Shown one piece after another: positions 1 to 64,000 of a stretch of DNA of 64,000 bases. Position 1 is the first letter of the stretch. Every line of letters begins with the position of its first letter. The notes under the pieces are model-generated. The model ran no database searches. It saw nothing but the letters and a program-made list of their open reading frames with translations, and was not told the origin of the DNA. Made by a program: the position numbers and the translations under genes. This DNA is from the human T2T-CHM13v2.0 reference genome, Homo sapiens: assembly GCF_009914755.1 (NCBI RefSeq), contig NC_060925.1. One strand, written 5' to 3'.

Positions 1-190
1 CTGCCTCAGCCTCCCGAGTAGCTGGGACTACAGGTGCCCACCACCATGCCTGGTTAATTTTTTGTATTTTTAGTAGAGACGGGGTTTCACCGTGTTAGCT
101 GGGATAGTCTTGATCTCCTGACCTCGTGATCCGCCCGCCTCAGCCTCCAAAAGTGCTGAGATTACAGGCGTGAGCCACCGCACCTGGCCC
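1..190 (-). mobile_element. Alu (truncated by window edge) inserted in L1 ORF1
   Basis: Reverse-complement Alu consensus. Confidence 0.95.
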
Positions 191-2110
191 TGTAAAAGAT
201 TTTATTTCTCCTTCACTTATGAAGCTTAGTTTGGCTGGATATGAAATTCTGGGTTGAAAATTCTTTTCTTTAAGGATGTTGAATATTGGCCCGCACTGTC
301 TTCTGGTTTGTATGGTTTCTGCCAAAAGATCTGCTGTAGTCCGATGCGCTTCCCTTAGTGGGTAACCTGAACTTTCTCTCTGGCTGCCCTTAACATTTTT
401 TCCTTTATTTTCAACCTTTGTGAATATGACAATTACGTGTCTTGGTGTTGCTCTTCTTGAGGAGTATCTTCGTGGTGTTCTCTGTATTTCCTGAATTTGG
501 ATGTTGGCCTGCCTTGCTAGGTTGGGGAAGTTCTCCTGGATAATATCCTGAAGAGTGTTTTCCACCTTGGTTCCACTCTCCCCGTCACTTTCAGGTATAG
601 CAATCAAACTTAGATTTGGTTTTTCACATAGTCCCATATTTCTTGGAGGGTTTGGTCATTTCTTTTTACTCTTTTTTCTCTAACTTTGTCTTCTCGCTTT
701 ATTTCATTAATTTGATCTTCAATCACTGATACCCTTTTTTCCACTTGATCAAATTGGCTACTGAAGCTTGTGCATGCGTCACAAAGTTCTCGTGCCATTG
801 TTTTCAGCTCCATCAGGTCATTTAAGGTCTTCTCTACACAGTTTATTCTAGTTAGCCATTCGCCTAACCTTTTTTCAAGGTTTTTAGCTTCCTTGCAATG
901 GGTTAGAACATGCTCCCTTAGCTCGGAGAAGTTTGTTATTACTGACCTTCTGAAGCCTACTTCTGTCAACTCGTCAAAGTCATTTTCCATCCAGCTTTGT
1001 TCCATTGCTGGTGAGGAGCTGTGATCCTTTGGAGGAGAAGAGGCACTCTAGTTTTTAGAATTTTCAGCTTTTCTGCTCTGATTTCTCCCCATCTTTGTGG
1101 TTTTATCTACCTTTGGTCTTTGATGTTGGTGACCGACAAATGGGGTTTTGGTGTGGATGTTCTTTTTGTTGATGTTGATGCCATTCCTTTCTGTTTGTTA
1201 GTTTTCCTTCTAACATTCAGGTTCCTCAGCTGCAGGTCTGTTGGAGTTTGCTGGAGATCCACTCTAGACCCTGTTTGCCTAGGTATCACCAGCGGAGGCT
1301 GCAGAACAGCAAATATTGCTGCCTGATCCTTCCTCTGGAAGCTTCGTCCCAGAGGGGCACCTGCCTGTATAAGGTGTCTGTCGGCCCCAACTGGGAGGTG
1401 TCTCCCAGTTAGGCTACACAGGGGTCAGGGACCCACTTGAGGAGCCAGTCTGTCTGTTCTTGGAGCTCAAATGCTGTGCTGGGAGAACCACTACTCTCTT
1501 CAGAGCTGTCAGACAGGGACATCTAAGTCTGCAGAAGTTTCTGCTGCCTTTTGTTCAGGTATGCCCTGCCTACAGAGGTGAGGTCTGTAGAGGCAGTAGG
1601 CCTTGCTGAGCTGTGTTGGGCTCTGCCCAGTTCAAGCTTCCAGGCCACTTTGTTTACCTACTGAAGCCTCAGCAATGGCAGACACCCCTCCCTCCTCCAG
1701 GCTGCTGCCTTGCAGGTCAATCTCAGACTGCTGCGCTAGCAGTGAGCAAGGTTCTGTGGGCATGGGACTCGCTGAGCCAGGCACAGCCGAGAATTTTCTG
1801 GTCTGCCGGTTGCTAAGACCTTGGAAAAGTGCAGTATTTGGGCAGGAGTGTCCCATTTTTCCAGGTACAGTCTGTCACAGCTTCCCTTGGCAAGGAAAGG
1901 GAAATCCCCAAACCCCTTGCACTCCCAGGTGAGGCGATGCCCCTCCTTGCTTTGGCTTGCCCTCCGTGCGTGGCACCCACTGTACAACCAGTCCCAATGA
2001 GATGAACCAGGTACCTCAGTTGGAAATGCAGAAATCAGCCATCTTCTTCATCGATCACCCTGGGAGCTGCAGACTGGAGCTCTTCCTATTTGGCCATCTT
2101 GGAATGGACT
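191..2110 (-). mobile_element. L1PA 5' portion: 5'UTR plus disrupted ORF1 (ATG at 1092)
   Basis: ORF1 peptides (IIQENFPNLARQANIQIQEIQRTP, QPRISYPAKLSFISEGEIK); 5' end CCAAGATGGCC (YY1 site, 2092-2102); premature stop and frameshifts. Confidence 0.95.
1675..1932 (+). other. L1 antisense ORF0-like ORF (85 aa)
   Basis: gcaATGg; MADTPPSSRLLPCRSISDCCASSEQGSVGMGLAEPG resembles the L1 ORF0 N-terminus (MAGAPPPASLPPCSLISDCCAS...), recalled from memory. Confidence 0.75.
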
Positions 2111-2263
2111 CCAACCTTCTTTAATTTTTTTGAGCAATATTTTATAGTTTTCAGTGCATAGGACTTGCACATCTTTGGCTGGATTTATCTCTCAGTATTT
2201 TACACTTTTTGGTGTCACTGTAAATGGTGTTTTAAATTTAATCTTTTGAGTGTTCATTGCTAG

Positions 2264-2670
2264 TGTTATGGATTGAATTGACCCCTCCTTCCAAGAGATA
2301 CATTGAAGTCCTAACCCCTGGTACCTGTGACTGTGACTTTGTTTGGAAATAGAGGTCTTTGCAGATGCAATTCATTAAGATGAGGTAATGGAGTGAGATG
2401 GGCCCTTAATCCAATATGGTTGGTGTCTTTTAAGAAGAGGGAAATTTGGACATAGACACACAGGGTGGGAAGATGACGCAGAGATCCAGAGAGAGAATCC
2501 AGCCAAATGACAATGGAGGCAGAGAAAGGAGTGATTAATTTACAAACCAAGGAATGCCCTGGACTGTCAGAAAACACCAGGAGCTAGAAGAAGCAAGGAA
2601 GGACTCTCTCCTAGATCCTTCAGAGAAAGCATGGCCCTGCCAACACCTTGATGTCAGATTTCTATCCCCC
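2264..2670 (+). mobile_element. MLT1 (MaLR) LTR
   Basis: Diagnostic motifs gaagtcctaacccc, tttggaaatag..gtctttgcagatg, ccctgccaacaccttgat. Confidence 0.8.
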
Positions 2671-3243
2671 ATCACCTTGGTAATGAGTGTTTATCATTTT
2701 TAAGTTCTGGTATCATTTCAAGTCCTCTCCTCTAGTTACTTTGAAATATACATAAAATTGTTGCTAAGTATAGTCACCCAAGTCTGCTATCAAACATTAG
2801 AACTTATTTCTTCTATCTAACTATATGTTTGTATACATAATCAACCTGTCTTCATCCTTTCCTTCCCCTCCACCCTTTCCAGTCTCTGGTATTTTATTTG
2901 GAGATTTTCTAGATATCTTTCTATTATTGGTATTTACTTTAATACCATTGCAGCCAGGGAATATATTTTATATAATCTGATTCTTTTAAAATTGATCACT
3001 ACTTATTTTATGGCTATCTTGGTAAATGTTCCATGTGCAATGTTCTTGAAAAAAATTCTGCTGTTGGATGGAATGTTCTATAATCAATTAGTCAAATTAG
3101 TTGATACTGTCGGTCAAATCTTTTACATCTTTACTGATTTTCTATTTGTTCTATCAACTATTAAGGTATGGGTATGGATATTACTGATTATCCTTGTGGA
3201 TTTGTCAATTTATCCTTGTAGTTCTATTGGTTTTTGCTTCATG

Positions 3244-3300
<57 letters not shown>

Positions 3301-3354
3301 CACACAAACATATATACATACACAGAGAGAGAGAGAGAGAGAGATAAAGAGAGA
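3244..3354. repeat. Compound (TA)n(CA)n(GA)n microsatellite
   Basis: Directly visible. Confidence 0.95.
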
Positions 3355-3805
3355 GTCTTACTCTGTCACCCAGGCTGGAGTGCAGTGGCGCAATCATGGC
3401 TTACTGCAGCTTTCACCTCCCCAGGCTCAGGTGATCCTCCCAGGTAGCTGGGACTACAGGTGTGAGCCACCATGCCCAGCTAATTTTTTGTATTTGTATT
3501 TTTATTTTTTTCTGAAACTGAGTCTCACTCTGTTGCCCAAGCTGGAGTGCAGTGGCATGATCTCAGCTCACCACAACCTCCACCTCCTGGGTTCAAGCGA
3601 TTCTCATGCCTCAGCCTCCACCTCCTGAGTAGCTGCAACTGCAGGTACATGCCACTACGCCTGTCTAATTTTTGTATTTTTAGTAGAGACAGGGTTTCAC
3701 CATGTTGCCCAGGCTGGTCTTGCACTGCTGGGCTCACGTGATCCACCCACCTTGGCCTCCCAAAAGTGCTGAGATTATAGGTGTGAGCCACTATGACTAG
3801 CCCAG
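3355..3805 (-). mobile_element. Alu with an extra right-arm monomer
   Basis: Two right-arm copies and one left arm, all reverse orientation. Confidence 0.85.
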
Positions 3806-3840
3806 CTGTTTTTTTGTTTTTTTTTGTTTTTTTTCAAATT

Positions 3841-3985
3841 CAGTCTTTGTATAGACTGTCAAAAATTGTCAGTGCTGACTATGTTGCAAGTCATCACAGT
3901 GGGGTATTGGGAAAATTTTTCAATTAGCAATAGTCATGCCTCAGATAAACCTCATTGGCTATGATACTTGCCATTGTGCAAAGCT
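3841..3985 (-). pseudogene. Full-length processed U4 snRNA pseudogene
   Basis: Minus strand reads AGCTTTGCACAATGGCAAGTATCATAGCCAATGAGGTTTATC...TTTTCCCAATACCCC...AATTTTTGACAGTC...AGACTG, matching U4 with CpG decay. A-rich tail at 3808-3834; no snRNA promoter seen. Confidence 0.93.
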
Positions 3986-4280
3986 GCTTCACGTACTTTG
4001 AATCTCTGTTATTGGGTACATAAGTGTTTAGAGTTATTATGTCTTCTTGATGAATTGACCTCTTTATCATTATGAAATGATTCTTTTTTATCCCGGGCAA
4101 TATTCTTTGCTCTGAAATCTACATTATTAGTATTAGTATAGCGATTCCAACTTTATTTTGATTAGCATTAGCATGGTACATTTTTTCTATCCCTTTAGCT
4201 TTAACCTATTTTTGTCTATATTTAAAAGGATTTCTTTTAGGCAGTATACAGTTAGATATTGCTTTTATAATCTAATCTGA

Positions 4281-4616
<336 letters not shown>

Positions 4617-4767
4617 TTAATTGGAGTATTTAGACCATTTATATTTAATGTGATTACTGATATAGCCTGGTTTAACTTTTGGTCTTGTTATTTGTTATCT
4701 ATCTGTACCATCTATCCTTTGTTTCTTCTTGCCTCTTTTTCTCAGGAACATAAATAACTGAAATTCA

Positions 4768-5075
<308 letters not shown>

Positions 5076-5532
5076 GACAAAATAGTGAATATGGTGGGAG
5101 AGATTCAGAGAAAGATTTGGGACTTTATAGAAGAGAGATATTAAGTCAAATCGATGATGTCAGGAATGACTTACTCAAGAAAATATTCAAATTGAACCTT
5201 GAAATATTTTGCATATGAGTGATGGTGTAAGGAAGGTGCTCCATATAGAGGCAATAGGATGAACAATGGGATTGGAGGCAGTAAAGCATGTGTTTGGGCT
5301 AGGGAATAATAGATTGTTCAGATAGCCTGAGAAAGAGTGGCAGGAGAGATGTGGAAAGTGCTTATGTTATTAACAGCTTCCTATGGATGTCCCTACCGTG
5401 ATAGTCCACAGATACCTGAGATACCTGTCAAATCCCACATATGATCTACCCTTTAAACCTGCTCTCTCAATAGCCCCTAATTTTATGTATGGCATGACCA
5501 GCTTCTTTAATATACATACCAGAAGCCTCTGA

Positions 5533-5901
<369 letters not shown>

Positions 5902-6239
5902 AATGAGCTTTCTTTTCTATCCTTATCTATCCCCACAGCCTTGGAGCCAGGCTCAACTCCCCTCCACCACCCTGCCCCCAAACTATTTAATTAGCCTTCT
6001 TACTGGTTTTGCTACTTCTAGATTTTTCTCTCTTTAAACCAATGCCACACATACCCCCCAGCATGCCCTGAGAATGGATGTGAATTCTGTGTGTGTACAT
6101 GTGTACATTGTTCTGGTGAGCGCTTGTAGCTTTCATCAAAGTCTCAAAAGTCCACAAAAGGCTAGGAGTCACTACCATGATCTTTATTTCAGATGAAACC
6201 GTGCTCAGTAAATGTGGTGCAGTTGACAGACTGCTGAAC

Positions 6240-7200
6240 AGTAAGTCAGGAGACCCGGGTTTTAGTTCTGGGGCTGCCACTAATTAGCCGTATGACTTTG
6301 GGCAATGAGGCACTTACTTTGTACCTGTTTCCTCATCTGTAAAATTCAGAAAGTCTCTTCCAACCTCAAAATGCTATTATTGAGAAATTACCATACAATT
6401 ATTATTAAGAAATTGCCATACAATGTCATAAATGCTAAAACAAAGGTATGCAGAGCTTTGAGAGCACAAAGGAGGTTCTCCGGGTGTGGGGTCATCTAGC
6501 TTTGCTTGGGAAAATTGGTAAAGAGTTGCAGAGGAGGCCACAGTTCAGTCTTGAAGGATCAACAAAACTTTCCAGGCAGAAAGAAGGAGGAAGGCATTTT
6601 AGGCAAAGGAAACTTTGTGAGAAGGCAGAGAAGTAATAGAGCCTCAAATTGGCAGAACAATGAGTAGATGCGTATAGTTTGGATGTACGTGTGTTGAAAG
6701 TTTGGGCTTTAAATGCACAGGGAGCACTAGGAGATAAGCCTGGAGAAGGCGAATGAGTTGGGGCCTGAAGTTTCTTATGTATGGTGCCAAAAAGTTTTGA
6801 CTTTATCTTGTAGACAGTGGGAAGCCATGGATTGTTTTAGGTAAGAGAGTGACAGGCTGATTTCCCTTTCATAAAAATCACATTGGCAACATGGGAGGAA
6901 GACGGATTGGAAGGGAATGAGACATGTTTGGAAATGATAAAGGTCTGAATAAGCCAAGGGGATAGAGGTGGAAGGAAGATAATGTTGTTCCTTTTAAACC
7001 TATTACATTTAAGATACCCAAGGAATATCCAAGTTAAAATGTATGGTAGGAAGTTGAAAATTTGAGTCTTATGCTCACAAGATAGACCTGGATTTAGCAG
7101 CACTCATAAGTGAGTACTGACTGAAGCCACAGGAGTGAATGACATTGCTTTGGAAAAGCATGTGGAGTGGGGAGTAAGGGGGCCAAAGGCTGAATTCTGG
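6240..7200. mobile_element. MIR (6240-6350) and L2 fragments
   Basis: MIR core gactttgggcaa...tttcctcatctgtaaaa; degenerate L2-like sequence downstream. Confidence 0.55.
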
Positions 7201-7210
7201 GAAATAATAG

Positions 7211-7615
<405 letters not shown>

Positions 7616-7895
7616 AAGAATCTACTCTTTTAAGAAGGTTGGATGAGAAAGAAATAAAAGCGAAGGCTAAAGCAAGAGGAGGCTGCTGAGTGGAGGAAGG
7701 TATTTCATTTTATTATGTCTGCTGGGCAAAGATCAGTGAAGAGGCCGAAGTTGGTTACAGGAGAGATTGTGAATAATGGATGGAGGTGGGAAAGGACAGG
7801 ATATAACGCACACCTGCAGGGCCTAGTCCCAGCCAAGGGAGCTGGAGAGTGTCTATTCTTCCCAAGAAGGAGGAAGGAAATCAGAAAGTTTCATT

Positions 7896-8062
7896 CAGTG
7901 GTTCTCACATTAAAATCACTGAGGTATCTTAAAAAAAATGCCAATAGCTGGGTCACACCTCAGAAGTTTCTGGTTTAATTAGTCTGGGATGGTCCTGGGC
8001 ATTGATGTGTTTTCAAAGCTTCCCAGGTGATTAAAATCTGCAGTCAAAGTTCACAACCACTG
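7896..8062. mobile_element. MER5-type hAT-Charlie element
   Basis: Terminal inverted repeats cagtggtt...aaccactg; internal cccaggtgatt. Confidence 0.7.
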
Positions 8063-11000
8063 GTTTAATTGCAGGTAACATTTTAGATTAATGATAATGG
8101 GATTGGATTTGAGGAAACTCACACTTAATAAAGGTTGGATGAATAGGGAGTGGTCAAGGTTTCATAGATGAGGAAGGGAGAAAGAGAAGGAAGCTAGAAG
8201 GGAAGGCAGCTAATGCTAACTTATTGAATTTTATGTGCCAGAGATATAGAAATGAATGAGGCATGGTCCTTCTTCTTAGAGATCAGGATCTCACATGACA
8301 GACACTTCACCACAAGCCTATGACATAATACAGTTCTTGACCAGTTAAGTTTTTTTGTGTGTGAGCTACTTTTATTCTTTTTTTTTTTTTTTTTTAACTA
8401 AAAGTGAAGGGGGAAACCCCTCACACCCAGAACCCAGGTATTTCCCAATATAGACTGGGTCTGGAAATCCTTTTGTGAGCATTGAGAGTAGCCTTTCTGG
8501 GAAGGTGGGTGCTGGGGAAAGATCTGTAACTATTCCGGGAGATCAACTTGTACCCAGGCTCATCAGCAGGGCTGGAAGTAGATGGTGATTGTGGCCCTGC
8601 ATGTGGGTACATTACTGCAGTCACCTGTACCTGGGAGGTGGCTAAAATTGCTAATTGCTTACATGGAAACACTTTGATGGCCATTCTGCTATAGTGTGAA
8701 GCTTCTATGAGTAAGGTACCAAGGATTCCCTTTCTCTGAGCAGCATTGTAAAAAGGCCCTACTTTTCATCAGAGCAGAAAACCTAACTTTTGCTACTGTG
8801 GTCTGGGCCTGACCTCCAGGGACAGCTTCATCCACACAGGAAGTAGGTAGGTGCTTCTCTATAGTCTGGACCTTCCCTCAGAGAGAGTCTACTGTCACTT
8901 CTTGAGTTCCTTGAATCTTCCCCAGGAGGGTCCAACTCCCAGGGCTCCTGGGAAGCCTCTGATCTGACCCCACCAGCCCCACCTCCACCTAGTGAGCTGG
9001 TGAGGTGTTGAAAGGGCTTTAATGGAGGGCCCTGGCTTTTAGCTAGGGGCCTCCTTCCCCGAGGAAGAGTACTGAAAGAAGTGTCCTAGAGAAGTGTTCT
9101 CTCCTAAGAGAAGTATCCTAGGCACAGAACAGAGAGGGGAAACTCGACTGGGAATTGACTGTGGCACTATGAGTATATGGAGGGTGTTCCTTCTGTTACC
9201 TCATTAGACCCTTTTTATATAAGCAGAAATTGAGGCTTGAAGAAATTAAGAAATTCGACTATGTCCTCAAGGACAGGAGCTGTACAAAATCCAATCTGTT
9301 CCATTCTATTGTCCCTCAGGCTCTTGGCCTCCCTCTGTTATTGTAGGTTGGCCCCTTTAGGAAAATCTCAGTTGAATGTCATTTCAGTGCTCTCCTTCCT
9401 TCTAAAGAATTAAGCTAGGTCCCTTAGACCATAGGGCACATGGGCCTTCTAGCTGGGTCTCTGTTTGCTTACTCAGTGACTTGGGGACGTGTGAAATCCA
9501 GATGGGATTCTATCCTGAGGTGAAGGTAGAAGGTAATACAGAGAATTGCTGAATGGGACAGACCACACCAATAAAATTTTTTGTTGGACTCTGTAATCCA
9601 GTGTTTTCATTGCAGAGATGTAATTGAAAGCCCCCAACCTCACCGTCAGAGAAAGGAGGGACTAAGCTTATTCTAGCCTGATGCCTGATACCTGTTAATT
9701 GGGAAGCCTTGTCTGTTAACATCCTGACTTAGGTTTCAAGCTTTCAGTGGGGCCAGACTATGGAATTATCTGTAATTCTGGCATCAGAAGCCCTTTTTCC
9801 AGTTCTTTGGGCCATTTTGGGGTCTGTGAAACAGGCTAGCAGCATGTGAAGATAATTCACACTAAATCTGCCTGAGAGTCAAGACAGTGCCACGGCAGCC
9901 CCGACTCTGTGTCAAATTACACACTAGCTGCCTAGCACTGGGGTGTGCTTTGGGGCAGGGCTGGGGACACCCATGTCCTCCCTACTTCCCTTAACCCTTC
10001 CCCAGCTCTCCTGCCACTCCCTCATACACCTGGTCGTGGTCACTGCCAGGAGCCCCAGTGCGGCCCAGTGCCTGCACATGATAGGCACAAGGTGAATGAG
10101 TGCCTGGACGCATGCAGGGACTTGGGTACCTGAAATGATGATTCTGCATATTTCATGTAGTCTTGATGCTGAGTCACCTGCTTACCCATACTACTGGAGG
10201 AGGGGATGAGGAAAGACAGAGTTTGGGCAAAGGAGAAAGGAAGTGTGTTTTACTGTTCTGCATCTTTGAACAATGCAGCATAGTTGGTTCTGTCCTCATC
10301 TTTGGACAGGTTAGAATGAACCATCAAAAGGGGTGAGATTAGGTCTCAGGAAATAGTTTTCATCAGGGAGGAGCAAAAATTCCCAAACAAGTGAGGAACA
10401 GAGGCTGGGAGTCTCTTTCTCTGGGATTCCTTAATCACAGGGTTGTTCAAGCAGGTGCCAGGATTGGAAACTGAAGGAGGCTGAGATATTGAAAAGGCCT
10501 TGGCCTGCTTAGGGAGAAGTATGTGAAGATGCTTTTGAAATGATACTACTCTAAGTGGCGGGTTGCACGGCAATAACATTAATGATAATTGAATACTGCT
10601 TTCACTTACTCCAAGGGGAACATGGACTTCCCACAGCCCAGGCTTTTACGGTGTGGGTTCACTCTTGTAGGGTCACATGTAAAAGAACCCTAACTGGTTT
10701 CTTGGCATACTGGGAGGCACAAATGCCCCAAACGTGTAGGATATTTTGTGAGATCCTACAATCCCTGTGTGGCACCTTCAACTCTAAAGTATCTGAAACT
10801 CCTGGGATGGACAATCTGCCTGCTTGGGGTTGGGGACCCAACTGGCCAAGGCATTTTTCCTCTTGGAGGTTTCCTGGGAGAAGGCCCCCTCTCCTCTGCC
10901 ATTCAAACTCCCAGGCGCCCGCGTCTTTTCCTCCTCCCCTTCTTCCCTAAGGCAGGGTTCCCTTTGTAATTAATCCCAACACTCAAACCAGAGGGGAGGA

Positions 11001-11639
11001 AAAATGTGTTAATGAGGGAGCGTCCCAGACTGACTGGGGCGGTCGCTGCTCGCAGCTAGAACTCCAAGTAATTAAATTATTTTTGGAAGGAGGGGATATG
11101 GTGGTGATGGTGTCAGGGAAATCCCCGTATGCATGGGAAGAGGCGTGCGCCTCTCGCCACTAATTAAAATCAGGGATGACCCTCCCTTCTCGGACCCCTA
11201 GGGGGAAAAAAAAAATCAATCTTCCCACGTCCCAGATTCCATTGGATTTTGTGTAGTCGGGTCCGTGGCCCTAAAGAGAATATGGCCAGCCCCAGGGATC
11301 TGGGGGCTCCTTCTCCGACAGGAGGGGTCCAGGAAGACAGCCCCAGGAGGGACTGCGGGCTGGGCCAAGTCCAAGAATCGAGGCATTCCCCTGCCCACCG
11401 TTCGGGACCCGAGTGTCAGCCCCACCGCGGATTCCCAGGATCGGGGAGGGCCGCTGGGCATCTGAAGGCGCAGGGCTGGGGGAGCGGCGACTCCGGGAAG
11501 AGCGGGGCCGCAGACAATGGACGCGGCGGTAGGAGGGGCGGCGGCTGTGGGAACAGCCGGGAGGCGGCACCCGGGAGCTCGCGCTCCCCCGCCCCCTGCA
11601 CCCCCCACCCTCATCCCCTCCCCCTCCGCCCCCTCCCCC

Positions 11640-11945
11640 CTCCGCCGCCGGCTCCCGATCTGATTCCTGATCCTTGATTCCTTGATCCTTGGTCCCGCCA
11701 TGGGAGCCTGAGCGCCCCCTATTCCCCCCTGGCCCCCAGCCCCCGGGGCCTTGAGGGGGAAGAGGCAGCGGTCTGGGACGGAGCAGGGGGTGACCAGACT
11801 CAAGAACCCCCCCCTCAACATCCCCCATCGCGCGCGCTGCCTGTCCAGGAGCGCCGAGTTCGGAGCGACCCGGAGCGCTGCGGATACAAAGGCGACGGGC
11901 CGAGCGGGGCGCCCGCGGAGCCCACCCGGCAGTTCGCAGCGGCGG
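11640..11945 (+). other. VANGL2: VANGL2 exon 1 (5'UTR); start position approximate
   Basis: Lies in the CpG island and ends at the consensus donor GCGG|GTGAGT (11945/11946). TSS inferred just after the C-rich GC-box tract. Confidence 0.8.
11700..11711 (+). promoter_or_regulatory. uORF Met-Gly-Ala-stop in the VANGL2 5'UTR
   Basis: cccgccATGGGAGCCTGA; the only ATG in the spliced leader. Confidence 0.7.
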
Positions 11946-14900
11946 GTGAGTGCCGGGCCGCGGGGGCGCGGGCAAAGTTTGAAAAAAAAAGAAGAAAGAA
12001 AGAGAGAGAAAAAAAGAAATGGAAAAGGAGGAAAATCATGCAAGGGGCCAGGGGGTGCCCGACCCCAGAGCGAGCGGGGTGGCTTATGGGGGAAGGGGGG
12101 CTGGACTCCGGGCAACCCCCTTCCGGTCCGCTTCCCCACTGCACAGCGGAGTACCCCCCCCAACTTTGGGGAGGGGAAGGGGCTCGTGGGGAGGGGGCGG
12201 AGCCCAGGCCTGGAGAGCCGGGGACTTTCCTGGGCCCGGGCGGGGGCCTTAATGATCCCAGGGGAGCCGGTTGAAGCCGGAGACGGGGAGCTTGTGTTGG
12301 AGGTGGGGGGAGAGGCGTGGAAGGATCGGAGTCTGGAGGTATTGGAAGCCAAGGGTGTTTTGGGGTGCATACACCCCTCAGGAGCGTGGGGAGGGACGGA
12401 GGCAGGTATGCGTTAAGGGTGTAGAGTGGAGTCAGGGGGGCGGGTTGGGCAGAGTAGATAGGGTGTATGTACAGACCGAGGATGGGGCTGGAGGCGGTAG
12501 ACTGTGTATAGGGGCCGAGGGGACAGGCGCTGGCATCCCTCTCCCCACTCATATTTACCCATCTGGGGGACTGTGGGCTCTGCGTTAGTGAGTTTTGAAG
12601 GGTTGGTGGAGGATCCGTGTGCATGATTCTTTGTTTTGGTGTGTGTGCACGCCTTGACGTGCTGCATGTTCCTGCAGGTGGGCCCCTGGTTTGGATGTGT
12701 AGGTGTTTTTCTGTGCTTGAGTGTGTGTGCACCCAGGGAGCGGCTGACCATGCATCTGCTGTGTGTTTGGATATGTGTTTATATGTATACTTAGGGGAGG
12801 GCGTGTATGTCTATGTGTGTGTACTGGGAGAGGGGTTCACGGGAAAGAGGTGTGTAGGTACTGAGGAAGGTGGGTGTGTAAGAGCAGAATGGAGTGTATG
12901 TGGATAGGTGTGTGTGCACCTGTGTACTGGGAAGGGGTGTGAATCTGTGTTCTCTTGTGTGTAACCTGTGTTGATGGGTATCAATGTGTGTGCCTGCCTT
13001 AGCTGGTATGTATGTTTCTGAGTGTGTGTCGGGGGTACCTCTAGACTCTGCAGGCAGATTTTCCTGGCAAAAATCCCGAAAAGAAGGCTGTCTGCAGGAT
13101 TTTGAGACTTCGTGGATGGCCTCGCCTGGGTTTAGGGGTAGTACCTTAAGTATCTGAGACCTATGGGTGGGAGGGAATGAGTTGTCTTATGAAGTGCCTG
13201 TTTTTGGGGGATGGGTTTTTCTGGAAGAGGGCGTGTGTTGTGGGGAATAGGGAACAAGGGGTCTGGTTGTAGTCCTAGAGGAATTTGGAAGATTGGCGGG
13301 GTCAGGGAGAAGAATAAGAGGAACTTCCTCCCCCATCGTCATAGGCTGGGTTCCAGCGCTTGGAGAAGCTACACTCTTGGATTCCCAGCCTTAGGTAAAA
13401 GCTTCAGGCCACAGTTCTCTTGGAAAGCCGTCTCAGAGTTTGCTGCTTCATAGCCTTCTAACTCTGCCCTGACTCTAAGATCCTAAAGTTCCTGAGGAGT
13501 CTTGAGATTTTGGTGTGGGATGGAAACAAGAGGAGGAAGCATGTCTGGAGGGTTGAGACCTGGTGGGGAACAGCTTGGGTTCCCTGCCCATGGGGTTGAG
13601 AAGGTGGCATAGGGTGTTTCTTCAGCAGCTTTTGCAAGTGAGTCTGTGTGGTTTATCAGACCAAAAAGTTTCCCTTTTCCCTGGTGTCAAGCATGATTGA
13701 GATGGAGCTGTGGGTGTGGGGCCAGGGCTGAGTGTCTGTGTGTCGGGAAAGGGCCAGGTACCCATTGCAGGCTATACTGCTATACTCATCATCATGATAG
13801 TGTGGTGGGAAGTCAGTGACTATCCAGGAAGTGAATGTCTCTTTCCACCAAGAAGCCACAGCTCCCTTCTCTCCCTGTCCTCTCTCATCCTTTCTCTTTT
13901 GGGGTATAGGAAAGGGGTTGCTCACCTCCTTCTTTAGGATACTAGCCTTCCCCCATTGCACACTCTTTTTGCTGCCAGTGGCTGGGTTGAGGCACCCAGT
14001 TTTAAGAGCTGAGGTGAGATTGTACATACCCATTATGGTCTCTGGGCAATTGCAATTGGAATGTTAGAGTCTCTAATGGGCATGTGCAATTGGAATGTTC
14101 CCTCTTTAGTCCTCAGGGCTCCCTACCCTCCCTAAGGCCTGGAGATAAGAGTAGTAGGGGTTAGAAAATGTTTGAACGAGGAACGGGGAACGGGGCAGAG
14201 TAGGAAAAGACCTTTAAAAGACCTTTTTTTTTTTTTAATGGATCATTCCCCCAAACCCAACACCTGTCTGATAGTTAGGGCTCCCAGGGCTAGTAAGGCA
14301 CTTGCATCTAAGATGGTGTGCCCTGGCCCTCTGGGGTCCCTTGTTTGCTCTGTATACGCTGATCACATGCATGATATATTATGCTGGTGGGGGCTCTCTT
14401 CCAAAGAGGAGGAATTGTGGTCAGATAATAGGAAATGCCATTTCTGAAAGTACTTCCAGATTGGGAGTCAGTGGCCACGTTGGCCCCTCCTCACCCATTG
14501 TCTTGCTCCTGACTTCTATTTCCTCTAATTCTTCCGGGGCAGGCCTCTCTGGTGTGTTTGCCTCTCCTCCTGATCCTTTTAGATCTGAGGAAATATCCCC
14601 CCTTCCCTGGCCCTAGAGCAGGACAGTTTTTTATCTGCTCATCTGGTTTCCAGGTCCTTCCAGTTAATGGGGAGGGAACTTGACTAACAGAAGCTTTGGC
14701 AGGGAAAAGGAAGAGATCTGATCCCCTCTGAGTTTTAGGGAACTCCAGTCTTCTCCTTCCCTCAAGTGTTCATCACATTGTGAGGCCAGAGAAAGGAGTC
14801 AGAGTTGGTTGGAATTAGTACTTAACAGTGGTGTGATCTGGGCAAGTAATAAACCCCATTCCCCAGCCTCTTAGGTGTCTTAAGGCACATCCTCCAAGCC

Positions 14901-15479
14901 TAGACTGAGCCCTTCCACAAGGAATCCCTGGTCCCCCACCAAGTGGCTTTCTTCCCTGGTTTGCTTTTAAATTCTGGCTTTGCCACTGTCTAATTCCGTG
15001 ACATCAGACAAAACTGGTAACTTTTTGAAGCCTCACCTGTAAAATGGAATTAATAATAGGCCCTACTTCTTGGGGTTATGAGGATTAAATGAAATAATAG
15101 AGAAAGCACGTTGCACAGTTCCTGGCACATAGTAAATGTTAGCTGGATGGTTCGGATTCTGAGGGATAATCATCATTAAGGGAGAGAGGTCGGAGTCGGG
15201 ATAGGAGAACTAGGCTTTGGTTCTGATCTTCCTTTGGCCGACCACATTAGGCACTCTCTCCTATCTGCCAGGCACAGTGTGAAGCACAGGGGATGGAGGG
15301 GCAAATAAGATGTTTTCCCAGGGGAGACATGTGAAAACATGTTGATTCACTGCAGCCCAGTGAGTGCTGTGTGGAGGTGTGTTCAGGAGGCCACTGGAGC
15401 ATAGAGGAAGAGTGCTTGGCCCTGGGGTGAGGTGCCAGGGAAGGTTCCTGCAGGAGATGCCCTGTTAGCTGGATTTTAA

Positions 15480-15860
15480 AAAAATTAAGGTGAAATTCAC
15501 ATAATAGGAAATAAACCATTTTAAAGTGAACAGTGGCATTTAGTACATTCACAGTGCTGTGCAACAACCACCTCTGTCTAGTCCCCAAACATTTGCACCA
15601 TCCCGAAACAAAACCCATACCCATTACACAATTGTCGCCATTTCCCCTTACCCCAGCCCCTGGCAACCACCAATTTGCATCCTGTCTCTATGGATGTACC
15701 TATTCTGGATATTTCATACAAATGGAATGATAGAATGCATGACCTTTTGAATCTGGCTTCCTTCGCTTAACATAATGTTTTCCAGGTTAATCCACACGGT
15801 AGCATGTAGCATGTATTAGTACTTCATTCCCTTTTATAGCTGAATATTATTCCCTTGTGT
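15480..15860 (-). mobile_element. L1MB/ME 3' end fragment
   Basis: ccccagcccctggcaaccacc...ctgtctctatggat...tatttcatacaaatggaat. Confidence 0.8.
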
Positions 15861-17688
15861 GGACAGACTTTACCTGGTTAAAGGATGAGTTAGGCCAACA
15901 GGAAGGGTCTTAGGATGGCACTCCTGGTGGAGGCTGAGCGTGAGCAAGAAGGCACACAGGGTATTTGGTAGTCCTGTACCTTGCAGTATGAAGTGGGGAT
16001 TTGGCCTCAGTTTCTCTGTCTATAAAACAAAGTTAATCATCCCTTTCCTGCTTGTGCTATGGGCTTGGTAGAGTTGGAGGTATTAGGGGAGAAGAGAGGC
16101 TAGGGTATTATTGCCTCTTCTCAGGGTCTGGGCTGGGGATGGGACTTTTAAAACTTGCTCTTTCCTCCTCTTTCCTGGGCAGCTCACTCCTGTATGCATC
16201 AACCCTCATCCTTGTGGGGAGCCATCTCCCTGTTCACTTGACATCAGCTTCCCCTCTCTCTGAATTGACCTGAAATTTTCCCTTTTACCTTCCACAGGTG
16301 GGTAACCCTGTGCATGATGAGATTTTGGCAGCAGAGGTGAAGGAAAGGCCTGGGACTAAGTCCTACTCACATTCTACCCTACGGCGGCCCTCCCCTTCTT
16401 TATCCTGTCTCTTGGTGATGTGGCTTGGGCAGCCCTCTCTCACCTTCTCTGTTGTAGTCTGGATAGAACTGTGGTGGGCCAGGGAGAATGTTTGCATTCC
16501 TTGTCTCTACCCTGCTTGGTACAGAGTAGGAGGCAGAGGCCCTTTATGGTGGGGCCCTTTGGAAATGAGGTTTTGCTGTGCTTTGTCGGATGCCCCTGGC
16601 AAGATTGGTAATTATAGACATAACAGCTGGGAACTGGTTTGAGAGAAGCAGGCTTGGAATCAGCAGACCTGAGGATATCCTGGTAATCAGGGTGGGGCAG
16701 GGAGAGGGGAGAGTGGGATGAAGCTGGGGGCTGGGTAGGGTGGGAGGCTTGGGGCCTCCTTCCCCTGCCGCTCCACACACAGCTGGGCTTAGAGCCTAGA
16801 GGAGAGTGGGAGGTGATTGGAACCCAGGTCTGCTTTACTGTAAGTGAGGAAGGAGGAAGGAGAGGAGGAAAGGTGGGGGATCCAAGGGCCTCTGAAGAAA
16901 GAAGCAGAGAGGAGGAAGAGGCATGTTGGTTGCTCTCTCAGGCAGTACCTGGATGTGGTCTAATTTAGAACAGGGACAACCCTGCACCTAGAGGTGGTTC
17001 CATCTTATTTTGGGGTGTTTCTCCTTACAGTGAGGTTATGGGAGCAGGAAGTGGAGGGGATTCGCTGTGGACCCACTAAAGGAGAAAAGGTGGGAACTAA
17101 CATTTTTTTAAGCATCTATTGTGTGCCAGAATCTGTAATATTCTGCATACATTATTTTGCTGAAAACTCTTAACCTTCTGAAGTAGGCACTATTATTGCC
17201 ATTTTATAGATAAGGAAACTGAAGTTTGGAAAAGGGGAGCGACTCACCTGAGATTACATAGCTCGTAAAAGGCTGTGCCAGGTCTGACTTCAGTGCTCTT
17301 CCTTTTCCCAAAGTCTCTTCACCTTCCCCTACTGTCATTCCAGTTCGGTCTGATTGCTCATTATTGCCTTTAATCTTGCACTTGAGTAATTCCCCTGTTT
17401 TCTGAAAAGCAAACATGAGTCCAGTGTCAGCCTGAGGAGTAGAGAAGCCTACCCTTGAGGGTGGGAGTCAGAGAACGATCTCATCTCCAGGAGGAGCACC
17501 TTGGTGTCATAAGCCTGGGGCGGGGCCAGCATCTGGGCAGAAACCTCTCCTGGGGTGGGTCTCTTTCTCCTTGCTGGGCCATGATTTTGGATGGGGGTTG
17601 GGGTAAAGGAGTGACTGTAGGCTCCGGCCACCATGGCCCGTGGGGTCTTGTTTGTGAATGGGAGGAGCCTGGTCCTTATTGTCTGTAG

Positions 17689-18125
<437 letters not shown>

Positions 18126-21100
18126 TAAGTAGGGTTTAGATAGGAACAGGTGCTGAGCCCGAAGTGTGAATGCAGTCACTTAAAAAACAACAGACTGTGA
18201 ACAAAAACATGCATTTTGACACCTGCTTTACTTCAGGAATGGAGGTGGCAGATATAAGGGATGGGAGAGTTGAGAATTTTCAGCAAAGAGTGAGAATCTC
18301 AGGTAGGGGGGTGGTCGCGATGGTGGAGGCCGGCTGGTACTTGGGCCTTTCAGCTGGATCTGGTTTTCTAGATAAGAACTGGCCAAGTTGCCAGATCCAA
18401 GGCATTGGGCTGAGGCAACAGGAGGTTCTCAGGATGGGGATACCCAGCCCTGCCACCCTCATCCCCAGTCACACTGCATCTCACACCCTGAGGCCCACTC
18501 TACCACTTTCCTACAATCCAGCCTTTGCTGACAGTGCCCCCATATGTTCTTCCCTCACACTCCATCCTCACAGCTCAACTCTCCCCATCCACAGCAAGCC
18601 CGAGGTTGGCTAACTTCCCCTTCCCAACTAGCTGCTTTTCACATCTTTGCACCCCAGGGCAGGGGCTGGGTGAGCAGGCTTTGAAGGTCTTTTGGGGCCA
18701 GGGACAGTTGGGGCCTACCTCGAGCAGCAGGCTAGGAAGAGGGGGGCATTTGTTTTTGGAGTGTACAGGACACTCACTGACTTACGGGTCAGCACAACTC
18801 ACCCACCTCCCATTGTCCACCCTCTCCCTGAAGACACCTCAAGCTGCCTGCTTTCCTTCTTGGTTCTTCCACAGCTCACCTGGTGGGCAGGTACGGGCCA
18901 GTTCTCTGCCTAGGCCAAGGGAGGAAGCAGCTCAAAGCCTGGTGGTGGAAATTGTGGGGCCTGCCTGTTGGTAAAAATTAAATGGAGAATCCAGAAGCCC
19001 TGGTTGCCTTCCCACCAGCTTAGTGTCCCGTCTTCCCGCCGGCCCCCACCTGGGACAGATGCCAGGGGCATTACTCACCTTTTCTCCTGCAGCCTTTCCA
19101 CCCCCAGTGTTCTCTTCAAGACGGACTAGGAATGGGTCTGGGGAAGGCTAGGGAATGGGGTGCTATGGGACATGAATGTGCACACGTGTCTGCTTTTGTG
19201 TGCTGTGTTGGGGGGCAGGTACCTTCTGGGAGCTGGGATGGGGGTGGGGGTGCCAGAGAGACAGCGGAGCAGGTCTCTACAGAACCTGCCTAGCCAGGGT
19301 GGGTGGAGCTGGGTGGGGCAGGCAGGAGTGATTCCAGGTTTCAGAGGGGGAACAGAGTGTGGGTGTGTATGCGTATGGGTGGGTATTTTGGTGTGTTTGC
19401 GGATTTAGAGGTCCTCGGCCTCACCCCCAGCCTTAGACTGAGGGAAATTCAGGACGTAGGTGGAGAGGGGCTTGGCTCTGGCTTCCCCAACTGCTTTTGA
19501 GGTAGAATGCAAGCTCAGGTATCCTGGCCAGGAGCCCAGTCTGTGGGCCCTTCCCCTGCGGTGCACCCTGCACTGGGGTCTGCTGGTGAGAAGCTGCTCT
19601 GGAAGCCTAGATGCCTGGATGACACAAGCATGGCCAGGATCCCACCCCTCCTCTGCCACTCAGCCCAGTGAGGAGAAGGATCCTGCCCCCACCCTGGGGC
19701 TATGAGGATGGTGAGCTCATCTCTGGGGCTGTCCTGGGAGAATGCCTGGTTAACAGGGCGGGGGTGGGGCACCTGGTGCCAGCTCCTGGGCTCCCTGCTC
19801 TGCCCTTCCCACCCCTCAGCCCACCAAGATACAGCTGTTCTCTCTGGCCTCCTGGGCAGCACTGTCACCCAAGGACAGCCTTTTTCAGGGTTTAGGAATG
19901 AGGGTCAGGGCAAAATCTTCATCCTATTTTTGGTCCAGGGCTGGAGCTGGTCCTTGCCCACTCTGTACCTTAGTCTTTTCGGTGATAGCAAAAGCCCAGC
20001 CTCTCTGGATGGGTGGCTTGCCCATAGCCCAAGGCTGGATGGGGATGAAGGAACATCAAGGTTCTTAGTTGTGGTAGATGGATGGGTGCAGGAACCACCC
20101 CTTTTGGGGATAGAGGCTCTTTGGTTCTGGCTGTCTTAGCTGAGGCCTGTCTAGTCTCTGTCTCTTTGTCCCTGGTGAGAAGAGGGGGCAGGACGGAGTC
20201 AGCAAATCCTCTCCTGTCGTGGCCCTCTTGCAGTTGTGGCTACTCAAGGAACCAGTGTCCAGAGCAGTCTCATGGAGAAACCTGGTCTCACTCCAAGAGG
20301 AGCACTCCTCAAAGTCAGTGTTACTACGATTTTCCAACAATTAGAGGAGGCCAGAAATGGGCTGCCGTAGAAGTAGTGGCCATGGGCTAGTCACCTTCTC
20401 TCTCTGGGTCCCACTTTTTTATTTGTAAAATTTGAGGTTGTCCCTCTAAGGCCCCTTTCAGCTTGGTGCTGGGAACTGCTGAGAAGAGGGTGGTTCAGCC
20501 AGCTGTGTCCTCCTGAAGGGAAAAGGGAAAGGGAAAGGGAAAGGGGAAGGGGTGTCAGGGGAATGATATGGGCATAGTCAGAGGTTCAGGTACCTTCCTT
20601 CCGTCTGTGGAAGCTGTGTTGGATGTCTGCATTTTCAACCCACACCCATCAACTTCAGCCCCCCACCAGGGCCTGACAGCGCTGCCTGGGTTGAGCACAT
20701 CTGTGAAACTCAGGGGAGGTGTGTGACAAGGAGGAAAACCAAGCAAGGCTCTGAAGTGCGACAGCTGTGTCTCGAGTCTCTGCTCTGCCTTGCACTGGCC
20801 TTAGGCCTTGGTGAGGTACTCTGACTGTACTCTGAGCTAGCACGGAGAGCTAGCTCCTGGGATCCTGGGCTGGGAGGTTGGACCCTGGGCTTAGTTCTTG
20901 CCACCTCCATGGCTGAAGGTGGGCTTCCAGCACTTTGAGTGGAACTTATATTGATATCCTTGGACCTTGGCACTATGGATGGTGATGATTAGGGAGCCAG
21001 GCAGCTAGGGGGTGCCCACATGCATACCCCTGCCCACGGGCTGCAGTGGGAAAGGGGTGCAAGGCATATGCAGGAAGACCCAGGCTCCTGAGTAGGAATC

Positions 21101-21750
21101 GGAGACCTTTAGTGGGCAGGGGCCCACAGACGACTCTTCAGGCAGGTTCTGAAGCAGTAATCACACCCATTTCCCTGTGTTCAGGCAGAACCACCCTTCC
21201 CTAGTCCCTGACTACGGAGAGAAAAATGGTCCTATCAGAGATCTCTGCCCCTGTCTGAGGAGAACTTGAGGCTTCTTGTCCTCTTTCCCATCGTCTTCCC
21301 GTCTGGCTGGAAGTCTTTTAAAAATCAAACCCAAGCACCCTTCTCAGCTGCTTCCAGCCCTGTCCTCGGTGGAGATGAGGAACACTAGGTGCCCTTTTTA
21401 GGTACATGTTTTGCTCTGTCCCTGCCCCCCTTTTCTTCCGTGGCCTACTCACCCTGGTTTCCACAGCTCTTTCTCCCAGCCCCGTCTGCATCTATGCTCT
21501 GTCTCATTACCTCACCCCAGGCCTAAAGTAGCCGGGACTGGGCTGCGGGGTGGGCCCGGGCTAGAGCAGTGGCAGGAGGTGGCGTCTGGAGCTGCCTGCG
21601 TCTGGTCATCGGCCCCCAGCACGCGCCACACATGGGGGTGCTGGCGTTTGTGTTCAACGCCTTGCCCACTTGAGCCGCCTCCTTTGAGTGGGAAATGGGA
21701 AAGGGTTGGTCCGCCCTGGTCTGTGTTTTGGCCAACACCCACCCCCCTTA

Positions 21751-21791
21751 TACACACACACACACACACACACACGCACGCACGCACGCAC
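21751..21791. repeat. (CA)n(CGCA)n microsatellite
   Basis: Directly visible. Confidence 0.95.
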
Positions 21792-23881
21792 TACTCTAGG
21801 GCCCTGCTCCCTCTGCCTGTTGCCAGGTTCTGAGTGTATTTTTTCCAGAGGCCTCCAATTGTTTCCTGAAGAAACCTGATCCCAGAGCTCAGACAAAAGC
21901 TGGGGCCGCCAGAGGAGAAACCCCATTCTCTCCTCCTCTGTCCCTATTGCCCCCACCTCCATAACCTCCCTCCCTTTGGATGCTGGGTATGGGTTCCAGG
22001 ACCCGGCTGCCATCACCTAGGCAACAGGGGGCTTTTGTTGCCATGGTGATCAATGTGGGAGAAGCTGGGCAGCAGGGACAAAAGCCCCCACATTCCCCCC
22101 TGCCAAGCTCCCCCCCAATCCCCTTGGGATGATACTGAGACACATTCCATTAATTTTATTTCTGAAAGGCCTTTGGAGGGGAGAAGGGTCTCCTTTTTGT
22201 AACAGGCTCTCTCTTCTCTCCCTCTCTCCTCCCTGGCCTCATTTTAACCCCAGATAATCCATGGTTGGTTTGAGCAGGGGACTGAGTGTGTGTGTTTGTG
22301 TCTTGGGAAGTGGGGGGCAAGGTGAAAGGCAGTGGGGCACATTCCTTTTCTATAGCCTCCCCCTTCCCCAGACTAGGGCAGCTCCCTGTCCTGCACCAAG
22401 TCCGGACTTCCCTCCCTGTCTCGTCATCCCTCTTGACGTTTCCACTTGTTGATCTCATCCAGCCATCCCCTCCCCCCATCTCTTCCCTGGGAACGCTGCC
22501 CACCCAGGGGACCCTCCAAACCCCTGATCCCTGAGACTGATTAAATAAGGGGAACTTCTGCCCTTCTCTTTACTCCCCTCTCCTCCCTCCTCCCAGGCCC
22601 CCCAGCAGCAGTGCTTGGATTAGTTCCCTGGTGTACTTGAAGACACAGCAGGCAAGGGTCTCAGAAGTCGGGTTCATTTTTGGCACCTGTGTTTGGTAGG
22701 GAGGAGACAAGCGTGTTTTGGTGCTTTTTGGGCACTCTGACTTGGGTTGGCAGGCCAGGGGAGCAGGATTCATGTTGAGTCTTTAGTAAGTAGCAGGGGA
22801 GGAAGATAGGGGGCACTAGGCTGGGCAGCTCAGAACAAAAGGGGACTGGTACCCTTGTCTGGTTTGAAATTTATCTGTAGGGGAAATGAAATGGCATCAG
22901 TTTACCTTCTGGGTGTGTTTGAAGTGGTGGTTCTGGTTGGTGTGTGTGTGTGTGTGTATGTGTGAGACTTCTTTATTTAGTTGTACTAACAGCAGGGTTT
23001 ATTTATACCACCTCTTTCCCTAGTCTCAGAGGAAGTGTCTGAGGATTGGAGTATGAGTGATCCTGGAGCTAAAACTTGTTAATTGCTTAACTAATTACTA
23101 GCTGAACCATTTATAAAAGCACTTCTTTCACCCTCGTGATCCTTACGGCTACCCCATGAAAAGGCATCATTGTCTTCACTATTTTACTAATGAGCTTACC
23201 AGGCTACAAGCACAGAGGTGTTAAGTAACTTGCACATAGTCACACAGCTAGTCAGTGGAAGAGTTAGGTTTTGAACTCAGATCTTTGAGTGCACATCTCT
23301 GGCTCTTCTGGCTGTTGGCTTTGGCAGATGATGGGTATACAGGAGGATGAGGAGATGGACAGCCTGGGATCTAGTGTGTGTGTCTAGACTCTAGTCCGTG
23401 GCAGTTGTTTACTTCTCCACCCCCTTCTCTACCCCCATGTCACTCTGTGACCCACTCGTTGCCTTTGAGCCTCCTAGCAAAATTCAGTTTTTATGAAGAA
23501 GACTAGAAAGAATAGGCTGGAACCACAAGAGAAATGCAGGTCAGATGTCTAAACTATAAGGAGGAGTAGGCCAGTAGAATGGGTCCTCAGGAGAGTGGGT
23601 AGATGAGCCCAACATATATTTTTCAGGTAGGGGGATAAATAAGGGTCATTTTTGCTGCAAAGTTTTTTGGAAAGGCTTATGGTTGGGTTAAGGTATTATG
23701 TCCCTGTCCTCTAAGTGTGTCCTTATCACGCACGTGCTTTGACATGGGGATACTGACAAATATAACTAATCCTATGGAGGATTGCCTCCATTGAACTCTG
23801 TTAAGAAGATGAATGAATAGATTTCACATGCTTTCATCTCCCTACAGTCATTATAGTTTCCCTGAGAGCCAGAGAGGCATA

Positions 23882-24206
23882 CAGTCATGGATGTTTTGGT
23901 CAACGATGGACCACATATATGATGGTGGTCCCATAAAATTATACTATTGTATTTTTACTGTACTTTTTCTATGTTTAGGTACACAAGTACTTACCATTGT
24001 GTTACAGTTGGCTACAGTGTTCAGTACAGTAACATGCTGTACAGGTTTGTAGCCTGGGAGCAATAGGCTATACCATAAGGCCTATGTGTGTAGTAGGCTA
24101 TACCGTCAAGGTTTGTGTAGGTACATTCTATGATGTTCCCAGGATGCAGCTGCCTAATGACACATTTCTCAGAAAGTATCCCTGTGGTTAAGCGAGGCAT
24201 GACTAT
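23882..24206 (-). mobile_element. Tigger3/MER7-type TcMar DNA transposon
   Basis: Ends cagtcatg...catgact; internal agcaataggctataccata. Confidence 0.8.
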
Positions 24207-24360
24207 GTTCATTTACTAGGTTGGTATCAGTTCCTTGCTCTGTGCCCATGGGAGGCGAGATGGATATAAATATGTATCAATCATATTGCTTATTCTCAAA
24301 TTACTGATGGTTTAGAGTAGTTGGAGTAAAGGTAATTATACAAAGCAAATCCATTTTAGG

Positions 24361-24632
24361 TTTTTTTTTTTTTTGAGACGGAGTCTCGTTCTGTCGCCCA
24401 GGCTGGAGTGTAGTGGCATGATCTCGGCTCACTGCAACCTCCACCTCCCAGGTTCAAGCAGTTCTCTGCCTCAGCCTCCTAAGTAGCTGGGATTACAGGC
24501 ACCTGCCACCATGCTTTTTAGTAGAGACGGGGTTTCATCATCTTGGCCAGGCTGGTCTTGAACTCCTGACCTCGTGATCCACCCGCCTTGGCCTCCTAAA
24601 GTGCTGGGATTACAGGCTGGGATTACCCGGCC
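24361..24632 (-). mobile_element. AluS with internal deletion
   Basis: Alu consensus lacking part of the linker. Confidence 0.9.
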
Positions 24633-26769
24633 CCATTTTAGTTTTTAACATAATCAGCCTCTCAGCAGCATTTGACCTGGTTGACTTAATTCCCACCTCA
24701 AAACACTGTTAAATTTCTGGCTGCCTTGAGACCCCACTCTTCTGGCTCCCCTCCTCCTCTGGCCTTCTCATCCCCTTTGCCTGCTCCTTTTCCTCTGGAC
24801 ATGTCTACCTATTGGGGTCCTTTATGTCCATGGAAGAGTTAGGTTTTGAACTCAGCTGGATCTGAGTTCTATCTATCCCCATAGCTTTTCACACACTCAG
24901 TACCTCCAGCTCAGACTGTCCTCCAAGTCTGGCTCGTCTGACACCTGGCTGCCTACTGTCTCATGGCCACTAACTTAGCAGGCTAGAAGCTGAACTAATT
25001 ATCTTCCCTCACAAGGCTGCTTCCTCCCCAGTCTTCCCTACCCTACTGATGGTGCTACCATCTGCTCCCTTGCTCAGGCCGGGGATTCTTAACTCTCCCT
25101 TCCCGCTCATTAGGTCCTGTTGATTTGACCACCAACATTAAGTCTCAAACATGACTGTTACTCACTCTTCTGTGGCTCTACCCTTAGCAAGCCTGTACTA
25201 CTGCAGTCGCCTCCTTATTGATCTCCCTGTTTCTATTTTTCCCTCTTTTCAATCCATATCTGCATAGCTAAAATCCTTCAAAGTTTTCCTGTGGCCTTAG
25301 AATAAAATAAAGCTCAAGCTCTTCACCTGGTGCCTGGCTGTCTCTGCAGTGCCACCTTCTACCACCCACTCTCTTCCTCAACTCTAGCTCCACTGGCCTT
25401 TGTTGGTTCTTTAAATACAACAAGCTCTTTCCTGCCTTTGGCCTTCACACATGTGATTCCTCTGCTCCATGGGCATTTTCCTGCACTCTTTGCTTGGTTA
25501 ATTCCTATTTCTTCTTCAGGCCTCTGCTGAGGTGTCCTTTTCTCAGACTTTCTAGAACCGCTAAGTTTAAAGTGGTAGCCCTTACTCCATGGGTGTCTCT
25601 CATAGTTTGCTGTTCTGCCCTTCCATCATGCCTGCAATCGGTCGTTTATACTTATCTGCTTACTTGTTTGGTGTGCCCCTTCCCTGCTAGACTGTAAACT
25701 CAGGGTCTGTTATACCACTTTATACCTAGCAGAATACATGGTTCATAGAAGGTGCTCAAACAAGATTTGATGCGTCAATGACTGAAGATAGGAAGTAAGC
25801 GCTCGGTGGATGGTGATGGCTGTTAGGGGAGTCAGGGTCAGCAGGGAAGATAACATTGGGTCTAGAGTAGGTGGGGGCTCCTATGAGGGGGTGGGGCCGG
25901 GCTCTGAAGAATGAGCAGGATTTGGGTGGGGGTTAGAGAGAGGAGAGGTCATTCTCCTCTGCAGAATCAGAAGGTGAAGTATGGTTGAAGATAAGCCTAT
26001 AAATAGGCAGATAAACTTGTGCCTTGCCTGTTTCAGAACTTCAGGCAAGTAGAAACTTGTCTTCTCCTCCCATCCCCTACCATATTATCCATAGTTTCCA
26101 CCCCTCACCCTCACCTGGGGCTGTGCATATGTGTGGCAACCTCAAGGAAGCTGCCAGCCTGATCTTACCGGTAACACTGGGTGTGTTTGAAGTAAATGCT
26201 GGGGAGATGGTATCAAGGGAAGCAGCCCACTGTGGGCACACTCAGAAAGTATGAGTGAGGGGAGGAGGTGTAGCATGGGGAGAAGAGGCCTGGGGTAGCC
26301 CCTGGACAGAAGCCCGCTCCTTTCTGCTCTCTGAGGTGTCCACTGATTCAGCCTGTTGGCCTGGCCAGAACCTGCCCTCTTCATGCCTCGGTTTCCCTGG
26401 CTGAGAATAGGGAAGCAATGCCCTGCTCCTCCCTTCCAGAGGGCTTGGGGTTGGGTCATTCTGGGTGAGCCTTCCTGCCCTGGGAGCCTTTGCTGGCCAT
26501 CTTCCCCCATGCCTGAGTCCTTGGCACAGCCTGGCAGGGCTCTTTCTAGAGAAGGGTAGGAGGAACTGGGCCCAGTGGACAGCAGGAACCTGGGTGGAGA
26601 TATTCTCAGGCTATGGCTGGGCTCATTTGAGCCTCCTGTGGCTGTTGTGTGCAGATGGTCTTCCTCTGCCCTGACCCCACAGGGAGCTCGAGCCGCCTCT
26701 AACTAGCTTCTTCCTCTCACCAGGAGCGTCGCTGGATTTTCTCTGAGACAAGCCCACCCGTCCAGCAAA

Positions 26770-26913
26770 ATAGAGTCCCTCAGGGTGACAGTTGACTTCC
26801 TGAAGGTGCCTCTTGGCCTAAAGAAGCCGGTGCTGAAGGAGGTGGCTGTGGGGCCCCCCAAGAGGCCCCAGCCTGCGGCCCTGGAGCGCTACAAGGCGCG
26901 GCGTTCAGACGCC
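26770..26913 (+). CDS. VANGL2: 48-codon non-AUG (AUA) N-terminal extension of VANGL2 (long isoform)
   Basis: aaaATAg at 26770 (A at -3, G at +4), in frame with ATG 26914 and with no stop: (M)ESLRVTVDFLKVPLGLKKPVLKEVAVGPPKRPQPAALERYKARRSDA. Confidence 0.8.
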
Positions 26914-36455
<9,542 letters not shown>

Positions 36456-37755
36456 CTGTGCAACAGCAGGGGGAGTGGGAAACTCTGGGGGGTCCTGAGG
36501 GGGTGGGAGGGGGCTTGGTTCTCAGGCCCAGCCACATTCCTGCCACCCTTCTTCTTCTTGCTCTTTTTTTTTTACTTGAATTAACGCACCCCCACCTTCT
36601 CTCCTCGCTTCTTCCTTATTTTACCCCATGTGAACCTGGAGAGACCATCCTGCTGTCAACAGTACCTGGGAAGGACTCCCACCTCACCAACAACTTTTGT
36701 ATTACTCTAGGCCCTGCAGGAATCAGTGCCTCTCTCCCTCTTCTTTCCCTAGTCTTTTCCCAGATTACAGTCTCTCCTGAAAGGGCACAGGGCCCTGCTG
36801 ATTGTACTTTCCCCTCCTGAGCCCCGACTCACAAATCCAAGTTCTTAAAACATTTCTCTTCAGTGGCCCAACAGGGTTTCTCTGGGGCACATGGACATGA
36901 CTCCAGAGAGCCACAGTGCCAAACTCCTCCAGGGCAGCAACTGGCCCTCCTGTCCCTCACCCCAGCCACAACAAACCCTGGGTTCTAGGGCAGGGATACT
37001 CCTGCCACACAGCCCGAGTTAGAAATCTCCTTGCTAGGAGCATTTGCTTCCACATATATTTAGAGCAAAGAAGGATCCCATCCTTTTCCCAGAAATCTCC
37101 ACCTAATGTTTTTGGTTTGTATGGTCACGTGACCATAGGCAACCACGTGGAAACCCTCTGTGACCACTTTTCCAGGGACTTAGGGGAAGGTACCTTTCTT
37201 CCAATGTGTCTTCCTAGGCAGCCCCTGAGGAGGAGGGCTGAATAGATCCCTGAGGTTTTGGAGAGACCCCCATCACTGACTCCTGCTCCCTAACCCTACC
37301 CTCACTTTCGTCCCCGCTCTTCCCAGTGAAGGATGGTATGTAGACTCCTGTACAGACATAGTGGCTTGCAGACCCTGACCCAGCCCCTGTGGTCTTAGAC
37401 AAATGTTTTTATTTTTGTCACCAGCCACCCCTGTCCTGCCGCCTTCTCTCGACTCCAGAGACCTGTTGCCTCATCTCTTTTGGGGAAGAGCCGGCAGCTC
37501 CTCCTCATCCCCTGCCTTAAGTCCAGTTCTTTGCCTCAGGGGTCTCGTTTCCTTGGCCTTCCAGGGTCCCCACCCCTTTTCTCCCTGCCTGATTCTCTGA
37601 GCTCTGGGCTCCGTCTGTATTGGGTTGAGGGGCAAGGATTACTGCCTTTTGTAGGTACTTCACCCCTCACCCCATTTTAGCTTCCATAGTCTTTGCACCA
37701 AATCCAAATTCTTGATAATTTAGATCTCATTTTGAGCAAAATTTGCTGGCCCTCT

Positions 37756-37761
37756 AATAAA
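37756..37761 (+). terminator. Candidate proximal poly(A) signal AATAAA
   Basis: Canonical hexamer inside an AT-rich patch of the 3'UTR. Confidence 0.4.
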
Positions 37762-38629
37762 TATTTTCAATATAAATCTGAGCCTTTGACTCAGACATTT
37801 TTGCCAAGGAGAGTAGAATTAGGAAGTACCCATATACATCCAGCCAGGATCCACATGGAGGACCTTTCTGATGGCTGCAATGACTAGGCCATTCCTCTGA
37901 GTAACTCACAGTGTCCTTTTGTAGGCCCTTCTTTTCCCTGAAAGACTGGTTGGTACTTACCTTGCAGAGCACATCCTGGGATAAGATCCCCAGTGTCTCC
38001 CCTGGGAGGCTCCCCCTCTGTGTAGCACCAGCCCTGGGAATGATGGAGCCTAGTGATCGGGGTTTCTCCTGCTGTCCTTTCTGCAAAAGTTCACTTGTTT
38101 ACCCACCGCATGCTAGAGAGGAGCTCATTGGCCAATGCTTACCTTGTCCCCAAAGGGGTGGGTTGTGGAGCTCACTTAGGCAGGGCCTCTGGCTGGGGCC
38201 AGGGTTATGAGATAGGCCTGTATGAAATATGTCCTGTTCTGGGGGTCTGTCTCTTTTCTTCTCTTCAAAAACTTTGTGTCAGAGAGTCCCTTCTGAGTCA
38301 CATAAATACCTCACTATCCTGGAAAACAGGGCCTGGATGGTGACTGGGGTCATTGCCTTTGTGGACAGGATGGAGTGTGGTGTGGTCTGAGGAGCAGGTT
38401 GGGGTGGGGGAGAGGGAAAGGATTTGGGATCTTAGTTGCTGCCCTAGGTTAGGGGCTGGGGAGTGTTTATTTTAAGATCCTGCCATGTTTTTAATCACTG
38501 TGATTTTTTTTTCATTCCCCTTTCCTAAAAAAAATTTTTTTCCTCCAACTCTCTAAGCACTAAGGGCTGTGCCTGAGAATGGTAGCATTTTGGTCTTTTG
38601 CTTCAGAACTGTGGTATCTTTGTCTTTTT

Positions 38630-38632
<3 letters not shown>

Positions 38633-38666
<34 letters not shown>
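38633..38666. repeat. (TTA)n trinucleotide repeat in the 3'UTR
   Basis: Directly visible, ~10 units. Confidence 0.95.
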
Positions 38667-39726
38667 TGTTTTTTAAAATGTCAGGATGAATTGTCAGACA
38701 TATGGCCATGTGTTTGTCCTCTGCTTCTCCCCTGTGGGAAGTTGTCTCCATGCTGTGAACTGCTGTGGGGTGTGCAGCTGACTCAGTCCCTCTGAGCAGT
38801 TTCCCCACTGTGTCTGTCCCATCATGCGCTGGATCTGCTCATTCTCCTGCTGTGGGGGTATGCCCACCTCTTACCCCCTTGACACCATAGGGCTGCTGTG
38901 GCTGGGCCTCACCAGCACTGTCTTTTGTGTGACTCATGGCATCCTCGTTCATCCCCACCGTGCCTAGCAGGCCTTCCTTTTCACCACCTCGGAACGCTTG
39001 CCTTTCCTCCCTCCACAACAGGACGCTGTGCCTCAGTCCTTCACCTACCTCGCCACTCTGCCACTGTCCCCATTGGTCCTTTCTCCTAAACTGGTCTTTG
39101 TGCTCTCTTTGTTTTTTCTTATTTCCCTCTTGTCTCTCATTTTTTCTTCCCATTCCCCTCCCATTTCAGCCCTTAACTTTTCTCTTTCCCATCTCCACTC
39201 AGTATTCCAATGGCAAACCCTGATGATGTAACACCTGCGATGAGACATCGGACTCTCCGGAACTTTCTCATCTGACACGTCTTTTTCCCAGGGTTCGTAC
39301 TTCTCCTCCATTGGTCCCAGGCTAACTCCCCTGTTCCTCTGTGGTGTCTGTCAGTCCGTCTGTCTTCTCTTTCCTCTGCCCTTCCCACAGGGCAGTATCT
39401 GCTGATGGATTCAGTCCTGGTGTGTGATTGTTGTGATTTGTTCTTCCGTGCGCAAAAGGAAGAGGGCTTTTTGAGTCCCTTCCAAGTGAGATTGTAAATG
39501 TAGAATTTTCCACTGTTGGATCTAGATTTTTTTTCCTTTTTTTTGGGGGGGTGGGGTTACAGAGCTGAGACCTTGTGCATGCATGTAGAAAATTGTAAAA
39601 TGTAAATTTTTTTTAATATATAAAAAGCTTGTTTCTACAGTTTGCAGTGGATCTAAACATTACGGCAATTTTAGGATTTTTTTCTTAAACATAGGAACTA
39701 AAACTGTACAAATTTTTTTTATATAA

Positions 39727-39732
39727 AATAAA
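39727..39732 (+). terminator. Distal polyadenylation signal AATAAA
   Basis: Several upstream TGTA elements (39490-39710) and T/GT-rich sequence downstream. Confidence 0.85.
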
Positions 39733-42410
39733 GACATTTGACTTTTGTGGGGGCATTCTGTTGCTTTTCTTTCTTTACAGGAATGGGAGCAAATGAGGGC
39801 CAGGGAATAATGAATATATTCCTTGTTAGGGAGGGAATGGGCAGGAGGGGGCAGTGTGAGCTCATCATTGCTCTGCAGGCCTTCAGGGTGTGTTGGAGAG
39901 AAATGGGAAAATGAAAAAGGAAATTGCTTATTCTGAATCCTGATTCTAAAGAGAGAGAAACAACAATGTGAGGGCTTAACCACTTCCTGGTGTAGTTGTC
40001 AGGATAGAGAAAGAAAGATTACTTCCTGGGTCCACCCTCCTGAGCAAGCTTGTGTCTGTATGGCCTCTAGGGCAGGAGTGGGTTTCTAAAACGTATTTCT
40101 AAAACATAAAGTGCCATAGGAATTTCAGGGGATAGTTGAGATTTCAGTCAGTGGTGACAGCCCATCACAATTCATTGAGACAAGTTTCTGTAGTATATAT
40201 ATTAGTTCTAAATATGTAGAGAGTTCAGTGCTCTGTTGTCACTGTAATGCATGTAATCAGGTACTAAAATCACCCTCAAGAGATTGGGTCCCTTCTCCCA
40301 GTCTTACCTGGGCCTGACCTCTGTGACTTTGGGCAAGATGCTTAGCATGTAAACAGCCTGCTAAGGTTAAAAACAAGCATTTCTGTATGGAGGTGGCCTA
40401 TTCACTAGATTTCCTCCTCCTCTCCCCTGCCTCATACTCTGCCAGGCTCTGGGGATGCAAAGGCAAGAGAGGCTCCATCCTGGAGGATGACCCAGTTTAC
40501 AGGGGTGACAGGCTGGGTGACCCTAGTGCAAGGCTTCATGGCGTGTTCTCAGGCAGAGTGTAGACAAACCCTGGCTGGATTCCAAGGAGCTCGGGGAGTT
40601 TCCTTCAAGAAATCTAGGAAGTTTGTTTAAGACTCAAGATGGGGGAACACACTCACCTTGAGATTACATTTTGTTCATCTAAGTATTCCTAGAATTGAAA
40701 CCAGTTCCTCGCATATAGTTGGTCCTCAATAAAAAATTGTTGCATGAATAATGAACTGAACAACTAACAATACAATAGGGGCTCATGAAAGGGATCATAT
40801 ACTTGCTTCTCCCTTTAAAATTGCACTCCAGTCTTTCTCATGTGAAAACAAACAAAAATACTTCCCTTGAAATTGCATCCCCATTCTCACGGCTCTGTTC
40901 TTTCTGTAACTAGGTTTGTAGAATAGTTTCACTTGCTGTTTCCAGTTCATTTCAGAGTCAACTTGTGACTTACATTGTGACCAAATTTCTACCTTAGCAT
41001 GCCTCTGAAATTATTCTTGTTCTCAACAGCCAAGTATAGTAAACACCTTTTAAGTTTATTCTTTATTTAGTGCCTATGATGTTCCCAGCCTGATACTAAA
41101 GTACTTTCTCTGGTAAAGATACTGGATATGGTCCTGCCCTCACTGAGCTAACCTTGGTGGACCCTTGAGAAGGCTAGTTAACCTCAGGGACCTCCTCTTG
41201 TAATGCTGGCCCCAGGAATTCATAGATTTAAAGCCAGACCTCAATATTTGATTGATAAGATCATATTTTCTCTAGAGGTTTGCTGCAAGCAAAAGTGATA
41301 ATCCTGACCATTTGTCAGGCAGCAAAGGGTATTTGTAACTTTTGTTTGAAAGGATGTGTTTTCCACAGAAGTTCTTCACATAGCACTGAAGTTAGGGACC
41401 CAGCTTGGTGGATTGTCAGGGTCATGCCTGGGACTTCATGACATTATATGTGATTATATGTGATTACATATGCTGCCCATGTGTGATTTTTGTTTTTTAG
41501 CCTTTGCCTTTGAAATACAGCCGAGAGGGGGAACTGGGGGCTGGGGCTCTGGCTGAGGAGACATAAAGATCTTTAGACCAAGGTCTCAGTGATTTGTTAT
41601 TAGTTTTTTATTTTTTAATTTTAATTTTTTTGTTACTATTTTTTTTTGTTTGTTTGGGATAGTTTAATGGCTTCTACAGACTGAAAGTCAGCTTGCTTAA
41701 GGTAACCCTTGGCTTTTTTGTTACTTTAAGCATATGATAGTAATGCTCTTCCAATTGCCAGGAAGGCTGGGGTAGGGGAAAGTCAGCCTTTGGAAAAGCA
41801 CTGCAGCATTAGTGTACACATGGTCATGGAAGATGCTAGAGAGATAATAAAGGACCACCTACATAGTAAATCTTGGAGAATAGTCATCCCTGTCTAGCTC
41901 CCCAGTTTCTTTTCAGGCTGAGAATGGGGTCCATTTCTCTTGGTACAAACGGCAGGGCAGACATGACATCCTACCTGCTCATAACAGTGAATGCCACATT
42001 TGAGTATGTAGAATAGTGGGAGAAGGTACTGGTTTAGAGTTGGGAAACCTGGCCAAGGCATTGGCTTCTCTCATTTCATCTCAGCAAGTTTTGGGGGCAC
42101 ACTTACTGTGTGGTAGGCATTGTGATACAAAGATAAATAAAACATTGGCCCCCTCCCCTTGGAGCTCATGGGACTTTTGCTAGATAAGTTGGGAAATTTT
42201 ATTTTGTCATATGTTGTAGGCAACCCGAGGAAGCACACTATTTTCCTGGAGGTGGTAAATACCATCTGTAAAAGGCAGACTGAAGCCAACAGTGTGTGAG
42301 GGTATTGAGCCTGATATGTAAACTATTTTGATGTCACTTGTCAAAAATAGCCATCTGTACTCTGATATCCTGTAAGGGGAATGACTTTGGTTATAAGGTT
42401 ATAAAAATTA

Positions 42411-42736
<326 letters not shown>

Positions 42737-43091
42737 AAAAATTAGGAGTATGAGATCTTCGGTTGTGTATTGTCCCTTCTTGCTTTTGGGCACAATTAGG
42801 TCATGCTGCTGCTTCACTTAGGGTAAGTATGTGGTTAAAAGTATGTGGTTTTAGGATTTTTTAGGGCAGTGGAACTACTGTGTATGTGCTATAAATGTGG
42901 ATACTTGGCATTATACATTTTTCCAAACCCATAGGATATACAGTACCAGTAGTGAAGCCTAATGTAAATTATAAGCTTTGAGTGATTAATTGGAACAAAT
43001 GTACCACTCTGGTGGGGGATGTAGATAATGGGAGAGTCCATGCAAGTGTGGGGGCAGGGCATGTATAAAAAATCCCTGTACCTTCCACTCA

Positions 43092-43386
<295 letters not shown>

Positions 43387-44188
43387 CTATTTAAAAAAAC
43401 CTGACTAAGAAGACATCAAGCACAACTTTACCTAATTCTAGACACCGCTCTAGTAATAAAAGTGATAGTATTATAGGTACTTGTGATTCAGGGGAAAAAA
43501 ATGCAGGTGTGTGCTGTTTCCCCTGAATCCCTTAACAGTGTCACTATGGAGCTTGGAAATCTGTTAAAGACCACTGAAGAGGAAGCTGAAGCTCTGTTGG
43601 TCCATCAATAATACTGTGACAACCAAAAATTTGCATGAGGGGACTTAAATGAGTCAGGAAACATGTGATTTAACTTAGTGAAGATTTTCACTCCTTTCAA
43701 GTTCCTGTTAATGTTAGTTCTCTTTGACATAAGAATGTGTGATTTTAGGGTGGGGTTGGCTGGGATGGTTTTTACTGTAATAAAGAACACTTGTTGAAGG
43801 ACTTCTTGTCTTCTGTCAGTTTACTTATATCTTAACACAGTACCTCTGGCCTCAAAGATGGAATCCAGTTGAAGTGAAAGCAGATCCAAACTGTATCATC
43901 AGGGAAAGCTGAGCTTGTAGAATTCATTTTCAGTGACTGGTACGAGATTGTGTACTTCTGGTTTGGAGCATATTGAAGAATTCGACCCTGGGCAACCTTT
44001 TTCCTGGAATTGAAATGTTCATCGGGTTTTTACTCTGTCTTGAAATAGGTCCCCAAAATAGAGTTTTTCAAACTTTAATGGTGCGTATAGCAAGTGTACA
44101 AATCACTTGGGGATTATGTGAAATACAGACCCTGATTCAACAGGTCTGGGTAGGGTCTGAGTTTCTTCATTTCAAACAGGTGCCCAGG

Positions 44189-44376
44189 TGTCTTAGTCAG
44201 CTCAGGCTGCTGTAACAAAATACCATAGACTGACTGGGGGTCTTAAAATCCAGAAATTTATTCCTCATAGTTCTTGAGGCTGGAAGTCCGAGATTGGGCT
44301 GGCAAGCATGGTTAGGATCTGATGAGGGATCTCTTCTTGGCTTATAGGATGCTGCTTTCTTGCTGTGCCCTCACAT

Positions 44377-44418
<42 letters not shown>

Positions 44419-44591
44419 GAGAGCGAGGTTTCTTATGTCTCTTCTTATAAGGGCACTAATTCCATCACGAGGGCCCTAGTCTCATAACCTCATCTAAATC
44501 TAATTACCTCCCAAAGGCCGCATTTCCAAATAACATCAAATTGGGGGTTAGGCTTCAACATATGCATTCTGGGGCAACACAGTATAAAGCA
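44189..44591 (-). mobile_element. MLT1A-type solo LTR inserted in MER5A, containing (GA)n at 44380-44423
   Basis: TG...CA ends; 5-bp TSD ccagg (44184-44188, 44592-44596). Confidence 0.85.
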
Positions 44592-45041
44592 CCAGGTGCT
44601 GCTGCTGATGTTCTACAGACCTTATTTTGAGCAGCAAGGCCCTAAAAGAAGCTTAATATACCCCTGAAAATTTGAGGGTCCTAAACACGCCTTACTTAAC
44701 TCTAAGATAATTGATGCAAGAGATCAAAATTGTTAAGAGGTCTAAATTTTATGAATGTAATAAATAGTTTGGTAAGGTCATTGTTGCTCATGCTATAAAA
44801 TTGTGCCACCTGTATCAAATTGTGATTTTATGAGAATCTTAAATGATATGTTGTGAGATAGGCCTTACGTGTGGAGTTTATACAAAAGCAGTTCAGTATG
44901 CAACTTAACTGATCCATGAGACGTTAATAATGACACAAAAAAAGGGCCAAAATGAGATCTTATCACTAAAGGCCATAGAAATTGAAGGAGCAGTTTCCAA
45001 TATAAATTATCTTTGGCTAGAAATTTTTTTGCCAACATGAC

Positions 45042-45908
45042 TGTATTAGTCTATTCTCATGCTGCTATGAAGAAATACCCGAAACTGGTTTAATTGACTC
45101 AGTTTCTCATGGCTGGGGAGGCCTCAGGAAACTTGCAATTCTGGTGGAAGGGGAAGCAAACACATCCTTCTTCACTTTGTGGCAGGAGAGGGAATGAGAG
45201 CCAAAATGCTGCCAGTCTCTTTGCGTTGCAAGAGTGACATTTACTTCAGTTCTTAACAAGTTCCTCATCTCCATTTGAGACCACCTCAGCCTGGACTTCA
45301 TTGTCCATATCACTATCAGCATTTTGGTCAAAGCCATTCAAAAAGTCTCTAGGAACTTCCAACCTTTCCCACATTTTCCTGTCTTCTGAGCCCTCCAAGT
45401 CTCTAGGAAGTTCCAAAGTTTCCTGTCTTCTTCTGAGCCCTCCAAACTGTTTTAACGTGTGCCTGTTACCCAGTTCCAAAGTCACTTCCACATAATTGGA
45501 TATCCTTATAGCAGTACCCCACTCTCTGTTGTACCAATTTACTGTATTAGTCTGTTTTCATGCTGCTATGAAGATATACTCAAGACTGGATAATTTATAA
45601 AGAAAAGAGGTTTAATTGACTCACAGTTCCTCATGACTAGGGAAACCTCAGGAAACTTACAATCATGACAGAAGGCAAAACAGGCATGTCTTACATGGCG
45701 GCAGGTGAGAGAAGTGAGTGCCAACTGAAGGGGGCAGCCCCTTATCAAACCATCAGATCTTGTGAGAACTCACTATCATGAGAACAGCATGAGGGTAACC
45801 ACCCCCACGATTCAATTATCTCCGTCTGGTCTCTCCCATGACACATGAGGATTACGGGAACAAAAATTTAAGATGAGATTTGGGTGGGGACTCAGCCAAA
45901 CCATATCA
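45042..45908 (-). mobile_element. THE1/MST MaLR element, internally deleted (partial LTR, internal segment, full LTR 45543-45908)
   Basis: Two copies of tgtattagtc...catgctgctatgaaga; 5-bp TSD atgac (45037-45041, 45909-45913). Confidence 0.88.
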
Positions 45909-46022
45909 ATGACCAATAGAACAGAGGAAATTCATGAGTTTTACCATATTTAGATAGTTTCAGATAAGGTGACTTAATGTACTTCAATATTTGCATTAAT
46001 TGCTATGGGTATAGAATGAAAG

Positions 46023-46493
46023 TGTGATCCTTGAATATCTGAGACATGTCTCAGTTAATTTAGAAACTTTATTTTTCCAAGGTTGAGGACACATGCCCAT
46101 GACACAGCCTCAGGTCATGATGACCTGTGCCCAAGGTGGTCAGAATACAGTTTGATTTTATACATTTTAGGGAGAGATGAGACATTAGTCAATGTATGTA
46201 AGATGAACATTGGTTTGGTCTGGAAAAGGCAGGACAACTTGAAGCAACGGTGGGGCAACTCGAAGTGAGGAGGGGGGCTTCCAGGTCATAGGTAGATAAG
46301 AGACAAATGGTTGCATTCTGTTGAATTTTTGATTAGCCTCTCCGAAGGAGGCACTCAGATATGCATTTATCTCAGTGAGAAGAGGGGTGACTTTGAATAG
46401 AATGGGAGGCAGGTTTGCCTTAAGCAGTTCCTCGCTTGACTTTTCCATTTAGGTTAGTGATTTTGGGGCCCCAAGATTTATTTTCCTTTCACA
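46023..46493 (-). mobile_element. MER4A-type ERV1 solo LTR
   Basis: Minus strand starts tgtgaaaggaaaataaatcttggggcccc; 4-bp TSD aaag. Confidence 0.85.
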
Positions 46494-47029
46494 AAAGTAA
46501 CACCATATTTCAATAATTGTAGGTAGCATCATATATCAATAATTTAGAAATATGTTCTCAAGTTTCTTTGCCCAAGTGGTGGTCACTGTACAAACTTCAA
46601 GATCTTAACGATCTTGTAGTTAAATGTTGCTGGAAACTGTCTTATCTGTGTTTACTGTTTTTCACTCATTCTGTCATTTAACCAATATTTGTTGAGCACC
46701 TTCTATGTGCCAGGAGCTATGCTAGGTATTGGTGGCATGGCACTGAATAACATGGACATAGTCTTTGTTCTCAGATAGTAATCACTTAATTTCAAAGGTG
46801 ATGAATGTAGTGATGAAGTATAGGGGACTATGGGATCTTACAGTAGGAAACTGACCAAGGTTGTCAGGAAAGGTTTCCTTGAAATAAAGGATGGGGCACA
46901 ACATCTTTTTGACTGGGAAGAGCTTCCTCATTCTCTTCAATAACCAAACTCTATCCAAGAAATTGCTGTCTAAAAATTGAGTGTCAAAGTAATTGGACCT
47001 TGGAAGTTGTCAAAAGATTTCTTGAGAAG

Positions 47030-47815
47030 GCTAGCAAGGATGTATAGCAAGGGGAATGCTTGTACACTGTTGGTGGGAATGTCAATTAGTACAGCCACTA
47101 TGGAGAACAGTATGGAGGTTCCTCAAATAACTAAAAACAGAACTACTATATGATCCAACAATCCCACTGCTGGGTGTACGCCCAAAGAAAGGAAATCAGT
47201 ATTTCGAAGAGATGTCTGCACTCCCATGTTTATGGCAGTACTATTTACCATAACCAAGATATGGAAGCAACCTAAATGTCCATCAATGGAGGAATGCATA
47301 AAGGAAATGTGGTACATATATACAATGGAATTCTGTTATTTGCAACGATATGGATGGAACTGGAGGACATTATATTAAGTAAAATAAGCCAGGCACAAAA
47401 AGACAAACATCACATGTACTCATTCACATATGGGAGCTAAAAAAAATTGAAGTTATGGAGAGAGAGACTAGAATGATGTTTACCAGAAGCTGGGGAGAAT
47501 AGTAGGTACAGGGGGATAAACAGGGAGTGGTTAATGGATATAACAGTACAGTTAAATAGAATGAATAAGTTGTAGTATTTGGTAGCACAATAAGGTGACT
47601 GTAGTTAACAACAATTTATTGTATATTTAAAAATAACTAAAATAGGGGAATTGGAATGTTCTTAACACAAATAAATGATAAATAAATGCTTGAGATGATG
47701 GATACCCCAATTACCCTGATTTGATCATTACATACTATATGTCTGTATCAAAACATCATATGTGCTCTGTAAATATATACAACTATTACGTAGCCATATA
47801 ATTAAAAATAAAAAT
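47030..47815 (+). mobile_element. L1MA 3' end
   Basis: tacactgttggtgggaatgt...gatccaacaatcccact...ttaccctgatttgatcattaca, with A-rich tail. Confidence 0.88.
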
Positions 47816-50800
47816 GAATTTCTGAACAACTAAGGGACTGCTATTTTACTAAGACTCTGATGGCAACTGAAATAAAAGTTACAAATGAATCTTTTGTTTT
47901 AAGAATAAAATCAAAGACAGGGAGAAGAATTGGAACATCTAATGTACGCTGTGTATATGTACACATAATTGCTCGACACTAAAGAGAAGAGGACCTTTGT
48001 GGAGCCCCTCATGTTTATACCACAGAACCCATACCTGGTACTTGCTATTTCTCAGCTGCCATGGTTCTTTCTGAGGGCAGCGTCTTGCCAAAGCTTACCA
48101 ACCGTTTCTGAAATAGTATTTACTATTTGAGGAGAGCTCTGAGTTAAGCATTTTCAGTTCAGATGTTGTTTTCCCCTTGAATTTTCAGCAAACCATGTGG
48201 AACCTCTGCTTCCTCAGATTCCTGGTATGGTGCCATATTGTGGTCAAAGAGATGTCCAAGAAGTCCTGTTTGCCTCAGATAGTACCTCACAGAGTGTCAG
48301 TATCTTAGGAGGTCATTACTGGTCCAGACATTCTGTCTTCATTAAGTAATCAAAGGGAAATAACATTCTGGAAATGGAATAAAACCAGCCATACATATAA
48401 AAGAGCAATTATAAATAAGAATGTTAATTTATCAATTTATAACAACTGATAGATCTAGTTTGGGAACTGGAGTTGGTCATTTGTACAGGTATATTCCTGA
48501 TGGGACAGTTCAAATTGATAAATTAGCATTTGTCTATTAAATACAGAACCAGACAGGAGGAATTGGAAATTCTGAAGGACATCATTAAATGTTGCAGTAC
48601 TTCAGTCCCCTTTTCTCTTTTCTACATACTACCCATGGGTATCCTCATCTCATCCCAAGGCTTTAAATACCGTCTGTGTACCAGATAGCACAGCATAGTA
48701 GTAATGAACATGGGCTCTGGGGTCAACCTGCCTGGGTTTTTCTTCTGGTTTTGCTCCCAGTAGCTATGTGGCCTTGAGGAAATTTTCTGTTTCTTTATCT
48801 TTAAAATGAAGACAATAACACAGTGCCAACCTCACAGGGATGTTGGGAGTGTAACTCAGAAAATATTCATAAACTACTTAGATATGCCTGGCATGTAGTA
48901 AGTACCCAATAAATGTTAGTTATATACCAAGTACTCCCAAATCTCTATTTCTTGCCCTGACTTCTCCCCAGAATTCTAGACTTATAAATCTAAGTGCTTA
49001 TTTGACATCTTCACAAAGACATCTAAGAGATATTTCACACTTACTATAGAAATTAGTAGCCTAGGGAGATAAAGATAATGTTTGTCTGTGGGGCAGAGAG
49101 CAATGATTTTACCAGGCTCTTGAGTACGGATCTGTGTCAGTAAGCAATCTGCGCTTACTTTCAGTTTCAAGTGACTGGTGGTGATCCAGGTTCACGTAAA
49201 CAAATTCTGTTTGTGGTCTACCCAAACATCTATATCCTCACTACCAACACCATTTATTTTAGCTGTGGGGACCCCTTAACTAGTGGCCACTGCCTTATTG
49301 CTTGTTGGCTTGTGCCATGGGGCTTACTGTTTCATCATAATAATAGCCCTCCCTCCTTCTGCCCAGAGGAGAAAGAACAAATACCATTTGGACAGCTTGC
49401 TTCAATCCAAACTAATACCCCTCAGCCCCATTAACAGGTAGAACAGTGGGTATCCTCATTCTCCACCTCTCACTCACTACTTGGATGAGAACAGTCACTA
49501 CTGGATCCCCAGGAGTCTCTCAGATCTTCCAAACAGGCCTGCAAAAGGGCCATTGTACTTTCCTCTTCCCGAAAGCCCTATCTCTGTCAGCATCTCGTCC
49601 TCATTGCCAGAACTTCCAACAACTATGAAAAGCCTGAGATTTTATGCCACTTCTAAACTAATAAGTTTGTCTGTTAGTTTCATGGGTACTGACAAAAAAC
49701 ATGAGACTCCTGGGTCAGAGACAAAGGACTTTATTACACTTGGCCCAGCAGGTAGCATGAACTTCATATTTGCATTAGTTCTCCTTGCCTCTAAGTTCCA
49801 CTGGGTGATACGGAGCAGCCAATCTGGATGCTCTGCATACAGTAAGTTTATGTCATGGTTGAGGAACCCTGGGATTAGGAAACCCTAGTATTTTAAAGAG
49901 CGTTTACTTGAGACACAAATATCTTAATACTGTGACCACTTTATGTAGTTCTTTCCCAGACTTCCTTTTTACTGCTTTTCCAATATTGTTTTTCATTTAA
50001 GTGACTGACAAGGTGGTCAACCTGTTAACATGCTGCCCATGATTCAATGTAGATATGTACCTCAGGCAATCTCTCCTTCCAAACAAAGTGTACAACTAGA
50101 TATGCTGCTTCAAGTTCTGCCTGCTGGAGAGATTTTCTTTCATTACTGACTTTGAAGCCTCTACTGAGTGAGGTTCACTGTAGTGGAGAGGCCATTCTCA
50201 TTCATCTGGGGCTGACATAGCATGCAAATCCAGGCCCATGCTCTTTCTTCCTCCATTAACTGTTCATAGGGAATTCCTCATGAGGCCGTCGGTGTAGAGC
50301 AAGGGAGAGGTGGAAGAGTAGCTGGAATTACAAAGTCCCCTGCTTATGCAGCATACTTGTGTATTCTGGACCTGTTCAGACCCATTTTTGTATATTCCAC
50401 TTCTGTTTTATAATGAATTCCTGTTAGGTAATTCAGTTTTATATTTGGTGGTTCAGAAAACACCCAGTTCATGATGGACAGTTTGCGTTGCATGATAATT
50501 TGGTGTCCCGAGGCAGACATTCAATTTCTACCAGCTCTCAGAAGCAAGCTAGGAATTGCTTTTCAAATGGCGAAAGGTTGTCAGCACAAGTGGACATCAG
50601 CTTACTGCAAATCTCCTGGGGGGATATCAAAGACTTCCAAGGAGGAAAAAAATCAATCTAAATTCGATTACAAAGAAATGCAAGAGACTCCAGGCCTCAA
50701 TTTCTTTGCTTTGTATAAAGGTAAAAATGATAGATTTATTACAATTTGAGTTATAAATTTAAATTTACAATTTAGTTACAATTTTAAAAGGCTAAAAGAA

Positions 50801-51409
50801 GCTTTTTTGTACCAAGCTGTAGAAAGTTTTAGTATAATTTGGTAAAACGATAAGAGAACTTAATTTTAATTAAGTTTTACTTACACTCCTAATAAAAAGA
50901 AACCATGTAATAAATTAAATTATTTTGTGAATTTGGGGTTAAATTATGTCTACCTTTTTTTGCTGTTTTTTCCACAGCATGAAATAAAAATGCAAGCATG
51001 GCATATTAATTAATTCAATAATTTGTATTTCTGTTTTAACAAAAAACTAAATTAAATGGAACTATCTAAATTTCAGTTGAATTAAGATAGTTAATTAAGA
51101 TAGTTCTAAGATAGTTAATTAGAACTAATTAACAATTGTCCTATAAGTGAAATAAGTAATTATCGCCTATCCATTATTTAAAAATATGTAAATCTAAACA
51201 TAGATATATGCAACTACATTGAGTTATAATTTAAATAAGTGGTATATCTGTATAACCGGTTCTTTTATAGAAATCTTAGGCAATATTGCAGATTATATAG
51301 ACCTACAGAGCTAATCCATTTATACTGTACGTGTACAGTTTTAAGGTGTTATTGGTTTTCTGACCTTTTCTTTCCTTCCTTTGTTCCTTCCTTCCTTCTC
51401 TTGCTTTTT

Positions 51410-51675
51410 CTTTTTCTTTTTTTTTTTTTTTTTTTTTTTTGACAAGCTCTCACTGTGTTGCCCAGACTGGAGTGCAGTGGCAGGATCATGATTCGCTGCA
51501 GCCTCAACTCCTGGGCTCAAGCAGGAGTCCAGCTAATTTTCTATTTTTCTTTTCTTGCAGAGACAAGGTCTTGCTATATTGCCCAGGCTGGTCTTGAAGA
51601 CCCAGTCTCAAGCGATCCTCCTGTCTCAGCTTCCCAAAGTACTGGGATTACAGGCCTGAGCCACTGTGCCCAACC
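51410..51675 (-). mobile_element. AluJ
   Basis: Diverged Alu consensus. Confidence 0.88.
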
Positions 51676-52230
51676 CCATTTCTTAATAGTGTATTGCACC
51701 TGAATATTGATTTAAATATACTTTTGAAGTTTCTTAATGGACTTTGAATGCAATAGAATATTAAATTAATACTCAATAAATGTATAGTATAATATTGAAT
51801 TAATAAATCTGGCAATTTTTAAAAACTTTAAAATCAAGACATAAGACATATAGTACATAGCCACTGTATAGTGCTCATGTGTTTTTAATCTCTATTTTTT
51901 AATATTTCTTCTGTAATCAATCACATTAAGATAATAAAATCAATACATTATAAACATTTAAAATAAAATACTTGATAATATGCTTTATAAATGAGAATTT
52001 TAAAGATTTAGATAAATACCATCATTTAAAATATTGTTTTGGCTATCAAACAATGTGAATGTCATACTAGGACTAGTAGCTGAAAAGAAGTGAAGATTTG
52101 CCTTTGATTATGAGTCTGTGCCTCTTGTGAGGTGCTAAAGAGTCTGTTTTTTGTTTGTTTCCATGTATTTTGTTCAGTTAGCAGAACATTGCTCTGCCAG
52201 AGTGGGCCCTCTTCTCAAAATTAACATTTA

Positions 52231-52508
<278 letters not shown>

Positions 52509-52859
52509 AAAATTAACATTTAAGTTGACTCTGGTTTTATGCTTTCGGATATTTCATTGATTGTGAAAACAAGGGTTTCTTACTCCTGGAAGAACAAGCA
52601 TTTCTCAAGGTTCTTTTCTTACCCTCTTGTTGTGGTTGTAATAAAATCGTTGTTTTGGTTAATAACTCTGGACTTTTTTACTCACCAGTATCTTTGTTAT
52701 GACCATTATCAATTGACTATATTCCCCTGGTAATTCTATCAAATGTTTCTCTTCTCCAAAATCAGATCTCATATTCAGAATTTTTGGAGACCATTAGAAT
52801 GACTTTGTTTTTGCTTTTTTTTTTCACCCATAGTCTTTGGGGCTCCTTAGGTAGATGCT

Positions 52860-53370
52860 TGGTAGCACCAAGCTTGTGTGGTCTATCATATGGCAATTGT
52901 GAACAAAGAAAGGGCAAAAGGAATTATTAGGCATGGCTGGTTTGCTTCATGAGCCCAGAGTTATTCAATGGTATTGTACAGGTTATCCTCTATCAGGCCT
53001 TAGGGGAAAGGGGGCAGCTCAGCTCCCCTTGTGGGGGGCATTAGTAAATAGTTGGATTGATTTATATAAGCAAAGTGTTGTTCACCTACATATGCTTTAG
53101 TGACTATGTGTATCTTTATAGGATGTTCATCTAGTATGTTCATAAGTAAGGGCTTATTTGATGCTCTGCAAGCGATCTCTAAAAGACACTATTTCTCAGT
53201 TTGCAATATCCTTGTCTATTAATAGTAATCTGGGCACACATTTTATGGAACAGATTATAAAATCTGAAAACCTCAAGATTTATCAATGTTTTCACTGCCT
53301 TTAATTTCTTACAAAATTAAATGAAGGCAATAAAACACTAATGGAACTTAAAACTGGCCAACAGGTATAG
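52860..53370 (+). mobile_element. Degenerate endogenous-retrovirus integrase remnant
   Basis: Hand translation gives YALVTMCIFIG (53091) and KRSLKDTISQFAISLSINSNLGTHFMEQIIK (53170-53262), resembling the retroviral IN core. Confidence 0.55.
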
Positions 53371-53844
53371 CAGTTTATTCATTCAAAGTACAGTGACCAG
53401 ATGTTCTGTCCATAAATATAATGAACATGACTGTTATAACAAATATAAGGCTAGCACTATTCTCAAATGAAATATGAACAAGTAGGTTCATGAGATGTCT
53501 GGTTACTAATGGCCATGCACTGGTGAGACATCCATGTGATGGATAATGTCGTCTTAAATTATTATAAAGCATTAAGGGCAATTCATTCAGAGTTCAAGAA
53601 GCCCTGACTCAATGGATGAGAATCAAGTTTCATTCCAAAAAGACATTGTTTGGACTTTACTGAGAGGGGTCTAATCCCGTTAAGCTATTAGTAAGGCCTC
53701 TGTTTAAGATATATGTCTCTTACAATAAGGAAATATTGCCCTCACCCATTTAAACATCTGCTTGCTATTAATCTCTGTTTTTCCTTAGACATTGGGACTA
53801 ACAACAAATTCACCTTTTCTTTGTTTCTTTCTTTTTAAATTAAT

Positions 53845-55510
<1,666 letters not shown>

Positions 55511-55804
55511 TATGGTAATTTTTATTTATTAAAGTAGGTGCTGACTACACAGGTGTTTATTATTATCCTTTTCTTAACTGATTTGAAATTTTAAAAAACG
55601 TGATTCTGTGTAGTGCTGCTAACTTTGCTAGGAGATTTGAAAGTTATACTATTCAAATGTTCAAGCTAATTGAATATTTGAATAGCACTTAAATTTCCAA
55701 AGCATTTTTTGTTATTTAATTTAATCAACAATGCACATAATTTTTGATTATTGGTTGTAAAGAAATCTGCTGACTTGCTTGATAAAATAACAAGTTTGCC
55801 AATA

Positions 55805-56138
55805 CAGATATTCCTCAACTTATAATGGGATTATGTCCCAATAAATCCATCATAAATTGAAAATATCTCAAGTCAAAAATGCACTGAACATTATAGTTTA
55901 GCCTAGCTAAAAGTGCTGAGAACACTTACATTAGCCTACAAATGGGCAAACTCATCTAACACAAAGCCTATTTTATAAAAAAGTGTTGATATCTCATGTA
56001 ATTTGTTGACTACTGTACTGAAAGTGAAAACCAGAATGGTTATATGGATATTTAAAGTGCAGTTTCTACTGAATGTGTATTGCCTTTGCACCCTCAAAAA
56101 GTTAAAAAATATTAAGTTGTTAAGTCTGGCACTGTCTG
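55805..56138 (+). mobile_element. MER47A-type TcMar-Tigger element
   Basis: TA-flanked cagat...tctg ends; internal cttacattagcctaca...aacacaaagcctatttta. Confidence 0.8.
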
Positions 56139-57254
56139 TATAGTGAGACTTCACATGACCTATGTAGCGTGGCTCCAGGTAACAATTCTCCAACTTGTAT
56201 CTTGGTTCCCCATTTGCCTTGTCCATGGGCATCTTCATTCTGGCCCAACAGCAGACTCATCATTACTTTCCACTTACTTTTCCATAGCATGGTTAAGACC
56301 TTCCCTTCAGGAAAAACTTTACTCTTACCCAAAGGGATGAAATTTTTCCTTGGAACCTCAATAGGCCTACTACATAAGAATTCAGTTTTACAAGCTCCAC
56401 ATAGGAGCAACACATCACAGACAGGAGGGCAGGAGGGGTTGTTGTTTTATCATTGTGGTCCCTCAACCACTGTAAGGTAATAAGTAGGCCAAAATAATAG
56501 GGTAGATGGCTATAGAGTCCCTGAAATAAACTGATGAAGAAAAGTGGTCATTAAGATTTGCCAGGTTTCCCATCACTTGCAACATGCCACTCCAAGCTCA
56601 GCAACTGGATATGTGTCAAGTGACTAATGGGATGATATCTCAATTTTAACTTCACTATCACTATCCCAGTCTGGAATAAGGTTTTGCTAGACAAGTAAGA
56701 ACCTTCTTCATATGTTGCTATGTCTGTAGCTGAACCATAATCTTCACTCAATTTTAAACACTGGAGTTGGTGTTTGTGAGTAACAACGGAACTGGGCTAA
56801 GGTGAGTTTTGGCCAGTGAACTGAGCAGCTAGGGCCTTTTTCATGCAAGGTCTAGGATAGAGAATAATGCATACAGTATGTCCATACTGACCACTTTTGC
56901 AGGTGGTCTGTATAAGGTAATTCAACAGCAGCAGAACCATTGACAATTTCTTACCTTTGGGCTACACTTTCTGGAGTTCATTAGCATCACTACCTGATAT
57001 AAATTAATAATTTCTAAATTATCTAAATAATTATCTATGACTAAACTAGTCACTGTAAATAGAGTCACTTCATGTCACTTCATGATTTAATATACTACAT
57101 TGTATTTTAATGAACTGTATTCATTCATTCATATATATATATAAAATATACCTATGTAAACATCATCTTTAGAAGGGCATCCTCTGGGTAAAAGACAATG
57201 TAAATGAAGTGAGGGAAGAACAATGTGGTGTATTGTATTCAGTCTTAGTGTTTT

Positions 57255-57601
57255 TTGTTTTTTTAGAGATAGGGTCTTGCTCTGTCACTCAGACTGGGGT
57301 GTAGTGGCGTGGTACTGCAACCTTGAACTCCTAGGCTCAAGCGACACTCCCATCTCAACCTCCTGAGTAGCTGGGACTATAGGCGTGCACCATTTTACCC
57401 AGCTAATTTAAAAAGTTTTTTGGGGGCTAGGCACGGTGGCTCATGCCTGGAGAATAGCTTGAACTCAGGAGGCAGAGGCTGCAGTGAGCTGAGAATGTGC
57501 CACTGCGCTCCAGCCTGGGTGACGGAGCGAGACTCCATCTCAAAAAAAAAAAAATTTTTTTTTCTTTTGCAGAGATGGGGTCTCATTATGTTGCCCAGGC
57601 T
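57255..57601. mobile_element. Minus-strand AluJ interrupted by a deleted plus-strand Alu (57424-57553)
   Basis: Opposite-orientation Alu segments are nested. Confidence 0.8.
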
Positions 57602-59366
57602 GTCAGTCTCAGTATTTCTTTTCATTTTGATGTTTTATTAGTGTTTGGTTTCTTTTGAGTTTCTAGAATTGCATTGGGACTTACTGGGGGTTGTCAAGGT
57701 TTGTTTTTACACCAGTAAAGGATGAACCCAACAAGGTAATGGCCCAGAGATTAGATCCAGGCATCTGTGACATTATGGGCTGAGGGGATCTTAGGAAATT
57801 TTTGGAAGGGTGTAACTGAGTACTTTGCATTGAATTTTGGGAAGTCTGTTGCATTCTCTTAATTCACCCAACAGTACCAGCCAAACTATAATACAAAACT
57901 TGAGGTTCTTACCTGAAATATGAATGAGAGAACTATGCTATGCTTACATTTCTACATAACTTGCCTTCTTTCCACATGCCTATTTTTCGTTTTGTTTGGT
58001 TTTTAAACTAAACTGGTTGAAACTGAATCAGCACGGATTTTAAGCTTTCTTCTGGTCTCAGGTTTAAACTGAGTTTCCAGTCTTTGGTGCCTATTGCTAA
58101 TGGGATGGTGGTGGGGTGTTTACGAGGGTGGGGCGGGGACCGTTGGCACAATCCATCCTGTTTCCACAGCAGATACCTCCCATTTCCTGTTTATTTTTTT
58201 AACGTTCTATATAGAAATAGTTTGTACAACTTCGAATAAAAAAAAAGAGTTTCAGGGTGGAAAAAACCAAGCCATCTGCAAGCCCTACTGAGGCAGAAAT
58301 CCACCCTAGTCTGGGCAGCCTGTGGCTTTGTCTGAAAAGGGACCTTACACATTCAGAGCTTCTGTTCCTGGTATCCTCAAAGCCTTGGCTGACCTTGACT
58401 CCCTGGCACAACTGGCTCCCCTGGAAAGGTGGCTTGGGATTTGTGAGTTCAAGACTCTCAGTTTTGCACTAGGAGACTGGGGTTAGGAAGAGCATGCAGT
58501 TTAAATCTCTGTTCTGTTCACTAGACTTCATGAAAGCAGTGGTGGTTCTATCTTAACTCCTTTTGGCTGCTTTGCCTCCAATGTCTCCATGCTGATAATG
58601 TTGCTCTTGTGATGAATGATAACGGACTGATATGGACGTGTAAGAGAATAAGAATAGTGACAGTCATAGTGCTTGCATGGAATCTTCTGTTTTTTTCAAA
58701 GCATATTCACATAATTCTTCATTTGCACCTTTCTGAAACCATCTGAAGAAATGTGACAGAAGAGAATGGGACCCAGTAACAAAACTAACATTGATAAATT
58801 ATTTATGAAGTGCCAGGCATTAAGCTAAGCTATATACAGTATTGACAACACTTTATTTATGTACATACATATTTACATACATTTCATAATAACTGTGTAA
58901 TATAGGTACTGTTATCTACCTCTACTTTACACAAGATGAAATCGCTGACAAAAAATTGATTAATTGGGCCAAGGAGACATAGCTTATAAGTGTTGGGCTG
59001 GGATTCAAACGTGGTCTGCCATCTGCAGAGTCCAGTGTTTAACCACTAACAAGTGGAATCTAGGGTAAAGGGCACCTGTGTGGTATTATAACTCAGGTTA
59101 GAATCCAATTCGTTACCTTAGAACCTGGGTTTCCTGACTTTTATCCAGTGATTGTTTCTTGCTTTTTTCATTCTTTTATTGTGAAATATGTCATACACAG
59201 ACTATATTGGATGAACACACACATTCAGTTTTTGTTGAACCATGCATGTGAAATTGTCAATATTTGCTCAGATTTGGCACGTAACAATAGCAACTTCATG
59301 ATTTAATATACCATATTGTATTTTAATGAACTATATTAATTCATTCATATGCATATATATATATAT

Positions 59367-59753
<387 letters not shown>

Positions 59754-60059
59754 TAGTTTAAAGTTAAGCAAACCCTAATATAAGCAGCACACAGTTTAAA
59801 GAGTAGAGCATTGCCCTCTATGTGCCCCTCCTCCTCCTCCTTGCCCTCTGTAGATAATACTATGCTGACTTTTGTGATAATCATTTCTTTTCTTTGTAGT
59901 TTAACAACTGTGTTGGCATCCTTACAGAATATAGTTAGTTTTGCTTGTTTATGTCTTTATATAAATGGGTTATACTGCAAGTGTTCTTTTTCAAGTTGCT
60001 TTTTTCATTCAATATTAGGTTTATGAGATTTTCCAGACTGATGCATGCATTTATAGTTT

Positions 60060-60886
60060 TAATTAATTAATTGATTTTTATTTCAATAGCTTTGGGGGTA
60101 CCAGTGCTTTTTAGTTACATGGATGAATTGTAGAGTGGTGAAGTCTGGGCTTTCAGTGTATCCATCACCCAAATTAGTGTACATTGTACCCAATAGATAA
60201 TTTTTCATCCCTTATTCTCATCCCAACTTCCCCCTTTGTGAGTCTCCAATGTCCATTACACCACTCTCTTAGATTTCCAATCCATGAGCATGAGATGTTT
60301 GTTTGTGTCATCTATGATTTCTTTCAGCAGTGTTTTGTGGTTCTCCTTGTTGGTTAAGTATATTCCTAGGTATTTTTTTTTGCTAGCTATTGTAAATAGG
60401 ATTGAGCTCCTGATATGATTCTCAGCTTGGTTGTGTTGGTGTATAGCAGTGTTATTGACTTGTATACATTAATTTTTGTAACCTTAAGATTTGATGAATT
60501 CATTTATCAGATCTAGAGATATTTTAAACAACTAAACTAGATCTACACTTGGATCCAGCAATTCCGCTACTGGGTGTCTACCCAGTAGGAAGGAAAATAA
60601 GTCATATTAATAAAGACACTTACACATGTATGTTTATTGCAACACAATTCATGATTGCAAAGATAAGGAATCAACCCAAGTGCCCATCAACCAATGAGTG
60701 GATAAAGAAAATGGTGTATATACATGCCACGGAATACTACTCAGCCATAAAAAAGAATGAAGTAATGTATTTTGAAAAAACTTGGATGGAATTGGAGGCC
60801 ACTATCCTAAGCGAGGTAACTCAGGAACAGAAAACCAAATACTGCATGTTCTCACTTTTAAGTGGGAGCTAAGCTGTGGGTATGCA
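60060..60886. mobile_element. Rearranged (inverted) L1PB-like insertion
   Basis: Minus-strand 3'UTR, minus-strand ORF2 piece, then plus-strand ORF2 end (DPAIPLLGVYP...QPKCPS); TSD atgcatttatag. Confidence 0.8.
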
Positions 60887-60894
60887 TTTATAGG

Positions 60895-61205
60895 GTTTTT
60901 TTTGTTTGTTTTTTTGTTTTTGTTTTTTTTTTTGAGATGGAGTCTTGCTTTATTGCCAGGCTGGAGTGCAGTGGCACTATCTCGGCTCACTGCAACCTCT
61001 GCCTTCAAATGATTCTCCTGCCTCAGCCTCCCAAGTAGCTGGGACTACAGGCACATGCCACCACGCCCAGCTAATTTTCGTATTTTTAGTAGACACGAGG
61101 TTTCACCATATTGGCCAGGATGGTCTTGATCTCTTGACCTCGTGATCCGCCTACCTTGGCCTCCTAAAGTGCTAGGATTACAGGTGTGAACGACTGCGCC
61201 TGGCC
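60895..61205 (-). mobile_element. AluSc-like
   Basis: Alu consensus. Confidence 0.92.
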
Positions 61206-61672
61206 TATAGTTTTTATTGTTGTTGTATGATATTCCGTTCTGTGAATAAATCACAGTGTACTTATTCATTCTACTGTTGAAGAGCATTTTGGTTGTTTCT
61301 GGGTTTTAGCTAATTAGCACAACACTCCCGTGAACATTCCTACATGTGTCTCCCGGTGCAGATGGCAGAAATCCCTCCAAGTCTAGTGTACATATTTATG
61401 GGTAGATTTACTGAGTGGAAGACAAAGCTAAACCATTTACACTAAATGACTCTGCACCCAGCAGGTACCAAGTTTCCATTGCTCCACATCCTCTCTTACA
61501 CTTGGCGTTATTAATTTTAATGTGTTTGTCATCTAGGGGTGTGTAGTGATCCTTCGCTGTGATTTTAATGTACATTTCCTGGATTATTAAAGAGGGTGAA
61601 CAATTTTACGTATCTTCAGTGATCATTTGGATTTCCTCTTTGCCCTTTGGGAAATGCTGTTCATGTGTCTCC

Positions 61673-61673
<1 letters not shown>

Positions 61674-61720
<47 letters not shown>
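61674..61720. repeat. (CT)n(GT)n microsatellite
   Basis: Directly visible. Confidence 0.95.
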
Positions 61721-61721
<1 letters not shown>

Positions 61722-63496
61722 CACAGGAATTCATTACATGTTTCTGGATATTAGTCCTTTGTCAGTTACATATACTGTAAATATCTGCTCCCAGTTGTGG
61801 CTTGGTTTTTACTTTCTTTATGGTTTCTTTAAGTAAAAGGATTTTTAAAAATTTAATGTATGTGTATGATTAGTGCTTTTTATGTCTTGTTTAAGAAATC
61901 CTTTTTTATGCCAAGATCATGAAGATATTCTCCTATATTGCCTTTTAAAATCTTTGTATTTTTGTCTCTTACATTGAGGTCTTTCATACTCTTAGAATTG
62001 AGTTTTGTGTATGGCGTCAGGTAGTGGGAGGAGGTCTAGTTGTTCCAGTGTGATTTATTTTTAAAAATCCATTGTTTTCCTACTGATACGCATTGCTATC
62101 TTTGTTATGTATCAGTTTTCCGTGGCTTTTTCCAGTGGGGTAATCACTGTCCCCTGTTCACTTTTGAGAACAATTGATGATTAACTTTATGTACTTGTTC
62201 TCTCCTCCGTTTATTTTTTCTATGTGGTTATTTTACAGATGTAGTATCATGAAAACACTACAGTGTAATCAGTATTATCTCTTAACTTCCTTGATTTAAC
62301 TCTAGTCAGACTACCCATTCATGCCTTGTAAGTCCCCTTGGATGCTGTGTCCCCATCGGTGGCCTCGTCCCAAGTCATGCAAATCAGAGCTGCGTGTTTG
62401 GTAACTGTTATGAATAGTTGACTCTCAGGCTTTGATACCTGGGGAGAAGAAGGAGAAAATTCAAGTCACTAAGCAAATAATTTGGGCAGTGAACTAAAGG
62501 AGTAGTACCTGCAGAAGTTGCATACTAAGCTGGAAGCAAGAGGTTCTCCATCCTTTCTTTAGCTATTTTTTGTGTGATCCTGTTCTCAGTTTTCTTATTT
62601 GTTGGGCTACATGAGCTACACTATCTCTTTCACTTCTAAAATTCAAATGAGACTCTGTCACCATCTTTCTGTGTGACTATATGTATCTAAATATCTTTTT
62701 GGTTTTCCTTTCCATAGCTCCAGTTTCTCTTACAGAGACTATTTAGAGTGAGTACTAAGTAAATATTTGATTTCTTCCTGCTTTGGGTAGAACAGCGCTG
62801 ATGTATCTAAGGAGGAAATGGAAAAGAGGACTCTTAGTTGATGAGAGTTGATGAGAAGTTTATGAGAAAGGGCGAAGAGCCACCCAGTCTGCCCCTGGGG
62901 TCACTTTGAAGCTTAAAACAATACGTCTTCTTTGAACCTGTTTCCTCCACTAGCAAATGAGGATATCAATAGCTACCTCACTTTATAAACTTGTTGGGAA
63001 GATCACATCAGATATTATACCTGTAAATAATAAAGTATCTTTTAAATGGAAACAACTGTATAGGCATTCACTAGGCATCCACTCTGCCACATCTTATTTG
63101 CATAGCTTCTTAAGGTTTCAAAGACCTTTCACACACATCTCACTTGACTCTTACAACCTACCTACTAAGGAGGCAAAAATGACAAGGAATAGTTGTGTTT
63201 GTCCAGGGGCACACAATCAGAATTTTAGAACAGATATTACCAGCTGTCTCGTTTACCTTTCCTAATCCTCATTGTACAAATTAAAAAGCTCAGGTTCAGA
63301 GAAGTTAGAAGACTTGGCCAGGATCACACACAAGTACACTATCAGGGAACATGCCTTCTTGCATCTACTCCAGTATTCCTCCCATGATACCATGTTGTCT
63401 CTAAAGAAGTTCTGGACTGTGAAATGCTTGAGGACTGGGATCATAAATCCAGCCTTGGTAATTTTGTTTCCAGATTGTAATTTTCCAGGCACCTAG

Positions 63497-63828
<332 letters not shown>

Positions 63829-64000
63829 TGTCCTTGCATTTCTTGGTGGTTTACAGGATTATGACTTCTCCTTCTGTCTTTTCACTCACCCAATGTAATA
63901 CACAAGGATCAATCATGCAAGTTATTATCAACTTAGTAAAAAGTGAGTAAATTTGCTGAATAAGATATGTTTTTTTGAGACAGCATCTCACTCTATCGCC

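What the first reader, a model, noticed from the sequence alone, without database searches (positions are those of the whole stretch)
26770..26916. Near-cognate AUA start gives a 48-aa N-terminally extended VANGL2
Seen: ATA at 26770 in optimal context (aaaATAg) lies exactly 144 nt upstream of the annotated ATG, in frame and stop-free. It encodes a Lys/Pro/Val-rich extension (MESLRVTVDFLKVPLGLKKPVLKEVAVGPPKRPQPAALERYKARRSDA), giving 569 aa instead of 521. The ORF track misses it because it opens at GTG 26785. Established: non-AUG starts with A-3/G+4 produce extended proteoforms by leaky scanning. From memory, an AUA-initiated 'Vangl2-Long' isoform has been reported, so this may be known although it is missing from the canonical CDS. 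Inference: the extension lengthens the cytoplasmic N-terminus ahead of the phosphorylated Ser clusters and could alter trafficking. Variants here would be misclassified as 5'UTR in neural-tube-defect screens.
Basis: partly seen in the sequence, partly recalled or inferred. Interest (0 to 1): 0.85.

Follow-up and report, generated by a model that had tools for sequence, protein, structure and literature searches.

The report
Known AUA-started long VANGL2 isoform
The upstream ATA codon really does open a 48-residue in-frame extension of the VANGL2 protein, but this long isoform has already been predicted, shown by experiment and added to one major gene catalogue, so it is real but not new.

Summary
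Every detail of the observation checks out. ATA lies at window 26770-26772 (T2T chr1:159,552,770), with A at -3 and G at +4. It is 144 nt upstream of the annotated ATG at 26914, in frame and stop-free, giving 569 instead of 521 aa.

The open frame alone is not beyond chance: 328 of 2000 shuffles are also stop-free. Conservation makes it real. Eleven bird VANGL2 protein records carry the extension in frame. Residues 1-24 are 19-22 of 24 identical to human, which matches the canonical N-terminus at 21-22 of 23. Human VANGL1 has no counterpart.

It is already published. It was predicted in 2011 (PMC3105428). It was demonstrated as 'Vangl2-Long' by western blot, mass spectrometry, loss of the band on ATA-to-GCA mutation, and Xenopus knockdown (PMC11065751). 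GENCODE has added it (PMC9789052, PMC11317171). RefSeq RS_2025_08 still lacks it: 0 of 4 mRNAs start there.

The journal version has no occurrence of 'Golgi' or 'trafficking'. Verdict: real, correctly interpreted, already known; low interest as a discovery.

The parts
26770..26772 (+). Near-cognate ATA (AUA) start codon of the long isoform; A at -3, G at +4
   Evidence: Published: mutating ATA-144 to GCA abolishes the 70 kD band.
26770..26913 (+). 48-codon N-terminal extension, in frame with the canonical CDS and stop-free
   Evidence: Third-position GC is 0.79 against 0.80 for the CDS; the other two frames hold 5 and 1 stops. It is the only match in the human genome at E<=10.
26770..26841 (+). 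Conserved head of the extension (residues 1-24); includes V8 and L11
   Evidence: Human against 11 birds: 19-22 of 24 identical. V8 and L11 are invariant in 12 of 12 sequences. The preprint reports that V8 and L11 are needed for Golgi association.
26842..26913 (+). Variable linker half of the extension (residues 25-48), with a basic stretch just before the canonical Met
   Evidence: Human against 11 birds: 5-11 of 24 identical. Bird extensions are 44-50 aa, with whole-codon length changes.
26914..26916 (+). Canonical ATG of VANGL2 (context gacgccATGg), start of the major 521-aa form
26724..26984 (+). Exon carrying both start codons (exon 2 of MANE Select NM_020335.3)
11794..11945 (+). Exon-1 part of the same open frame in the MANE mRNA (after TGA 11791). 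It holds in-frame ATC 11827, CTG 11878 and ATA 11884. There is no evidence that it is translated.
   Evidence: The 342 bp cloned upstream of the ATG in the paper equals this whole open frame, and the ATA-to-GCA change still removed the long band.
11700..11711 (+). Three-codon upstream ORF (ATG GGA GCC TGA) in strong context (cccgccATGg) in the MANE leader, out of frame with the CDS
   Evidence: Its effect on start choice is untested.
26788..26849 (+). Predicted RNA hairpin beginning 15 nt after the ATA codon (core 26795-26842); its role is inconclusive
   Evidence: The core persists in 4 of 4 folding contexts and the mean pair probability is 0.70. It is not significant: 22 of 200 dinucleotide shuffles and 63 of 1000 synonymous recodings fold at least as well.
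26881..26883 (+). In-frame CTG in good context (gcggccCTGg), a candidate minor start that would add 11 aa; untested
   Evidence: A third, intermediate Vangl2 band is reported only in Xenopus.

Best explanation
The stretch is the start of the published VANGL2-Long proteoform.

How it most likely works:
1. Scanning 43S complexes on the VANGL2 mRNA first meet an AUA at window 26770. It has A at -3 and G at +4.
2. A minority of complexes initiate there with initiator Met-tRNA. Most scan on (leaky scanning) to the strong-context AUG 144 nt downstream.
3. One mRNA therefore yields a major 521-aa protein and a minor 569-aa protein.

What the extension looks like:
- It is a basic (pI about 10.4) cytoplasmic addition to an N-terminal tail that is already flexible.
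- Its first 24 residues form a strongly conserved head. The next 24 are a variable linker.
- The long form co-assembles with VANGL2 and VANGL1 in the same oligomers.

Shown by my calls or by publication: the codon, frame and context; conservation of the protein; dependence of the long band on the ATA; the endogenous protein in human, mouse and Xenopus; knockdown phenotypes in Xenopus.

Inferred: that leaky scanning, rather than another route, sets the ratio of the two forms; and that the conserved head is a docking or sorting motif.
For: Sequence:
- ATA with A-3/G+4, 48 open in-frame codons, and no in-frame AUG in the MANE leader.
- Third-position GC of 0.79, matching the CDS at 0.80.

Conservation measured here:
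- Of 12 hits fetched from the exon search, 4 bird partial VANGL2 proteins carry the extension.
- A region search with one of them found 10 proteins among 14 scored candidates, all birds.
- In the alignment of human plus 11 birds, residues 1-24 are 19-22 of 24 identical, residues 25-48 are 5-11 of 24, and canonical residues 1-23 are 21-22 of 23.
- Ile is present at the ATA position in 12 of 12 sequences. Extension length is 44-50 aa, always in frame.

The paralogue lacks it:
- VANGL1 has an in-frame TGA 66 nt upstream of its ATG and 3 in-frame stops in that exon's leader.
- The extension matches only itself in the human genome.

Literature:
- PMC11065751, abstract and sections 4, 6, 7, 10: western blots, the junction MS peptide, ATA-to-GCA mutation, an extension-specific antibody, and Xenopus morpholinos.
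- PMC11317171, passages: peptide evidence; ATA with a strong Kozak context conserved in mammals and tetrapods, ATT in some birds.
- PMC9789052, passages: GENCODE added a VANGL2 (AUA) model.
- PMC11698917, passages: VANGL2 residues 1-108 are invisible in the cryo-EM map, so the extension sits on a flexible tail. VANGL forms trimers and hexamers.
Against: - The open frame alone is unremarkable (328 of 2000 shuffles are stop-free). It also extends 66 codons beyond the ATA in the MANE mRNA, with other in-frame near-cognate codons.
- From general knowledge (recalled, no call), AUA is among the weaker near-cognate starts. I found no significant enhancer of initiation: the downstream hairpin is no better than 22 of 200 shuffles.
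- My own conservation evidence covers birds only. I therefore could not test codon-level selection or where conservation starts upstream of the Lys-Ile.
- No isoform-specific function is established. Either isoform rescued ciliogenesis in the other's morphants. The 'Long' morpholinos also lowered the short form by under 20% and an intermediate band by about 50%.
- The journal text no longer mentions Golgi retention (0 occurrences of 'Golgi' or 'trafficking').
Confidence: 0.93

Rival explanations
1. The extension is translated, but other in-frame near-cognate codons also initiate, giving further proteoforms. Candidates upstream of the ATA are CTG 26743 and the exon-1 codons ATC 11827, CTG 11878 and ATA 11884. 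Candidates downstream are GTG 26785, 26806, 26842 and 26848, and CTG 26881.
For: One search lists these codons. CTG 26881 and GTG 26842/26848 have G at -3 and G at +4. Xenopus extracts show a third, intermediate Vangl2 band, which the authors attribute to a start between the AUA and the AUG.
Against: In transfected HEK293T cells, a construct carrying the whole 342-nt open frame lost the 70 kD band when only the ATA was mutated. Upstream starts are therefore not major. CTG 26743 has T at -3 and A at +4. No intermediate band is described for human or mouse cells in the sections I read. An 11-aa addition might not resolve on a gel.
Confidence: 0.2
2. The conserved upstream frame acts mainly as a translational control element. 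On this view, initiation at the AUA tunes how many ribosomes reach the AUG, and the extra 48 residues have no function of their own.
For: Short and long isoforms cross-rescue ciliogenesis in Xenopus morphants. Both localise alike at the plasma membrane in Xenopus. The journal text no longer mentions the Golgi-retention result.
Against: A purely regulatory start would not need amino-acid conservation. Residues 1-24 are as conserved between human and birds as the canonical N-terminus (19-22 of 24 against 21-22 of 23). Length changes in the linker keep the frame. The preprint reports that the 48 aa are transferable to Vangl1 and that an L11A change alters localisation.
Confidence: 0.06
3. It is a chance open frame in a GC-rich 5' leader and is not translated.
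For: 328 of 2000 shuffles of the 144 nt are stop-free. RefSeq does not annotate it.
Against: Bird conservation. Published western, mass-spectrometry, antibody and mutagenesis data. Independent peptide evidence. The GENCODE annotation.
Confidence: 0.01

Closest known systems
Vangl2-Long (Walton et al., J Biol Chem 2024, PMC11065751; preprint 10.1101/2020.10.20.347385)
   Same: It is the same object. The start is an AUA 144 nt upstream of the canonical AUG, the extension is 48 aa, and the protein is 569 aa. The junction tryptic peptide begins SDA. V8 and L11 lie in the conserved head.
   Different: Nothing differs in the sequence feature. What I add is small. I give a human-versus-bird figure showing a conserved 24-residue head and a variable linker. 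I note that the MANE frame is open for 114 codons. I note that RefSeq RS_2025_08 still lacks the CDS.
Conserved non-AUG N-terminal extensions catalogued by comparative genomics (Ivanov et al. 2011, PMC3105428; PMC9789052), e.g. USP19 (AUA) and CCDC8 (CUG)
   Same: The kind of feature is the same: an in-frame near-cognate start upstream of the annotated AUG, with a protein-coding conservation signature. VANGL2 is named in these lists.
   Different: In the list of 30 human genes given non-AUG models, AUA is written for only 2, VANGL2 and USP19. Most use CUG.
PTEN-Long and L-VEGF (extended proteoforms with changed localisation; named as parallels in the preprint)
   Same: In each case an N-terminal extension from a non-AUG start is proposed to change where the protein resides (preprint discussion).
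   Different: For VANGL2 the localisation effect appears only in the preprint, with tagged overexpression. It is absent from the journal version and was not seen in Xenopus tissue.
VANGL1 (human paralogue)
   Same: The exon layout at the start is the same, with 71 coding nt in the ATG-bearing exon. The canonical N-terminus is similar.
   Different: There is no extension. An in-frame TGA lies 66 nt upstream of the ATG, and that exon's leader has 3 in-frame stops. The VANGL2 extension finds no second match in the genome.

Membership tests
Non-AUG-initiated N-terminally extended proteoform (alternative initiation by leaky scanning) | A near-cognate codon upstream of the annotated AUG, in frame, with no intervening stop | tested here: met
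   ATA 26770; 48 open codons up to ATG 26914.
Non-AUG-initiated N-terminally extended proteoform (alternative initiation by leaky scanning) | Favourable context at the near-cognate codon (purine at -3, G at +4) | tested here: met
   agcaaaATAg, with A at -3 and G at +4.
Non-AUG-initiated N-terminally extended proteoform (alternative initiation by leaky scanning) | No in-frame upstream AUG that could account for the extension | tested here: met
   The MANE leader has one uATG (11700). It is out of frame and opens a 3-codon uORF. In the Gnomon model XM_054337806.1, the one in-frame uATG (19619) is closed by TGA 19703.
Non-AUG-initiated N-terminally extended proteoform (alternative initiation by leaky scanning) | Protein-level conservation of the extension in other species | tested here: met
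   In 11 birds, residues 1-24 are 19-22 of 24 identical to human and the frame is kept despite length changes of 44-50 aa. Conservation in all vertebrates is from PMC3105428 and PMC11065751, not tested here.
Non-AUG-initiated N-terminally extended proteoform (alternative initiation by leaky scanning) | Direct evidence of translation from that codon (start-codon mutagenesis, peptides, initiation profiling) | not testable with these tools
   Published: the ATA-to-GCA change removes the 70 kD band, and a junction peptide and an extension antibody exist. Peptides are also reported in PMC11317171. I saw no initiation-profiling data.
Vangl2-Long as defined in PMC11065751 | AUA at -144, a 48-aa extension giving 569 aa, and a junction peptide with SDA before the canonical Met | tested here: met
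   compared.
Regulatory upstream ORF (uORF) | A separate reading frame that ends before the main CDS or overlaps it out of frame | tested here: not met
   The frame is continuous and in phase with the CDS.
Curated cis-regulatory RNA family (e.g. an IRES or other Rfam element) | A match to an Rfam covariance model at gathering score | tested here: not met
   The whole window has 2 matches: U4 at 3844-3985 and an SRP/Alu-like match at 17986-18102. Neither is near 26770.
Known protein domain in the extension | A Pfam match, or look-alikes in the Atlas | tested here: not met
   Pfam finds 0 families for the 48 aa and for the 71-aa exon product at E<=1. The Atlas gives no usable hit.

The most novel reading that the evidence does not exclude
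The isoform itself is published, but my evidence leaves room for an undescribed layer of control and function.

1. The extension may be a two-part module. The 24-residue head, which is near-invariant between human and birds and has alternating hydrophobic residues around V8 and L11, would be a transferable docking or sorting motif held on a variable linker.
2. The ratio of long to short protein may be set by features of the leader:
- the 3-codon strong-context uORF in the MANE first exon;
- choice of first exon, because in the Gnomon model XM_054337806.1 two uORFs run across the AUA and end at 26793, which would favour the short form;
- a hairpin that begins 15 nt after the AUA.
3. Human cells may also make a third proteoform from CTG 26881 or GTG 26842/26848, like the intermediate band in Xenopus.
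Probability: 0.2. Interest if true: 0.4.

Novelty: already known. Interest (0 to 1): 0.12.

Why it matters
VANGL2 is a core planar-cell-polarity gene, and its loss causes severe neural tube defects. A second, conserved proteoform means that 144 nt labelled as 5'UTR in RefSeq and MANE Select are coding. Variants there, including changes to the ATA itself, should be read as missense, start-loss or frameshift changes.

N-terminal tags knocked in at the AUG may also disturb the long form. The JBC authors make this argument for a tdTomato-Vangl2 mouse.

All of this is already in print and in GENCODE. The practical residue is an annotation gap in RefSeq RS_2025_08. The open question is what the extension does that the short form cannot.

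Tried and rejected
1. Protein search with the 86-aa in-frame product of the exon (26725-26984). There were 2 candidates and none scored; 38 candidates without a named source were left out. The length window of 47-150 aa makes this blank uninformative.

2. Reaching full-length long forms in other vertebrates. This was not possible because no single-exon reference is long enough. The best query (317 aa) capped hits at 554 aa, and only birds were returned. This says nothing about fish, frogs or mammals.

I therefore ran no codon-level (PhyloCSF or dN/dS) test and no covariation test for the hairpin.

4. A hairpin as an initiation enhancer. The idea that a hairpin about 14 nt downstream helps weak starts is recalled from Kozak's work, not from any call. 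The predicted hairpin at 26788-26849 is not significant. Its z-score is -1.40, with 22 of 200 shuffles folding at least as well. Against synonymous recodings, 63 of 1000 were as stable for the hairpin and 32 of 1000 for the whole extension. A fixed window from +16 to +65 after the ATA folds more weakly (-9.3 kcal/mol) than the leader average (-15.2), because it cuts the hairpin. I leave this as inconclusive.

5. Pfam, the Atlas and Rfam gave nothing at this site.

6. Solved structures. The VANGL2 chains (9jk7, 9jka) start at the canonical Met after a short tag. Residues 1-108 are invisible in the map in any case.

7. A chance open frame was considered and rejected (see the rival explanations).

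8. Supplements are closed and I did not ask for any. The following could bear on the claims and were not seen:
- the JBC supplementary figures and tables (antibody specificity, MS tables, morpholino blots, rescue);
- the table and alignments of PMC3105428;
- the peptide lists of PMC11317171.
Figure 1G of the JBC paper (a six-species alignment) was seen only as its legend.

9. I made no literature search for published VANGL2 5'UTR variants in patients. On that point I rely on the JBC discussion.

Full report
**The observation.** The window reads agcaaaATAg at 26764-26773. ATA lies at 26770-26772, with A at -3 and G at +4. Translation from 26770 gives 48 codons without a stop that run straight into the annotated Met at 26914. 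The distance is 144 nt. The canonical CDS assembled from the RefSeq exons is 1566 nt, i.e. 521 codons plus a stop, so the long form has 569 residues. Leu, Val, Lys and Pro occur 6 times each in the extension, the pI is 10.36 and the mass about 5.4 kDa. Every factual element of the finding is confirmed. In chromosome terms the ATA is T2T-CHM13 chr1:159,552,770-159,552,772.

**Is it more than chance?** On its own it is not. In 2000 dinucleotide-preserving shuffles of the 144 nt, 328 had no in-frame stop. The ATA is also not where the open frame ends. In the MANE Select mRNA (NM_020335.3; exon 1 at 11640-11945 spliced to 26724) the frame stays open for 114 codons upstream of the ATG, back to TGA 11791. 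It passes in-frame ATC 11827, CTG 11878, ATA 11884 and CTG 26743. That 342-nt frame is stop-free in 169 of 2000 shuffles. Weak intrinsic support comes from third-position GC, which is 0.79 in the extension frame against 0.80 in the CDS. The other two frames of the 144 nt carry 5 and 1 stops.

**Conservation, measured here.**
- A protein search with the 202-aa exon (30079-30684) returned 27 proteins among 168 scored candidates; 1661 candidates without a named source were left out.
- I fetched 12 of these. Four bird partial VANGL2 records begin one residue before the Ile and carry the whole extension in frame.
- I then searched with residues 1-51 of one of them (P0007, whose cluster stands for 17 member sequences). 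This gave 10 proteins among 14 scored candidates, all birds; 17 candidates without a named source were left out.
- In the alignment of the human translation with 11 birds, extension residues 1-24 are 19-22 of 24 identical to human. Residues 25-48 are 5-11 of 24 identical. Canonical residues 1-23 are 21-22 of 23 identical.
- Ile at the ATA position, V8 and L11 are invariant in 12 of 12 sequences.
- Bird extensions are 44-50 aa long, so the length changes are whole codons.
- A duck record (P0032) that is otherwise a mis-model also contains the second part of the extension in frame. I left it out of the counts.

The head of the extension is therefore as constrained as the canonical N-terminus across the mammal-bird split (about 300 million years; recalled, no call). 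The second half behaves as a linker.

Two limits apply. The search could not return proteins above 554 aa and found only birds. I also had no orthologous DNA, so I cannot say which Ile codon the birds use or where conservation begins upstream.

**The paralogue.** Human VANGL1 has the same layout, with 71 coding nt in the ATG exon. It has an in-frame TGA 66 nt upstream of its ATG and 3 in-frame stops in that exon's leader. A six-frame search of the whole human genome with the 48 aa found only the VANGL2 site at E<=10. Pfam finds no family in the extension, the Atlas gives no usable hit and Rfam has nothing at the site.

**What is in print.** A full-text search for 'Vangl2-Long' finds 2 papers: a 2020 preprint and its 2024 journal version.

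- Prediction. Ivanov et al. 2011 (PMC3105428; passages seen) list VANGL2 among 42 genes with conserved non-AUG extensions. [quoted passage not shown]

- Demonstration in cells. Walton et al. 2024 (PMC11065751; abstract and sections 4, 6, 7 and 10 read) report:
  - a 70 kD band beside the 62 kD VANGL2 band in human and mouse cells, both lost on CRISPR editing of Vangl2;
  - a mass-spectrometry peptide with SDA ahead of the canonical N-terminus, which matches my in-silico tryptic peptide;
  - production of both bands from a construct carrying the 342 bp upstream of the ATG, which I find to be exactly the full open frame;
  - loss of the 70 kD band alone when ATA-144 is changed to GCA;
  - immunoprecipitation of the endogenous long form with an extension-specific antibody;
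  - co-assembly with VANGL2 and VANGL1, at an estimated Vangl2:Vangl2-Long ratio of 3:1 to 4:1.

- Demonstration in Xenopus, from the same paper: a junction peptide, developmental regulation, and morpholino phenotypes in axis elongation, neural tube closure, Pk2/Dvl1 asymmetry and centriole polarity.

- Annotation and peptides. PMC9789052 (passages; preprint version) states that GENCODE added a VANGL2 (AUA) model. PMC11317171 (passages) reports peptide support. It describes an ATA with a strong Kozak context conserved across mammals and tetrapods, with ATT in some birds. It notes a UniProtKB 'erroneous initiation' entry and the GENCODE annotation.

- RefSeq. RS_2025_08 has 4 VANGL2 mRNAs in this window, and all 4 start the CDS at 26914.

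**Mechanism.**

*Shown:*
- The long band depends on the ATA.
- The ATA has the two key context positions.
- The downstream AUG sits in a strong context, gacgccATGg.
- The long form is always the minor one.

*Inferred:* leaky scanning. A fraction of scanning complexes start at the AUA and the rest go on to the AUG.

*The protein.* The N-terminus is cytoplasmic (introduction). VANGL2 residues 1-108 are invisible in the cryo-EM map, and VANGL assembles as trimers and hexamers (PMC11698917, passages). The solved chains begin at the canonical Met. The extension is thus a basic tip on a flexible tail, present on a minority of subunits in mixed oligomers.

**What the extension does remains open.**
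- The 2020 preprint reports slower Golgi exit. It also reports that the 48 aa transfer Golgi association to Vangl1, and that V8A and especially L11A reverse it. These are the residues I find invariant.
- The journal version has no occurrence of 'Golgi' or 'trafficking'. [quoted passage not shown]
- Either isoform rescues ciliogenesis in the other's morphants.
- The 'Long' morpholinos also lowered the short form by under 20% and an intermediate band by about 50%.

**What I looked for beyond the literature.**
- A predicted hairpin at 26788-26849 begins 15 nt after the ATA codon. Its core persists in 4 of 4 folding contexts, with a mean pair probability of 0.70 over 22 pairs. It is not significant: 22 of 200 shuffles fold at least as well, and 63 of 1000 synonymous recodings are as stable.
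- The MANE leader has a 3-codon uORF in strong context at 11700-11711.
- In the Gnomon model XM_054337806.1, 8 upstream ATGs occur. Two of them open uORFs that read across the ATA and stop at 26793, which would favour the short form on that transcript.
- In-frame CTG 26881 and GTG 26842/26848 have G at -3 and G at +4. They are candidates for a third proteoform like the intermediate band in Xenopus.

All of these are leads, not results.

**Verdict.** The feature is already known: predicted in 2011, shown in 2020/2024, and present in GENCODE. What remains is a RefSeq annotation gap and the unanswered question of the extension's specific function. Interest as a discovery is low.

Noticed in passing
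window 11700-11711 (+): A three-codon upstream ORF (ATG GGA GCC TGA) sits in a strong Kozak context in the first exon of the MANE VANGL2 mRNA. It is out of frame with the CDS. It may force re-initiation before the AUA and AUG.
   Followed up: partly
window 11794-11945 joined to 26724-26769 (+): In the MANE mRNA the VANGL2 frame is open for 66 codons upstream of the ATA (114 upstream of the ATG), with in-frame ATC, CTG, ATA and CTG codons. The 342 bp cloned in the JBC paper equals this open frame exactly.
   Followed up: yes
window 19331-19710 (+), first exon of Gnomon model XM_054337806.1: This alternative first exon carries 8 upstream ATGs. Those at 19702 and 19708 open uORFs that cross the splice, read over the ATA in another frame and stop at 26793. 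This transcript would disfavour the long isoform.
   Followed up: partly
window 26881-26883, 26842-26844 and 26848-26850 (+): In-frame CTG and GTG codons with G at -3 and G at +4 lie between the ATA and the ATG. They are possible minor starts, comparable to the intermediate Vangl2 band seen in Xenopus.
   Followed up: no
proteins P0003, P0004, P0007, P0016, P0028-P0031, P0033-P0035: All 11 bird 'VNG2A/VANG2 protein, partial' records begin exactly one residue (Lys, once Thr) before the Ile of the extension. The reason is unknown; it could be an annotation-pipeline boundary or an upstream stop in birds.
   Followed up: no
window 31022-31475 (+), Gnomon model XM_054337807.1: An alternative terminal exon would give a truncated VANGL2 that ends after the exon at 30079-30686. 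A rat record of 294 aa (P0001) has a similar truncated form.
   Followed up: no
window 3844-3985 (-) and 17986-18102 (-): Rfam matches a full-length U4 snRNA (95 bits; annotated as pseudogene RNU4-42P). It also gives a borderline SRP-RNA match (71 bits against a gathering score of 70), most likely an Alu-type repeat inside the lncRNA LOC105371466.
   Followed up: no
window 26905-27294 (-): A 129-aa antisense ORF overlaps the first coding exon of VANGL2. It appears only in the mechanical ORF list and there is no evidence that it is a gene.
   Followed up: no
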